NCBI GenBank assembly: GCA_963732385.1
Contig: CAVSZB010000007.1
Location: 1,376,001 to 1,440,000 of the forward strand
Reading direction: 5' to 3'
Origin: an uncultured bacterium
GTDB taxonomy: Bacteria; Krumholzibacteriota; Krumholzibacteriia; LZORAL124-64-63
DNA length: 64,000 bases
Shown: positions 1-64,000 of the stretch, piece after piece
Layout: each line of letters starts with the position of its first letter
How positions within the stretch are numbered: the stretch's first letter is position 1
Position numbers and translations under genes: made by a program
Notes under the pieces: model-generated
The model's database searches: none
Seen by the model: only the letters and a program-made list of their open reading frames with translations
Told to the model about the DNA's origin: nothing

Positions 1-9160: not shown

Positions 9161-10066
9161 TCAGATCTCCCGCAGGAAATCGACGATCTCGGCATGAAGA
9201 CCGGCGGGACCGTGGATCTGGAGGATCCGGTGCCCCCCCTCGGGGTAGAGCCGGAAGCGCGAGGCCTTGTGCCGCGCCTTGCGTTGGACCATTCGCAGGG
9301 AGACGGCCGCAATGCGCTCATCGTCCTGGCACTGCGCCGCGTAGACCGGCATGTCGAGCCGGGAGAGCAGCGGCCGCGCCTTTTCCATCGCCTCGAGTAT
9401 TTCGAGGCTCCAGCCGTACTTGCGCCGCACCCACTGCAGGCGGTGCACATTCAACCGCAACAACAGGCGCACGAAGAGCGGGAGGCACGGTTCGAGGGCC
9501 GGCGCGAGCAGCACGACGCCCTGCGGTTTCTCCTCGCCTGCGAGATGGATGGCGATCGCCGAGCCGAAGCCCAGACCGACGACGTGCACACGCGGGCCCA
9601 CCTCGCGCAGGAACCTCAGCCGCAGCCGGGCCTCCTGCAGGCAGGCGCGCCAGAGAACATCACCCAGGCCAGGCGCAAGGTTGGCGCGGGTCGGCAAGAG
9701 AGGAGCGTAAACGCTGAAACCGGCGTCGTGGATCGCCTCGGCCAGCGGACGCATCTCGGCCGGCGTGGAGGTGGCGCCATGGAGGAGCAGGACCGCGTCC
9801 GCTCCCTCCGCTCCGCCGAGCATGATCGAACGGTCGACCGGCGGAATGCCCCGCCGTTCCTCCAGTTCCGCGCGCAGTTTCTGGTGGGCGCGCAGCAGAC
9901 TGGCGCGGGCGCGCGGCGTGTCGGGACGCTGCCCGCGGGTGGTTTCCAACTCCCAGGCGGTCAAAGCGTGCCGGATCGTCTCCGGCCGGACTGCCCGCTC
10001 GCGCTCCTTCTCATCCGCCGGAAGAGGGCCGCCGGACCGTGCCGTGCTGTCGCTTTCGCTCGCCAA
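9161..10066 (-). CDS. Alpha/beta-hydrolase (carboxylesterase/monoacylglycerol lipase-like) lacking the nucleophile Ser
   Basis: VLLLHGATSTP, nucleophile elbow GLGFG rather than GxSxG, QDDERI and GGHRIL. TTG start with GAGG RBS. Confidence 0.75.
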   Translation of the reverse strand: MASESDSTARSGGPLPADEKERERAVRPETIRHALTAWELETTRGQRPDTPRARASLLRAHQKLRAELEERRGIPPVDRSIMLGGAEGADAVLLLHGATSTPAEMRPLAEAIHDAGFSVYAPLLPTRANLAPGLGDVLWRACLQEARLRLRFLREVGPRVHVVGLGFGSAIAIHLAGEEKPQGVVLLAPALEPCLPLFVRLLLRLNVHRLQWVRRKYGWSLEILEAMEKARPLLSRLDMPVYAAQCQDDERIAAVSLRMVQRKARHKASRFRLYPEGGHRILQIHGPAGLHAEIVDFLREI

Positions 10067-10439
10067 ATCCTCATCCCCGTCCGCGGCGCGGGCCGCTCAG
10101 CCGATGTGCCCGGGCCGGTCGCAGATGACGTCCGGCCACGCTCCCGGTTCCCGACGAACCGACACCGCGTGATCCTGGTGCCTGCCGCTCAGGACGAAGG
10201 CCAGACCCCTGCCGGGCCGCTTCGCGGCCGGCAGGTCCGCCCCGGGATCATCTGAAATGAATAGGTCCTCCGGCGCGGTGACGCCAACCCTTTCCGGCGC
10301 TTCCCGGCAGATCAGCCCCTCCGATTTGCCGCTCGTGACCGCCACGCAGCCGGCGGCAGCCTCCCGGGCGGCTCTGCCGGCCGACCGGGCCGGGGGTCGC
10401 CCCGACACCCCCTCGACCTCAGGCGGGCTGGCGCGGGGC

Positions 10440-11615
10440 TCACGCAGAGGCGGCAGGCGGACCCTCCTTCCCACCGGATGCGGCGAGCGCGGCCAGCTCT
10501 GCATCGTAGCGAGGCGCCAGGCGCTCCCAGCAGAATGCGTCGCACGCGGGGGGCAGGCCGCAGACGTGCCCGCAGCGCCCCGCCAGAACGTCGCGCAAAA
10601 GCGCTGTCAGCCCCGCCTCGCCGTCGTAGAGATGCCGGCCCCGGCACTGGCGACCGTAGAGAGAGGGGTAGACCTGCTCACGCGGCAGCACGGCGAAGGC
10701 GCCGGCATGCACCGCTTCGGCGACCGCGATGCCAAAGTACTCCTGTGCCGCGCAACTGACGACCACATCCGCCCTCGCGAGCCAGGAATCGTAGCCCTGG
10801 CCCGCCGGCGCCTCCCCCCAGGCCACCACGCGCGAGCCGAGGCATTCGCGCAGCGGAGCGAATGCCTCCTCGCGGCCGCGCGGATCGCCGAGCAGGGCGA
10901 CCCGGAACGGCACCCCCTCGGCCGCAAGGCACCGCAGCGCGCCGACCAGCCACTCCGGACGCTTGTCGAACTCCCAGCGGTGGTTCCAGAGGATGAGCGG
11001 AGCTTCGCCATCGCGGGGCCAGGTCGGTCCGGCATCATCCGCGCACGGCCCGCCCAGATACGGCGCACCACCGTCGTCGGGACGACAGGCGCGGGCGAGG
11101 CCAACCGGCAAAACCGCACTTTTGGCCTCGATCCGGGGCCGCACGCCACGCGGGATCGCTTCGGGCATCCGACCGAGATAGGCGGGAATTCCATCCAGAA
11201 AAAGACCCCTGTGGTACTCGGAATTAAAGATCACGCGGTCGGCGGCCAGCGCCGACACGATGTTGGTGGCCCCGAAATGGAAGTCGAATTCCTCTTCCGG
11301 CGACAGGGGGTAGGTCAACTGGTTTTCGTGCATATAGAGTAGAAGGGGCTGGCGATCGTAGGGGGGATCGAGCATCCCGCGGAAGTCGGCCACGTTCAGG
11401 AAATCGGTGGCCAGGATCAGGTCGCACGGCGGCCGCGCAGCGTTGATCGCGTCGGCGAACCAGGGGGCGGCGCCTCGCAGGCGCCATTTCCAGAAGCGCG
11501 CCGGCAGCGTCCAGCCGTGGACCCGGTGGCCGGAACGGGCCGTTAATCCTTCCCGGAAGGCGCGATGCGAACCCCCGTCATACGGTTCTACGAACAGGAT
11601 ATCCAATGGTGACAA
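10440..11615 (-). CDS. DUF3524 + GT4 glycosyltransferase, homologue of tRNA-queuosine alpha-mannosyltransferase (GTDC1/QTMAN)
   Basis: EPYDGGSH, TLPARFWKWR, YMHENQLTYP, ADRVIFNS, WNHRWEFDK and the GT4 E-x7-E motif EYFGIAVAE. Confidence 0.85.
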   Translation of the reverse strand: MSPLDILFVEPYDGGSHRAFREGLTARSGHRVHGWTLPARFWKWRLRGAAPWFADAINAARPPCDLILATDFLNVADFRGMLDPPYDRQPLLLYMHENQLTYPLSPEEEFDFHFGATNIVSALAADRVIFNSEYHRGLFLDGIPAYLGRMPEAIPRGVRPRIEAKSAVLPVGLARACRPDDGGAPYLGGPCADDAGPTWPRDGEAPLILWNHRWEFDKRPEWLVGALRCLAAEGVPFRVALLGDPRGREEAFAPLRECLGSRVVAWGEAPAGQGYDSWLARADVVVSCAAQEYFGIAVAEAVHAGAFAVLPREQVYPSLYGRQCRGRHLYDGEAGLTALLRDVLAGRCGHVCGLPPACDAFCWERLAPRYDAELAALAASGGKEGPPAASA

Positions 11616-11797
11616 GGGGTTGTCCTCCCTGAACCCGTTCCGTAACGGCTGCGGACGCGGCGCGCAGTCCGCCGCGTTGATGCGGCCGGCCTCCTCATTA
11701 TATATTAGCAGGGCGCGGCCCCGGTATCACCTCCACGGGCAGATCGTGAGCGCAGGTTGACGGTCTGTCTGTGGCCCGCCTGAAAGGACCCCTTCCC

Positions 11798-12178
11798 ATG
11801 CCATCGAGCCCGGCGCGTGAGATCGAGACCTTCCCCAATCCCAATCCGGAACGGGACTACGAAATCGCGTTCGACTGTCCGGAGTTCACCTGTCTCTGCC
11901 CGCTGACCGGACAGCCCGACTTCGCCCGCTTCCAGATCACCTATGTGCCGGACGGGACCTGCGTGGAACTGAAGTCGCTCAAGCTCTATCTCTGGTCGTA
12001 CCGGAACGAAGGAGCCTTCCACGAGGCGGTCACCAACCGGATCGCCGACGACCTGATCGCGGCCGTGCGGCCGCGGCGTCTCGCGGTCGCCGGAGACTGG
12101 TTCGTGCGCGGGGGAATCGCCACGCGGGTGCTCGTCACTTACGGACAGACCGACACCGGCGCTCAGGAGGCCCCTTGA
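11798..12178 (+). CDS. queF: NADPH-dependent preQ0 (7-cyano-7-deazaguanine) reductase, short type
   Basis: [49 protein letters not shown] before ATG 11798. Confidence 0.95.
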
Positions 12179-12247
12179 GCGTGACTCCCGGGGTCGACGC
12201 TTCGCCGCGCGACGTCACCGGCGCCGACCTCATCATCGACGGCAGCA

Positions 12248-13264
12248 TCACGACCTGAGCTCATCCGGCGGCACGACGAACGACAGCGCGCGTCCGCAGC
12301 CCGGACAGTGCGCGCCGTCGCGCAGCAGGACGCGCGTGGCGAACCCCTCGCGCGCGACACACAACTCACTGCAGTGCGGACAGACCGTGTCCGCGCCGCC
12401 GCGCAGCCGGACATTCCCCACGTAGACGTAATGCAGCTTCCGACGCGCGAACGCGGCGGCGCGGGCGAGCGTGGCCGACGGCGTGGGCGGCGCGCTGAAC
12501 TTCCAGTCGGGCCGGTAGGCGGAAAAATGCAGCGGCACGTCGCGCCCCACCTCGGCCACGAAATCGACCAGGCGCCCGATCTGCGCCGCCTCGTCGTTAC
12601 AGCCCGGGATGACAAGATTCGTCACCTCGAGATGCACGCCCAACTCCCGGCAGGTCCGGATCGTGGCCAGCACCGGCGCCAGGCTCGCCCCGCAGATCTG
12701 CCGGTAGAAGCCGTCGTCCATCGCCTTGAGGTCGATGTTCGCGGCGTCGACCAGCGGCAGCAGCTGGCGCAGTGGTTCCGGGTTGAGGAAACCGTTCGAT
12801 ACGATGACGTTGCGCAGTCCGGCCGCGCGGGCCAGCCGCGCCGTATCCCGTACGAATTCGTACCAGACGAGCGGCTCGCTGTAGGTGAACGCCACGCCGA
12901 TCGAATGGCGCGCCAGCGCGAGCGCGACCACCTCCTCAGGCGCAGAGACGGCGGCGGCCGCAGCGCGTCCCTGGCTGAGCGTCCAGTTCTGGCAGAACCG
13001 GCAGTGGAGGTTGCACCCCTGCGCGGCGATCGACAGGATCGAAGCCCCGGGGTGGAAATGGTAGAGCGGCTTCTTCTCGATCGGATCGACGGCGGTCGAG
13101 ACGATGCGGCCGTACTCCTTCGCGATCATGCGCCCACCGGCATTGGTGCGCGACCCGCAGGGGCCGTCGCGCCCGTCCGGCAGCCGGCAGCCGTGCGGAC
13201 AGAGCTCGCACTGGACCGCGCCGTCGGGCAGGGCGCTCCACCAGGCCGCCACGTGCGTCACCAT
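12248..13264 (-). CDS. amrS: AmmeMemoRadiSam system radical SAM enzyme
   Basis: QCELCPHGC...GPCGSR, DPIEKKPLYHFHPG, GCNLHCRFCQNW, AFTYSEP, DAANIDLK, C-terminal CPHC...CPGC. Confidence 0.9.
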   Translation of the reverse strand: MVTHVAAWWSALPDGAVQCELCPHGCRLPDGRDGPCGSRTNAGGRMIAKEYGRIVSTAVDPIEKKPLYHFHPGASILSIAAQGCNLHCRFCQNWTLSQGRAAAAAVSAPEEVVALALARHSIGVAFTYSEPLVWYEFVRDTARLARAAGLRNVIVSNGFLNPEPLRQLLPLVDAANIDLKAMDDGFYRQICGASLAPVLATIRTCRELGVHLEVTNLVIPGCNDEAAQIGRLVDFVAEVGRDVPLHFSAYRPDWKFSAPPTPSATLARAAAFARRKLHYVYVGNVRLRGGADTVCPHCSELCVAREGFATRVLLRDGAHCPGCGRALSFVVPPDELRS

Positions 13265-14352
13265 GGCGCCTCCGGCAACCGCCCGCCGTTGGCAACGACC
13301 GTGGCGGCGTTGCGCCGCAGGCCGTCGGGATGGGCGCGCCAGAGCGGCGACCGGCAAAAGCGCCGGCGGAACTCCTCCGCGTCGATTTCGAGCAGGTCGG
13401 CCAGGCTCGCCTGGGCATGCGCCGGATCGAGCCCGTACTCCGGACGGACCGCCCCGCCGAAACGCGCCGCCCGACGGTTCCAGGGACAGACCGCCTGGCA
13501 GATGTCGCAGCCAAACAGCCGTCCCCCCTGGCGGGCCGCCTCGCCCACCGGCAGACGGCCGTGCCATTCGATCGTCCAGGTGGAGATGCAGCGGTTGGCG
13601 TCGATCACGAACGGGATGTCGAGCGCTCCGGTGGGACAGGCGTCCTGACATAGCCGGCAGGAACCGCAGCGCGAGGCCGGTCCCGGCCCGGCCGTGCGGG
13701 ACGCCGAAACGGAGGCGGTTCGCGGCGTCGCGCCCCAGAGCGGGGCCGCCGCCGGCGCTCCCGCTGCCGGCAACCCGTCCACCGCCAGTCCGACTGCGGC
13801 CACGCCGAGGAACAGCCCCGATCCAAGCCGCTCATGGATCAGGCAGCTGTTGCGCCCGAAGAAACCGAGCCCGGCGAGCCAGGCGTACTCCCGCTCCAGA
13901 TAGGGTCCGGTATCGACCGCGGCGTGCGCAGGGAACGGGCCGAGCGCCCGACGCAGGTCATCGACCACCCCCTTCACATCGGAGAGCAGGAGGTCATGGT
14001 AATCGCGCCCGCGCGCGTAGCGGGCCACACCGTCGGTCCAGGGACGACCGGGCGCGGCGCCCTCCCACGGCGAGCGATCGTCGGGCGACCACCCGGCCAC
14101 ATAACGCTGCGCGAAGACGAGCAGCGCGCGCGCCCAGGGGCGCTGCACGGTCGGATCAACGCGCGCGTCCGGATCGCGGGCGAGCCAGGCGAGACCGGCG
14201 TGCCGGCCGTCCGCCAGCCAGGCGTGAAAGGTGTCGGCATGCGGCAGCGGACAGGGCAGCGCCACCGCACCGGCCAACGCGATCCCGCGCGGCGGGCAGA
14301 ACTCGCCCAGCAACCGGGCCAGGCGCTCCGACGTGACGCGCGGGTCCGTCAT
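13258..14352 (-). CDS. queG: Epoxyqueuosine reductase (cobalamin/4Fe-4S)
   Basis: VARYARGRDYH, VDTGPYLERE, AGLGFFGRNS, CGSCRLCQDACPTGA, CISTWTIE, FGCDICQAVCPWN; GAGG RBS before ATG 14352. Confidence 0.92.
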   Translation of the reverse strand: MTDPRVTSERLARLLGEFCPPRGIALAGAVALPCPLPHADTFHAWLADGRHAGLAWLARDPDARVDPTVQRPWARALLVFAQRYVAGWSPDDRSPWEGAAPGRPWTDGVARYARGRDYHDLLLSDVKGVVDDLRRALGPFPAHAAVDTGPYLEREYAWLAGLGFFGRNSCLIHERLGSGLFLGVAAVGLAVDGLPAAGAPAAAPLWGATPRTASVSASRTAGPGPASRCGSCRLCQDACPTGALDIPFVIDANRCISTWTIEWHGRLPVGEAARQGGRLFGCDICQAVCPWNRRAARFGGAVRPEYGLDPAHAQASLADLLEIDAEEFRRRFCRSPLWRAHPDGLRRNAATVVANGGRLPEAPW

Positions 14353-14362
14353 GCCATCCACC

Positions 14363-15328
14363 TCAGGAACGCGCCGGCGGGACAAGCCGCGCCACCGCGT
14401 CGTCGTATCCGGCGAGCAGACGCGCCACGACTGCGGCCACGGTCGGCACGTCGTCGATCAATCCGGCCACCTGGCCGATCTCGAGCTCGCCCTCCTCCAG
14501 ATCCCCCTCGAGCATGCCGCGGCGCGCGCGCCCCTCGCCCAGCAACTCCGTCAGCGTCTCCCGCGACGCGCCGGCCGCCTCGAGCCGCATGATCTCGTCA
14601 CGGAAGCGGTTGCGCAACAGCCGCACCGGCACGAGCGGCTTGAGACAGAGCTGCGTGTCGGCCGGACCGGCCGCCACCACCGCCCGCTTCCAGTCCGGAT
14701 GCCCCGACGACTCCTCCGTGATCGCGAATCGCGACCCCACCTGCACCCCCTCCGCCCCGAGCGCCAGCGCCGCCGCCAGTTGCGCCCCGGTGGCGATCCC
14801 CCCCGCCGCGATGACAGGTATCTTCACGGCAGCGACGCACTGCGGCACGAGCACCAGCGTTGTCAGTTCCTCGCGCCCGTTGTGCCCCCCCGCCTCGAAC
14901 CCCTCGCACACCACCGCATCGCATCCCGCCTCCTCGCACTTGCGCGCCAGATCGGGATGCGCCACCACGTGCGCGCTGATGCAGCCCTCGCTCTTGAGCC
15001 GCCCCACGATCCGCTTCGGAGACCCGGCCGACGTGACGAAGATGCGCACCCCCTCCGTCAGCGCGACCTCGAGACACGCGGCGGCGTGAGGGTAGAACAG
15101 CGGCAGGTTCACGCCGAACGGGCGGTCGGTGAGCGCGCGCGTGGCGCGGATCTGCTCGTGCAGGAGATCGGGCCGCAGGGAACCGGCGCCGAGCAGCCCG
15201 AGACAGCCGGCCTCGGCCGCAGCGCCGGCGAGTCGCGCGCCGGAGTTATAGACCATGCCGGCCTGGACGATCGGATGGGCGATGCCGAACAGCTCGCAGA
15301 CGCGGTTGCGGGGCCAACGGGAGGTCAT
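14363..15328 (-). CDS. Nitronate monooxygenase / FabK-like flavin oxidoreductase
   Basis: PIVQAGM, TDRPFGVNL, EGFEAGGHNG, PVIAAGGI, GAEGVQVGSRF. Confidence 0.85.
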   Translation of the reverse strand: MTSRWPRNRVCELFGIAHPIVQAGMVYNSGARLAGAAAEAGCLGLLGAGSLRPDLLHEQIRATRALTDRPFGVNLPLFYPHAAACLEVALTEGVRIFVTSAGSPKRIVGRLKSEGCISAHVVAHPDLARKCEEAGCDAVVCEGFEAGGHNGREELTTLVLVPQCVAAVKIPVIAAGGIATGAQLAAALALGAEGVQVGSRFAITEESSGHPDWKRAVVAAGPADTQLCLKPLVPVRLLRNRFRDEIMRLEAAGASRETLTELLGEGRARRGMLEGDLEEGELEIGQVAGLIDDVPTVAAVVARLLAGYDDAVARLVPPARS

Positions 15329-15560
15329 CGGGCTCCTTCCGGAAAGATAGCTACGAGCAGGGAGGACAGCGCCTCGGCCCCCTCCCGGGCCAGACTAGCA
15401 TGCCGGGAGCCCGGAACGGACTGCAGGATGGCGCCCGGCCCGAACCAGACACCACCCAGGCCTTGTTAAAATATTTTACGCCTTGGAGTTGCTGGATAAT
15501 CACGGGGCGCTGGCCAGGCCTCGTCCGGCGGATGATCGGAGTCGATAACGCGCCCCGCGC

Positions 15561-17315
15561 TCAGGCCTCGTCAGCTCGCCGCAGGAGCAGGAAGGTGACG
15601 TCGTCGTTGAGCGGCACCTCGCCCAGGAACGCGCGCAGGTCGCTTACGATCGCCTCGGCGACCGCCTCGATCGGCTGGGCGCGCGCCTGGCACAACGCGG
15701 TGATCAGGCGTTCTTCATCGTAGAACTCCTCGCCCAGCGTCGCCTCCGGAATGCCGTCGGTGTGGATGCAGAGCAGGGCGCCCGGCGGGAGTTCGACGTC
15801 GGCGCTCCTGTAGACGGCGCCCGGGATGAGTCCGAGCGGGAGACCGGTCGACGAAAGGCGGCGCGCCGCGGTTGCGTCGTGGAGCAGGATCGGCGGGTTG
15901 TGCCCGGCGTTGACGTAGGTCAGCCGGTGAGCACGCGGGTCGAGCACGCCGATGAACAGGGTGACGAAGTGCAGGTCGTCGGACGCGTGCAGCAGTTGGC
16001 GGTGCACGCGCTCGACGACGGTTTCGAGCGCGCCTTTCTCGGCGTAGAGCACACGCAGCGCGGCCAACGTGTTGGACATCAGCAGCGCGGCGCCCATCCC
16101 CTTGCCGGTCACGTCGCCCACGACCACCACGACGCGTCCGTCTTCGAGCACCGCCGTGTCGTGCAGGTCGCCTCCCACCTCGTAGCACGGGATCTGGCGC
16201 GCCAGGATGTCGTAACCCGGCACTTCGGGCCGCGTGGTCGGCAGCAGGTGGCGCTGCACCTGCGCCGCGGCCGCGGCCTCGCGCGACATCCGATCCTTCT
16301 CGGCCTTCAGCTCGAGCAGCCGAACGTTGGCGATCTTCACCGCGATCAGGTTGGCCAGGAACGAGAAGAGACGCAGCTTTTCGGCGTCGTAACGCGCCAG
16401 CGGGTCATCGCTGTCGGCGTAGAGCAGGCCGATCGCCTGTTCGCTGTCGACCAGAGGAGCGACCATCGCCGAGCGCAACCGCGAAGCCACGATGCTCTCG
16501 CGACCGCTGAATCGCGCGTCAGACGGCGCGTCGTTGAGAACCATCGCCTCCCTGCCCCCGAGCACGGTATCGAGAAGCGTTCGGCTGAGGATGAGATTGG
16601 ACGTGTCCACAGCCTGCGCCGGACGCGACGCGAAAACCGTGAAGTCCCTGCCATCCTCCCGCGAAAGCAGGAGCAGGTAGCGCCGCGCCGGCACCAGCTG
16701 TTCGACCAGGCCAAGCAATTGGTCGCAGGTCCCGTTCAGGGGGCCCGGCAGGACGAGAAACTGGCCGACCTTCTCCAGGGCGCTCATCAGCAGACGATCG
16801 CCCTCGGGCAGCGAGGCGGGCGACACGTTCACCTGGTCGAGGCTGACCCGCGAGGCGGCGATCACCGAGAGTTCCGAGCCCGGACCGGCCGGACCGGCGA
16901 GCGAGTCGGCGAAGAGAGTCCGGCCCAGGGTCGCCTCGCCGCCTTCTGACACCACCATCATCAGGACCGAGCCAAGGCTGAGGCGGTCCCCGCGTACGAG
17001 CGACACCGGATCGGTCACGAGAGCGTCGTTCAACCACGTGCCGTTCTTGCTGCCGAGGTCCTGCACGGCGACGCGGTGCTCCTCCACCGCGATCTCGGCG
17101 TGCTCCCGCGACACGGACCGGTCGTCGAGCACGACATCGTTGACCGGTGCCCGTCCGAGCCGGTGCCGGCCCGGTCGCAGCGGCACCCGGATCTCCCGGC
17201 CCGCGAGCGAGCCTCTCAATTCGAGCAAGGTCCCTCCTGGTCGGACGGCGACGGAGCGGTCACGGGGGGAGCGGACAGGCGGCGCAACCCCTGAGCGCAG
17301 GCCTGATCCCACCAC
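15561..17315 (-). CDS. FHA + GAF + SpoIIE/PP2C phosphatase
   Basis: FHA (LGRAPVND, SVSREHA, DLGSKNGT), GAF (LRSAMVAPL...GLLYADS), SpoIIE (EVGGDL, GDVTGKG, NAGHNPP, HTDGIPE, NDDVT). Start uncertain. Confidence 0.88.
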   Translation of the reverse strand: MVGSGLRSGVAPPVRSPRDRSVAVRPGGTLLELRGSLAGREIRVPLRPGRHRLGRAPVNDVVLDDRSVSREHAEIAVEEHRVAVQDLGSKNGTWLNDALVTDPVSLVRGDRLSLGSVLMMVVSEGGEATLGRTLFADSLAGPAGPGSELSVIAASRVSLDQVNVSPASLPEGDRLLMSALEKVGQFLVLPGPLNGTCDQLLGLVEQLVPARRYLLLLSREDGRDFTVFASRPAQAVDTSNLILSRTLLDTVLGGREAMVLNDAPSDARFSGRESIVASRLRSAMVAPLVDSEQAIGLLYADSDDPLARYDAEKLRLFSFLANLIAVKIANVRLLELKAEKDRMSREAAAAAQVQRHLLPTTRPEVPGYDILARQIPCYEVGGDLHDTAVLEDGRVVVVVGDVTGKGMGAALLMSNTLAALRVLYAEKGALETVVERVHRQLLHASDDLHFVTLFIGVLDPRAHRLTYVNAGHNPPILLHDATAARRLSSTGLPLGLIPGAVYRSADVELPPGALLCIHTDGIPEATLGEEFYDEERLITALCQARAQPIEAVAEAIVSDLRAFLGEVPLNDDVTFLLLRRADEA

Positions 17316-17511
17316 GCTACGGCCGACCCGTCAAACCGCAACTGAATTAGTCGTGGATCTGCTCTTCGCGGCAGGACAGCCCGCGTCGCCTGCCCTGGCC
17401 AGTTCGCGGGACGCGGCCAGATCGCACAAGCGGTGAGATGACGTGACCTGATTGAAAACTCGCTTGCAGTCGGCTGCACATCAGGAATCAAGCCGGTCTG
17501 ACGAGGGCCGG

Positions 17512-18075
17512 CTACAGCCCGAGTTCACCGGCGATGCCGGTCAGCGCCGCCAGCACATGCGCGATGACCTCCTCCACCTCGAGGCCGAGCGCGGCCGCCC
17601 CCTCGGCGATCTCCTCGCGATTGACCTTGGCGGCGAAGTCCTTCTTCTTCAGCTTCTTCTTCACCGATTCGACCTTCACCGCGGCGATTTTCCGGTCGGG
17701 CTGGACCATCGCGCAGGCCATGCAAAAGCCGCAAAGTTCGTCGACGGCGAAGAGCCACCGTGCACGATCGGTCTCACGCGGAACGCCGGTGTAGGAGGCA
17801 TGGGAGAGGATCGAGCGCACGAACTCCTCCGGATAGCCCCGCTCCCGGAGGATCTCGGCCCCCTTGTTGGCGTGGTCGGGAATGTCGGGCCAGCGCTCGT
17901 AGTCGAAATCGTGGAGCAGGCCGGCAGCGCCCCAGGTTTCCGGATCGTTGCCGGTGCGCGCGGCGGCGGCGCGCATGGCCGCCTCCACGGCATAGGCGTG
18001 GCGGCGCAGCGCCTCGCCGGAGGTGTATTCGTGCAGCAGGGCCAGGACATGATCGCGGGCGTACAATGCGGTCAT
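17512..18075 (-). CDS. HD-domain hydrolase (HDIG/COG2316-like)
   Basis: LRRHAYAVEAAM, GLLHDFDYE, AVDELCGF, KKKDFAAKVNRE. Confidence 0.85.
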   Translation of the reverse strand: MTALYARDHVLALLHEYTSGEALRRHAYAVEAAMRAAAARTGNDPETWGAAGLLHDFDYERWPDIPDHANKGAEILRERGYPEEFVRSILSHASYTGVPRETDRARWLFAVDELCGFCMACAMVQPDRKIAAVKVESVKKKLKKKDFAAKVNREEIAEGAAALGLEVEEVIAHVLAALTGIAGELGL

Positions 18076-18109
18076 CGGGATCCTTCCGGACGGCGGCGCG
18101 ACCCCGCCG

Positions 18110-18844
18110 CTACAGCGTCAGTTCGCCGGCGTGGGCCCGCAGCCACGCGCGCTGCTCCGGGTAGTCCGGGCAGACCTCGCGCAGCAGGGCGTGGAAGCGC
18201 CGGCTGTGATCGAAGTGCACGAGGTGGCACAGCTCGTGCAGCACGATGGCGTCGATCACCCCGACCGGAGCCATCACGAGACGGTAGCAGAACGAGAGCG
18301 TGCCGCCGTGAGAGCAGCTGCCCCAGCGGGTGGCGCGCTCGCCGATCACGATTTTGCGCGGCGTCACGCCGACGCGTGGCCAGAGCAGCAGCACCCGCCC
18401 CGTGATCACCTCGCGGGCGAGGCCGCGCAGCCAGCGTTCGAGATCGGGCCGCGGGTCGAGCAGACGGGCGGCCGGCAGCCTGGCCTCGAGGGTGCCGCCC
18501 AACAGATCGATCCGCGTGCGGACCCGGCCCTCGGCAAGCGGGGCCACGACCAGACGGCGCGGCTCCCCGAGCACCGGGATCTCCCGCCCCGTGGCCACTT
18601 CGCGCCGCACCGGCCCCTGCCTCACGCCGTAGATCTCCAGTTGCCGATCAAGCCAATCCGCGTGTTCGCGCAGGGCTCGCGCCACCTCGGACCGACCCAT
18701 CCGGCGCGGCAGCACCACCACGAGCCCGTCGTCGTGCGTGATCCGGAGGGTGAGACGACGCGCCCGGTCGCTGCGCCGCACGCAGAAGCGGGCGGGGCGG
18801 CCGGCGATGAGCGTGACTTCGCTCTTCTCGGGGGCTCGGGGCAT
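18110..18844 (-). CDS. YgjP/DUF45 family zinc metalloprotein
   Basis: RRSDRARRLTLRI, TRWGSCS, IVLHELCHLVHFDHSRRF. Confidence 0.85.
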   Translation of the reverse strand: MPRAPEKSEVTLIAGRPARFCVRRSDRARRLTLRITHDDGLVVVLPRRMGRSEVARALREHADWLDRQLEIYGVRQGPVRREVATGREIPVLGEPRRLVVAPLAEGRVRTRIDLLGGTLEARLPAARLLDPRPDLERWLRGLAREVITGRVLLLWPRVGVTPRKIVIGERATRWGSCSHGGTLSFCYRLVMAPVGVIDAIVLHELCHLVHFDHSRRFHALLREVCPDYPEQRAWLRAHAGELTL

Positions 18845-18871
18845 GCGATCTTCTCTCTCGCCACGCCCGTC

Positions 18872-20365
18872 CTAGCGGTCCTTGCCGTAGTTGGGCGCCT
18901 CCTTGGTGATGCGGACGTCATGCGGATGGCTCTCGCGCAGCCCCGCTCCGGTCACGCGCACGATCCGCGCCCGTTCCTGCAGCTCCCCGATGGTGCGGCA
19001 GCCACAGTAGCCCATGCCGGAACGGACTCCGCCCACAAGCTGGAACAGCACCTCGCGCATCAGTCCCTTGTACGGCACCTGCCCCTCGATCCCCTCCGGC
19101 ACGAGCTTCTCGGGATCTTCGACCCCCTCCTGCCCGTACCGGTCGCGACTGCCGGCCTTCATGGCGGCGATCGAGCCCATGCCGCGGTACGACTTGAAGA
19201 CCCGCCCCTCGTACAACACCTTCTCACCCGGCGACTCCTCCGTGCCGGCGAAGAGCGCGCCGATCATGACCGCGTCGGCCCCGACAGCCAGCGCCTTGGT
19301 CACGTCGCCGGAGTACTTGATGCCGCCGTCGGCGATCAGCGACACGCCGCGCGGGCGCGCCACCGCCGCGACATCCATGATGGCCGTCACCTGCGGCACC
19401 CCCACCCCCGACACCACGCGGGTCGTGCAGATCGAGCCAGGCCCGATGCCGACCTTCAGCGCGTTCGCACCCGCGGCGATCAGCGCCTCGGCCGCCGCCG
19501 CGGTGCCGATGTTGCCCGCCATCAGGCGCGCCTTCGGATGCGCCTTGCGCACGGCCTTCACGACGTTGATCACGTTGCGCGAATGGCCATGCGCGGTGTC
19601 GATCACGATCAGGTCAGCCCCCGCGTCGAGCAGCAGCCCTACGCGCTCGAGCGTCCCCTCGCCGGTGCCGACGGCCGCCGCCACCCGCAGTCGGCCGAGC
19701 TTGTCCTTGCAGGCATTGGGATAGTCGATGCGTTTCTGGATGTCCTTGACCGTGATCAGCCCGCGCAGCTCGCCCTCCGCATTGACGACCAGCAACTTCT
19801 CGATGCGGTGGCGGTGCAGGATGCGCGCCGCCTCGTCGAGCGTGGTCCCCTCGGGCGCCGTCACCAGGCCCTTGCTGGTCATGACCGCCGACACCGGCTG
19901 CGTGGTGTCCTCGACAAAGCGCAGGTCGCGGTTCGTCAGGATGCCCACCAGCCGCCGGCCGCGCGTGATCGGCACCCCCGAGATCCGGAAGCGCTTCATC
20001 ATCTCCATGGCCTCGTGGATCGGCCGGTCGGGCCCGAGCGTGAACGGCTCGGTGATCATGCCGGACTCGCTGCGCTTGACCGCGTCCACGTGCTCGGCCT
20101 GCAGCGCCGCCGGCATGTTCTTATGGACGACGCCCAGCCCGCCGGACCGCGCCATGGCGATGGCCATCTCCGTCTCGGTGACGGTGTCCATCGCAGCCGA
20201 GAGCAACGGCACCGGCAGGGCGATGTCGCGAGCGACGCACGTGGAGGTGTCCACGTCGCGCGGCAGCACCTCCGAATAGTCCGGCAGCAGCAGGATGTCG
20301 TCGAAAGTAAGAGCTTCGCGGAGCGGCCCCCGCGGCGCGGCGGCCTTCTGCGGACGACTGGGCAT
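18872..20365 (-). CDS. guaB: IMP dehydrogenase
   Basis: [23 protein letters not shown] pair, [25 protein letters not shown]. Confidence 0.97.
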
Positions 20366-20404
20366 GCCTCGTCCCCTTGTGCTGGGCGGCGGACGCCGCC
20401 GCGG

Positions 20405-20959
20405 TCAGCCCTTCATGACGCCGATGAAGGGCAGGTTGCGGAATTTCTCGTCATAGTCCAGACCGTAGCCGATGACGAATTCGCTGGGGATTTCGAAGCC
20501 GCTGTAGGCGACCGTCACGTCCTTCGTGCGCGCGCGCGTCTTGTCGAGCAGGGTGCAGACACGCAGGCTGCGCGGCGAACGGGTACCCAGCATATCGAGG
20601 AGATAGCCGATCGTCAGACCGGTGTCGACGATGTCCTCGACGATGAGAACGTCGCGCCCGGTGATGTTCGTCTTGAGATCCTTCTCGATCTTGACCACGC
20701 CGGTGCTCTGCTTGCCGCCGTGATAGCTCGAAATGGCCATGAAGTCCACCTCGTGCGGGATCGTCAGGCAGCGGGTGAGGTCGGCCAGAAAGACATACGA
20801 CCCCTTGAGGATGCTCACGAGCACCGGAACGTCATCAGCGTAGTCGCGACTGATCTCGTTGCCGAGCTGGCGCACGCGCTTGTGGATTTCGTCTGACCGG
20901 ATCAGAATCCGCTCGAGTTGCGGATGTTTGCGCAGCAGGTCGTCGTCGTCCCAGGTCAC
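20405..20959 (-). CDS. hpt: Hypoxanthine phosphoribosyltransferase
   Basis: ILKGS, VLIVEDIVDTGLT, FVIGYGLDY, FRNLPFIG. Confidence 0.95.
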   Translation of the reverse strand: MTWDDDDLLRKHPQLERILIRSDEIHKRVRQLGNEISRDYADDVPVLVSILKGSYVFLADLTRCLTIPHEVDFMAISSYHGGKQSTGVVKIEKDLKTNITGRDVLIVEDIVDTGLTIGYLLDMLGTRSPRSLRVCTLLDKTRARTKDVTVAYSGFEIPSEFVIGYGLDYDEKFRNLPFIGVMKG

Positions 20960-21636
20960 GGCCGGCCTCCGGACTGCGGCGCGCGCAGACGCGTGCGCTC
21001 GCGGATAATGTCGGCGATCTTCACCGCGATCAGGTCGATGGCCACGCTGTTGTGGCCGCCCTCGGGGATAATAATGTGGGCGTAGCGCTTCGACGGTTCC
21101 ACGAACTGAAGATGCATCGGGCGCACGATCCCCAGATACTGCTCGATGACGGCCTGCACGGTGCGGCCGCGCTCGACGGTGTCGCGGCCGAGGCGTCGGA
21201 TGAAACGCTCGTCCGCGTCGACATCCACGTAGAGGCGGATGTCCATCATGTCGCGCAGCCGCTCGTCCTCGAGAACGAGAATTCCCTCCACGAAGACGAT
21301 GTCGGCCGGATCCAGGCGGACGGTGTCGAGCCGGCGCGAGTGCTGGGCGTAGTCGTAGGTCGGCACCTCCACCGGCTCACCGCGCTTGAGCGCCTGCAGG
21401 TGCGCCACCAGCAGCGACGTTTCGAAGGCGGCCGGGTGGTCGTAGTTGATGCGCGTCCGCTGTTCGAGGGGGAGGCGGGAATTATCGTGGTAGTAGGAGT
21501 CGTGGTGGATGATCAGCACAGTTTTGCCGGGCGCTGCTTCACGCACCCGGTGGGCGACCGTAGTCTTGCCCGAGCCCGAGCCGCCGGCGATCCCGATGAT
21601 GACCGGCGGCAGGTGGGCGCCTCCGTTGGCATCCAT
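20956..21636 (-). CDS. udk: Uridine kinase
   Basis: IIGIAGGSGSGKTT, NYDHPAAF, RFIRRLGRDTVERGR, VRPMHLQFVEPSKRYA. Start reassigned to ATG 21636. Confidence 0.93.
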   Translation of the reverse strand: MDANGGAHLPPVIIGIAGGSGSGKTTVAHRVREAAPGKTVLIIHHDSYYHDNSRLPLEQRTRINYDHPAAFETSLLVAHLQALKRGEPVEVPTYDYAQHSRRLDTVRLDPADIVFVEGILVLEDERLRDMMDIRLYVDVDADERFIRRLGRDTVERGRTVQAVIEQYLGIVRPMHLQFVEPSKRYAHIIIPEGGHNSVAIDLIAVKIADIIRERTRLRAPQSGGRP

Positions 21637-21769
21637 GGGGGCGAAGATACCCGGTCGTGTCTGACCTGTCAATCGGGCCGCCGACAGGCTAGAATACCGC
21701 CCCGGGCGGGGCTCCCCGGACCGGTCCGTCCCGCCCGGGCGCTTTCCCGAACTCCTCCGCGGAGGCTCC

Positions 21770-23062
21770 ATGCCTGTCAACAACCTGGTTTCATTGTTCG
21801 GCGTGGTATTCCTCGTCGGCGTCGCGTGGCTGCTCAGCAATGACCGCCGCCGGTTCCCGTGGCGCGTCGCGCTCTGGGGGCTCGGTCTGCAGTTCACGTT
21901 CGCGCTGATCCTGCTGCGCACCTCCTGGGGGCGCGTGGTTTTCGACGGGATGCGGGTCGCCATCAACCGGATCCTCGGCTTCACGGACGCCGGCAGCGCC
22001 TTCCTCTGGGGCAACCTCTTCCGCACCGGACCCGATCTGGTGCAGCACATCGGCTCCGGGCCGATGGGTCCCGGCTACTGGCAGGTCACCGACTCGGCCA
22101 CCGGGCAGCTCATCCCGCTCGGCACCGTTTTCGTGATCCACGTCCTGCCGACCATCATCTTCTTCTCCAGCCTGATGGCGGTCCTTTACCACCTCGGGAT
22201 CATGCAGCGCCTGATCGGCGGCGTAGCCTGGGTGATGCAGCGCACCATGGGCACGAGCGGGTCCGAATCGCTCTCCTGCGCGGCGAACATCTTCGTGGGC
22301 CAGACCGAAGCGCCGATGGTGATCCGACCCTACGTGGCCACGATGACGATGTCCGAACTGATGGCGGTCATGGTGGGCGGCTTCGCCACGATCGCCGGCG
22401 GCGTGATGGTGGCCTATGTGCGCTTCGGCGTCGATCCGGGCCACCTGCTGGCGGCGAGCGTGATGTCGGCGCCGGCGGCGCTCGTCATGGCGAAGGTGAT
22501 GTACCCCGAGAAGGAGAAGTCGCGCACGGCGGCCGGCGCCCGGCTCGACATCCCGCGCGAGTACGCCAACGTGATCGACGCGGCCGCCGGCGGCGCCGGC
22601 GTCGGCCTGCGCCTGGCGGTCAACGTCTCGGCCATGCTGCTGGCCTTCATCGCCCTGGTCGCGATGATGAACTACGGACTCGGCTGGCTGCACACCTCGC
22701 TCCAGCAGATCTTCGGCTTCATCTTCGCGCCGTTCGCCTGGGCGATGGGCGTGCCATGGGGGGAGGCCCGCGCCTTCGGCAACCTGCTGGGCACGAAGAT
22801 GGCCCTCAACGAGTTCGTGGCCTTCCTCGATCTGGCCAGGGCGACGGGCGACGGCACCCTGAGCCCGCGCAGCGTGGTGATCGGCACTTATGCCCTGTGC
22901 GGCTTCGCCAACTTCAGCAGCATCGCCATCCAGATCGGCGGCATCGGCTCGGTCGCGCCCGAGCGGCGCTCCGACGTGGCCAGGCTCGGCCTGAAGGCGA
23001 TGTTCGCCGGCGAACTGGCCTCCTGGATGACGGCCACGATCGCGGGGATCCTGACGAGATAG
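21770..23062 (+). CDS. nupC: CNT-family (NupC) nucleoside transporter
   Basis: LPTIIFFSSL, ANIFVGQTEAP, GGFATIAGG, KMALNEFVAF, YALCGFANFSSIAIQIGG; GGAGG RBS. Confidence 0.93.
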   Translation: MPVNNLVSLFGVVFLVGVAWLLSNDRRRFPWRVALWGLGLQFTFALILLRTSWGRVVFDGMRVAINRILGFTDAGSAFLWGNLFRTGPDLVQHIGSGPMGPGYWQVTDSATGQLIPLGTVFVIHVLPTIIFFSSLMAVLYHLGIMQRLIGGVAWVMQRTMGTSGSESLSCAANIFVGQTEAPMVIRPYVATMTMSELMAVMVGGFATIAGGVMVAYVRFGVDPGHLLAASVMSAPAALVMAKVMYPEKEKSRTAAGARLDIPREYANVIDAAAGGAGVGLRLAVNVSAMLLAFIALVAMMNYGLGWLHTSLQQIFGFIFAPFAWAMGVPWGEARAFGNLLGTKMALNEFVAFLDLARATGDGTLSPRSVVIGTYALCGFANFSSIAIQIGGIGSVAPERRSDVARLGLKAMFAGELASWMTATIAGILTR

Positions 23063-23195
23063 TATCGGGAGAAGGAGGCCCTGTCGGAGCTGACCTGGGT
23101 TGGGCGAGCCTGGGTTGGTGCTGGCGGGGCCTTCCGTCTTCCTGCGGGCGGACGACAACCACCGCCATTGCGACCGCCGGGCGTGACGGTCCGCC

Positions 23196-23669
23196 TCAGA
23201 TCTCCGTCAACTCCACGATCTGGGCCGTCACCGCGCCATCGACGATCCGCAGCCGCGCCACGGTCGCCGGCAGGGCGAAGCGACGCGGTCCGGCGCCGCC
23301 CGGATTGACGTAGAGCACGCCGTCCCGGCGCACGACCTCGGGCCGGTGCGAGTGGCCGCTGATCACCACCGCCACGCCGGCGACGACCGGGTCGAGGGTG
23401 AGCCGGGCGAGATCGTGGAGCACGTAGAGCCGCAGCCCGCCGACGACGACCGTCTCCTCCTCCGGCAGCTCCCGGGCCCAGGTCCTGTCGCAGTTGCCGC
23501 GCACCGCGTGGACGGGAGCGATCCGGCACAGTTCGTCGAGCAGCCAGCCGCCGACGATATCGCCGGCGTGCACGATCAGATCGCTGTCGGCAAGCGCCGC
23601 CACCGCCTCGGGCCGCAGCAGCCCGTGCGTGTCCGAAATCACCCCCACGACGGTCACCGCTCCGTTCAT
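23196..23669 (-). CDS. Metallophosphoesterase (YfcE/MJ0936 family)
   Basis: ISDTHG, HAGDI, VRGNCD, SGHSH, NPGGAG; ATGA overlap with the upstream gene. Confidence 0.9.
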   Translation of the reverse strand: MNGAVTVVGVISDTHGLLRPEAVAALADSDLIVHAGDIVGGWLLDELCRIAPVHAVRGNCDRTWARELPEEETVVVGGLRLYVLHDLARLTLDPVVAGVAVVISGHSHRPEVVRRDGVLYVNPGGAGPRRFALPATVARLRIVDGAVTAQIVELTEI

Positions 23670-25420
23670 GTTGTCCTCTCCGCGCGCAGGATGCGCAGGG
23701 CATCCGCCGCCGTGTCCGGCGTCACCGCGCCGGCCTGCCACACCAGGCGGGGCCGCAGATCCCAGCGGGCAGCTACGGCCTCGACCAGGCCGGGGCGCAC
23801 GGCCAGCACGACCAGCGCGCCAGCGCGCGTCCAGACCGGCGGCAGCACCGGCGCCCAACCCTCCCCACGCAGCTCCAGCGGACCGATCTCGTCGACCATG
23901 ACCACGTCGCACCGGTCCGACGCAGCCAGCGCCGCGCGCCCCAGCGCCAGCCCCTCCGCGCGGAACCGGAACGGTCCGACGGCGGGATCCCCCGCGCCAC
24001 CTTCCGTCCGGCAGAGCGGCGCCGTGGCGCCGGTGGTCAGGGCGACGATGTCGTAACCGACGCGGTCGCCGTCGACGCGAACGACCGGCGCCGCGAAACC
24101 GCCCACCGTCAGCCCCTCGGAGCGCAGGCGGTCGGCCAGGCCGAGGAGCAGCGTGGTCTTGCCCGCTCCGCTGCCGCCGGTCAGCACCACCACCACGGCG
24201 GCGGCTCGCGTCGGTCCGCCGGCGATTTGCTCCAGCCACGCAGCAGCGCCCGCCAGCACACCGCCGAGCACCCGCACGGGACGACGCAGCAGGCGCCGTT
24301 GATCGCCGAGCAGGGCGGTCATCACCGGCAGCGCCTGGAACGCGACGCCCAGCGCCTCCGGCAGGCGCCCCAGCGGCCCGCCCAGGCACCGCCTCAGGAC
24401 CGCCGGGTTGCGCAATTCGATCCCCACCGCGCCGAAAACGGTGACCACCAGCATCGCGCGCAGCGCCATGGCCGTACCGGTCGCCAGACCCGACCCGCCG
24501 CCACGGCCCGACAATCGGCCCAGCACGACACCGGCCAGCAGCGACACCGCCACGATCTCCACCCAGAGACGCGGCCGCGCCAGCCGCGTGCGCAGGCGCG
24601 GGTAGCGCACGAGGGCGAGCCCGAGGTAGCCGAGAATCGCGCCGGCCGCGACCGGCAAAGGCAGCCGCGCCAGCGCCGTGAGCCCGCCCGTCAGCGCCAC
24701 GGCGTGGCCCGCGAGCAGGAGCGGGGCGTAGCGCTGCTCGGCCGTGGCGAACGGATCGCGCGCGGCGCCGATCGCCGCCGGGAGCGCCGCGACCGGGGCC
24801 GCGGCGGCGCTGCGTCCGACCGCCATGCCGAGCCACGCCGCCAGCCCGCCAGCCAGGCCGCTCAATCCGGCCAGCGCGGCCAACAAGTTCACCGGCCCCA
24901 GCGCCTCGACCCGCAGGACGCGGGCGGCGAAGGCGCACAGCGCCACATACAGCCGCCCGGCGTCCGGCCCATAGGTGACGAGCAGACCGGCCGCCTTGTG
25001 AGCCAGCGGCTCGAGCGTGGCCAGGGCGCCGCCGACCAGCCATCCGGCGGCATTGCGGCCAAGCAGCCGCACCCCCCCCTCGAGCAGAAAGCCCTCAGCC
25101 ACGATGGCCACCATCGGACCGAGAATCACCGCGCTGGGCGAGAGCGACTTGAGCAGGGCGCAGACCACGCCGGCGCGCCAGATCAGGCCGCGATCCGGCC
25201 ACAGCCGGCTGCCCGAAACGCAGAGACAGACCCCGATCGCGGAAAGCGCCGCGCCGGTCAGCGGGAACTGCACGTTGTGCAGGAAGCTGCCCAGGACGAT
25301 CTCCACCGCCGCCCAGACGCTGCCGAGCACGGCCGCTCGCAGCCAGACCGCCGGCAGTGGCCGCGTCTCCCGCGGTGGCGCCACTTCAGCCGCCCCGCCG
25401 CCGCGACGGCGCGCGGCCAC
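23666..25420 (-). CDS. Polytopic membrane protein fused to a THEP1/NTPase_1-like P-loop domain
   Basis: About 10 hydrophobic helices followed by LTGGSGAGKTT, GGFAAP, VGYDIV, VGPFRF, VDEIGPLELRGEG. Start uncertain. Confidence 0.7.
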   Translation of the reverse strand: MAARRRGGGAAEVAPPRETRPLPAVWLRAAVLGSVWAAVEIVLGSFLHNVQFPLTGAALSAIGVCLCVSGSRLWPDRGLIWRAGVVCALLKSLSPSAVILGPMVAIVAEGFLLEGGVRLLGRNAAGWLVGGALATLEPLAHKAAGLLVTYGPDAGRLYVALCAFAARVLRVEALGPVNLLAALAGLSGLAGGLAAWLGMAVGRSAAAAPVAALPAAIGAARDPFATAEQRYAPLLLAGHAVALTGGLTALARLPLPVAAGAILGYLGLALVRYPRLRTRLARPRLWVEIVAVSLLAGVVLGRLSGRGGGSGLATGTAMALRAMLVVTVFGAVGIELRNPAVLRRCLGGPLGRLPEALGVAFQALPVMTALLGDQRRLLRRPVRVLGGVLAGAAAWLEQIAGGPTRAAAVVVVLTGGSGAGKTTLLLGLADRLRSEGLTVGGFAAPVVRVDGDRVGYDIVALTTGATAPLCRTEGGAGDPAVGPFRFRAEGLALGRAALAASDRCDVVMVDEIGPLELRGEGWAPVLPPVWTRAGALVVLAVRPGLVEAVAARWDLRPRLVWQAGAVTPDTAADALRILRAERTT

Positions 25421-26018
25421 CCAGCTCGGCGTGACGCGGGCAGTCCACGGTATGATCGTTCACCATGCCGACCGCCTGCATGTGCGCGTAGACGATCGTC
25501 GAGCCGACGAACTTGAAGCCGCGCCGGATCAGGTCGCGGCTCAGGGTGTCGGACTCGGCGGTGCGCGCGGGGACCTCCGCCGGCTCGCGCCAGGCATTCT
25601 GGCGCGCAACGCCGCCTGCGAACCCCCACTGGTACGCGGCGAAACCGCCGAACTCGTCCTGCACGCGCAGGAACGCGCGCGCGTTCGTGACCGCGGAGGC
25701 TATCTTGAGCCGGTTGCGGATGAGTCCCGGGTTGCCCAGCAGCGATTCCACCCGGCGGGCCGTGTAGCGCGCCACGCGCGCCGGATCGAAGCCGTCGAAG
25801 GCCTCGCGGTAGGCCGCGCGCCGGGAGAGTACGAGATCCCAGCTGAGCCCCGCCTGCGCCCCCTCGAGCACGAGGAACTCGAACAGCGCGCGTTCGTCGT
25901 GCAGCGGCACGCCCCACTCGGCATCGTGGTAGGAGGCGAGACGCTCGTTGCGCGCCCAGGCGCAGCGACCAACCGCCGGCGGGATCGCGGACCCGGTTGG
26001 TGCCGACCTGGCGGTCAT
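25386..26018 (-). CDS. tag: DNA-3-methyladenine glycosylase I
   Basis: RCAWA, YHDAEWGVP, LEGAQAGLSW, IRNRLKI, GFKFVGSTI, GMVNDH. Confidence 0.95.
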   Translation of the reverse strand: MTARSAPTGSAIPPAVGRCAWARNERLASYHDAEWGVPLHDERALFEFLVLEGAQAGLSWDLVLSRRAAYREAFDGFDPARVARYTARRVESLLGNPGLIRNRLKIASAVTNARAFLRVQDEFGGFAAYQWGFAGGVARQNAWREPAEVPARTAESDTLSRDLIRRGFKFVGSTIVYAHMQAVGMVNDHTVDCPRHAELGGRAPSRRRGG

Positions 26019-26033
26019 CGCGTCGCGCCCGTC

Positions 26034-26729
26034 CTATCTGGGGAAACCGACGGTCTGGGCCAGCGCTATGCGCTGAGAGGACCGCAGGTCGAAAGCCTTT
26101 GCCAGCGCCGGCCGGTCGATCGAAGCGCGCACGACAGTGGCCAGCCCTTCGGAGGCGCAGAACAGGTAGACGTTTTGCGCGATGAAAGCGGCGTCGGCCG
26201 CGGCGTAGGTGTCGAACAACTCCGGCTTCGCCCCCTCCATGCGGGAGGTTTCGGCCACGTAGACAAAGTTCAGCGGCGCCACGGCGACATACGACTGCGT
26301 GCCGGTCACGCCGCGCAGATCGCCCCCCATCACCGGCTCCAGGGCGTGAGCCGCGGCAGCATACAGATAGACGCCGTCCGGCAGGACGACATAGATGTCT
26401 ACCTCCTGCCAGTTGCGCGCCGAAGGGGCCGTGCGCTTGCCGGGCTCGGCTCGATTGATCCCGCAGGCGGCCCAGAGCAGGTCGGAGAGGAGTTGGGCCG
26501 GCAGCATCCGATCGCCAAAATCGCGGTCCGAATGGCGCCGGCGCAGCGCGTCGAGCAGCGGCAGGCCGCCGGTCGTGCGCGGCGCCGGCAGAACGATCCT
26601 CGCCGGCAGCGCCACGCGGGCCGTTCCGGAATCGGCCGGCGCTCCTGCACCGGCGCGGGAAGCTGCGGGCGCCACCAGCATCCCCGCAAACAGGATGAGC
26701 ACGAAGAGGCTGCGCGTCCCGATACCCAT
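26034..26729 (-). CDS. Exported nitroreductase-family protein
   Basis: Signal-peptide-like N-terminus, RRHSDRDF, LLWAACGINR, RTAPSARN, FIAQNVYLFCASEGL. Confidence 0.85.
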   Translation of the reverse strand: MGIGTRSLFVLILFAGMLVAPAASRAGAGAPADSGTARVALPARIVLPAPRTTGGLPLLDALRRRHSDRDFGDRMLPAQLLSDLLWAACGINRAEPGKRTAPSARNWQEVDIYVVLPDGVYLYAAAAHALEPVMGGDLRGVTGTQSYVAVAPLNFVYVAETSRMEGAKPELFDTYAAADAAFIAQNVYLFCASEGLATVVRASIDRPALAKAFDLRSSQRIALAQTVGFPR

Positions 26730-26832
26730 GGCTGACCGCCTCCAAGGCTGCGCAAGTCCAGCTTCCGGCGGAGCGTCCAGCCCGGCGCGCAACCCGCTCT
26801 CCGGAATGGAGCATGCCGGTTTTCGCGCCGGA

Positions 26833-29924
<3,092 letters not shown>

Positions 29925-29928
<4 letters not shown>

Positions 29929-30992
29929 CGCGTCTCTCCCCCGGCGCCGCCCGCCGGGATCGGCATGACCTTCGCCCCCGGGAACAGCTTCTGGTGCCCG
30001 GTGCGCACGATCATGTCGCCGACGGCGAGACCGTCGAGAACCTCCACTGAAGCCGCCTGGCGCAGACCGAGCGTGAGTGGCGCCGGCACGACGGTGCTGT
30101 CCGCCTTGATTACATAGACCAGCTGCCGTTCGCCCTGCGCGAAAACCGCCTCGCTCGGCACGACGAGGGCCTCCGGACGCTCGCTCAGCACGATCGACAC
30201 GTCGGCCGACATGCCGGGGCGCAACTGGCTTTCGGGATTGGCCACCTGCGCCACGATGCGCACGCTGCGCGTCCCCGCATCGACGATCGGATCGAGGACC
30301 TCTATCTCCCCCTGCAGCCTGGCGTCGGGAAACGCGGGCGAGGTCACCGTCACCGCAGCCCCCTGGCGCAGCTGGCCCAGGTAGCGCTCCGGCGCGGTAA
30401 ACCGGATGCGCAGCTGGTCGAGGCGCGCCAGTTCGGTGATGGCGTCGCCGGCGTGCAGATAATGTCCCACACTGACACGCCGGGAGCCGACGGTGCCGGC
30501 GAACGGGGCGGTTACGCGGGTCTTGGCCAGCCGGGACCGCGCCACCGACAGGTCCGCGTCCGCCACCCGGACGGCGGCCTGCGCGTCGTCGAGGTCCTGG
30601 GGGGAACCGGCGTTCTGCGCCACGACCGCCTGCACCCGCACGAACGCGGCGCGACGCTGGTCGCGCACCGCCTCCGCGCGGTCGGCCTCGGCCTTGGGCT
30701 GGACATCGTCGAGTTGGGCGATCAGCCCGCCGCGGTCGATCCTGCCCCCCTCCCGGAACGGCAGGCCGGTCACCTGCGCGTCGATTTCCGACACGACGAC
30801 AATCTGCTCCACCGCCTCGATGGTGCCCACGGCGGCAAAGCGGTCGGTCACGGTCTCTTGCGTCACGGTCGCGGTCTCGACCGGCATGGGCGGCATCTTG
30901 AACTGGCCCTGCTGCTGCTTGCGCGCGCAGCCGGACCCGATCGCGAGCGCCATCAGCGCCGCGAGAAAAATCGACTGACGAAGGTGGCTCAC
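29925..30992 (-). CDS. RND periplasmic adaptor (MFP), probable lipoprotein
   Basis: GTG start overlapping the TolC stop, lipobox-like AIGSGC, VTAPFAGTVG, LRPGMSA. Confidence 0.88.
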
Positions 30993-32623
30993 TGCACCGT
31001 CTCCTTTCCAGGATACGCGTTGGCGGTCAGGCGGCGCAGTTGCGCCGCCGCCCGGGCCGCCCGCACGAGCGCCTGCGAGAAGCGCTGCTGGGCCGACGCG
31101 AGGTCGGCGCCCAGCCGGGCCAGTTCGAAGGCGGTCGTGCGCCCCGCGCGAAATTCCAGCACACCGATCCGGACCTGTTCCTGCGACGCCGCCACGCCTT
31201 CGCCCGCGACCTCCAGGCGCCGCCGGCCGTGCGCCAGTTCGCGGCAGGCGGAGCGCACCCGCTCCTCCAGCGCGCGCCGCTGCGCCTCGAGCCCGTGCTC
31301 GGCCCGCGCCACCTCGGCGCGCCAGACATCGCGCGCGCCGCGATCGCGGCGTCCGCCCAGCGGCAGTGAGAAACTGACGCCGACCGTCCAGTCGGGGTAC
31401 GTCCGGTCGAGCACCTGGCTCACGCTCTCGCCCCGGCCGCCGGTCGTGACGGTCTGCAGGGTCTCGGGCGGATCTCCGAACGGGATGACCACCTGGCGCC
31501 CTTCGCCAGCAAGGCCGCTGCCGCCGAAACTGCCGAACAGATCGAGTTGCGGCAGCACATCGCGCGCCGCGGCCCGTTCGCGGGCGCGCAGCGCCGCCAC
31601 CGACTGCGCCGCGGCGGCCAGTTCGAGATTCCCGCGCCCGGCGGCCGTCACGAGCAGTTCCTCGTCTGGCGCCACGAACGCGGCCGGCGGTTCGTCCACG
31701 GCCCGGAAGCGCCACGCTGTCCCCTCGGGCCGCCGCCCGAGCAGCGTGCCGACCCGGTCGGACGCCGCGTCGAGCGCCTCTTCGCGATCGAGCAACCCCT
31801 GTTCCTGCTCGGCCACGAAGACCCGCGCACTCGCCGTCTGGCCCGGCCCGACGAGACCGGCCTGCTCGCGCAGCTGCGTCTCGGTGAGGATCGACTGCGC
31901 GCGATCGCGGATCAGCGTCTGCACCGCGAAATCCCGCGTCGCCGCGTACAGCTCCCAATAGGCCACCTCGACCGTGGCGCGTACCCCGAGCAGGACGTCG
32001 TCGTGGCGCGCCACGGCGGCCGCCAGTTCCCGCTCGCTCGCGTCCAGCGCAGCCCGGGCGGCGGGGCCGGCGCCCCGCAACAGCGGCTGGCGCAGCTCGA
32101 GCCGTCCGGCGGCGTCGTATTCCGGATTCAGCGAGGCGAACGCATTGTTGGTCTCGCGCCTGACGCTGGTGAGCGAGCCGGTCAGCTGCGTGCCCCAGCG
32201 CGCCCGCCAGCGGGCTCCCAAAGCGCCGCTGGTCTCGTCGGTCGTGAGCACATCAGCCCCGGCGAACAGCGAGGCGGTCGGCGTGTCGGCACTCAGCCGC
32301 TTCCACTCCCCGAACAGCTCGGGGTCGAAGGCGCCCCGCTCCCGGCGCACCGCGGCGCGCGCGGCGGCGAGCATGGCCCGCGCACTCCGCGCGTCGGTCG
32401 AACCGTCGGCCGCCTCGATCAGCGCCCGCTCGAGCGTCAGCGGCGCCCCTTCGATGCGCGCAAGCGCGTTGACCAGGGCGCTGTCGGGATTGCTCTCCAA
32501 CGGCACGGCGGTCCGGGCGCCAGGAGCCAGACCGGCCAGGCAGGCCGCCGCGACGACAGCCGCGGCGAAACCGACCGGTCGCACCCCGGAACGCAGCATA
32601 GGGAGTCGCGAGGTCACGATCAT
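30989..32623 (-). CDS. TolC-family outer membrane efflux protein
   Basis: Signal peptide, LRQPLLRG, VEVAYWEL, LPQLDL, FSLPLG; first gene of the RND operon. Start may be 32599. Confidence 0.85.
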   Translation of the reverse strand: MIVTSRLPMLRSGVRPVGFAAAVVAAACLAGLAPGARTAVPLESNPDSALVNALARIEGAPLTLERALIEAADGSTDARSARAMLAAARAAVRRERGAFDPELFGEWKRLSADTPTASLFAGADVLTTDETSGALGARWRARWGTQLTGSLTSVRRETNNAFASLNPEYDAAGRLELRQPLLRGAGPAARAALDASERELAAAVARHDDVLLGVRATVEVAYWELYAATRDFAVQTLIRDRAQSILTETQLREQAGLVGPGQTASARVFVAEQEQGLLDREEALDAASDRVGTLLGRRPEGTAWRFRAVDEPPAAFVAPDEELLVTAAGRGNLELAAAAQSVAALRARERAAARDVLPQLDLFGSFGGSGLAGEGRQVVIPFGDPPETLQTVTTGGRGESVSQVLDRTYPDWTVGVSFSLPLGGRRDRGARDVWRAEVARAEHGLEAQRRALEERVRSACRELAHGRRRLEVAGEGVAASQEQVRIGVLEFRAGRTTAFELARLGADLASAQQRFSQALVRAARAAAQLRRLTANAYPGKETVQ

Positions 32624-32893
32624 GGAGACAGGCCTCCGAAGGGGGTGGGCTGGCAACGCGGGCAGGCAGCCGCCGCCGGAATAATCCGGCAAGTATAACC
32701 ACACAACGTGGCAAACGCACGCCGGGAGAGGGTCTTGCGATGAGAACTCCAATCAGATTTCAGCCCCGGCTCGCCGAGGGCTGAACGCCCCCCTGCAGAC
32801 TGAAACCGTGCCGACGTGCTAACGTGCTCCGGTCCGGCCGGCCGGCCGGAGCAACCTGCCGGTCATCCGCGACGCCAACCCCGGAGGCCCCCC

Positions 32894-34639
32894 ATGTCCA
32901 GCCTCATCCGCGCCCACGGCCCACTCATTGCCCTGCTGCTCGGAGGTTGCCTCATGACCGCCGCGGCCGCCACCGGCGCCGACCGCCCCACCGGACGGCC
33001 GTTCGCCACCCGCTCGCCGGTTCTGGCCACGCACGGCATGGTCTGCGCCAGCCAGCCGCTGGCCGCGCAGATCGGACTCGACATCCTGCGGCGGGGCGGC
33101 TCGGCCGTGGACGCGGCCATCGCCGTCGATGCGGCGCTCGGCCTGATGGAGCCGACGAGCTGCGGGGTCGGCGGCGACCTGTTCGCCATCGTCTGGGACA
33201 CGCGCAGCGGCCGCCTGTACGGCCTCAACGCCAGCGGCCGCGCACCGCAAGCCATGACCATCGCGCGACTGCGCGCCGCCGGCATCGTCGACCGCCTGCC
33301 CGATTACGGCCCCTTCACCGTGACCGTGCCGGGCTGCGTGGACGGCTGGAGCTCGCTGCACGCGCGGTTCGGCCGGCTGCCCCTGCGCGAGCTGCTCGCC
33401 CCCGCGATCGGCTACGCGCGCGACGGCTTCCCGGTCACGCCGGTCATCGCCCACTACTGGGCGCTGAGCGCAACGCGATATCCCGAGTCTCCCCGCTTCG
33501 CGGCCACCTTCCTGCCGGGCGGCCGCGCGCCACGGGCCGGTGAGCTGTTCCGCAACCCCGATCTCGCCGCCACGCTCGAGACGATCGCCGGCGGCGGCCG
33601 CGACGCCTTCTACGCCGGCGACCTGGCGCGGCGCATCGCTGGCTGCGTGCAGGAGGCGGGCGGCTGGCTGACCGTTGAGGATCTCGCCGCGAACCGCCCG
33701 CAGTGGGTCGATCCCATCGCCACCGCCTACCGCGGCTACGACGTCTGGGAGCTGCCGCCCAACGGCCAGGGGGCCTGCGTCCTGCAGATGCTCAACCTGC
33801 TCGAGCCGTACGACCTCGCGCGGCTCGGCTTCGGCTCGGCCGAGCATCTCCACCTGCTGGCCGAGGTGAAGAAGATCGTCTACGCGGACCGCGCCGTGTT
33901 CTACGCCGACCCGGTGTTCGCCGGGCTGCCGCTGGCGCGACTGCTGAGCCGCGACTACGCGCGCGGGCGGCTTACGCTCTACGATCCGCAGCACGCCGCG
34001 CTCGCGGTGCCTCCCGGCGACCTGCCGTTGCGCCGGCTCGGCGCCCCGCCGGAGCACAATGACACCGTGTACCTGACGGTCGTCGACGCCGACCGCAACG
34101 CCGTTTCCCTCATCCAGAGCAACTACGCCGGCTTCGGCAGCGGCCTCGTGCCGGAGGGGGCCGGCTTCGGGCTGCAGAACCGCGGCAACCTCTTCGCGCT
34201 CGACCCGGCGCACGCCAACGCCCTCGCCCCCGGCAAGCGCCCGTTCCACACCATCATCCCGGCCATGGTGACGAAGGACGGCCGCGCCGTCTTCTCGTTC
34301 GGCGTCATGGGCGGCGACATGCAGCCGCAGGGGCATGTCGAGGTGCTGTGCAACATCCTCGACTTCGGCATGGACGTACAGGAGGCGGGCGACGCTCCGC
34401 GCCTGCGCCACACCGGCTCGCAGGAGCCGACCGGCGAGACGATGACCGACGGCGGGCTGCTGCATCTCGAGCGCGGCTTCGCTCCGGAAGTGGTGGCCGA
34501 GTTGCAGCGCCGCGGCCACCGATTCGGCGATCCCGCGGTCTCCTACGGCGGCTATCAGGGGATCTGGATCGACTGGGAGCTCGGCGTCCTGCGCGGCGGC
34601 AGCGAATCGCGCAACGACGGCTGCGCCGTCGGTTACTGA
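32894..34639 (+). CDS. ggt: Gamma-glutamyltransferase
   Basis: GGSAVDAAIA, GVGGDLF, ELPPNGQG, DTVYLTVVD (nucleophile Thr), PGKRPFHTIIP, GVMGGDMQPQG; GGAGG RBS. Confidence 0.93.
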   Translation: MSSLIRAHGPLIALLLGGCLMTAAAATGADRPTGRPFATRSPVLATHGMVCASQPLAAQIGLDILRRGGSAVDAAIAVDAALGLMEPTSCGVGGDLFAIVWDTRSGRLYGLNASGRAPQAMTIARLRAAGIVDRLPDYGPFTVTVPGCVDGWSSLHARFGRLPLRELLAPAIGYARDGFPVTPVIAHYWALSATRYPESPRFAATFLPGGRAPRAGELFRNPDLAATLETIAGGGRDAFYAGDLARRIAGCVQEAGGWLTVEDLAANRPQWVDPIATAYRGYDVWELPPNGQGACVLQMLNLLEPYDLARLGFGSAEHLHLLAEVKKIVYADRAVFYADPVFAGLPLARLLSRDYARGRLTLYDPQHAALAVPPGDLPLRRLGAPPEHNDTVYLTVVDADRNAVSLIQSNYAGFGSGLVPEGAGFGLQNRGNLFALDPAHANALAPGKRPFHTIIPAMVTKDGRAVFSFGVMGGDMQPQGHVEVLCNILDFGMDVQEAGDAPRLRHTGSQEPTGETMTDGGLLHLERGFAPEVVAELQRRGHRFGDPAVSYGGYQGIWIDWELGVLRGGSESRNDGCAVGY

Positions 34640-34762
34640 CGGCGCGCCCGAGACGATGACGCCGGAGCCACCGCCCCCCGCGATCTCCCCGTTCCCCCGC
34701 GCCCGCGGCGGTGTTATGGTCCGCGCGGAATATCCGTCCGGAAACCGCGCCAGGGAGAGGTC

Positions 34763-35200
34763 ATGTCCCGCCTGAGACTGCAGCCGTTGCCCGCCTACAC
34801 GTCCGCCTGCGAAATCCGCGTGCGCACGACCGACCTCAACTACGGCGGCCATCTCGGCAACGACCGGCTGCTCGCGCTCGTGCACGAGGCGCGCGTGGAC
34901 TTCCTCGCCACGCACGACTGGTCGGAGCTGGACTGCGCCGGCGCGCAGCTGATCATGGCCGACGCGGCGATCGTCTTCCAGGCCGAGGCGTTCGCCGGCG
35001 ACCTGCTGCGCGTGGAAACGGCCGCTGGCGAGCCGACCCGCGTCGGCTTCCGGCTGTTCCACCGCCTGACCCGCCGGCCGGACGGCGCCGCGGTGGCGCT
35101 CGTCGAGACCGGTCTGGTCTGCTTCGACTACGCGGCCGGGCGGCCGGTGCCGCTGCCGGAGGCGGTGCGCGCCCTCTGCGCGACCGGCCCGGAAGCGTGA
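34763..35200 (+). CDS. Hot-dog fold thioesterase (4HBT family)
   Basis: VRTTDLNYGGHLGND, HEAR, ETGLVCFDY. Confidence 0.85.
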   Translation: MSRLRLQPLPAYTSACEIRVRTTDLNYGGHLGNDRLLALVHEARVDFLATHDWSELDCAGAQLIMADAAIVFQAEAFAGDLLRVETAAGEPTRVGFRLFHRLTRRPDGAAVALVETGLVCFDYAAGRPVPLPEAVRALCATGPEA

Positions 35201-35205
35201 GCGCC

Positions 35206-36036
35206 ATGCCGACTCCCGAGCGTCTCACCAGCCTGCAGAATCCGCGCGTGAAGGAGCTGCTCGGCCTGCGCGACCGCCGTGACCGGGATGCGCGCGGCCT
35301 CACGCTGATCGAGGAGCCGCGCGTGATCCGACGCGCACGCCGCGCCGGCTATCCGTTCATCGAGGTCTGGTACTGCCCCGAACTGCTCGACACGGTCGAT
35401 CCCGGGTTGCTGGAGTTCCTGCGCGCCGGCGAGCCGTTCGCGGCCATCGAGGTCAATCAACCGGTGATGGCGAAGATCGCCTACAAGGAGAAGCCGGAGG
35501 GAGTGCTGGTGGTGGCGCCGCAGCAGCGCCTGACGCTCGACCGGCTGACCCTGCCGGAGGCGCCGCTGCTGCTGGTGCTCGAGGCGGTGGAAAAACCGGG
35601 CAACCTCGGCGCCATCCTGCGCGTGGCCGACGGCGCCGGCGCCGACGCCGTCATCGTCTGCGACCCCGGCACCGACATCTTCAATCCCAACGTCCTGCGC
35701 GCCTCCACGGGCGCCTTCTTCACCGTGCCGGTCGTGGAGGAGGACGCCAGCCGCGTCCGCTCCTGGCTGCGCGAAAAGCGGATCCGCGGCGTGGCCACCA
35801 CCCCCGCCGCCGCCGCCCCCTACACCGACGCGGACCTGCGCGGCCCCGTTGCCATCCTGCTCGGCGCCGAGGACCGCGGCCTGTCCGACGAGTGGCTGAT
35901 GCGCGCCGATCTGCAGGTGCGCATCCCGATGCGCGGCGAAGCCGATTCGCTCAACGTCTCGGTCACGGCCGCCCTGATGGCCTACGAGGCGATGCGGCAG
36001 CGCCAACTGCCGCCGGGATCCGACCGCACCGGCTGA
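35206..36036 (+). CDS. TrmH/SpoU family RNA 2'-O-methyltransferase
   Basis: TSLQNPRVK, EKPGNLGAILR, GAEDRGL, IPMRGEADSLNVS. Alternative start GTG 35197. Confidence 0.92.
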   Translation: MPTPERLTSLQNPRVKELLGLRDRRDRDARGLTLIEEPRVIRRARRAGYPFIEVWYCPELLDTVDPGLLEFLRAGEPFAAIEVNQPVMAKIAYKEKPEGVLVVAPQQRLTLDRLTLPEAPLLLVLEAVEKPGNLGAILRVADGAGADAVIVCDPGTDIFNPNVLRASTGAFFTVPVVEEDASRVRSWLREKRIRGVATTPAAAAPYTDADLRGPVAILLGAEDRGLSDEWLMRADLQVRIPMRGEADSLNVSVTAALMAYEAMRQRQLPPGSDRTG

Positions 36037-36041
36037 CGGCA

Positions 36042-39000
36042 TCAGACAGCACGTGTCGCGGCCGCCACCGTCCGCCGCTCCAGAGCGTGCCACAGCACCG
36101 GCAGCACGATCAGCGTCAGCAGCGTCGAGGTCACGATCCCCCCCATCACGATCGCCGCCAGCGGCTTCTGGATGTCGGCGCCGGAGCCGGTCGCCAGCAG
36201 CATCGGCAGGTGCCCGATGAAGCTGGTGAGCGCGGTCATGAAGAGCGGCTTGAAGCGCAGGTCGCACCCCTCCACCACCGCCTCGGCCGGCGTGCGTCCC
36301 GCCTCGCGCAACTGACGCAGGAACGCCAGCAGCACCACGCCGTTCTGCACCGCGATGCCGAGCAGGACGATGAACGCCACCGCCGCCGACACCGACAGGT
36401 GCATCCGCAGGGCGACGGCCGCCGCCACCCCCCCCACGAGCGCGAACGGCAGGTTGAGGATCACGAGCAGCGCATTGCGCGCCGAACCGAGCGCCCCGTA
36501 CAGCAGCCCGGCGATCAGCACCAGCGCCAGCGGCAGCACCAGGGCGAGCTGCCGCATCGCCCGCTGCTGGTTCTCGAACTGGCCGCCGTAGGCGAGCCAG
36601 TAGCCGGGCGGCAGCCCCGCCTCCACCTCGCTAAGGCGGGCCCGCACGTCGGCCACGAAGCCGCCCAGGTCGCGCCCGCGCACGTTCGCCTCTACGACGA
36701 CCCGTCGCGCGCCGTTCTCCCGGCTCACCTGCGCCGGCCCCTCCCGCGGGACGAAGCGCGCCACCTGCCCCAGCGGCACCCGCTCGCCCCCCGGCCCGAC
36801 CAGCAGCAGCCCGGCCAGCGCGGCCACATCGCCCCGATCCGCCTCGGGGTAGCGCACCACGATCGGATGACGGCGCTCCCCCTCCACCAGCGTGCCCACC
36901 TGCCGCCCCGCCACCCCCACCGCGAGCAGCTCGCCCAGGTCGGCGGCGTTCAGGCCGTAGCGCGCCAGCGCGTGCCGGTCCGGCTCGACGACCAGCTCGG
37001 TCATGCCGGCCACCTGCTCCACCTTGACGTCGCCGGCCCCCGGCACGTCCATCAGGATGGCCGCGGTGCGGTCTGCGATCTCCTTCAGCCGCCCCAGATC
37101 CGGCCCGAACACCTTTACCGCCAGATCGCTCTTCACGCCGGAGATCAACTCGTTCACCCGCAGGGCGATCGGCTGGGAAAACGAGTAGCGCAGCCCCGGC
37201 ACGCGCGACAGTTCGGCGTTCATCGCCGCCACGAGCGCGTCGCGGTCGCGTCCGGCGCCCCACTGGCGACGCGGCTTGAGCATGACGAACAGGTCGGTCT
37301 GCTCCGGCCCCATCGGATCCTCGGAGATCTCCGCCCGCCCGCTCTTGGCCACCACCGTGGCCACCTCCGGGAAGCGCAGCAGCCGTCGCTCCAGCTCCCC
37401 CGCCACCGCCACCGACCCGGCGAGCGAGGCGTTGGGCAGCCGCACGACATTGATCGCCAGCGCCCCCTCGTCGAGCGTCGGGATGAACTCCGTGCCGAGC
37501 CGCGGCACCAGCGCCACCGCCGGCAGCAGGGTCGCCAGCGCCAGCGCCAGGGTGAGGCGCGGCCGCGCCAGGGCTCCCCGCAGCAGCACGAGGTAGCCGT
37601 TGTGGAAGCGCCGCACGACGCCGAACTCCCGCTCCGGTCGCCGCGCCAGGAAAGTCTCCGCCAGCACCGGAATCACGGTCAGCGCCACCGCGAGCGAGGC
37701 GAGCAGGGCGAACAGCAGCGTCAGCGCGAGGGGACGGAACATCTTCCCCTCGACCCCCTGCAGCGTCAGCAGCGGCACCAGCACCAGCGCCATGATCAGC
37801 ACCGAGAAGGCGACCGGCCGCGCCACCTCCGTCAGCGCCGCCACCGCCACCTCGCGGCGCGACCGTTCCGGCGCGGCCCGCGCCAGGTGCCGACGCACGT
37901 TCTCCACGATGACGATCGAGGCGTCGACCACCATGCCGACCGAAAACGCCAGACCGCCCAGGCTCATCAGGTTAGCCGAGAAGCCGGCGGCCCCCATGAT
38001 CAGGAACGCCACGAGGAAGGTCAGCGGCAGCGAAAGCACGACGATCAGCGCCGTGCGCACCTCGGCCAGGAACAGGCAGAGCACCAGGATCACGAACAGG
38101 CCACCCAGCAGCAGCGCGTCGGTGACCGTGCGCACGCACGCCTCGATCAGTCCGGTGCGGTCGTAGAAGACGTCCAGCCGCGCTCCGGCCGGCAGCGCCG
38201 CGCCGATGGCCGCCACCGCCGCCTTGACCCGCTCCACGACCGTGCGCGAGTTCTCGCCGCGCAGCATGATGACCATGCCGGCGACCGTTTCGCCGCGCGC
38301 GTCGCGGGTGACCGCCCCCTGCCGGGTCATCGCCCCCTCGAAAACCTCGGCCACGTCGCCCACCGTGACCGCCGCCCCGTCCCGCGCGCGCAGCACGACC
38401 CGGCCGATGTCGTCGACGCTGCCGAACAGGAGATGGCCGAGCACGTAGGTCTGTTCCCAGCCGTGCACGATGAAGCCGGCGCCGACGTTGGCGTTGTCGC
38501 GCGCCAGCGCCTCCACGACGTCTCGCGGCGTCAGGCCGTACTCGGCGAGCCGCCCCGGCTGCAGGCGCACGTCGACCTGCCGCACCAGCCCGCCGAAGCT
38601 GTTCACCTCGGTCACGCCGCTCACGGCGCGCAGCCGCGGCGCCACGAGCCAGTCCTGGATCGCCCGCCGCTCGGTCAGGGTGAGACTGTCCCCCTCCACG
38701 GTGTACTGGAAGATCTCGCCGAGGCCGGTGCTCAGCGGCGCCAGCTCCGGCTCGAGCCCCGCCGGCAGCGCCTCGCGCGCCTCCTGCAGCCGCTCGAACA
38801 CGACCTGCCGCGCGAACCACGGGTCGGTGCCGTCGGTAAACACCACCACCACCTGAGACAGCCCGGCCCGCGACAGCGACCGCACCAGTTGCAGCCGCGG
38901 CAGCCCCCCCATGCGCTGCTCGAGCGGGTACGAGACCCGCTGCTCGACCTCCTCGGCGCCGAGCCCCTCGGCCCGGGTCAGGACCATCACCTGCACGTTG

Positions 39001-39125
39001 GTAACGTCCGGGAAGGCATCCACCGGCAGGCGCTGCCAGACGGCCGCGCCGACCGCGGCGATCAGCGCGCCGCACACCAGCACCGGCCAGCGACGCGCCA
39101 GCAGGGCGACAAACCAGCGATTCAT
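36042..39125 (-). CDS. czcA: CzcA/CusA heavy-metal RND permease
   Basis: LPVDAFPDVTNVQV, STGLGEIFQY, GMVVDASIVIVEN, EGKMFRPLA, FSQPIALRVNELISGV, GIAVQNGVV. Confidence 0.92.
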   Translation of the reverse strand: MNRWFVALLARRWPVLVCGALIAAVGAAVWQRLPVDAFPDVTNVQVMVLTRAEGLGAEEVEQRVSYPLEQRMGGLPRLQLVRSLSRAGLSQVVVVFTDGTDPWFARQVVFERLQEAREALPAGLEPELAPLSTGLGEIFQYTVEGDSLTLTERRAIQDWLVAPRLRAVSGVTEVNSFGGLVRQVDVRLQPGRLAEYGLTPRDVVEALARDNANVGAGFIVHGWEQTYVLGHLLFGSVDDIGRVVLRARDGAAVTVGDVAEVFEGAMTRQGAVTRDARGETVAGMVIMLRGENSRTVVERVKAAVAAIGAALPAGARLDVFYDRTGLIEACVRTVTDALLLGGLFVILVLCLFLAEVRTALIVVLSLPLTFLVAFLIMGAAGFSANLMSLGGLAFSVGMVVDASIVIVENVRRHLARAAPERSRREVAVAALTEVARPVAFSVLIMALVLVPLLTLQGVEGKMFRPLALTLLFALLASLAVALTVIPVLAETFLARRPEREFGVVRRFHNGYLVLLRGALARPRLTLALALATLLPAVALVPRLGTEFIPTLDEGALAINVVRLPNASLAGSVAVAGELERRLLRFPEVATVVAKSGRAEISEDPMGPEQTDLFVMLKPRRQWGAGRDRDALVAAMNAELSRVPGLRYSFSQPIALRVNELISGVKSDLAVKVFGPDLGRLKEIADRTAAILMDVPGAGDVKVEQVAGMTELVVEPDRHALARYGLNAADLGELLAVGVAGRQVGTLVEGERRHPIVVRYPEADRGDVAALAGLLLVGPGGERVPLGQVARFVPREGPAQVSRENGARRVVVEANVRGRDLGGFVADVRARLSEVEAGLPPGYWLAYGGQFENQQRAMRQLALVLPLALVLIAGLLYGALGSARNALLVILNLPFALVGGVAAAVALRMHLSVSAAVAFIVLLGIAVQNGVVLLAFLRQLREAGRTPAEAVVEGCDLRFKPLFMTALTSFIGHLPMLLATGSGADIQKPLAAIVMGGIVTSTLLTLIVLPVLWHALERRTVAAATRAV

Positions 39126-39147
39126 CGGCGTCGTCCTCCGGTACGGG

Positions 39148-40478
39148 TCAGTCGGCACAGCCGGCGCCCATCTTGGCGCGCAGCACATCGGACTTGAGCA
39201 GGAACGCGCCGCGTGCGGCCACGACCTGGCCCGGCGCCAGCCCGCCGGCGATCTCCACCCACCCGCCCTCCGCGCGGCCGGTCGTGACCGGCCGGCGCAG
39301 GAAGTACCCCGGCCGCGCCGCCACGAAGACGAAGGAGCGCCCCGCGTCCTCGAGCACCGCCTCGGCCGGCACGGCGAGGGCACGCGCGGCGCCCGGCAGC
39401 CGCAGGCGGACATGCGCGAACATCCCCGGACGCAGCAGCCCCTCCGCGTTGTCCACGACGATGCGCGCCCGCGCGGTGCGGGTGCTCGCGTCGAGCGTGC
39501 CGCCAATGGTGTCGAGCCGCCCCTTCAGCACCCGGTCCGGCGCAAAGTGCAACGTCACCTCCGCCGGCACCTCCCCCGCCGCGCGCGCCGCCAGCAGCGG
39601 CCCGATCTCGTGCTCGCGCAGGTTCGCCAGCACCCACATCCTGGAGACGTCCGCCACCAGCAGCAGCGGCTGGTCCGCCGTCACCTGCCGGCCCGGTCCG
39701 AGCTCGCGCTCGAGCACGGTCCCGCCCAGCGGGGCCGTCACGGTCAGGAGCGGCGCGCCGTCGGGGTCGCGCGCGAGCGCCTCCAGCCCCGCCGCGTCCA
39801 GGCCGTGCGCCCGCATCCGCTCCGCCGCGGCCATCTCGGCGGCCGCTGCGCGCGCCCGCTCCGCCTCCGCCTCCAGCAGGTCCTTCCGCGGGCAGATCCC
39901 CTGCGCGTGGAGCTCGGCCTCGCGCGCCGCCGCCGCCCGCGCCAGCGCGTGCCCCGCCCGCGCCTGCAGCCAGACCGCCCGCTCCTGTGCCCAGGCGGGG
40001 CTGGCGATCCGCAGCAGCGGCTGTCCCCGCTGCACGACGCTCCCCACGTCCACCAGCACCTCGCGCACCGTGCCGTCCGCGCGCGACGTCACCCGCACGG
40101 CCCGCTCCGCGTCGAGCTGCGCCTCGCCGTCCAGCTCGAGCACCGCCGGCAACCCCCGCTCCGTCACCGTGACGGTCTGCAGCAGTCCGTCCGGCCCCGC
40201 GAGCGCCGAGTCCACCTTCACCAGGCCCAGTTCGTAGCGGCACTCGTCGCAGCTGTGCTGGGCGATGTCGTGCTCGCAGACGGCCGCGAACAACTCCGCC
40301 TCGCCGCGGTCCAGGTCGGATGTCTCCACCGCGGCCCCGGCGCCCGGCTCCGGCGCGCGCGCCGTCCCGTCCGCCGCGTTCCCGCGCGCGCCGCAGCCGC
40401 CCCCCCCGCCGCCGCCGCGGCGAGCCACAGCGCCGCCGCCGCCAGGCGGCAATATCCGTGCTTGATGGCGATCGTCAT
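39148..40478 (-). CDS. czcB: CzcB-like periplasmic adaptor, frameshifted in a G8 run at 40400-40407
   Basis: ATG 40478 overlaps the czcC stop and encodes a signal peptide (MTIAIKHGYCRLAAAALWLAAAAAGG). The body (GCGARG...CEHDIAQHSCDEC, TAPLGGTVLER, LRPGMF) continues in another frame. Confidence 0.8.
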
Positions 40479-41737
40479 GGTGTCTCTCCCCCGGGCGCCG
40501 CCAGCGGCGTCCCCAGCAGTGATTCCAGTTCCAGACGCGCCGCGTGCAACGCCGCCAACGCCTCGAGCTGCCGCAGCCGCGCCGCCGCCAGCGTGCGGCG
40601 CGCATCGAGGGCATCGAGCAGTCCGAACTTGCCCCGCCGGTACCCCTCGTCCAGCGCCGCCCGCACCCGCGCCGCCTCCGGCACCACCGTCTCGCGCAGC
40701 ACCCGCTCCGCCGCGATCGCCGCATCCAGGTCGTCCCATGCCGCCAGCCGCGCCGCGCGCAGCCGGTCGCCAAGCGCCCGCAGCTCGTGCCGCGCCTGCG
40801 CCTCCCGCGCCGCCGCCTCCGCTACCGCCCCACCCCCACGGTCGAACAGCGGCAGCGGCAGCGCGACCGAAGCCACGAACGCCCGCTCCCCGCTCGCCGC
40901 GAACCGCCGCACCCCTCCCGCCGCCGTCGGATCGGGCCACCGCCCCGCCCGCGCCAGCCGCGCCAACGCCGCCTGCCGCGCCACCACCGCCTCCTGCCGC
41001 GCCAGCTCCGGATTCGCCGCGGTCCAGGCCGCCACTTCCGCGCGCGTCGGCGCGGCAATCCCCGTCACCAACTCCCCCGCCGCCCGCGTCGAGTCTCCCT
41101 CCGCCCCGCCCCACAACTCCGCCATCGCCGTACCAGCCCGACGCGTCCCGGCCACCGCCGCGTCCCGGTCGATCGCCGCCAGCGCCCGCTCCCCCCGCGC
41201 CCGCGACAACTCCACCGGCGACACCTCCCCCGCCCGCACGAGCGCCCCTACCGCCGCCGTCAACGAGTCAGCCACCGCCACCTCGCCATTGAGCAGCTCC
41301 ATCCGCCGCTGCGCCACCAGTTGCGCCACGAATCGCCGCTCGACCTCGCCGAGCAGATCGCGCCGCGCCGCCGCAAGGCCGGCCGCCGCCGCCTCCCGCC
41401 CCCGTCTTCCCGCCTCCGCCGCCGCCCCGCGCCGCGCGAGAAAGCCGAGGTTCTGCGCCAGCGACCAGGTCACTTCCGCCTCCCCCCACTGCGCCAGATC
41501 CCCCCCGAAGTTCTCCACCTCGAAGGACAGCTCAGGATTCGGCACCGCCCCCGCCTGCCGCGCCGCCCCCGCCGCCGCCGCCGAATCCGCCACCGCCGCC
41601 GCCAGCACCGGACTGTTGGCCAGCACGCGCGCCCGGCAGTCATGAAGGGTGAGTTGAACCTCGGCCCCGGCCACGGGCCCGGCAGTCAGCAGCCACCCCA
41701 GCACCACCCCGACCCGCCAACAGACATCCGCACGCAT
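40475..41737 (-). CDS. czcC: CzcC-like TolC outer membrane protein
   Basis: Signal peptide, PNPELSFEVENFGG, LPLPLFDR, GYRRGKFGLLDALDARRTL. Confidence 0.88.
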   Translation of the reverse strand: MRADVCWRVGVVLGWLLTAGPVAGAEVQLTLHDCRARVLANSPVLAAAVADSAAAAGAARQAGAVPNPELSFEVENFGGDLAQWGEAEVTWSLAQNLGFLARRGAAAEAGRRGREAAAAGLAAARRDLLGEVERRFVAQLVAQRRMELLNGEVAVADSLTAAVGALVRAGEVSPVELSRARGERALAAIDRDAAVAGTRRAGTAMAELWGGAEGDSTRAAGELVTGIAAPTRAEVAAWTAANPELARQEAVVARQAALARLARAGRWPDPTAAGGVRRFAASGERAFVASVALPLPLFDRGGGAVAEAAAREAQARHELRALGDRLRAARLAAWDDLDAAIAAERVLRETVVPEAARVRAALDEGYRRGKFGLLDALDARRTLAAARLRQLEALAALHAARLELESLLGTPLAAPGGETP

Positions 41738-41819
41738 CGCTGCCTCTTTTCGCGCACGAAGACATGACGCACCCGCGCGCCGCGCGCGGACGACCCTGTT
41801 CACGATGAGGTGCGGAAAA

Positions 41820-42239
41820 TCAGATACGCAGCACGCAGGAGCGCGCCGACAGGAAGAGGTCCGGCCCACTGCCGTCCCCCGCCCACCCCGGCACGTCCAC
41901 CACAGCAGAAGCAAACGGCGCCCCGACCACCGACGCCACCCCAGGCAGGACCCGCGCCCCGCCCCCCATCAACACCGCACTGAGCGAAACCGGCGAATCA
42001 CTGCATCCCTCGGCCGCCCCGACGAGACAAGCGTCACAACCGCCGCCACCCGGCGCATCCTCGCCCGCCGCCGCAGCCGGCGAACACCCCCGCCCCGCCA
42101 ACTCGACCGCCAGATGCCCTCCCGGCGCATGGCACAGCACGACCGGCATCGCCCCGGCCCCCAGCACGGCCAGAGCCGCCGCGAGCAAAAGCCCGCCGCC
42201 CCTCCGCCGCTGCCGCCGCTGTCCGTCCCTGAACGCCAT
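41820..42239 (-). CDS. Small Cys/His-containing exported protein leading the czc operon
   Basis: AGGAGG RBS, signal-like helix, VLCHAPGGHLAVE, CDAC, C-terminal CVLRI. Confidence 0.55.
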   Translation of the reverse strand: MAFRDGQRRQRRRGGGLLLAAALAVLGAGAMPVVLCHAPGGHLAVELAGRGCSPAAAAGEDAPGGGGCDACLVGAAEGCSDSPVSLSAVLMGGGARVLPGVASVVGAPFASAVVDVPGWAGDGSGPDLFLSARSCVLRI

Positions 42240-42481
42240 GCACCCTCCTGAGAAGACCCCCAACGCTATGTCGCTCCGGTCCCAGCGTCAAGGCGCCGGC
42301 TCCGCGGGTCCCTCCCGTCGTGGCACATTTACCCCTGCCGGCCCCAACCCGAATCCAGCCGCACTACAATGCAGCGTCGGGCGAGCACCAAACAGCTTCC
42401 GTGCGGTTCCCTCGACGTCCTCCCGCACGAAGTACGGGACATTGACAATGCCGGCGTCAGAAACCGCCGCCGCCTGAAACG

Positions 42482-42979
42482 TCAGCGGGCCGGCAGATCG
42501 AGCAACTTCTTGCGGGTATAGGGGATGAGCCCGCCGGCGTCGATGATCGCCTGGCGCGCCGGCGGCAGGGGCACGGTGGCGAACTCCCTGCCGCTGGTCC
42601 TGTTCAGGACCCTGCCTGGAACGAGCTTAATGTCGTCCCCCTCGTTCGCCTCGATGGTCGGGCAGATGATCAGGTTCAGGCCGAGGTTGATGGCGTTCTG
42701 CAGGAAGATGCGCGCGATGCTCCGGGCGACGATGATGAGTTCGTGGCCCCGGATGGCGCTCACCGCCTGCTCGCGGCTCGAGCCGCAGCCGAAGTTCTCG
42801 TCGGCGACGACGACGCTGCCCGCCGGAATCGCCCCGGCCTTGAGCCGGCCGTTGAACTCCGTGCGATCGTTGAAGCAGAACTGCGGCGTCTCGGTCGGCA
42901 GGACCGTGGCCATGAACCGGCCGGGGTAGATGTCATCGGTGCTGATGTCCTTGCCGAGCTTCAGTACGACCTGGCCCAT
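42482..42979 (-). CDS. Isopropylmalate/homoaconitate-type dehydratase small subunit (LeuD/HacB-like)
   Basis: DISTDDIYPGRF, NFGCGSSREQA, ARIFLQNAINLG. Confidence 0.9.
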   Translation of the reverse strand: MGQVVLKLGKDISTDDIYPGRFMATVLPTETPQFCFNDRTEFNGRLKAGAIPAGSVVVADENFGCGSSREQAVSAIRGHELIIVARSIARIFLQNAINLGLNLIICPTIEANEGDDIKLVPGRVLNRTSGREFATVPLPPARQAIIDAGGLIPYTRKKLLDLPAR

Positions 42980-42980
42980 G

Positions 42981-44273
42981 TTAACGTCCTCCTGCGCGCG
43001 GATCGGTGATGACGCCGGTGATGGCGCTGGCCGCGGCGACGGCGGCGCTGCACAGGTAGACCTCGGATTTCGGGTTGCCCATGCGACCCTTGAAGTTGCG
43101 GTTGGTGGTGGCGAACGCCACCTCCTCGTCCCCGAGCGCCCCCTGATGGATGCCCAGACACGGCCCGCAGCCCGAGTTCATCACCACGGCGCCGGCCTTC
43201 ATGAACTCCTGCAGGTAGCCGGCCTCGAGGGCCTGGGCGTAGATCCGCCCGGAGGCCGGAAAGACCAGCATGCGCGTGCCCTGCGCGACCTTCCTGCCCT
43301 TGAGGATCCCGGCGGCGATTTCCAGATCGTCCAGGCGGCCGTTCGTGCAGCTGCCGATCACGATCTGCTGGATCGGCTTGCCGGCGACCTCGTCGACCGG
43401 CTTGACGTTGTCGACCATGTGCGGACAGGCGATCTGCGGCGCGAGCCGCGACACGTCGATCTCGACGACCTTCTCGTAGACAGCATCGGCATCCGGCAGG
43501 ACCCGCTCGATGGGCCCGGTGACGCCGGCCTCCTGGCGCAGGTAGCGCTCGGTCTCGTCGTCGGCGGGCACGATGCCGCTCGTGGCGCCGGCCTCGACGC
43601 TCATGTTGCAGACGACGAGGCGCCCGCTCGTGGACATCGCTCCCGATCGTGTCGCCGTGGAACTCGAGCACGCGGAAGTTCGCGCCCTGCGCCGTGAGCC
43701 GGCCGATCAGGTGCAGGATCAGGTCCTTCGGCCCGACGTGTTCCGGGAACTTGCCGGTGACGATGACCTTGATGGTCGGCGGCACCTCGATGTTGAGCGC
43801 GACGCCGAGCGTCCAGACCGAGGCCATCTCGGTGGCGCCGATGCCGAAGGAGAAGCGCCCAGCGCTCCGTGGCTGGTCGTGTGGCTGTCGGTGCCGACGA
43901 CCACGAAACCGGGCCGGACGTAGCCGTACTCCGGCAGGATCTGGTGGCAGATGCCGCCGCGGTCGCCGCGGATGTCGTGGAATTTGGCGATTCCGTGCTG
44001 CGCCACGAAGCCGCGGATGAGCTTGTGGTTGGTGGCGGTCTTGGGCCCCTCGGCCGGCACACGGTGATCGAAGATGATGGCGATGCGGGAGGGATCCCAG
44101 GGTTTGGGCTCGCGACCCGTACCCTGATAGATCTCCTTGAACTGGTTGATGACCAGGGCCGCGTTCTCGTGCGACATGGCGAGATCGACCTGCGGCTCCG
44201 TGATGTCAAGGGCCTTGACGACCTTCACGCCCGCCGCTTTGGCCAGGATCTTTTCGACGACTGTCATTCCCAT
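42981..44273 (-). pseudogene. Dehydratase large subunit (LeuC/HacA-like) with two compensating frameshifts (~43855, ~43643); real lesion or assembly error
   Basis: MGMTVVEKIL...GICHQ...GTDSHTTSHGALGA | FSFGIGATEMA...GPKDLIL | CNMSVEAGA, IGSCTNGR, GCGPCLG, TNRNFKGRMG, read across three ORF segments. Confidence 0.85.
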
Positions 44274-44299
44274 CGTAGCTCCTCATCACGGCCGGGGTT

Positions 44300-45507
44300 T
44301 CAGATGACTGCCTTCTGCTTGAGTTCGGCGAGCTGAGCCTCGGCGAAGCCCAGGCGGCCCAGGATCTCGGCGTTGTGCTGTCCGAGCGTCGGCGGCGGGG
44401 TGGTGACGGCGCCCGACGCGCCGTCGAACAGGGCGGTGAGGCCGAAGACCTCGATCTCGCCCAGACCTGGCACGTCCACCTTCTGCAGGACCCCTCGGTG
44501 CTCGATCTGAGGCTGGCGCAGCGCCTGCTTCAAGCTCAGGATCTCGCCGCTCGGCACGTCGCGCGCGTTCAGGGCCTCGACCCAGTGCAGTGTCGGCTTC
44601 CGGGTGAGACGCGCTTCGAGGAGCGGCGTCAGGGCCTTGCGGTTCTTCTTGCGGGTGTCGCGCTCCTGGAAGCGCGGATCGACCTTCAGCTCCGGGAGCT
44701 CGAGGACATCGCAGACCGCCTCCCACTGCTCCTGCTTGTTGGCGGCGATGTTGATGTGGCCGTCGAGCGTGCTGAAGGTGCCGCTCGGCGCCGCGGTGAA
44801 GTTGTCGTTGCCCATGACGGGCGGCTCGTGTCCGCCGATCAGGAGGTTCGCGACCACCCAGCCCATCAGCGGCATGATCGAGTCGAGGAGCGCGACATCG
44901 ATGCACTGGCCCTGCGCCGGTCCGCTCGCGGTGGAAGAGGGCGGCCATGACCGCGAACGCCGCGTTCAGCCCGCCCACGGTGTCGCAGACGGGAAAGCCG
45001 GCGCGCAGCGGCGTCAGCCGTTCGTCGCCGTTGATCGCCATCTCGCCGGAGAGCCCCTGGATGATCTGGTCGTAGGCCGGCTTGTCGGCGTCCGGGCCGG
45101 TCTGGCCGAAGCCGGAGATCCCGCAGTAGACGAGCCGGGGATTGATCTCGCGCAGGACGTCGTAGCCGAGCCCGAGCCGCTCCATGACGCCGGGCCGGAA
45201 GTTCTCGATCACGCACGTCGGCGTCCCGGACGAGACGTTTGAAGATCTCCTTGCCCTCCGGGCTCTTGGTGTTGAGGGTCACCGACTTCTTGTTGCAGTT
45301 CTGCGCCAGGAAGCTCGTCCCCATCAGCCGCTTGTTGTACTCGGGAACGATCCCGAGCTTGCGGGCCAGATCACCGTCCTTGGGGTTCTCGATCTTGATG
45401 ACCTCCGCGCCCAGCAGCGCCAGGTGGAGCGAGGCGAACGGACCGGAGAGGACGTTGGTGAGGTCAAGGACCTTGATGCCGTCGAGAATGCGCGGTTTGT
45501 CTGTCAT
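44300..45507 (-). pseudogene. Class III (CaiB/BaiF) CoA-transferase with two +1 frameshifts (~45214, ~44914); real lesion or assembly error
   Basis: LDGIKVLDLTNVLSGP, GAEVIKIE, NCNKKS | IENFRPGVMERLGLGY, ISGFGQTGP, AYDQIIQ | GQCIDVAL, PPTLGQHN. Confidence 0.85.
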
Positions 45508-45522
45508 CGCAGCACCTGTCTG

Positions 45523-46419
45523 TTAGAAGAGCGGTCCGGTCTTGTGGACCCGGCCCGGCATCTCCCGGCCGAAATGTGTGGCGACCTCGCGGGCCACGGC
45601 GATGATCGCGTCGAGATCGATCTCCTCGCGCAGGCCGCTGCGGCGGAGGGCGTGGACCAGGTCCTCGGTGGCCACGTTGCCGGCCGCTACCTTCGTGAAC
45701 GGGCAGCCGCCCAGGCCGGCGACCGAGGTTTCGAAGCTCACGACCCCCGACTCCAGCGCGGCATAGATGTTCGCCATGCCGAGTCCGTAGGTGTCGTGGA
45801 AGTGGCACGTGCAGCGGATCTCCGGCGCGAGTTCCCGGATCCTGCCGAACAGCCGCCTCACCTGCCCGGGATACGCGTGGCCGGCGGTGTCGGCGAGGCT
45901 GATGTTCGTGAGACCCGCCTCGAGATAAGCGGCGACGATGCCGAGGACCCGCTCCTCGGCCACGCGGCCCTCGAAGCCGCAGCCGAACGCGCTCTGCACC
46001 GAGACCTGGATCTTTTTGCCGGCCGCGACCGCCGCCCTGGCCGTGGCGATGATGCGGCGCTGAGCCTCCTCCGACCCCATGCCGGTGTTCTTCAGGCTGT
46101 GCGTCTCGGAGGCCGAGACCCCGAGGCAGAACATCTCCACGCCGCACGCGAGGCCGCGCTCGAGCCCCTTCTCGTTGAGCACGAGGCCCGAGAGAATCGT
46201 TCGGCCTCTCGGCTCAGCGACGAGAGTGCGGAAGAGCGCGTCCGTGTCGGCCATCTGCGGCACCTTCTCGGGGTGCACGAACGAACCGACCTGGACGATG
46301 TCCAGGCCCGCGGCGATCAGCGACCGGATCCACCCGAGCTTCTGCTCGGTCGCGACCACCTGCTTCTCGACCTGCAGGCCGTCCCGGGGACCGACTTCGT
46401 GGATGATGATCTCGGACAT
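45523..46419 (-). CDS. HMG-CoA lyase family protein
   Basis: EVGPRDGLQ, SFVHPEKVPQMAD, ISLADTAG, HFHDTYG, GLGGCPF, GNVATED. Confidence 0.9.
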   Translation of the reverse strand: MSEIIIHEVGPRDGLQVEKQVVATEQKLGWIRSLIAAGLDIVQVGSFVHPEKVPQMADTDALFRTLVAEPRGRTILSGLVLNEKGLERGLACGVEMFCLGVSASETHSLKNTGMGSEEAQRRIIATARAAVAAGKKIQVSVQSAFGCGFEGRVAEERVLGIVAAYLEAGLTNISLADTAGHAYPGQVRRLFGRIRELAPEIRCTCHFHDTYGLGMANIYAALESGVVSFETSVAGLGGCPFTKVAAGNVATEDLVHALRRSGLREEIDLDAIIAVAREVATHFGREMPGRVHKTGPLF

Positions 46420-46423
46420 TGCG

Positions 46424-47541
46424 CTACAGCTTCCTGGCGATCGCCTCGCCCATCTCCAGGGTCGTGGCGCTGCCGCCCATGTCGTACGTGCGCACGCTGC
46501 CTTCGGCGATGACCTGGGCGGTGGCCTGCTCGAGCCGGGCGCCCTTTTCGGTCTCGCCCAGCCATTCCAGCATCATCTTGCCGGCGAGGATGGTGGCGAT
46601 GGGATTCACCTTGTACTGGCCGGCGTACTTGGGCGCGCTGCCGTGGCTCGGCTCGAACACGGCGAGCTTCTCGCCGATGTTGCCGGAGCAGCCGAAGCCG
46701 AGGCCGCCCACCATCTGCGCCGCGAGGTCGCTGACGATGTCGCCGAACATGTTGGTGGCGACGAGCACGCCGTAGCTCCGGGGATTCTTGAGAAGCCACA
46801 TGCAGATGGCGTCGATGTTCGCGTCGTCCATCTGGATCCCCGGGTAGTCTTTGGCGATCCGCTTTCCGGTCTCCAGGAACAGGCCCTCGGTCGCGCGCAC
46901 CACGTTGGCCTTGTGGATCACGGTGACCTTCGGGTAGTTGAACTTCCTGGCGTACTCGAAGGCGGCACGGATGATCCGCTCGCAACCCTTGTTCGTGTTG
47001 ATCTTGCAGCTGATGGCGTAGTCGTGGCCCGGCAGGCTGGCGAAATGAGCGAACGGCTTGCTGAGCCGGCTCAGGACGCTGACGAGTTCGTCCGGGACCG
47101 GGCTGAACTCGACGCCGGCATAGAGATCCTCCGTGTTCTCGCGGAAGACCACGAGGTCGATGCCCTCCTTGTAGTTGAGAGGGTTGCCAGGATAGGCCTT
47201 GCAGGGCCGCAGGCAGGTGTAGAGGTCGAACAGCTGCCGCATGCGGACGATGGGACTGCGGTAGACCAGCCCCTTGCCCTGCAGCTCCGGGATGAGCTCG
47301 CGCTCCGCGTCCTTCACCGGCTTGGAGGTGATGGCGCCGAACAGAGCCGCGTCACTTGACCTCAGAAGCTCGACCGTGCGCTCCGGGAAGGCGTCGCCCT
47401 CCGGCACCAGAACTCCCAGCCGATGTCGCCGTGCGTGTAGGTGGCGTCGAACTTGAGGGCGTCGAGACAGATCCTGGTCGCCTCCATGACTTCCACGCCC
47501 ACGCCGTCACCCGGCAGCCATGCGATCTTGTACCTGCTCAT
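46424..47541 (-). pseudogene. Isocitrate/isopropylmalate-family decarboxylating dehydrogenase with a one-base deletion at ~47402; real lesion or assembly error
   Basis: GGAGG RBS + MSRYKIAWLPGDGVGVEV...GWEFWC | EGDAFPERT, FRENTEDLY, HKANV, NMFGDIVSD, FEPSHGSAP. Confidence 0.85.
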
Positions 47542-47586
47542 GGATCCTCCATGGGGCCGTGCCTGGGCGACCTGATCCGCCGCACC

Positions 47587-47601
47587 ATGCATTTTTAGAA
47601 T
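47587..47601. promoter_or_regulatory. Putative LysR box ATGC-N7-GAAT (T-N11-A)
   Basis: Lies in the AT-rich divergent intergenic region between the operon and lysR. A similar element (GTTC-N7-TCAT) overlaps the lysR start at 47720-47734. Confidence 0.5.
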
Positions 47602-47732
47602 GATCGAGGAGAAGCGACAATTCATCTCCCCGAGCCGATCACGGAACTTAATCCTTGTATTCAAGTGAATTATGATGCACTGTCGGCCATGATCACAAAC
47701 GATGATTTTTCAGGAACCAGTTCCAAAAAGTC

Positions 47733-48629
47733 ATGAACACTAAGCGTGTCCTCCCATCACTCACCGCGCTCCAGTTCTTCGAAGCCGCGGTGCGCCACAT
47801 GAGCTTCACCCGGGCGGCGCGAGAGCTGAACGTCACGCAGAGCGCCGTAAGCCGCCAGATCCGACAACTCGAGGAGCACGTCGGCAGGCCGCTGTTCCGC
47901 CGCCTCAAGCAGCGGCTGGTCCTGACCGAGCCCGGCGAGGCCTACTTCATAGCCGTGCGCGAACTGCTCGACCGCGCCGAGGCGGCCACCCTCCAGCTGA
48001 TGGCCTACGGCAGCGGAGGCGGCCTGCTGACCGTCGCTTTGCTGCCCACCTTCGGATCGCGGTGGCTCGTCCCCCGGCTCGGCGACTTCACGACGCAGCA
48101 TCCCGACATCCAGCTCAACCTGGTGACGCAGGTAAAGCCGTTCGACTTCGCCGGCAGCGAAATCGACGTGGCCATCCACTTCGGCAGCGAGGTCTGGCCG
48201 GGCGCGATCTGCCACCGGCTGATGGGCGAAGTGGTCGTTCCGGTGGCGGCGCCCTCCCTGCTCGGACGCTCCCGGCTGACCCGCCCCGAGGACGTGGGCC
48301 GCTACACGCTGCTACAGCACGTGACGCGCTCACAGGCCTGGCAGGAGTGGCTTCACGCCTGCGGCGTGGAAGAGCTCGACGGCCACGTGGGGCCGCGCTT
48401 CGAGCAGTTCCACATGGTCATCCAGGCCGCCATCGCCGGCCTCGGGCTCGCGGTCCTGCCCCGGTTCCTGATCCAGGACGAGCTCACGAGCGGCAGGCTC
48501 GTCGTCGCGATCGACCGACCGGTGAAAAGCGAGCATGCGTACTACCTCGTCCATCCGGAGCGCAAGGCGGACCTCCAGCGCGTCACGGTGTTTCGTGACT
48601 GGTTGCTGCAGCAGTGCGCGGGAGGGTAG
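47733..48629 (+). CDS. LysR-family regulator (GcvA-like)
   Basis: LPSLTALQFFEAAVRHMSFTRAARELNVTQSAVSRQIRQLE, WLVPRL, QAAIAGLG. Confidence 0.93.
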   Translation: MNTKRVLPSLTALQFFEAAVRHMSFTRAARELNVTQSAVSRQIRQLEEHVGRPLFRRLKQRLVLTEPGEAYFIAVRELLDRAEAATLQLMAYGSGGGLLTVALLPTFGSRWLVPRLGDFTTQHPDIQLNLVTQVKPFDFAGSEIDVAIHFGSEVWPGAICHRLMGEVVVPVAAPSLLGRSRLTRPEDVGRYTLLQHVTRSQAWQEWLHACGVEELDGHVGPRFEQFHMVIQAAIAGLGLAVLPRFLIQDELTSGRLVVAIDRPVKSEHAYYLVHPERKADLQRVTVFRDWLLQQCAGG

Positions 48630-48693
48630 GATAGATGAGCACGCGGGCGTCGGGACCGAGGCCTGAGCCAACCGTTTGCTTCCGGGGGATGGC

Positions 48694-49359
48694 ATGACCG
48701 AGACTTCGTTGGCGATCCTCGTCTGGACGGCGATTTCGATCGGGGTCACGCATACGGTGATCGGGCCTGACCACTACGTTCCGTTCATCGCGCTGGCGCG
48801 AGCGCGGGGCTGGACGGGCGGGCGGACGCTCGCGGTGACGGCGCTGTGCGGGGTGGGGCATGTGCTGTCATCGGTGGTGATCGGGGGGCTTGGCATCGGC
48901 CTGGGAACGGCGCTTGGCCGCCTCGAAGCGATCGAGAGCGCGCGGGGCGAATGGGCCAGTTGGGGGCTGATCCTGTTCGGGGTCGGGTATGGGGTCTGGG
49001 GGTTGTGGCGGGCGCGGCGGGGGCATGGGCATCGGCATCTGCCGGGAGGCGGGCATCTGCACGACCACGAAGCACGGTCGGTCACGTTCTGGACGCTGTT
49101 CATCGTGTTCGTGCTGGGGCCTTGCGAGCCGCTCATTCCGCTGCTGATGTTTCCGGCGGCGAAGCATGACTGGGCGGGGGTCTGGGTGGTGACGGGGGCG
49201 TTCGGGGTCGCCACGATCGGCGCCATGTGCGCGCTGGTGCTGGCGGGGAGACGGGGGCTGGCGCGGGTGCGGCTGGCGGGGCTGGAGCGCTATGCGCATG
49301 CGCTCGCGGGCGGCATCATCGCGATGTCGGGGGCGGCGATCCGGCTGTTCGGGATCTGA
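48694..49359 (+). CDS. Nickel/cobalt transporter (NicO/UreH-like)
   Basis: HTVIGPDH motif, His-rich loop GHGHRHLPGGGHLHDH, VLGPCEPL, about 6 TM helices; adjacent to hydrogenase genes. Confidence 0.75.
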   Translation: MTETSLAILVWTAISIGVTHTVIGPDHYVPFIALARARGWTGGRTLAVTALCGVGHVLSSVVIGGLGIGLGTALGRLEAIESARGEWASWGLILFGVGYGVWGLWRARRGHGHRHLPGGGHLHDHEARSVTFWTLFIVFVLGPCEPLIPLLMFPAAKHDWAGVWVVTGAFGVATIGAMCALVLAGRRGLARVRLAGLERYAHALAGGIIAMSGAAIRLFGI

Positions 49360-49372
49360 GGGACAGCGCAGG

Positions 49373-49861
49373 TCAGACGTCGGCAGCCAGCAGCTCGCGC
49401 ACTGCGACCAGGATCTCGTCGCGCAGAGCGGGGTAGCGCGCCTCGAGCTCCTCGGTCATCCGCTCGCTGAAGGTCAGGTTGTCGACGATCTCCACGGCGA
49501 AAATATGGATCTCCGCATCGGGCGGCAGGCGCAGGCCGAGACGACGGCCGAGCTCCAGCGCGGTGGCGAAGTTCGTATCGTGGACGTTGGACAGGTTCAT
49601 CGTCGGGCGCAGGGCGGCGGCGGTGAACCGGTGCCAGGCGCCGGGCAGCGCATCGCGGGTCTTGACCGAGTCGAGGCAGACGAGGCGGTCGTGGCCCTGC
49701 AGGACGTCGAGCAGGTTGAGACCGCCGACGGAGCATTCCTCCAGCCAGGCCAGGGCGGGGCGGTCGCCGAGCGCGAGGCGCAGGTCGCGCGCCAGGCGCA
49801 CGCCGACGGCGTCGTCGGTCAGGATCGGGTTGCCGAGGCCCACGACCAGGGTCGTCATCAT
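49373..49861 (-). CDS. Hydrogenase maturation protease
   Basis: VGLGNPILTDDAVG, GGLNLLD, SNVHD. Confidence 0.92.
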   Translation of the reverse strand: MMTTLVVGLGNPILTDDAVGVRLARDLRLALGDRPALAWLEECSVGGLNLLDVLQGHDRLVCLDSVKTRDALPGAWHRFTAAALRPTMNLSNVHDTNFATALELGRRLGLRLPPDAEIHIFAVEIVDNLTFSERMTEELEARYPALRDEILVAVRELLAADV

Positions 49862-49937
49862 CGGGCGTCTCCGCGGGGATTTCGGGGCGCCGGCCGAGGT
49901 CCGATCGGGACGACGCCTCCCGCTGCCGGGCGATCGC

Positions 49938-51404
49938 TCAGCAGTTCCGCTTGATCGTCTGCACCAGTTCCCCGCCGCGGATCAGTCGCACCTCGAGCGG
50001 CATCTGGCCCGGGAGGCTGTGCGTGGCGCAGGAGTAGCACGGATCGAAGGCGCGGAAGCCCATCTCGATCATGTTCAGGATGCCCTCATTGGCCGGCTGG
50101 CCAGGCTTGATCAGCGCTTTGGCGATCTTGCGGGTCACCATGTGGATGGGGGCGTTGTTGTTCGTGGTGCCGACGATCAGGTTGGCGCTCGTGCAGATGC
50201 CGTTCTCGTCGCAGGTGTAGTGGTGCGTCAGGGTGCCGCGCATCGCCTCGACGATGCCAACCCCCTCCCCCGTGATCTTCTGCGGCACGACGCGGTAGCG
50301 GGCGCCGGTGATCTCGGGATCGGCGCAGTGGCGCTGCAGCATCTCCGCGTTCTGCACCATCTCCACGAGGCGGGCCCAGTGATTCGCCAGCAGCGCCCGG
50401 CAGGGGTGGCCGCCGAGCGTGGTGAACATCTCCTCGAACGCGATCTGCGCCTGTGGCGTGGCCATCCGGTCGGCCACGTTGAGGCGGGCGAGCGGCGTGG
50501 CGCAGTAGAGGCTGGAGTCCTCCCCCTCCACGAATCCCTTCCAGCCGCGCTGCTTCAGGTAGGGGAACTTGAGGTAGCTCCACGGCTCCACGTGCTCGGC
50601 CACGTATTCGTGGTACTCCTCGGGACGGTAGCGGCAGATCTCATGGCCGTGGAAGTCGACCACGCGCACCTGACCATGGTAGAAGTTGGGGGCGTTGTTC
50701 TCGTCGACCAGCCCCATGTTGTGCACGTCGAGCGTGTACGGCCCGTTGACGATCAGGTCCACGTAGCCGGGGTTGCCGAGCACCACGTCGCGGAACAGCT
50801 GCAGCGAGAACTGCGTGAAGTCGTACAGCTCGGCCACGAGGGGCCGGATCCGCTCCAGCTCCTCCGGCGTGCACCCCTTCGACACGCCGCCCGGCAGGCA
50901 CCACACCAGGTGCGTGCTGCGCCCGCCCAGGATCGTCTGGATCTCCTGCGCCATGGCGCGCGCCCTGATGACGGCGCCGCCGATCTCCAGGCCGACCTTC
51001 GCCACCACGCCGAGGATGTTGCGCGTGGCGGGATCGCTGTCGGGACCGCAGACGAAGTCGGGGGCGGCCAGCGCGTAGAAGTGGGCGATGTGGCTGTGGA
51101 TGTAATGCGCGTGGTAGTACATGTCGCGCAGCTTGTGCGCCAGCGGGGGGCACTCGCCGCCGAAGCAGCCGTCAACCGCCTTGGCGCTCGCCATGTGGTG
51201 ACTGGCGGGGCAGACGCCGCAGATCCGCGTCACGATGCGCGGCAGCTCCTCGATCGGCCGCCCGACGACGAAGCGTTCGAACCCGCGCAGTTCGGGGATC
51301 TGGAAATAGGTGTCGCGCACCGAGCCGTCGTCGTTGAGGAAGATCGAGATCTTGCCGTGCCCCTCGAGGCGCGTGATCGGATCGATGTGGATCGTCCGCG
51401 TCAT
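49938..51404 (-). CDS. mvhA: NiFe hydrogenase large subunit, Mvh (group 3c) type
   Basis: IDPITRLEGHGK, ELRGFE, L1 RICGVCP, VEAMRGTLTHHY, L2 RAFDPCYSCATH plus cleavable tail. Confidence 0.93.
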   Translation of the reverse strand: MTRTIHIDPITRLEGHGKISIFLNDDGSVRDTYFQIPELRGFERFVVGRPIEELPRIVTRICGVCPASHHMASAKAVDGCFGGECPPLAHKLRDMYYHAHYIHSHIAHFYALAAPDFVCGPDSDPATRNILGVVAKVGLEIGGAVIRARAMAQEIQTILGGRSTHLVWCLPGGVSKGCTPEELERIRPLVAELYDFTQFSLQLFRDVVLGNPGYVDLIVNGPYTLDVHNMGLVDENNAPNFYHGQVRVVDFHGHEICRYRPEEYHEYVAEHVEPWSYLKFPYLKQRGWKGFVEGEDSSLYCATPLARLNVADRMATPQAQIAFEEMFTTLGGHPCRALLANHWARLVEMVQNAEMLQRHCADPEITGARYRVVPQKITGEGVGIVEAMRGTLTHHYTCDENGICTSANLIVGTTNNNAPIHMVTRKIAKALIKPGQPANEGILNMIEMGFRAFDPCYSCATHSLPGQMPLEVRLIRGGELVQTIKRNC

Positions 51405-52363
51405 GTAAGACTCCTCTGCAACAGCGATCCCGGCAGACCGAAGCGGTAGGCGTAGCCCATGATGTCGGGCACGTCGGCGAGGATCCGGTCGATTTCGGCA
51501 GGGTCCCTGCTGTCGATGATCGAGGCGATCGCGCTGATCAGCTTGGCCCCCTGGTCGACGACGTTGGGCGCCGGGCCGTAGCAGCCGCGGCACGGCATGT
51601 TGCTGTTCGGGCAGCGCACGCCGCAGCCGGAACGCGTGGCCGAGCCGGCGCAGACGATCCCCTGTTCGAGCAGGCAGCGCTCCGGATCCTGGATGATCTG
51701 CCACGGACGATGGAACTTCGCCACCTTCTTCTCTTCCTTCTTCCGCTGGCAGTCGTCGCAGACATTGCGCTCGGACGCGCCAACCACCGACCCCCGCGGC
51801 GGCAGCTGGCCGGTCACGACCGCGGTCAGCACCTCGCGCACGCGATCGGGGTGCGGCGGGCAGCCCGGCACGGTGTAATCGACCTCCACCACGTCGCCCA
51901 GCCGGTAGACGCGGCGGTACATGGTCGGGATCTCCAGCCCGCCGCATTCCACCCGGCTCTCCGGCAGCGGCACCGTGCGGTTGCCCGGCTCGATGGAGGG
52001 GTTGTTCAGGTAGGCGCGCTCGAAGATCTCCTCGCGCGTGAACTGGTTGGCCAGGCCCGGAATGCCGCCGAGGTGCGCGCACGAGCCGAACGCCACCAGC
52101 AGCTTCGCCTTGCGCCGCAGCAACTTCGCCACGTGCTCGTTCTCGCTGTTGCGCACGGCGCCGTTGAAGATCGCCAGATCGAGCTCGCCGTCGGCCATGG
52201 CCTCGAGATCGTGGTACTTGCCGTCGACGGCGATCGGCCAGAAGCGGATGTCGGCCGCCGCGGCCACGTCGAGGATGAACTCGTTGGTGTCGAGCACCGC
52301 GACGTCGCAACCGCCGCACGCGGCGCCCCAGTAGAGCGCGATCTGCAGCTTACGATCGGGCAT
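51401..52363 (-). CDS. mvhG: NiFe hydrogenase small subunit
   Basis: ACGGCD, FGSCAHLGGIPGL, PGCPP, CDDC, CLLEQG, TRSGCG, PCRGCYG. Confidence 0.92.
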   Translation of the reverse strand: MPDRKLQIALYWGAACGGCDVAVLDTNEFILDVAAAADIRFWPIAVDGKYHDLEAMADGELDLAIFNGAVRNSENEHVAKLLRRKAKLLVAFGSCAHLGGIPGLANQFTREEIFERAYLNNPSIEPGNRTVPLPESRVECGGLEIPTMYRRVYRLGDVVEVDYTVPGCPPHPDRVREVLTAVVTGQLPPRGSVVGASERNVCDDCQRKKEEKKVAKFHRPWQIIQDPERCLLEQGIVCAGSATRSGCGVRCPNSNMPCRGCYGPAPNVVDQGAKLISAIASIIDSRDPAEIDRILADVPDIMGYAYRFGLPGSLLQRSLT

Positions 52364-52366
52364 CTC

Positions 52367-52801
52367 TCACCTCGTGGCCTGGTCCTGGGTGAGGGCCGTC
52401 TTCACCATGCACGGCCCGAGCGCGCGGATCTTTTCGGTCATGTCGTTGACCAAGTCGGCGAACCGCTTCCCCTCGCTGGCGCTGACCCACTCGAGGCGGA
52501 CCCGTTCCGGCTCGATGCCGTAGTCGGCCAGCAGGCGCTTGAGCAGGGGATAGCGCCGCATCGTCTTGTAGTTGCCCTCGCTGTAGTGGCAGTCGCCGGG
52601 ATGGCAGCCGCAGATGAGCACCCCGTCGGCCCCCTGCTGCAGCGCCTTCAGCACGAAGGTGGGGTCGATGCGCGCGGAACACATCACGCGGATCACCCGC
52701 ACGTTGGCGGCGTACTTGATGCGACTGGTGCCGGCGAGATCGGCCCCCGTATAGGAGCACCAGTTGCAGAGCAACCCCACGATCTTGGGCTCGAAGGCCA
52801 T
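52367..52801 (-). CDS. mvhD: Hydrogenase [2Fe-2S] subunit
   Basis: LCNWCSYTGADLAG, RVMCSARID, GCHPGDCHY, WVSASEG; TGATG overlap with hdrA. Confidence 0.95.
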   Translation of the reverse strand: MAFEPKIVGLLCNWCSYTGADLAGTSRIKYAANVRVIRVMCSARIDPTFVLKALQQGADGVLICGCHPGDCHYSEGNYKTMRRYPLLKRLLADYGIEPERVRLEWVSASEGKRFADLVNDMTEKIRALGPCMVKTALTQDQATR

Positions 52802-54522
52802 CAGAGCACCCCCTCGATCTGGGCGAATATCTGCTCGTCGGTGAAATGTCGCGCCTTGATCGCGCCGGACGGACACGCCGCCACGCAGGTCCCGCACGCC
52901 TTGCAGAGCGCGCTGATGACGTGGCTCCGCTTCTTCCCTTCGTCGTATTCGATCGCCGCGTAGGGGCACAGCTCGTTGCACATCCGGCAGCCGGAGCAGT
53001 GCTCCTCGTCCACCTCGGCGTAGACGGCATCGACCTCGATCCGACCGATCGCGATCTTCTGCAGGATGCGCGCCGCCGCGGCGCGGGCCTGGGCCACGGA
53101 GTCGGTGATGTCCTTGGGCGCCTGGCAGGCGCCGGCGATGAACACCCCGTCGGTGGTGGTGGCGACCGGATCGAGCTTCGGATGGCTCTCGATGAACCAG
53201 CCGTCGCGGTCCTGGCTGATGTTCACCAGGCGGGCCACCCGGCCGGCGTCCGGACGCGCCTCCATGCCGACCATGAGCACGACCATGTCGGCCGGGATGT
53301 CCACCTCCTCACCGCTCAGTTCGTCGTTCACCCGGATCAGCATCCCGCAGTCGTACTTCGGACCGGCCTGCCGGATCTCCGGCGACGTGCCCTTGCGGTA
53401 CATCATGAAGATGGTCTTGATCTCCGCCGAGCGGCGATAGAAGTCCTCGCAACCCTTCCCGAAGGCGTGCATGTCGATGTAGAGGTCGTAGACGAACGCG
53501 TCGGGAATGGCCGACTTCACCTCGTGCGCGTACTTCAGCGCCGTCATGCAGCAGACGCGCGAGCAGTAGGGATGGAATTCCTCGCTCCGGCTGCCGATGC
53601 AGTGGATGATCGCCATGTACTGCGGCGGCTTGCCCTGGTCGGTGAGGATCCGTCCCTCGCGCAGCATGTGCTCGAACTCGAACGAGGTGATCACGTTCGG
53701 GAACCAGCCGTAGCCGTAGGCCTTCACGCGTGCGGCGTCGAACGGCTCGTAGCCGGTGCACACCACGACGCTGCCCACTTTCGCCTCGAGCGTTTCGGCG
53801 TCGTCGTCCGCGCCGGTCCGGATCCGCGCCGTGAAATTGCCGATGTACCCGGTGAGCTCCTCCACCTGCGCGTTCAGCAGCAGGCGTACGCGCGGGTCCT
53901 CCTTCACCCGGGTGATCCGCTCCAGCAGCATGTCACGCCCGGAATCGAGATAGGGCGCCGTCAGGTCCACGCGCGCCACGTTGCCGCCCAGATGGTCGCT
54001 CGCCTCCACGAGGAAGACAGGCTGTTCGGCGCCGGCCAGCTCGAGCGCCACCGTCATGCCGGCCATGCCGCCGCCGATCACGAGCGTGGCGGGATTCATG
54101 TCCACGTAGCGCTTCTCGAGCGGCTCGTGGAGCGCGACCCGGCGCACGGCCGCCCGGGTCAGCGCCGCGGCCTTGTCCGTGGCGGCGCGGTGATCCTCGT
54201 GCACCCACGAGCACTGCTCGCGGATGTTGGCCATCTCGAGGAAATACGGGTTGAGCCCCGCCCCGCCGAGGGCGGTGCGGAAAGTCGGCTCGTGCATGCG
54301 CGGGCTGCAGGCCGCCACCACCACCCGGTCGAGCCCGAGCTCGCGGATGTCCTGCTGGATCATCTCCTGGCCCGGATTGGAGCACATGTACTTGTAGGAG
54401 CGGGCCACCACCACGCCCGGCAGCGCTTCCGCGGACCGCGCGACTTCGTCGCACTCGACAACTTTCGCGATGTTCGTGCCGCAATTGCAGACATAGACGC
54501 CGATCCTGCGCTCGTCCGTCAT
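52801..54522 (-). CDS. hdrA: HdrA-like flavoprotein (N-terminal Cys cluster, FAD domain, C-terminal 2x[4Fe-4S])
   Basis: VYVCNCGTNI, YMCS, AACSP, NIREQCSW, IGGGMAG, HCIGSR, YCSRVCCM, CSGCRMCNELCP, CKACGTCVAACP. Confidence 0.9.
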   Translation of the reverse strand: MTDERRIGVYVCNCGTNIAKVVECDEVARSAEALPGVVVARSYKYMCSNPGQEMIQQDIRELGLDRVVVAACSPRMHEPTFRTALGGAGLNPYFLEMANIREQCSWVHEDHRAATDKAAALTRAAVRRVALHEPLEKRYVDMNPATLVIGGGMAGMTVALELAGAEQPVFLVEASDHLGGNVARVDLTAPYLDSGRDMLLERITRVKEDPRVRLLLNAQVEELTGYIGNFTARIRTGADDDAETLEAKVGSVVVCTGYEPFDAARVKAYGYGWFPNVITSFEFEHMLREGRILTDQGKPPQYMAIIHCIGSRSEEFHPYCSRVCCMTALKYAHEVKSAIPDAFVYDLYIDMHAFGKGCEDFYRRSAEIKTIFMMYRKGTSPEIRQAGPKYDCGMLIRVNDELSGEEVDIPADMVVLMVGMEARPDAGRVARLVNISQDRDGWFIESHPKLDPVATTTDGVFIAGACQAPKDITDSVAQARAAAARILQKIAIGRIEVDAVYAEVDEEHCSGCRMCNELCPYAAIEYDEGKKRSHVISALCKACGTCVAACPSGAIKARHFTDEQIFAQIEGVL

Positions 54523-54535
54523 GCTTCGCCTCCCG

Positions 54536-55678
54536 TCAGGCGACCTGCGCCTGGGTCGCGGTCCGCGGCTCGCGGTCGCGGACCGTGAACGCCTCCGCCT
54601 GCAGCTCGGAGAAGTACATGGCCAGTGGCCGATAGGCCAGATGGGCCCACTTGCTGAACGGCACTTCGAGCACCAGCATCGGCACCACGCCCATCATGTG
54701 GGCGAGGTAGAGGATGTTGGCCGCGTGTCCCTGCCCCGTGCGGTGCAGGACGTGCTGCGCCACGCCGGTCGCCGCCACGTAAAGGAGCATCACCAGGAAG
54801 ATCCAGTCCGTCTCGTGCGAATGCCGGTAGTGCGTTTCGGTCTTGCGCAGCCGCCCGCGCAGCGCCCAGATCCCGGTGCCCAGCAGGCCGGCCGAGGCGA
54901 GGTAGCCGAAGACATGCACGCCCCAGTTGATCTCGGGGCCGTGCTGCATCTGGTGCAGGAACAGCATGATCAGCACGAGCATCGTCAGGTAGCTGAGCAT
55001 CAGCACCAGGTGGACGGCCCAGGGCCGCTTCCGGTCGCACTCGCGGTAGCGCTTCTGGGTGAGGAAGTGCAGCGGCAGCAGCCACGCCTTGCGCAGGTAG
55101 GCCGACAGCGGCACGCGCAGCGGCTGCCGTCCCATGGTGTACCACCACATGCGGGCGCAGTTGACGAGCAACAGAGTCCCCAGCACGCCGGCCATGATCC
55201 AGTCGAAGGTGTGCACGAACGAGCTGGCCAGGAACGCCCGCGGTCCGTCGTACTGCCGGATGTCCCCGTGCGCGGTGCCCCAGGCCCAGAAGCCGAGGCC
55301 GGTCAGCAGGGCCACCACCACGATCGCCGCGGCCTCGAGCCGCCACGAACGGTAGAACAGGCGCGAAAGGCCGGTGAAGTCGTACTGTGCGGTGAGCCAG
55401 CGGCGCATGCTCATCATCGTCTCGCCCGGCTCCGCATCGCGCGGGCACTCGTCCGAACACTCCCCGCAGTAGTAGCAGAGCCACGGCTCGAGATTGCCGC
55501 GCAACTTGTCCTCCAGCCCCATCTGGAGGAACCGCATCGATTTGCGGGGGAACAGGAACGGCTCCTTCGAGAAGGGACAGGTGGCGCTGCAGTTGCCGCA
55601 GTGGTAGCACTTCAGCACGTCCTGCGCGCCGTAGTGCTCCAGTTCTCCGACCAGCCTCGGATTCGCCATCACCACCAT
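54536..55678 (-). CDS. QmoC-like protein (HdrC-type 2x[4Fe-4S] + di-heme b membrane domain)
   Basis: CYHCGNCSATCP, WLCYYCGECSDECPR, about 6 TM helices with His residues, PFSKWAHLAYRP. Confidence 0.8.
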   Translation of the reverse strand: MVVMANPRLVGELEHYGAQDVLKCYHCGNCSATCPFSKEPFLFPRKSMRFLQMGLEDKLRGNLEPWLCYYCGECSDECPRDAEPGETMMSMRRWLTAQYDFTGLSRLFYRSWRLEAAAIVVVALLTGLGFWAWGTAHGDIRQYDGPRAFLASSFVHTFDWIMAGVLGTLLLVNCARMWWYTMGRQPLRVPLSAYLRKAWLLPLHFLTQKRYRECDRKRPWAVHLVLMLSYLTMLVLIMLFLHQMQHGPEINWGVHVFGYLASAGLLGTGIWALRGRLRKTETHYRHSHETDWIFLVMLLYVAATGVAQHVLHRTGQGHAANILYLAHMMGVVPMLVLEVPFSKWAHLAYRPLAMYFSELQAEAFTVRDREPRTATQAQVA

Positions 55679-55695
55679 GCCGCGTCTCCTTCGGT

Positions 55696-57522
55696 TCAGA
55701 CGGCCGCGCCGGCGCGCGCCCGGGCGCGCGCGACGATCTCATCGAGCGAGACATTGCCGCGACTGTCGCGCCCCTTCCCGCTGAGGATGCTGCGCAGGAC
55801 ACGAGCCGCCACGGCCGAGGCCTGCGCCACGGTGTCGGGAATGTCCTTCGGGCCCTGGCAGACGCCCGCCACATAGACGCCCCCGCGCTCCGTGCCCGTG
55901 GGATCGGTGTTGTAGTCCGCCTCGCTGAACCAGCCGTCCGGGTCGCGCGGGATGCCGAGGCGTGCCGCCAGCGCGTCCGTGCCGGGCGCCGGCTCGAGAC
56001 CCACGGCGAGGATGACCATGTCCACGGGGAATTCGAGCAGTTTCTCGCTGAGGATATCCTCCCCGCGCACGATCAGGCGCCCCTCCCGCGCGGAGACCTT
56101 GGCGCTGCGGCCGCGCACCACGAACACCCCCTCGTCTTTGATCCGCTCGAAGAACGCCTCGTAGCCCTTCCCATAGGCCCGCATGTCGATGTAGTACTCG
56201 TAGCAGGCCGCGTCGGGCAGTTTCTCCTTCACGAGATGGGCGAATTTCAGCGAGTACATGCAGCAGACGCGCGAGCAGTAGGCGTTGTAGTTCACGTCGC
56301 GCGAACCGACGCAGTGGATGATCGCGATGCTCTGCGGGCGCGGACCCTCCTGCTCGAACACCCATTCGTCCTGCTTCGTGCGCCGGTTGTGCCGCTGCGT
56401 CTTCATCACCACCGCCCCACCCGTGGGGCCGGAGGCGTTGGTGAGCCGCTCGAATTCGAGCGCCGTCAGCACGTTGGGGTGCACGCCGTAGCCGTAGCGC
56501 TCGATGCGCCCGGCATCGAAGGTCTCATAGCCGGTGGCCAGCACGATGTTGCCCACCTCGAGTTCCACCACCTGGTCCTGCTCGTCGAAGTGGATCGCCT
56601 CCTTGGCGCACTTCTTCAGGCAGGCGCCGCAGCGCTGGCCGCCACTCTGCACATAGAGACAGTTCGCGGCGTCGATGACGTAGGCGTTCGGCACCGCCTG
56701 CGGGAACGCCATGTAGATCGCCTTGCGCGTCGTGATGCCGTGGTCGAATTCGCTCGGCACCGAAACCGGGCAGACCTCCGCGCAGGCGTGACACGCCACG
56801 CAGGCGTCGGCGGCCACGCGCTTGGCGTGCTGCAGGACGCGGACGCGATAGTCGCCGGGCCGGCCCGTCACGTCCTGCACCTCGGCCATCATCAGCAGTT
56901 CGATCTGCGGATGCTGACCGACAGCCACCATTTTCGGCGTGAGAATGCAGGCGGCGCAGTCGAGCGTGGGGAAAGTCTTGTCGAACATCGCCATGTGGCC
57001 GCCGATGGTCGCCGAGCGCTCGATCAGGTACACCTTCTTGCCGGCGTTGGCGATCTCGAGCGCGGCCTGGATGCCGGCCACCCCGGCGCCGATCACGACC
57101 GTTTCCGAACGGACCGTGGTCACATCGGGCACCGCCGCCAGACCGTACGGGACGCCGAGCACCGCGCAGGTGAGGACCGCCTTCGCCCGCTCGGTGGCAT
57201 TGCGCAGCCCCGCGGCGTGTTCGCGGAAGGAGGCGAGTTTGACCTCCGCCGCATTCCCGCCGGCGTCGGCCATGGCGCGCGTGAAGGCCGGTTTGAAGAA
57301 GCCGGGCGAATCGCCGGCGATGACGAGCCTGGTCAGTCCGGCTTTGCGGATCCGCGCGGTGAGCGCCTCGGGAACGAGCGTCGGCATCTCGCCCAGGTCC
57401 TCGACCAGCGTGACTTCGGGGAGGTTCGCGGCATGGCCGGCGACCGCCTTGAAGTCCACCGCGTCGGCGATGCCGGTTCCCCGCCGGCAGAGGTAAACTC
57501 CAACCCTCGCCACGGCGTCCAT
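55696..57522 (-). CDS. hdrA: Second HdrA-like flavoprotein (inserted ferredoxin domain, degenerate N-terminal cluster)
   Basis: IGAGVAG, FDKTFPTLDCAACILTPKM, CVACHACAEVCP, CGACLKKC, HCVGSRD, YCSRVCCMYSLK, GPKDIPDTV; GAGG RBS before ATG 57522. Confidence 0.88.
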   Translation of the reverse strand: MDAVARVGVYLCRRGTGIADAVDFKAVAGHAANLPEVTLVEDLGEMPTLVPEALTARIRKAGLTRLVIAGDSPGFFKPAFTRAMADAGGNAAEVKLASFREHAAGLRNATERAKAVLTCAVLGVPYGLAAVPDVTTVRSETVVIGAGVAGIQAALEIANAGKKVYLIERSATIGGHMAMFDKTFPTLDCAACILTPKMVAVGQHPQIELLMMAEVQDVTGRPGDYRVRVLQHAKRVAADACVACHACAEVCPVSVPSEFDHGITTRKAIYMAFPQAVPNAYVIDAANCLYVQSGGQRCGACLKKCAKEAIHFDEQDQVVELEVGNIVLATGYETFDAGRIERYGYGVHPNVLTALEFERLTNASGPTGGAVVMKTQRHNRRTKQDEWVFEQEGPRPQSIAIIHCVGSRDVNYNAYCSRVCCMYSLKFAHLVKEKLPDAACYEYYIDMRAYGKGYEAFFERIKDEGVFVVRGRSAKVSAREGRLIVRGEDILSEKLLEFPVDMVILAVGLEPAPGTDALAARLGIPRDPDGWFSEADYNTDPTGTERGGVYVAGVCQGPKDIPDTVAQASAVAARVLRSILSGKGRDSRGNVSLDEIVARARARAGAAV

Positions 57523-57566
57523 AGGACCTCGCTTTCGCTGTCGAAGAGATTGTGAGCGTAAGCCAA

Positions 57567-57584
57567 CTGTGACGCGATTCACAA
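57567..57584. promoter_or_regulatory. Rex- or CRP/FNR-type operator cTGTGAcgcgaTTCACAA
   Basis: Perfect TGTGA-N6-TCACA at 57568-57583, 45 bp upstream of the operon start; matches 12 of 14 fixed positions of TTGTGAA-N4-TTCACAA. Confidence 0.65.
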
Positions 57585-57668
57585 GCCCAAATCGGCAGCC
57601 AAAGGCCGAAAAGACGGGGAATATTCCGGGCCGGGGCTTTGGCTATTATCGCGATTAAATATATCGAC

Positions 57669-59567
57669 TTAGTCCACTGCCGGCAGGACCAGCGTGAAGG
57701 TCGTGCCGCGCTGCTCGGCGCTCTCGAAGGAGATGGCGCCGCCATGCCGTTCGACAATGTCCTTCACGATGACCAGTCCGAGGCCGGTGCCGGAAATCTC
57801 CAGCCGCTTCGCGTTGTCGGCGCGGAAGAATTCGGTGAACAGACTGGCCCGGGCCGACGCGGGAATCCCGATGCCGGTGTCGCTCACGTCGATCCGCGCG
57901 CCGCCGGCGGTCGCGCGGGCGAGCGTCACGGTGACCCTGCCGCCGGACGGGGTGTACTTGATGGCGTTCGAAACGAGGTTCTCCAGCGCCTGCTCCAGCA
58001 ACTCGGCATCGCCCAGCGGCGAAGGGGCGTCGGGAGCCGACTGGATGACGAACTGCAAGCCGCGCTCGGCCGCCTTCTCCTGGAACGTGCGCCCCACTTT
58101 CGCGGCTAGCGCGGCCAGGTCCACCCGCTCGCGCACGAACTCACGCCGCTCCCCCTGGTTCGCGGCGAGCACCATCAGCTCGTTCACCATCTGCCCCAGC
58201 GACCCGGCGCGCCGCTCGACGCGTCGCAGGTACTCGCGCTGGTTTTCGCTGATTTCGCCGATGTAGCCGTCCCGCACCACGGTCAGCATGCTCGACATCG
58301 CCGCCAGCGGCGCGCGCAGATTGTGGGCGATGCGATACGTGAACCGCTCCCGCTCGCGCCCCGCCTCCTCCACGGCCTCGTAGGCGCGCGCGTTTTCGAG
58401 CGCGATCGCCACGAGCTCGGCCGCCAGTCCCATGAAATCCACGTCGTCGCGGCGGAAACGCTCCGGCTCGCGGCAGTAGGCGCCCAGGATACCGATCACC
58501 CGCTCGCCGGTCCTGAGCGGCACGAACAGCACGGACTGGAGGAGCGTCGCCGCGAATCCCTCGCCAAGTTGCGCCAGCTCCGCCTGCGTGACCTGGCCCG
58601 CCGCGAACGGCTCCCCGGCCAGGATGCGCTGGTTGAGCGGACTGAGCGCCGTCTCCACTGCGCCCGCCGCCTCCAGCCCGGGCGGCAGCCCATGCGAGGA
58701 GGCGAGACGCAGGGTCCGGCCGTCCTCCGCCAGCAGCTTCACGGAGCAGCCCTGCACGTCCATCACCTTCGCGAGCTCCGAACAGACCAGCGCCAGCACG
58801 GTTTCGAGCCGACGGCTCCGCACGATCGTCTGCATGATCGTCTGCAGGCTCTGCAGCTTGCGGTTGAGGCCGAGCACCGCTTCGGTCAGATCGGCCAGGT
58901 GCGCGATGCGCAGGCGGATCAGCTCCATGATGCTCGTCGTGGCGAACGAGGTGATCAGCACGGTGGCGGCGAAGAAGCCCCAGGTGAAGAGCGAAGGGAG
59001 CGTGCGCCCGGTCAGGCTCACCGGCTGGTCGCGGTACAGCAGGGGGTGGCCCGGCAGCCAGCCCTGGCTCTCGGCCAGCGTCAGCAGACCCATGCCCAGC
59101 GCCGCCGCGCAGGCGAACCAGTGCGCGGTGCCGTGGCGCAGGAGGATCGACGCGAAGATCACGTGGAAGATGAAGAAGAAAACGAAGGGACTGCCCCCGC
59201 CCCCCGTGAAATGGACGAGCAGGAACATCGCGCCGAAGTCGCAGACCACCTGCCACCGCGTGAACCGGCGCAGCGTCTCCTCGCTCTGCATTTCCGGCTC
59301 GTGGACGAACCGACGATGCCAGCGCAGAAAGAAGAAATTGTAGCCGAGCACCAGCAGCGCCGTGGCCAGCAGCGGCACCGCCGGCAGCCCGACGCCGAGC
59401 AGCCGGCCGAGCGCGAGCCCGGCGACCACGCCCGGCGGCACCCACCACCGCACCCGCACGAACCACAGCGAACGGTCCTTGAGCTCGTGCAGCAGCAGCC
59501 GACGACGCGCCCGCCGGTCCGAGGCGACCCCGTCCGTCTCCCGCTCCAGTGGGCCGTGCGTCGTCAT
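57669..59567 (-). CDS. Membrane sensor histidine kinase with GAF domain
   Basis: 5-6 TM helices, GAF, H-box IAHNLRAPL, NLVSNAIKYT, DTGIGI, GTGLGL. Start uncertain. Confidence 0.92.
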   Translation of the reverse strand: MTTHGPLERETDGVASDRRARRRLLLHELKDRSLWFVRVRWWVPPGVVAGLALGRLLGVGLPAVPLLATALLVLGYNFFFLRWHRRFVHEPEMQSEETLRRFTRWQVVCDFGAMFLLVHFTGGGGSPFVFFFIFHVIFASILLRHGTAHWFACAAALGMGLLTLAESQGWLPGHPLLYRDQPVSLTGRTLPSLFTWGFFAATVLITSFATTSIMELIRLRIAHLADLTEAVLGLNRKLQSLQTIMQTIVRSRRLETVLALVCSELAKVMDVQGCSVKLLAEDGRTLRLASSHGLPPGLEAAGAVETALSPLNQRILAGEPFAAGQVTQAELAQLGEGFAATLLQSVLFVPLRTGERVIGILGAYCREPERFRRDDVDFMGLAAELVAIALENARAYEAVEEAGRERERFTYRIAHNLRAPLAAMSSMLTVVRDGYIGEISENQREYLRRVERRAGSLGQMVNELMVLAANQGERREFVRERVDLAALAAKVGRTFQEKAAERGLQFVIQSAPDAPSPLGDAELLEQALENLVSNAIKYTPSGGRVTVTLARATAGGARIDVSDTGIGIPASARASLFTEFFRADNAKRLEISGTGLGLVIVKDIVERHGGAISFESAEQRGTTFTLVLPAVD

Positions 59568-59690
59568 CTCATTCTCCGGCGCGAGGATAGGTTGGCGGAA
59601 TGCTAGCATCGCCCCCCGTCGATGACACGCGGAATTCGCGCGGCGGCCATGCGACCTGACCCGTCCGCCGTCTCCTGCCGCCAGGATCGG

Positions 59691-59732
59691 AACCAAAAAC
59701 AGAAGGGCCGCCTTCCCGAAGGAAGGCGGCCC
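59691..59732 (-). terminator. Rho-independent terminator
   Basis: 12-bp perfect stem GGGCCGCCTTCC/GGAAGGCGGCCC with a cUUCGg loop, followed by TTCTGTTTTTGG, 21 nt after the stop at 59754. Confidence 0.88.
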
Positions 59733-59753
59733 CAGACAAGGTCACCAAAAATA

Positions 59754-60458
59754 CTACCGGTACTGGGACTTCACGGAGCTCCAGGAGCTGTCCGTGGTCG
59801 GCACAACGCCGCCCAGGCAGAAGGAGGTGCTGACCGTGACGTCATCGATGGTCGCAGTGCCATACCCGGCGGACTGCCGGATCGCGAACCCGGAGATGAG
59901 AGTACCGGGGTACGTGGCCTCGCCGACCAGGCTCGGGCTGGACTCATCGACCGGGTCGATCCACATCGTCGACACGCCCGAGGTCGCATCGTACTTGATG
60001 ACGATGGTGTGGAACTCATCCTTGTTGAGCGGGGCCGACCAGATGGTGGGCGCCGTGCTGGTGGTGTTGATACCGAGCTTGTAAGTGTTGGCATCGACGA
60101 CCCCAGCGAAGACGCGGGCCGCGAAGTAGGTGCCGTTGTTCATGAAGTGGGCGAAATACGCCGAGGCCGTCTGAGTGCCGCTGATCTTCAACTGGAAGCA
60201 GGCGTAGAGCACGTCGGTGGCCGTGGCCTCTTCCTGGGTGCGGAACTGATAGTTGTCGTCGGGCGCAGCGGTCGAGGTGGCGACGGCTTCTCCGTTGAGG
60301 ACCTGAACGTCGGTCCCGGTGCCGCTGTGGGTCACCCAGCCGGGGTTGGCCGTTAGATTTCCGTCCAGGTAGTTGAAATGCTCGGTCCAGGGGAGGGCAG
60401 CTGAGGCCGAAGACGCCGCGAGGACGCCAAGCGCGAGGATAGCGATAACTTTACGCAT
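59754..60458 (-). CDS. Secreted beta-rich (concanavalin-like) protein with C-terminal SWSSVKSQYR motif
   Basis: AAGGGAG RBS, Sec signal MRKVIAILALGVLAASSASA, Thr/Ser-rich beta strands, own terminator. Confidence 0.8.
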   Translation of the reverse strand: MRKVIAILALGVLAASSASAALPWTEHFNYLDGNLTANPGWVTHSGTGTDVQVLNGEAVATSTAAPDDNYQFRTQEEATATDVLYACFQLKISGTQTASAYFAHFMNNGTYFAARVFAGVVDANTYKLGINTTSTAPTIWSAPLNKDEFHTIVIKYDATSGVSTMWIDPVDESSPSLVGEATYPGTLISGFAIRQSAGYGTATIDDVTVSTSFCLGGVVPTTDSSWSSVKSQYR

Positions 60459-60643
60459 GTTGTGGGTCTCCCTTTGGTTAGTGCGTGAACCATGGTGTTG
60501 TGCGGGTCCGGAGTTTTGCTCCAATCCGCTTGAAGGAGAACGGTGACCACGGCTTCCCGCGGTGGATTCGTGTCCGCGACGGAGTATACACAGCCTCTCG
60601 GCTGCCGCCAGTTCTGATACTCCTGCACGCTAGGACCATTCTG

Positions 60644-60673
60644 ATCATAGTTGAAATCGTGCGCGGGATTCAA
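60644..60673 (-). promoter_or_regulatory. Putative sigma70 promoter TTGAAT-N18-TATGAT
   Basis: Near-consensus hexamers about 185 nt upstream of the secreted-protein start. Confidence 0.5.
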
Positions 60674-60896
60674 GCAAAAAGAATCGGCAGGCGCGCTGAT
60701 GACGGTAAAATGCCTCAATAACCGTCATATTTCTCCGATATCACCGCCTGGTCCAACCGCCTCGCCCCCCGCAAGCCGGTCGGGGGCTTCCGCAAAACCC
60801 GATCTGGCCTGCAGATGGACGATGTCCGCCGGACGGTCGGGGCGGCTTTTTCAAGCCGCCCTGCCGTCAGCTGTCCACCAGGTCGTCGCCCACGGC

Positions 60897-61472
60897 TCAG
60901 GCCGGCGCCACCTCGCAGGTGACTTTTTCGATGCGCAGGGGCTCCTGCGGGGTGCCCCGCTCCGAGCCGGCCGCTTCGAGCGCCTGCAGCGTCTCGAGCC
61001 CCCCCTCGACCGCGCCGAAGATCGTGTGTTTGTCGTCGAGCCAGGCGGTCGGCACGAAGGTCAGGAAGAACTGGCTGCCGTCGGTGCCGGGGCCGGCGTT
61101 GGCCTGGGACAGCAGACCGGCGCGGTCGTGGCGCAGCTGCGGGGTGAACTCGCCGTCGAAGCGGTAGCCGGGGCCGCCGGTGCCGGTGCCGAGCGGGCAG
61201 CCGCCCTGCGCCATGAAACCCTTGATGACGCGGTGGAACGCCAGACCGTCGAAGAAGCCGAGCCGCGCCAGGTAGAGGAAGCTCGTGGCGTGCATCGGCG
61301 ACTCGGTCGTGAACAGGCGGATGCGCAGCGGACCCTTGTTGGTCGTCATGTCGGCGTAGTACGCCTTGTCGGCCGCGAAGGCGACCGCCTGCGGTTTGGG
61401 CAGCTTCGTCCGCCAGTCGCCGCGCGTGGTGTCCACCTTGGCCGTGGCGACCAGAGCGTCGATCTCCTGCAT
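60897..61472 (-). CDS. Cyclophilin-type peptidyl-prolyl isomerase
   Basis: FFDGLAFHRVIKGFMAQGGCPLGTGTGGPGY, SQANAGPGTDGSQFF, WLDDKHTIFG. Confidence 0.93.
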   Translation of the reverse strand: MQEIDALVATAKVDTTRGDWRTKLPKPQAVAFAADKAYYADMTTNKGPLRIRLFTTESPMHATSFLYLARLGFFDGLAFHRVIKGFMAQGGCPLGTGTGGPGYRFDGEFTPQLRHDRAGLLSQANAGPGTDGSQFFLTFVPTAWLDDKHTIFGAVEGGLETLQALEAAGSERGTPQEPLRIEKVTCEVAPA

Positions 61473-61490
61473 GATCCCTCTCCTTCCGGG

Positions 61491-62882
61491 CTACTGCCCC
61501 GGGTGTTTTTCGAGCCAGCGGTTGTACAGCCACATGCTCAGCGCCGACAGGAAGCCGATCGTCATCAGGATCAGCCAGCCGGCCGTGGCCGCCGCGGGGC
61601 GCAGCTCGAGCAGGCCGTTGGGCAGTTCGACGGCGCCGCGGGCCATGACGTCGTTGAAGATGACCGCGCCGACCGGTCCGCCCACGAGCGAGCCGATCGC
61701 CATCGGCAGATTCGCGTAGCCGAGGAACAGCCCCTCCTGCCCCTTCGGCGCGAGCGCGCCGATCCATTCGTAGGTGCGGGGCGAGGTGAACAGTTCGCCG
61801 AAGGCGATCAGCGACACGGTCAGGATGATGAACAGCGAGCCGATCGGCAGCCAGTTCATGGTCAGCGCCCGCACGCCGCCCGCGGCCCAGATCGGCACGA
61901 TGTTGAGCACCATCGACAGGCCGATGATGACCGTGCCGACGACGATCGAGCGGATCGGCCGCATCTTCCCGAACAGTTTCGTGATCAGCAGCTGGAAGGC
62001 GACGATGGTGATGGGATTGGCCGCGGTGTACAGGTCCATCGCCGGATCGGTCTCGACCACCCGCTTCACGTACAGCGGCAGCACGTTGTAGACCTGGTTG
62101 TACAGGAACCAGAAGCCGGACGACACGAGCAGAAAGAGCGCGAACCGGCCGTTGCGCAGCACCAGAACCATGTTCAGCAGGACCTGCCCGGGCGTCTTGC
62201 GCGGCTGCGCCTTCGCCTCCGCCGACCGCTCCTGGTCACGATAGAAGAACAGCACGACGAAGAAGGCCACGACCGCCGCGCCGGTGGCCACGGCGAAGAT
62301 GAAACTCAGGTTGTCGTAGACGTGCCGCACGTAGTAGGCGACCACGCGTCCGACCAGCGAGCCGATGTTGATCACCATGTAGAAGATCGCGAAGGCGAGC
62401 GTGGCCCGACCGGCGTGCGTCTTCTGGACCGTGCCGCTGATGCACGGCTTGATGATCGAGCCGCCGACGCCGATCAGCACGATGGCCAGCAGGATCGGCA
62501 GCAGGACCCCCTGCCCCGCGGTCATCTCCCTGCCGACCCCGGGCGCAAGCGTCTGCCCGCCGAACCAGACGGGGTAGCCCATCATGAAATAGCCCGCCGC
62601 CAGCAGCACGAACGCCAGCAGCAGAGACTTCCGGAAGCCGACCTGGTCGGCGATCGTCCCCGAGAGGATCGGCAGGAAGTAGACCAGGAACCAGAGCGTG
62701 CCGTTCAGGTTGCTGGGCCAGTAGGAGCCCAGCCCGAGCCGCCCGAGGTAGATGACGACGAAGCTCGCCATGGAGTAGTAGGCGGCCCGTTCGAACAGCT
62801 CGGTGACGTTGGCCATCCAGAACACACGGGGAAATTTCTGCGGGACGGGGGTGGCGGCGGACTCGCCGGGAGTCGTCGTCAT
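61491..62882 (-). CDS. POT/PTR-family MFS peptide transporter
   Basis: ELFERAAYY (ExxER), IADQVGFRK, FAIFYMVINIGS, GELFTSPR. Start reassigned to ATG 62882. Confidence 0.88.
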   Translation of the reverse strand: MTTTPGESAATPVPQKFPRVFWMANVTELFERAAYYSMASFVVIYLGRLGLGSYWPSNLNGTLWFLVYFLPILSGTIADQVGFRKSLLLAFVLLAAGYFMMGYPVWFGGQTLAPGVGREMTAGQGVLLPILLAIVLIGVGGSIIKPCISGTVQKTHAGRATLAFAIFYMVINIGSLVGRVVAYYVRHVYDNLSFIFAVATGAAVVAFFVVLFFYRDQERSAEAKAQPRKTPGQVLLNMVLVLRNGRFALFLLVSSGFWFLYNQVYNVLPLYVKRVVETDPAMDLYTAANPITIVAFQLLITKLFGKMRPIRSIVVGTVIIGLSMVLNIVPIWAAGGVRALTMNWLPIGSLFIILTVSLIAFGELFTSPRTYEWIGALAPKGQEGLFLGYANLPMAIGSLVGGPVGAVIFNDVMARGAVELPNGLLELRPAAATAGWLILMTIGFLSALSMWLYNRWLEKHPGQ

Positions 62883-63115
62883 ACGGCGTCCTTTCAGCCG
62901 GGGACAAGGCGCCACCTGCCCGCCGAGGGGCGCGGGCAGCGGGGAATCTGAGCATTCTACACGGCGCAGCGGCCGCCGGGCAAGCGGTCGCAGCGCGCGC
63001 CAATAATCGGCACGGGATATGCGGATTGAAAGAAAGATTCCCTCCCGTTGCGATGCGGCCACCACGTTGGTCCGCTGCAGGTGTCATCATTCCGTTGCCG
63101 ACAAGGAGTCCTGTC

Positions 63116-64000
63116 ATGCGCATCCCGTCCTCCCGTGCCGTCCGGGGGCTCTTCGTGGTGCTCCTCGCGTGCGCGTCCGCCTGCCTGGTGGCGCCTGCGG
63201 CCGTTGCCCAGGACTGTTCCGATTTCGAGAACCTCATTCACTACGTCGGCTCGCTGCCGCCGGTCGGCAGGACGCTGGGCGTGACCGCGTCCGACGACGA
63301 CCTCTTCATCATGCTCGACGGCGCGGCAGGGGCGCGCATCTTCCGGATGGTGCCCCAGCAGGGACCCGAACAGACGGCGACCATCGCCGCCCTCGATTCG
63401 CTGCGACACGCGGTCTTCCTGGGCACGGACCTCTACGTGGCCGACGGCTCGCGCATCATCGTCTACGACCTGAGCGACCCCACCGCGCCGGCGCAGCTCG
63501 GCGCCCTCGATTTCCGCGGCAACGAGATCCGCAAGCTGGCGATCTGGGACAACCTGCTGGTCGCGGCGCGCGGCGTCGACGGCCTCTCCCTCCTCGACTG
63601 CAGCGATCCGTCGGCCCTGGACTATCTCGTGACGCTGCCGATGCCCGGCGCGGGCGCGCTCGACGTCGCGGTGCGTGACAACATCGTGGCGGTGGCGACC
63701 GGCGACACGCTGTTCACCTTCGACTGCAGCGACCCTGCGTCGCCGCTGTCTGGCGCCAGCCTGGCTCTGCCGGGGCAGGCGAGCCTTGTGACCTGGGACG
63801 GCGACTGGGCCGCGACCGCCGGCACGGCGTCCGGCGTGCCGATCGTCGACATGTCGGATCCCCTGGCGCCGAATCCGCTCGTCACCCTGGCCTACCCGTC
63901 GCCGCGCGCCCTGTTCGCCTCCGGCGACCTGCTGTACGCGAGCGCGGACTACTTCACCGTGACCGACCTGGGCGATCCCTCCTCGCCGGAGCGGCTGGGC
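63116..64000 (+). CDS. Secreted LVIVD-repeat beta-propeller protein (runs off the window)
   Basis: AAGGAG RBS, signal peptide MRIPSSRAVRGLFVVLLACASA..., repeats IIVYDLSDPTAP / LSLLDCSDPSA / LFTFDCSDPASP / VPIVDMSDPLAP. Absent from the ORF track because it has no stop in the window. Confidence 0.85.
   Translation, partial: MRIPSSRAVRGLFVVLLACASACLVAPAAVAQDCSDFENLIHYVGSLPPVGRTLGVTASDDDLFIMLDGAAGARIFRMVPQQGPEQTATIAALDSLRHAVFLGTDLYVADGSRIIVYDLSDPTAPAQLGALDFRGNEIRKLAIWDNLLVAARGVDGLSLLDCSDPSALDYLVTLPMPGAGALDVAVRDNIVAVATGDTLFTFDCSDPASPLSGASLALPGQASLVTWDGDWAATAGTASGVPIVDMSDPLAPNPLVTLAYPSPRALFASGDLLYASADYFTVTDLGDPSSPERLG

Follow-up and report, generated by a model that had tools for sequence, protein, structure and literature searches.

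The 64,000-nucleotide stretch of DNA analysed here (the window) encodes a true, full-length member of the QTMAN (GTDC1) family of glycosyltransferases, an ordinary member of a family whose proteins the databases already name after QTMAN. The host carries a full predicted queuosine (Q) pathway as well, and glycosyl-Q is therefore a reasonable hypothesis; judged from gene content, this bacterium likely adds a sugar to its own queuosine. The gene faces queF and lies near queG, an arrangement that is real, yet one that descent and gene loss are enough to explain, and this que neighbourhood is accidental.

The glycosyltransferase and its locus

The features of the locus are, in window positions:

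9161..10066, minus strand: alpha/beta hydrolase, downstream of the glycosyltransferase (present in 30/30 host-family loci)
10097..10534, minus strand: remnant of a HAD-IIA hydrolase gene (matches the protein of congener G155 solely over residues 3-45 and 229-312)
10440..11615, minus strand: QTMAN/GTDC1-family GT-B glycosyltransferase, 391 aa, intact (PF12038 match, structure model)
11616..11797, no strand: divergent intergenic region, 182 bp (the glycosyltransferase-side half matches the intergenic region between glycosyltransferase and S8 peptidase genes in congener G155)
11677..11706, plus strand: sigma-70-like site TTGATG-18-TATATT, facing queF (consensus match only)
11798..12178, plus strand: queF (type II preQ0 reductase), ATG at 11798 (TIGR03139 176.2 bits, cut-off 86.9)
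12248..13264, minus strand: AmmeMemoRadiSam radical SAM enzyme (TIGR04337 328.3 bits, cut-off 220)
13258..14352, minus strand: queG, epoxyqueuosine reductase (PF08331 36.4 bits, cut-off 25.1; TIGR00276 194.3, cut-off 200)
14363..15328, minus strand: FabK/nitronate-monooxygenase-like gene, upstream of queG (belongs to the synteny block seen across the host family)

The layout described in an earlier note on this DNA holds, such that the glycosyltransferase gene and queF diverge across 182 bp (11616-11797) and queG ends 1,079 bp past queF, where about 1.1 kb had been given. Between queF and queG lies the AmmeMemoRadiSam gene, which the earlier note does not mention and the start of which overlaps the queG end. 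The glycosyltransferase reading frame has a TTG start with GGAGG 9 nt upstream, and the sigma-70-like site was found once, against 0.1 ± 0.3 in shuffles. An Rfam scan of 9000-16000 returned no match, and therefore no preQ1 riboswitch is placed there. Moreover, no tRNA was found in the 64-kb window, and no glycan-synthesis genes flank the glycosyltransferase at this locus.

PF12038 (QTMAN_N) matches the window protein at 193.9 bits over positions 2-168 of 168 (cut-off 25), and the C-terminal GT1 domain gives weak Pfam matches slightly below the cut-offs. All of the motifs checked (GGSH, TLPARFWKWR, YMHENQLTYP, WNHRWEFDK and EYFG) are present in the sequence. The structure model (pLDDT 91.4, pTM 0.91) superposes on solved GT-B folds with Z up to 30.6 (6kih; rmsd 2.8, 328 residues), the nearest being sucrose-phosphate synthase, BshA, PglA, PimA and similar proteins; with the weak Pfam matches, this supports a C-terminal GT1/GT4 donor-binding domain. 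The fold and the C-terminal EYFG...E motif region are shared with retaining GT4-type enzymes (PimA, MshA, BshA, sucrose-phosphate synthase), whereas identity to these is 11-18% and the sequence matches are confined to the C-terminal half.

Animal QTMAN has the same two-domain layout (QTMAN_N and GT1 C-terminal domain) and belongs to the same length class. The animal comparison covers one sequence, P0400, an automatically named tapeworm gene model; it is 30% identical to the window protein, and profile A1 (134 sequences) aligns with it at probability 100 (E 3.9e-65, 352 columns). A set of 38 columns is at least 90% conserved in A1, 16 of them within the N-terminal QTMAN_N domain, and 37/38 are kept in P0400 and 36/38 in the window protein. 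Invariant residues include H96, E97, R213 and E300. Domain match, structure model, profile and conserved columns together confirm the GTDC1/QTMAN-like identity first assigned from motifs. In a quick-stage tree the animal row has a long branch and is placed amid bacterial rows, and for this reason the tree is not used to argue an origin for animal QTMAN. The cluster look-up of 10 representatives returned no eukaryotic names. A fusion search yielded two long proteins, neither joined to a Q or tRNA domain; Pfam recognises nothing in the N-terminal extensions of P0141 and P0217, and PADLOC and PHROGs gave no match for the window protein.

Gene order around the glycosyltransferase

What does the contact between the glycosyltransferase gene and queF signify? 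Across 30 host-family loci, the divergent partner of the glycosyltransferase is an S8 peptidase gene in 28, with its start 172-393 bp upstream, and in 25 the distance to queF is 3.3-8.3 kb. Direct contact with queF is seen in one of these loci, that of congener G200, apart from the window itself. With S8 as the prevailing partner, an ancestral divergent promoter shared by the glycosyltransferase and queF is not supported. In G155 an identical sigma-70-like site points at the S8 gene. It is likely that the S8 gene between the two was lost in part of the host genus, which is why the glycosyltransferase now faces queF; because contact stems from this probable loss, the que neighbourhood constitutes no evidence. 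The gene order is very probably one inherited within a single family. The inherited block also retains the S8 gene (29/30), a HAD gene (24/30) and, within the range fetched, the FabK/nitronate-monooxygenase-like gene (17/30); the HAD-IIA hydrolase gene, a remnant in the window, follows the glycosyltransferase in relatives.

Beyond the host family the linkage disappears. No que gene lies near the glycosyltransferase in 30 Krumholzibacteriota loci of other families, and one does in 1/73 loci of other lineages, for an overall 1/103 where 1.0-2.2 would be expected by chance. The tblastn queries used for linkage excluded queE, folE and queH, none of which appeared among the immediate neighbours. 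An all-against-all clustering of neighbouring reading frames merged antisense frames and was kept out of the counts. The earlier note had taken the neighbourhood as context support for the function of bacterial DUF3524 proteins and had named linkage in other genomes as a check; that linkage was looked for and is absent outside the host family, and with S8 the usual partner inside it, the contextual argument fails.

An alternative is that selection keeps the glycosyltransferase, queF and queG together as a locus for Q glycosylation under common regulation. Such a locus would account for queF within 9.5 kb in 26/30 host-family loci, for queG in 20/30 and for the direct divergence in both the window and G200. 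However, the same block keeps unrelated genes (alpha/beta hydrolase, S8, HAD), queF lies within 1.5 kb in 0/30 phylum loci, a que gene is nearby in just one locus outside the family, and the host tgt, queA, queC, queE-like and queD genes sit elsewhere in the genome. We consider selection for a co-regulated locus very improbable, and retain inherited gene order.

Queuosine genes and co-occurrence with tgt

The host genome contains tgt, queA, queC, queD, folE, queF, queG and a QueE-like gene, the last of which adjoins queC and was missed by TIGR04322 and by a motif scan. With this full gene set, a Q34-tRNA substrate is predicted. The host has tRNA-Asp(GUC), a TGT with the preQ1-type motif GGLAVG, and a ManC-like gene scoring 252.6 bits, below the cut-off of 373. 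GluQ-RS was not found in the host: the top TIGR03838 score, 231 bits where the cut-off is 276.7, belongs to a full-length GltX, and the matches of this model are full-length GltX and GlnRS. A suspected gluQ was rejected as a second GltX.

The glycosyltransferase gene is a single copy in the host genome and is present in 86/86 genomes of the same family, nearly always in one copy, which is a housekeeping pattern. Cultured carriers include Desulfosarcina alkanivorans PL12, Desulfatibacillum alkenivorans DSM 16219 and Geomonas diazotrophica Red69. The earlier note held that frequent presence in genomes lacking tgt would speak against a Q substrate. This was not seen: searches for tgt succeeded in 199 of the 206 carriers (137/142, 48/50, 10/10 and 4/4), a figure to be read against a high background with one informative clade. 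In the other seven, one of which (G090) is 97% complete, no tgt was found. In the host phylum, tgt occurs in 194/201 genomes, and non-carriers have queA plus QueG or QueH in 15/15 cases; co-occurrence there cannot discriminate because these genes are near-universal. Neither QueG nor QueH exceeds the cut-off in 7 of 50 diverse carriers, although four of the seven contain a QueG-like gene scoring 122-141 bits. GluQ-RS, which acts on the same hydroxyl as QTMAN, accompanies the glycosyltransferase in 2/50 carriers, which counts against a Q34 acceptor, and a strict mutual exclusion of the two was rejected; this test has no background in Krumholzibacteriota because 0/30 genomes there, carriers or not, have GluQ-RS. 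Taken together, the genome-level evidence weakly fits a queuosine substrate.

The informative clade is Chloroflexales. The 150 Chloroflexota genomes include 10 carriers, nine of them without queA, and in queA-less Chloroflexota tgt is found in 9/9 carriers vs 11/30 non-carriers (Fisher p 0.0012; one clade). The nine Chloroflexales carriers cannot build the cyclopentene ring themselves because they are without queA, and are not expected to make preQ1 because queC over the cut-off is missing from all nine; no queG was found in 5/5 tested. This tgt-only gene pattern has been read as queuine salvage (PMC11570991). The Chloroflexales TGT motif GGSLG is no letter-for-letter match to the published salvage motif GG[LS][AS]G.

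The acceptor of the window glycosyltransferase

Animal QTMAN takes mannose from GDP-mannose and attaches it, in alpha linkage, to the allylic hydroxyl of queuosine-34 in tRNA-Asp; the product, manQ, has the mass-spectrometric transition m/z 572 to 163. By analogy, we infer that the bacterial enzyme would keep the acceptor, donor and tRNA of its animal counterpart, and the window enzyme would attach a hexose to a queuosine-34 hydroxyl in tRNA, mannose donated by GDP-mannose being the likely one. That it places some sugar on Q34-tRNA appears reasonably probable; that the product is specifically mannose on tRNA-Asp is more tentative, with the chances slightly against it. The bacterial host differs from animals in its predicted de novo synthesis of Q, and its tRNA-Asp loop has A38 where the human tRNA has C38.

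A different proposal is that the enzyme glycosylates something that has nothing to do with Q, be it a small metabolite, a lipid, a protein or a glycan of the envelope, recruitment to tRNA having happened in the animal lineage alone. GT4-type folds such as those nearest to the model take many acceptors, que linkage is confined to one family, where the gene precedes HAD and alpha/beta hydrolase genes, and the spread is patchy (10/150 Chloroflexota, 4/120 Spirochaetota, 0/14 control genomes). In four Desulfobacterota-type loci the next gene is a second GT4, and in one locus it is a TreT-like gene. However, neighbours change with lineage and are seldom glycan genes, glycosyltransferases making up 0/89 upstream and 5/81 downstream neighbours scanned, and placement in polysaccharide or LPS clusters is not supported. 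The gene is also present in 0/19 tgt-negative Chloroflexota, and the conserved columns common to animal QTMAN include some in the N-terminal domain, which argues against a non-Q acceptor and makes it unlikely. Less probable still is action on a 7-deazaguanine compound other than mature Q34 in tRNA, either tRNA bearing preQ1 or epoxyQ, or the free queuine or queuosine of a salvage route. The host does encode a Q_salvage (QNG1-type) protein, but Q_salvage is found in 0/4 Chloroflexales carriers tested; the lack of queA in the nine Chloroflexales carriers would also fit, but is accompanied by lack of queC, and the carriers without QueG or QueH are partly offset by the four with a QueG-like gene. 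Distant phage relatives fit this reading and the preferred one: all three viral matches (two distinct proteins) have folE as a neighbour together with queC or a QueE-like gene, and phage L227 aligns with the family at probability 98.8 over 146 columns. Phage glycosyltransferases in such 7-deazaguanine (preQ0-type) clusters, with folE/queC/queE and TGT-like genes, share the NHRWEFDK-type and C-terminal motifs; they differ in having no PF12038 match, a viral DNA context and very long branches far outside the QTMAN family. A literature search on phage deazaguanine glycosyltransferases or the AmmeMemoRadiSam enzyme found nothing relevant.

On the preferred reading, transfer of a sugar to Q34, the broader picture would be that many bacterial phyla glycosylate Q34 through QTMAN-family enzymes (with mannose or another hexose), that the animal enzyme descends from these, and that Chloroflexales run an animal-style route of queuine uptake, insertion by TGT alone and glycosylation; we regard this extended model as evenly balanced. 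The known bacterial Q hypermodification is made by GluQ-RS (YadB), the glutamyl-Q tRNA-Asp synthetase, which places glutamyl on the allylic hydroxyl, the same position as mannose in manQ, and sugar-modified Q is described from animals only, glutamyl-Q from bacteria only (PMC10690763). What GluQ-RS, a paralogue of GluRS, makes is an aminoacyl ester, in contrast to the glycoside made by QTMAN. No publication on bacterial QTMAN-family enzymes was found in a search that covered the key literature in part. The window locus itself adds no special evidence on bacterial glycosyl-Q, which, if true, would be a second bacterial Q hypermodification and would date QTMAN before animals. No solved structure of the QTMAN family was found in the PDB copy searched, and a bacterial glycosyl-Q would give this family small soluble enzymes.

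The glycosyltransferase and its animal counterpart

The glycosyltransferase gene, present as a single copy in the host genome, diverges from queF across 182 bp with queG beyond queF, and the genes were confirmed as the earlier note described them.

10440-11615, minus strand: glycosyltransferase, 391 aa, PF12038 (QTMAN_N) end to end
11798 (start), plus strand: queF, 182 bp from the glycosyltransferase gene
12248-13264, minus strand: AmmeMemoRadiSam radical SAM gene
13258-14352, minus strand: queG

The nearest named relatives of the encoded protein are Candidatus Krumholzibacteria proteins, and databases already give bacterial homologues automatic QTMAN-derived names. The animal side of our comparison was a single sequence, P0400. 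This gene model comes from a tapeworm, includes a merged Snf7 gene and bears the UniRef name tRNA-queuosine alpha-mannosyltransferase; the human motifs given in the earlier note were checked against P0400 alone. A profile of 134 bacterial homologues, made up of the window protein and 133 from a listing of 150 representatives clustered at 50% (fragments and long forms excluded), matched P0400 over 352 columns with a probability of 100 in profile comparison, while the window protein itself is 30% identical to it. The proposed membership in QTMAN/GTDC1 is borne out by the Pfam search, in which PF12038 matches over its full domain length at 193.9 bits, and by the 38 profile columns conserved at ≥90%, of which 37 are kept in P0400 and 36 in the window protein. 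The predicted structure is confident (pLDDT 91.4, pTM 0.91) and is a GT-B fold, with a top structural match of Z 30.6 and rmsd 2.8 over 328 residues; no QTMAN-family chain is among the matches listed in the PDB searches.

An inherited block around queF

Of the phylum's 201 genomes, 142 carry a PF12038 protein, including all 86 of the host family. Synteny was examined over 19 kb per locus in two sets of 30 carriers, one drawn from the 86 in the family and the other from the 55 elsewhere in the phylum, both picked for genus spread and contig size. queF is present in 26 of the 30 family loci: 25 have it 3.3-8.3 kb from the glycosyltransferase gene, and the congener G200 has it 183 bp away; one locus has only 1.7 kb upstream. 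Within 1.5-kb flanks, queF was found in none of the 30 best-scoring phylum loci. The start of an S8 peptidase gene instead lies 172-393 bp upstream in 28 of 30 family loci, including that of the congener G155. The window aligns with G155 on both flanks of a 3.4-kb gap, a promoter-like site that faces queF in the window faces the S8 gene in G155, and the HAD gene downstream of the glycosyltransferase is also internally deleted in the window. For these reasons the divergent pair is best explained by a probable recent loss within an inherited block. It is very improbable that the glycosyltransferase, queF and queG form a locus held together by selection, since unrelated genes are retained in the block just as well (alpha/beta hydrolase in 30/30 family loci, HAD in 24/30).

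The deleted gene (10097-10534) is of HAD-IIA type and has an in-frame internal deletion of ~185 codons relative to G155. The AmmeMemoRadiSam gene overlaps the end of queG, converges on queF, lies nearer to both than the glycosyltransferase does and is present in 24/30 family loci; a literature search found no role for this radical SAM enzyme. The G200 locus (L039) contains many genes in frameshifted pieces, and its assembly, 62% complete, is probably prone to errors.

Linkage and co-occurrence with queuosine genes

Outside the host family, none of the 30 phylum loci has tgt, queA, queC, queD, queF or queG near the glycosyltransferase gene. From a GTDB genome scan, the best 80 of at least 600 stretches were examined; seven family-type loci (L103-L109, four with queF at 3.4-6 kb) were left out as possible repeats of the family set, leaving 73 of 1.9-21 kb each. 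A single one of these has a que gene (queC, L156), and chance alone would give 1.0-2.2 in the 1.55 Mb examined. The argument that the que neighbourhood supports the function of the protein therefore fails. The immediate neighbours (89/102 upstream and 81/103 downstream called ORFs, after removal of near-repeats and of very short ORFs) form a mixed set of housekeeping genes, with five glycosyltransferases and six RsmB/F methyltransferases, all of the latter from Spirochaetales. In these six loci, of one lineage (L124, L127, L129, L130, L151, L176), the RsmB/F-type RNA m5C methyltransferase gene directly follows the glycosyltransferase. A second GT4 gene follows it in four Desulfobacterota-type loci (L117, L121, L125, L138), two of which have a TPR gene upstream.

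The host genome (3.82 Mb, 95.8% complete) encodes queD, two folE genes and the following pairs, such that most queuosine (Q) genes are distant from the glycosyltransferase.

Contig C7, 680 kb: tgt and queA, adjoining
Contig C7, 856 kb: queC and a QueE-like gene, the latter under cut-off

Its tRNA-Asp, -Asn, -His and -Tyr all have GUN anticodons, a ManC-like gene scores below cut-off, and GluQ-RS was not found in the genome; GluQ-RS occurs in 2 of 50 carriers. Alongside the full de novo pathway the host has a Q_salvage gene (PF10343, QNG1-type; G000:C5:418643-419443, L226; 194.7 bits), a family present in 0/14 control genomes. Two full-length GltX-like genes and one GlnRS-like gene lie within 21 kb at G000:C7:1328996-1349811.

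Across the phylum, tgt is present in 194/201 genomes and was not found in 5/142 carriers (one 97% complete) and 2/59 non-carriers. Co-occurrence does not discriminate here, since queA (15/15 in both groups) and QueG or QueH (14/15 carriers, 15/15 non-carriers) are alike. Among 50 of the 73 other-lineage carriers (completeness not given), 48 have tgt, 47 queA and 43 QueG or QueH over cut-off, with four more QueG-like at 122-141 bits. All four carriers among 120 Spirochaetota have tgt and queA (carriers alone checked). Among 150 Chloroflexota genomes (seed excluded), 10 have the glycosyltransferase, 111 queA and one both, a rarity that at first sight looked adverse. In queA-less Chloroflexota, tgt accompanies 9/9 carriers versus 11/30 non-carriers, and the glycosyltransferase is present in 0/19 tgt-less genomes (p 0.0012, one clade). 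The nine carriers (L201, L204, L208, L209, L211-L215) share one divergent TGT (FDEL, GIVHGG, GGSLG; named relatives Chloroflexales), so they represent a single event; the same type occurs in two non-carriers. queC was not found in the nine, nor queG in the five tested. In PMC11570991, tgt-only genomes are treated as queuine salvagers with the usual TGT motif GG[LS][AS]G, exceptions noted; GGSLG is not an exact match and lacks the valine of GGLAVG. Seven of the nine genomes (L220-L225, G370:C209) also encode a further TGT paralogue of greater divergence, which has GGWP in its pocket loop and is split in G370; in many other Chloroflexota, a second QueA-like gene scores below cut-off.

Predicted activity and its alternatives

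Domain roles in GT-B enzymes form the basis for assigning functions to the two halves of the protein: the C-domain would bind an NDP-sugar and QTMAN_N the Q34 anticodon loop. A retaining GT-B reaction is most likely, the product would be hexosyl-Q, and the family resemblance suggests that the protein is probably such an enzyme acting on Q34. An IMG/VR scan found distant relatives encoded in 3/52 candidate stretches (two distinct proteins; L229 has the same match).

L227, 2978-4057: phage relative beside folE, queC and a TGT-like gene
L228, 5218-6417: phage relative beside folE and a QueE-like gene

These 7-deazaguanine clusters would offer weak support for a link to deazaguanines, because only the C-terminal half matches and PF12038 is absent. 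They also suit a different deazaguanine compound as the substrate, a reading we consider improbable. An acceptor unrelated to Q would be compatible with the chance-level linkage outside the host family; it is unlikely, and the columns common to P0400 speak against it. Glycosylation of Q by the bacterial enzyme is thus favored, on balance, as the predicted function.

The animal chemistry is taken from bioRxiv 10.64898/2026.06.28.735034, which reports mannosylation independent of m5C38, so that A38 in the host would by itself be no obstacle. No bacterial glycosyl-Q or tested bacterial homologue was found in the queuosine/GTDC1/QTMAN literature searched, as far as the accessible text extends; bacterial homologues may be mentioned in Zhao 2023 (Cell), Yuan 2019 (PNAS) and de Crecy-Lagard 2024 (MMBR) or in the supplementary material to these papers. 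Bacterial Q glycosylation is an easily tested question, and the window locus does not single itself out for it. In a quick tree, the Krumholzibacteriota glycosyltransferases are split among three clades, one of which also holds Geomonas and Chloroflexota sequences; this pattern suggests transfers or old paralogues.

Follow-up and report, generated by a model that had tools for sequence, protein, structure and literature searches.

A predicted membrane-anchored [NiFe]-hydrogenase complex with two complementary HdrA paralogues in an uncultured bacterium

In hydrogenotrophic methanogens, the MvhAGD-HdrABC complex (PDB 5odc, 8rvu, 9sw2-6) is organized around a symmetric HdrA homodimer with two electron paths, and HdrB reduces CoM-S-S-CoB. 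Cryo-EM places the mobile arm of one HdrA at the FAD', Cys202'/205', HA4' and HA5'/6' of the other, and for HdrA-based bifurcation the case of a disulfide acting as high-potential acceptor is well understood. Membrane-linked flavin bifurcation is known from FixABCX, in which Etf-type proteins pass electrons from a mid-potential donor, NADH, to quinone and to ferredoxin or flavodoxin.

Type I QmoABC likewise combines two HdrA-like flavoproteins with an HdrC-cytochrome b fusion; the inserted ferredoxin domain is missing from its QmoA (~424 aa), its QmoB carries a fused MvhD and its partner is AprAB (PMC3333476). A link between HdrA-type flavins and the quinone pool was suggested for Qmo in 2012 or earlier, and we found no demonstration of it in the open literature searched. 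The available description of type II QmoAB(C) names no hydrogenase link (PMC10504309), and the terms 'type II', 'Mvh' and 'hydrogenase' gave no match in its supplementary spreadsheet. ANME archaea possess tandem HdrA pairs (HdrA 5/6 and 12/13) with HdrA complementarity, in another host, with other partners and with no QmoC-type subunit ('qmo' is absent from the text; PMC9012536). Finally, an Mvh-Qmo-Hdr cluster called 'unique' has been described in Ca. Methanoglobus nevadensis and Ca. M. hypatiae; according to the accessible text, it is highly expressed in M. hypatiae, and its authors suggest that electrons flow or are bifurcated among H2, menaquinone and ferredoxin (10.1101/2022.12.01.518715; 10.1101/2023.09.08.556235 = PMC10945360).

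The locus analyzed here lies in a stretch of 64,000 nucleotides (the window) from the genome of an uncultured bacterium, which is 95.8% complete. As an earlier note on this DNA had stated, seven genes form one tight operon, hdrA1-qmoC-like-hdrA2-mvhD-mvhG-mvhA-protease, running on the minus strand from 57522 to 49373. All seven reading frames are unbroken, and the intergenic distances, in operon order, are 17, 13, -1, 3, -4, and 76 nt. The features are as follows.

57567..57584, minus strand: predicted Rex-like operator, palindrome TGTGA-N6-TCACA, 62 nt upstream of the hdrA1 start
55696..57522, minus strand: HdrA1, 608 aa; FAD fold, CxxC C189/C192, inserted 2[4Fe-4S] domain, HA4 cluster
54536..55678, minus strand: HdrC-QmoC-like membrane subunit, 380 aa; 2[4Fe-4S] HdrC domain and about six predicted membrane helices; invariant His 156/223/255/327/346
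52801..54522, minus strand: HdrA2, 573 aa; N-terminal HA3 Cys, FAD fold, HA4 cluster, C-terminal 2[4Fe-4S] domain
52367..52801, minus strand: MvhD [2Fe-2S] adaptor, 144 aa; PF02662
51401..52363, minus strand: MvhG, [NiFe] hydrogenase small subunit, 320 aa; PF01058, VhuG; Cys conserved
49938..51404, minus strand: MvhA, [NiFe] hydrogenase large subunit, 488 aa; PF00374, VhuA
49373..49861, minus strand: hydrogenase maturation protease, 162 aa; TIGR00072 above cut-off

The family matches of the operon proteins are HdrA2/HdrA, QmoC, FlpD/VhuD, VhuG, VhuA, and hydrogenase protease. A sigma-70 scan returned no promoter for the operon, and no terminator was found within or after it. Five RNA runs from two studies cover 0.07-0.22 of the operon. 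Run X1 gave eight long contigs that are about 95-97% alike over 51450-57502, two of which span gene junctions; the flanking genes were covered too. As DNA carry-over may contribute to this coverage, we do not take it as evidence of expression.

By gene content, the operon resembles the Methanoglobus cluster as far as that is described in the accessible text: both have MvhAGD, two HdrA proteins and an HdrC-QmoC fusion, in a host without HdrB and sulfate-reduction genes. Methanoglobus, however, is an archaeal methanogen with the order qmoC-hdrA-hdrA-mvhD-mvhG-mvhA, whereas the arrangement studied here is bacterial and widespread and has qmoC between the hdrA genes. Complementary HdrA loss, donor swaps and Rex control, all discussed below, are not described for the Methanoglobus cluster in the text consulted. 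The absence of hdrB and aprAB/sat, noted earlier for the window, holds genome-wide for HdrB (best TIGR03288 match 21.8 bits), aprA and dsrA, none of which was found; a sat-family gene is present elsewhere, outside the window. HdrB with CCG non-cubane clusters was found neither in the operon nor in the genome. The four CCG matches of the source genome fall in two long multidomain ORFs in their own operon, whose products resemble the EtfD/EMO and GlcF/LdhH types.

MvhA is the sole [NiFe] large subunit found in the source genome, where HypD is encoded elsewhere. It has the metal-binding pairs C62/C65 and C456/C459 and a C-terminal tail after H462, and these motifs recur in 58/58 sequences. Its best NCBIfam match is VhuA, which at 353 bits (cut-off 800) clearly outscores the sulfhydrogenase and Frh models; the MvhD/HdrA neighborhood would suit [NiFe] hydrogenase group 3c. 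MvhD residues C12, C15, C41, C66, H67, D70, and C71 are kept in all 66 sequences, with H67/D70 being the equivalents of His68/Asp71.

Comparison with 5odc and 8rvu revealed complementary losses in the two HdrA copies. HdrA1 keeps the CxxC pair, which aligns with Cys202/205 of methanogen HdrA, and the inserted ferredoxin domain, whereas HdrA2 lacks both but keeps the mobile-arm clusters. Conservation follows the same division: the CxxC, eight inserted-domain Cys and four HA4 Cys are present in 71/71 HdrA1 sequences, and C12/C14/C47/C72 plus eight C-terminal Cys in 69/69 HdrA2 sequences. Within the CxxC region, 24 of 36 columns are invariant in HdrA1 compared to 6 of 36 in HdrA2, and the core branch of HdrA2 is longer in the tree. 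HdrA2 retains the FAD glycines, Glu284, Lys330, and HA4 and may therefore still carry electrons. Together, the two proteins supply every flavin and Fe-S element that one bifurcation path requires, so that the four domains found on one HdrA chain in MvhAGD-HdrABC are divided over two paralogues. From these residues, HdrA1 is predicted to be the bifurcating and HdrA2 the mobile-arm subunit. A structure model of HdrA1 (pLDDT 85, CxxC loop 178-189 below 50) added nothing decisive. The operon thus shares with MvhAGD-HdrABC the hydrogenase, MvhD, the HdrA flavin fold, an HdrC domain and the cofactor ligands of one path, but differs in having a predicted heterodimer with a single path, no HdrB that we could find and an HdrC fused to a membrane domain.

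The label 'Qmo-like' given in the earlier note fits the membrane subunit only loosely. By tree and identities, the flavoproteins group with full-length Mvh-linked HdrA (53-58% core identity for HdrA1), outside the QmoA/QmoB clade (30-36%); in this they are like type II QmoAB(C) flavoproteins, which by the available description likewise resemble HdrA more than they do type I QmoAB. Unlike type I QmoABC, the operon has a separate mvhD gene, an HdrA1 of 608 aa with the inserted domain, and no AprAB partner that we could find. Among NCBIfam models, QmoC (NF038018) matches the membrane subunit best, at 173 bits under the cut-off of 300, compared to 392 and 403 for canonical relatives, with which the subunit has H223, H327, and H346 in common. 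Its N-terminus is an HdrC domain (E 1e-12 to 7bkb_C). The best folds are HdrC (Z 11.5), EtfD (Z 11.0), and NarI (Z 8.8), the membrane-fold scores falling in a range that the tool calls common for helical proteins; Foldseek with the model gave no match at E <= 0.001. Eight Cys and five His are kept in 79/79 sequences, and three of these His (H156, H255, and H327) are predicted to lie on the outer side. The NarI/EtfD-like fold and the five invariant His would suit a putative di-haem b domain that reacts with quinol, but its outer site departs from the canonical form: at the position of the NarI outer haem (H223+10), 72 of the 79 sequences have Met and 7 have Leu. The related EtfD is without its outer haem.

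A survey of operon conservation, as the earlier note had suggested, found the order hdrA1-qmoC-hdrA2-mvhD-mvhG-mvhA intact in 62/80 related loci from about a dozen bacterial phyla, which places the arrangement beyond chance. In eight loci, the donor module is replaced, by Flx-like genes in six and by an Fdh-like set in two, as expected if MvhD is a mid-potential input. With HdrA in place of Etf-type proteins, the Flx variant would catalyze the overall reaction of FixABCX, which works in a similar way. The source genome encodes futalosine menaquinone genes (MqnA/D and MqnC), and a menaquinone marker was found in 40/50 carriers (36 MqnA/D and 4 MenB); an hdrB-like gene, none above cut-off, occurs elsewhere in 39 of the 50. 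A UbiA search in 12 genomes was uninformative, since all 14 controls matched as well. The source genome also has Rnf, ferredoxin, complex I, an ACIII-like cluster, an EtfAB/EtfD-like set, a COX1-family oxidase, a DMSO-reductase type II enzyme, and an octahaem reductase-like protein.

The Rex-like operator upstream of hdrA1 is shared with both [FeFe]-hydrogenase operons of the source genome, which belong to the NADH-dependent group A6. Four exact core sites occur in 3.82 Mb versus 0.14 expected, and three of them lie upstream of hydrogenase operons, one of these also being located 29 nt from the rex gene. We infer from the sequence that Rex binds at 57567..57584; the site recurs in only 11/69 related upstream regions. 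CRP/FNR as binder of the palindrome is disfavored, with no HTH_Crp_2 match reaching the cut-off in the genome.

On balance, we think that the operon probably encodes one membrane-anchored complex that splits H2 electrons between menaquinone and ferredoxin through a lopsided HdrA pair with a single path. The proposed reaction is 2 H2 + MK + 2 Fd-ox -> MKH2 + 2 Fd-red, with steps mapped from the methanogen Mvh-Hdr structures. H2 would be oxidized by MvhAG, and electrons would pass via the HdrA2 mobile arm (C-terminal clusters and MvhD) in trans to the HdrA1 FAD, past the HdrA1 CxxC. From there, the high-potential electron would move over HA4, the HdrC domain and haem b to menaquinone, and the low-potential electron over the HdrA2 HA3 shuttle and the HdrA1 inserted ferredoxin domain to ferredoxin. 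Bifurcation at the HdrA2 FAD is not expected, since HdrA1 lacks an arm with which to supply it. The cell's terminal reductases would take up the electrons of the quinol, and Rnf or biosynthesis those of ferredoxin. Rex, reported to release DNA at high NADH, would then open the operon along with the H2-evolving [FeFe] enzymes, and the complex may therefore recapture the cell's own H2. The forward reaction was computed to be exergonic down to about 1-10 Pa H2, and to about 0.01-0.1 Pa for ferredoxin reduction if an outer haem takes part. A broader version appears rather unlikely as a whole: widespread bacterial HdrA heterodimers of a half-site type, fed by interchangeable donors (H2, NADH, and probably formate), would bifurcate to menaquinone through the outer haem, with the membrane potential helping to drive ferredoxin reduction at trace H2 and Rex controlling the recycling of [FeFe]-made H2. 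For bifurcation from H2 to ferredoxin and (mena)quinone, as put forward in the earlier note, the anatomy and the genome fit (one complete path, HdrC domain, NarI/EtfD-like fold, and menaquinone genes), while activity, direction and quinone binding remain predictions.

The co-control with H2-evolving enzymes would fit the reverse direction equally well. The same complex could confurcate reduced ferredoxin and menaquinol to 2 H2 in vivo and so re-oxidize the quinone pool without an outside acceptor, in fermentative or syntrophic growth. Complex I and the EtfAB/EtfD-like set can fill the pool, and the reaction yields about -8 kJ at 1 Pa H2, with ferredoxin at -500 mV, if quinol is oxidized on the cytoplasmic side. 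With an outer haem, however, the membrane potential would oppose it by about 29 kJ, leaving it endergonic at H2 pressures down to 0.1 Pa and no better than roughly neutral at 0.01 Pa; the invariant histidines of the predicted outer side and the H2 uptake of characterized Mvh-Hdr also argue against reversal, which we hold to be unlikely. We are more doubtful still of a high-potential acceptor other than menaquinone, be it another membrane carrier or an HdrB/CCG-type disulfide reductase from elsewhere in the genome that docks on the HdrC domain, in which case the membrane part would mainly be an anchor. The hdrB-like genes of the carriers, their presence in the flanks of 7/80 loci, the two CCG proteins of the source genome and the lack of MqnA/D, MqnC, and MenB above cut-off in 10/50 carriers and in genome G048 (97% complete) are consistent with it. 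Yet no hdrB-like gene was found in the source genome, G008, G048 or 11/50 carriers; in G001 and G009, hdrBC adjoin their own full-length HdrA of 665 aa; six of the seven flank cases have an extra HdrA of their own within the locus, the seventh, L058, ending first; and the CCG proteins look like EtfD/EMO and GlcF/LdhH types. A mere anchor would also hardly account for five invariant membrane histidines.

A plain H2:menaquinone oxidoreductase, with the HdrA pair only a wire, would agree with the operon lacking any MvhB polyferredoxin or other low-potential partner gene that we could find, ferredoxin reduction being a prediction. Such an enzyme could dispense with a low-potential exit, but the eight Cys of the inserted ferredoxin domain and the CxxC (71/71 each) as well as the HA3 ligands (69/69) are all retained, and each sits on the HdrA copy that the trans mechanism would require; we regard this reading as improbable. 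By far the least probable is a QmoABC of dissimilatory sulfur metabolism feeding APS reductase, as the QmoC match, the sat-family gene and canonical qmoABC in other members of the same family might suggest: the flavoproteins fall outside the QmoA/QmoB clade, neither aprA nor dsrA was found in the source genome, G001, G008, G009 or G048, and aprA occurs in only 3/50 carriers. We therefore rejected a role in sulfate reduction.

The novelty of the combination implied in the earlier note does not hold, as the same parts and the same hypothesis are already in print for Ca. Methanoglobus in the accessible text; the concept of quinone-coupled H2 bifurcation via this cluster type is thus published as a hypothesis, for archaea. 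Biochemistry of the complex, or a bacterial version, was not found in the open literature searched, a scope outside which lie subscription papers (including Appel 2021 and Chernyh 2020) that may cover the cluster. If the broader version described above is true, it would be a case of quinone-coupled HdrA bifurcation, of which the literature searched held no characterized example, and a direct model for the question of Qmo bifurcation. Donor, flavins and membrane subunit are encoded in one 8 kb unit and are therefore assayable without an unknown third partner, and the asymmetry built into the operon lends itself to testing the model of a mobile arm that acts in trans. Given the wide spread of the arrangement, many MAG hydrogenases encoded beside hdrA and taken to be 'heterodisulfide-linked' may in fact deliver electrons to quinone respiration and yield reduced ferredoxin.

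The operon under study runs from 57522 to 49373 on the minus strand and comprises seven intact genes with intergenic gaps of 17, 13, -1, 3, -4, and 76 nt. According to family scans, its genes encode, from 5' to 3':

57522-55696 (-), HdrA-like protein (HdrA1, predicted bifurcating subunit)
between hdrA1 and hdrA2 (-), QmoC-like protein of 380 aa (the membrane subunit), 173 bits against a family cut-off of 300
54522-52801 (-), HdrA-like protein (HdrA2, predicted mobile-arm subunit)
downstream of hdrA2 (-), MvhD
next (-), MvhG
next (-), MvhA
last gene, ending at 49373 (-), maturation protease

This confirms the tight hdrA'-qmoC-like-hdrA-mvhD-mvhG-mvhA-protease operon claimed in the earlier note; the operon is real and conserved. 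In a pattern scan of species-level genomes, 211 of 291 matches were confirmed. Among the best 80 of these 211 loci, which are 53-93% identical and include the relatives G001, G008, and G009 as well as two loci from a single genome, the order hdrA1-qmoC-hdrA2-mvhD-mvhG-mvhA is intact in 62; one further locus has no separately called mvhD and nine are cut by contig ends. The same 80 loci carry 12 phylum labels, foremost Actinomycetota (26) and Acidobacteriota (21), with 13 loci unlabelled. Of 7999 clusters scored in a protein search, 3033 reached E <= 1e-60, a count that may take in related clades. Within the host's phylum the family is patchy, with 26/155 genomes matching at E <= 1e-110, a second, related clade included.

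The hdrA1-qmoC-hdrA2 core is also kept with other donor modules. Six loci (L099, L103, L106, L107, L109, and L110) carry mvhD and three Flx-like genes upstream, and mvhGA is replaced. Two Fdh-like loci (L088 and L113) have an MvhD gene and an Fe-S gene downstream, together with a molybdopterin subunit in L088; in L113 a formate transporter gene separates hdrA2 and mvhD. At L048, L061, L075, L083, L111, and L117 a second operon, hdrA(full-length)-mvhD-mvhG-mvhA, directly adjoins. L029-L034 (genomes G038, G043, G048, and G053) hold a second clade of QmoC-like proteins (about 40% or 32% identity), encoded with mvhD and a different pair of HdrA-like genes (433/650 aa or 904/649 aa); no mvhGA was found in the fetched stretch of these loci. 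Canonical qmoABC-type genes occur in the host's own family (L035-L037, L039, and L040, in G016, G022, G025, G017, and G006), and both QmoC proteins scanned from this group pass the QmoC cut-off.

Both HdrA proteins were aligned to the solved HdrA structures 5odc and 8rvu. For HdrA1 the alignment takes in the flavin core and the inserted ferredoxin domain, and the CxxC matching Cys202/205 (Cys197 numbering in 5odc) is kept; most of its N-terminal cluster ligands are gone, and it stops before the C-terminal ferredoxin domain. HdrA2 is its mirror image in the parts kept and lost. Both retain the FAD glycines, the ligands of the Fe-S cluster HA4, and a Glu/Lys pair that we take to be flavin-adjacent. 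Among full-length copies passing an identity and coverage filter, the HdrA1 residue set is invariant in 71/71 and the HdrA2 set in 69/69, except C104 (68/69). In methanogen complexes solved by cryo-EM (PMC13580544 and PMC12350162), MvhD and the two terminal domains of HdrA (N and C) make up an arm, which serves the FAD', CxxC', HA4', and inserted domain of the partner HdrA. With this trans mechanism and the complementary losses, exactly one complete path would remain, from the HdrA2 arm to the HdrA1 flavin.

In a midpoint-rooted core tree of 46 rows, flagged for long branches, the HdrA1 sequences make up one clade and the HdrA2 sequences another. Both group (100/96) with full-length HdrA of hdrA-mvhDGA operons and are separate from canonical QmoA/QmoB; the full-length HdrA of the six adjoining operons are their nearest full-length relatives. 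The sister grouping of HdrA1 and HdrA2 is weak (88/65), and their origin is most simply read as a duplication followed by reciprocal loss. A similar complementary pattern of losses is proposed for tandem HdrA of ANME (PMC9012536). Two further features of HdrA1 possibly form an interface: Cys119, which is invariant (71/71) and lies outside the canonical cluster ligands, and residues 370-390, a conserved inserted beta-hairpin with an invariant Trp387.

The structure model of the membrane subunit (pLDDT 90) matches HdrC over residues 5-100 (Z 11.5, rmsd 2.1, 93 aligned). For the membrane part, the matches are EtfD (Z 11.0, rmsd 5.1 over 229 aligned residues) and NarI (Z 8.8, rmsd 5.4 over 179), both moderate Z scores for helical proteins. 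Eight Cys and His 156, 223, 255, 327, and 346 are invariant in 79/79 membrane subunits, and H223, H327, and H346 remain so once canonical QmoC is added. The order of the helices suggests H223 and H346 as ligands of a putative haem on the cytoplasmic side; a putative outer haem would be bound by H327 together with H156 or H255. The NarI-type second-ligand position, which we presume from its spacing, is Met or Leu. NarI-family proteins differ in the outer haem (10.64898/2026.08.18.745454).

Searches of the host genome G000 (3.82 Mb, 95.8% complete), whose closest named relatives suggest Krumholzibacteriota, bear out the lack of hdrB and aprAB that the earlier note saw in the window: no HdrB, aprA, or dsrA was found, and the four CCG matches lie within one EtfD/EMO-like and one GlcF/LdhH-like protein. 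An ATP sulfurylase (sat family, G000:C3:132831-133460) is present without aprA or dsrA and is probably assimilatory or for sulfate activation. Beyond those of the operon, no [NiFe] large subunit and no HdrA pair was found in G000, which also encodes HypD. The menaquinone genes MqnA/D and MqnC proved present as well, as did Rnf, two group A6 [FeFe] hydrogenases, a DMSO-reductase type II enzyme, an octahaem reductase-like protein, a nuo cluster, many multihaem proteins, an ACIII-like cluster, a small ferredoxin, and a COX1-family oxidase. With this gene set, the cell is equipped with quinone, quinol sinks, and ferredoxin users. Extracellular electron transfer is suggested by an ORF with 42 CxxCH motifs (G000:C7:21188-24310) and by a gene cluster (G000:C7:1248073-1257508) for 19-, 13-, and 11-haem proteins and HybA/HybB-like partners.

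A palindrome, TGTGA-N6-TCACA, lies 62 nt before hdrA1 and differs at 2/14 specified positions from the Rex consensus (PMC2883068). Its core occurs four times in G000 against 0.14 expected: ahead of hdrA1, ahead of one of the two [FeFe] operons, in the gap separating rex from the other, and at a position where no gene is called. In the sister species a one-mismatch site stands equally far from hdrA1. Among related upstream regions, 11/69 have <=3 mismatches to the degenerate consensus (resampled mean 1.1, maximum 4), and a window-only palindrome test allowing one mismatch was not significant (45/100 shuffles). Control by Rex is likely within the host's lineage and not a general feature. In the same orientation, 146 nt upstream of the operon, stands a sensor kinase gene (57669-59567, minus strand) with PilS-like membrane, GAF, HisKA, and HATPase domains; L042, L043, L045, L046, and L120 also have it upstream (60-94%), several further loci have it close by, and it may be a second regulator.

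On the other side, a 227-aa His-rich membrane protein (48676-49359, plus strand) is convergent with the protease gene. It has only a weak DsbD_2 match, presumably resembles nickel transporters by motif, and is retained in G001 and G008 only. At 42981-47664 (minus strand), genes that we take to be leuC-like, CoA-transferase-like, and isopropylmalate-dehydrogenase-like seem split across frames, probably by indel errors of assembly; the hydrogenase operon is unaffected.

The operon belongs neither to MvhAGD-HdrABC nor to type I QmoABC. It shares its parts with the published, uncharacterised Mvh-Qmo-Hdr cluster of Ca. Methanoglobus, a match at the level of the parts list. In both papers (10.1101/2022.12.01.518715; 10.1101/2023.09.08.556235 = PMC10945360), that cluster comprises MvhAGD, two HdrA, and an HdrC-QmoC fusion, and the authors propose that electrons flow or bifurcate among H2, menaquinone, and ferredoxin. 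Type II Qmo is described as HdrA-like, with a role unknown outside sulfate reducers (PMC10504309), and the available parts of PMC8477390 and 10.1101/2024.09.26.615249 hold nothing further on this operon type. Within the reach of our searches, four points are new: how widely the operon occurs in bacteria, how exactly the HdrA losses fit the trans mechanism, the exchange of donor modules, and the Rex-like site.

Co-occurrence was counted in 50 genomes picked among the Mvh-type loci of the 80; the counts include kin and are not independent. aprA is present in 3/50 and MqnA/D in 36/50; of the 14 without MqnA/D, MenB scores above cut-off in four and MqnC was found in none. No menaquinone marker was found in 10/50, genomes whose completeness is not given; in G048 (97% complete) there was no MqnA/D, MqnC, or MenB above cut-off, and H156 is missing from its membrane subunit. 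hdrB-like genes occur in 39/50, and those of G001 and G009 stand with their own 665-aa HdrA. The marker-less carriers and the hdrB-like genes count partly against an obligate menaquinone link.

For the energetics, ferredoxin potentials of -420 or -500 mV were used. The menaquinone potential of -75 mV and membrane potential of 150 mV follow PMC3333476. The computed energy for 2 H2 + MK + 2 Fd is -19 to -3 kJ at 10 Pa H2 and -7 to +8 kJ at 1 Pa H2, and an outer haem would contribute about -29 kJ to H2 uptake. Uptake is favoured, except at very low H2 with quinol reacting on the inner side. Of the earlier proposal, an Mvh hydrogenase on a Qmo-like membrane module without HdrBC, the gene set stands. 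As for bifurcation from H2 to ferredoxin and (mena)quinone, we lean slightly towards it: more likely than not the operon acts as Mvh-Hdr does, with quinone replacing the disulfide.
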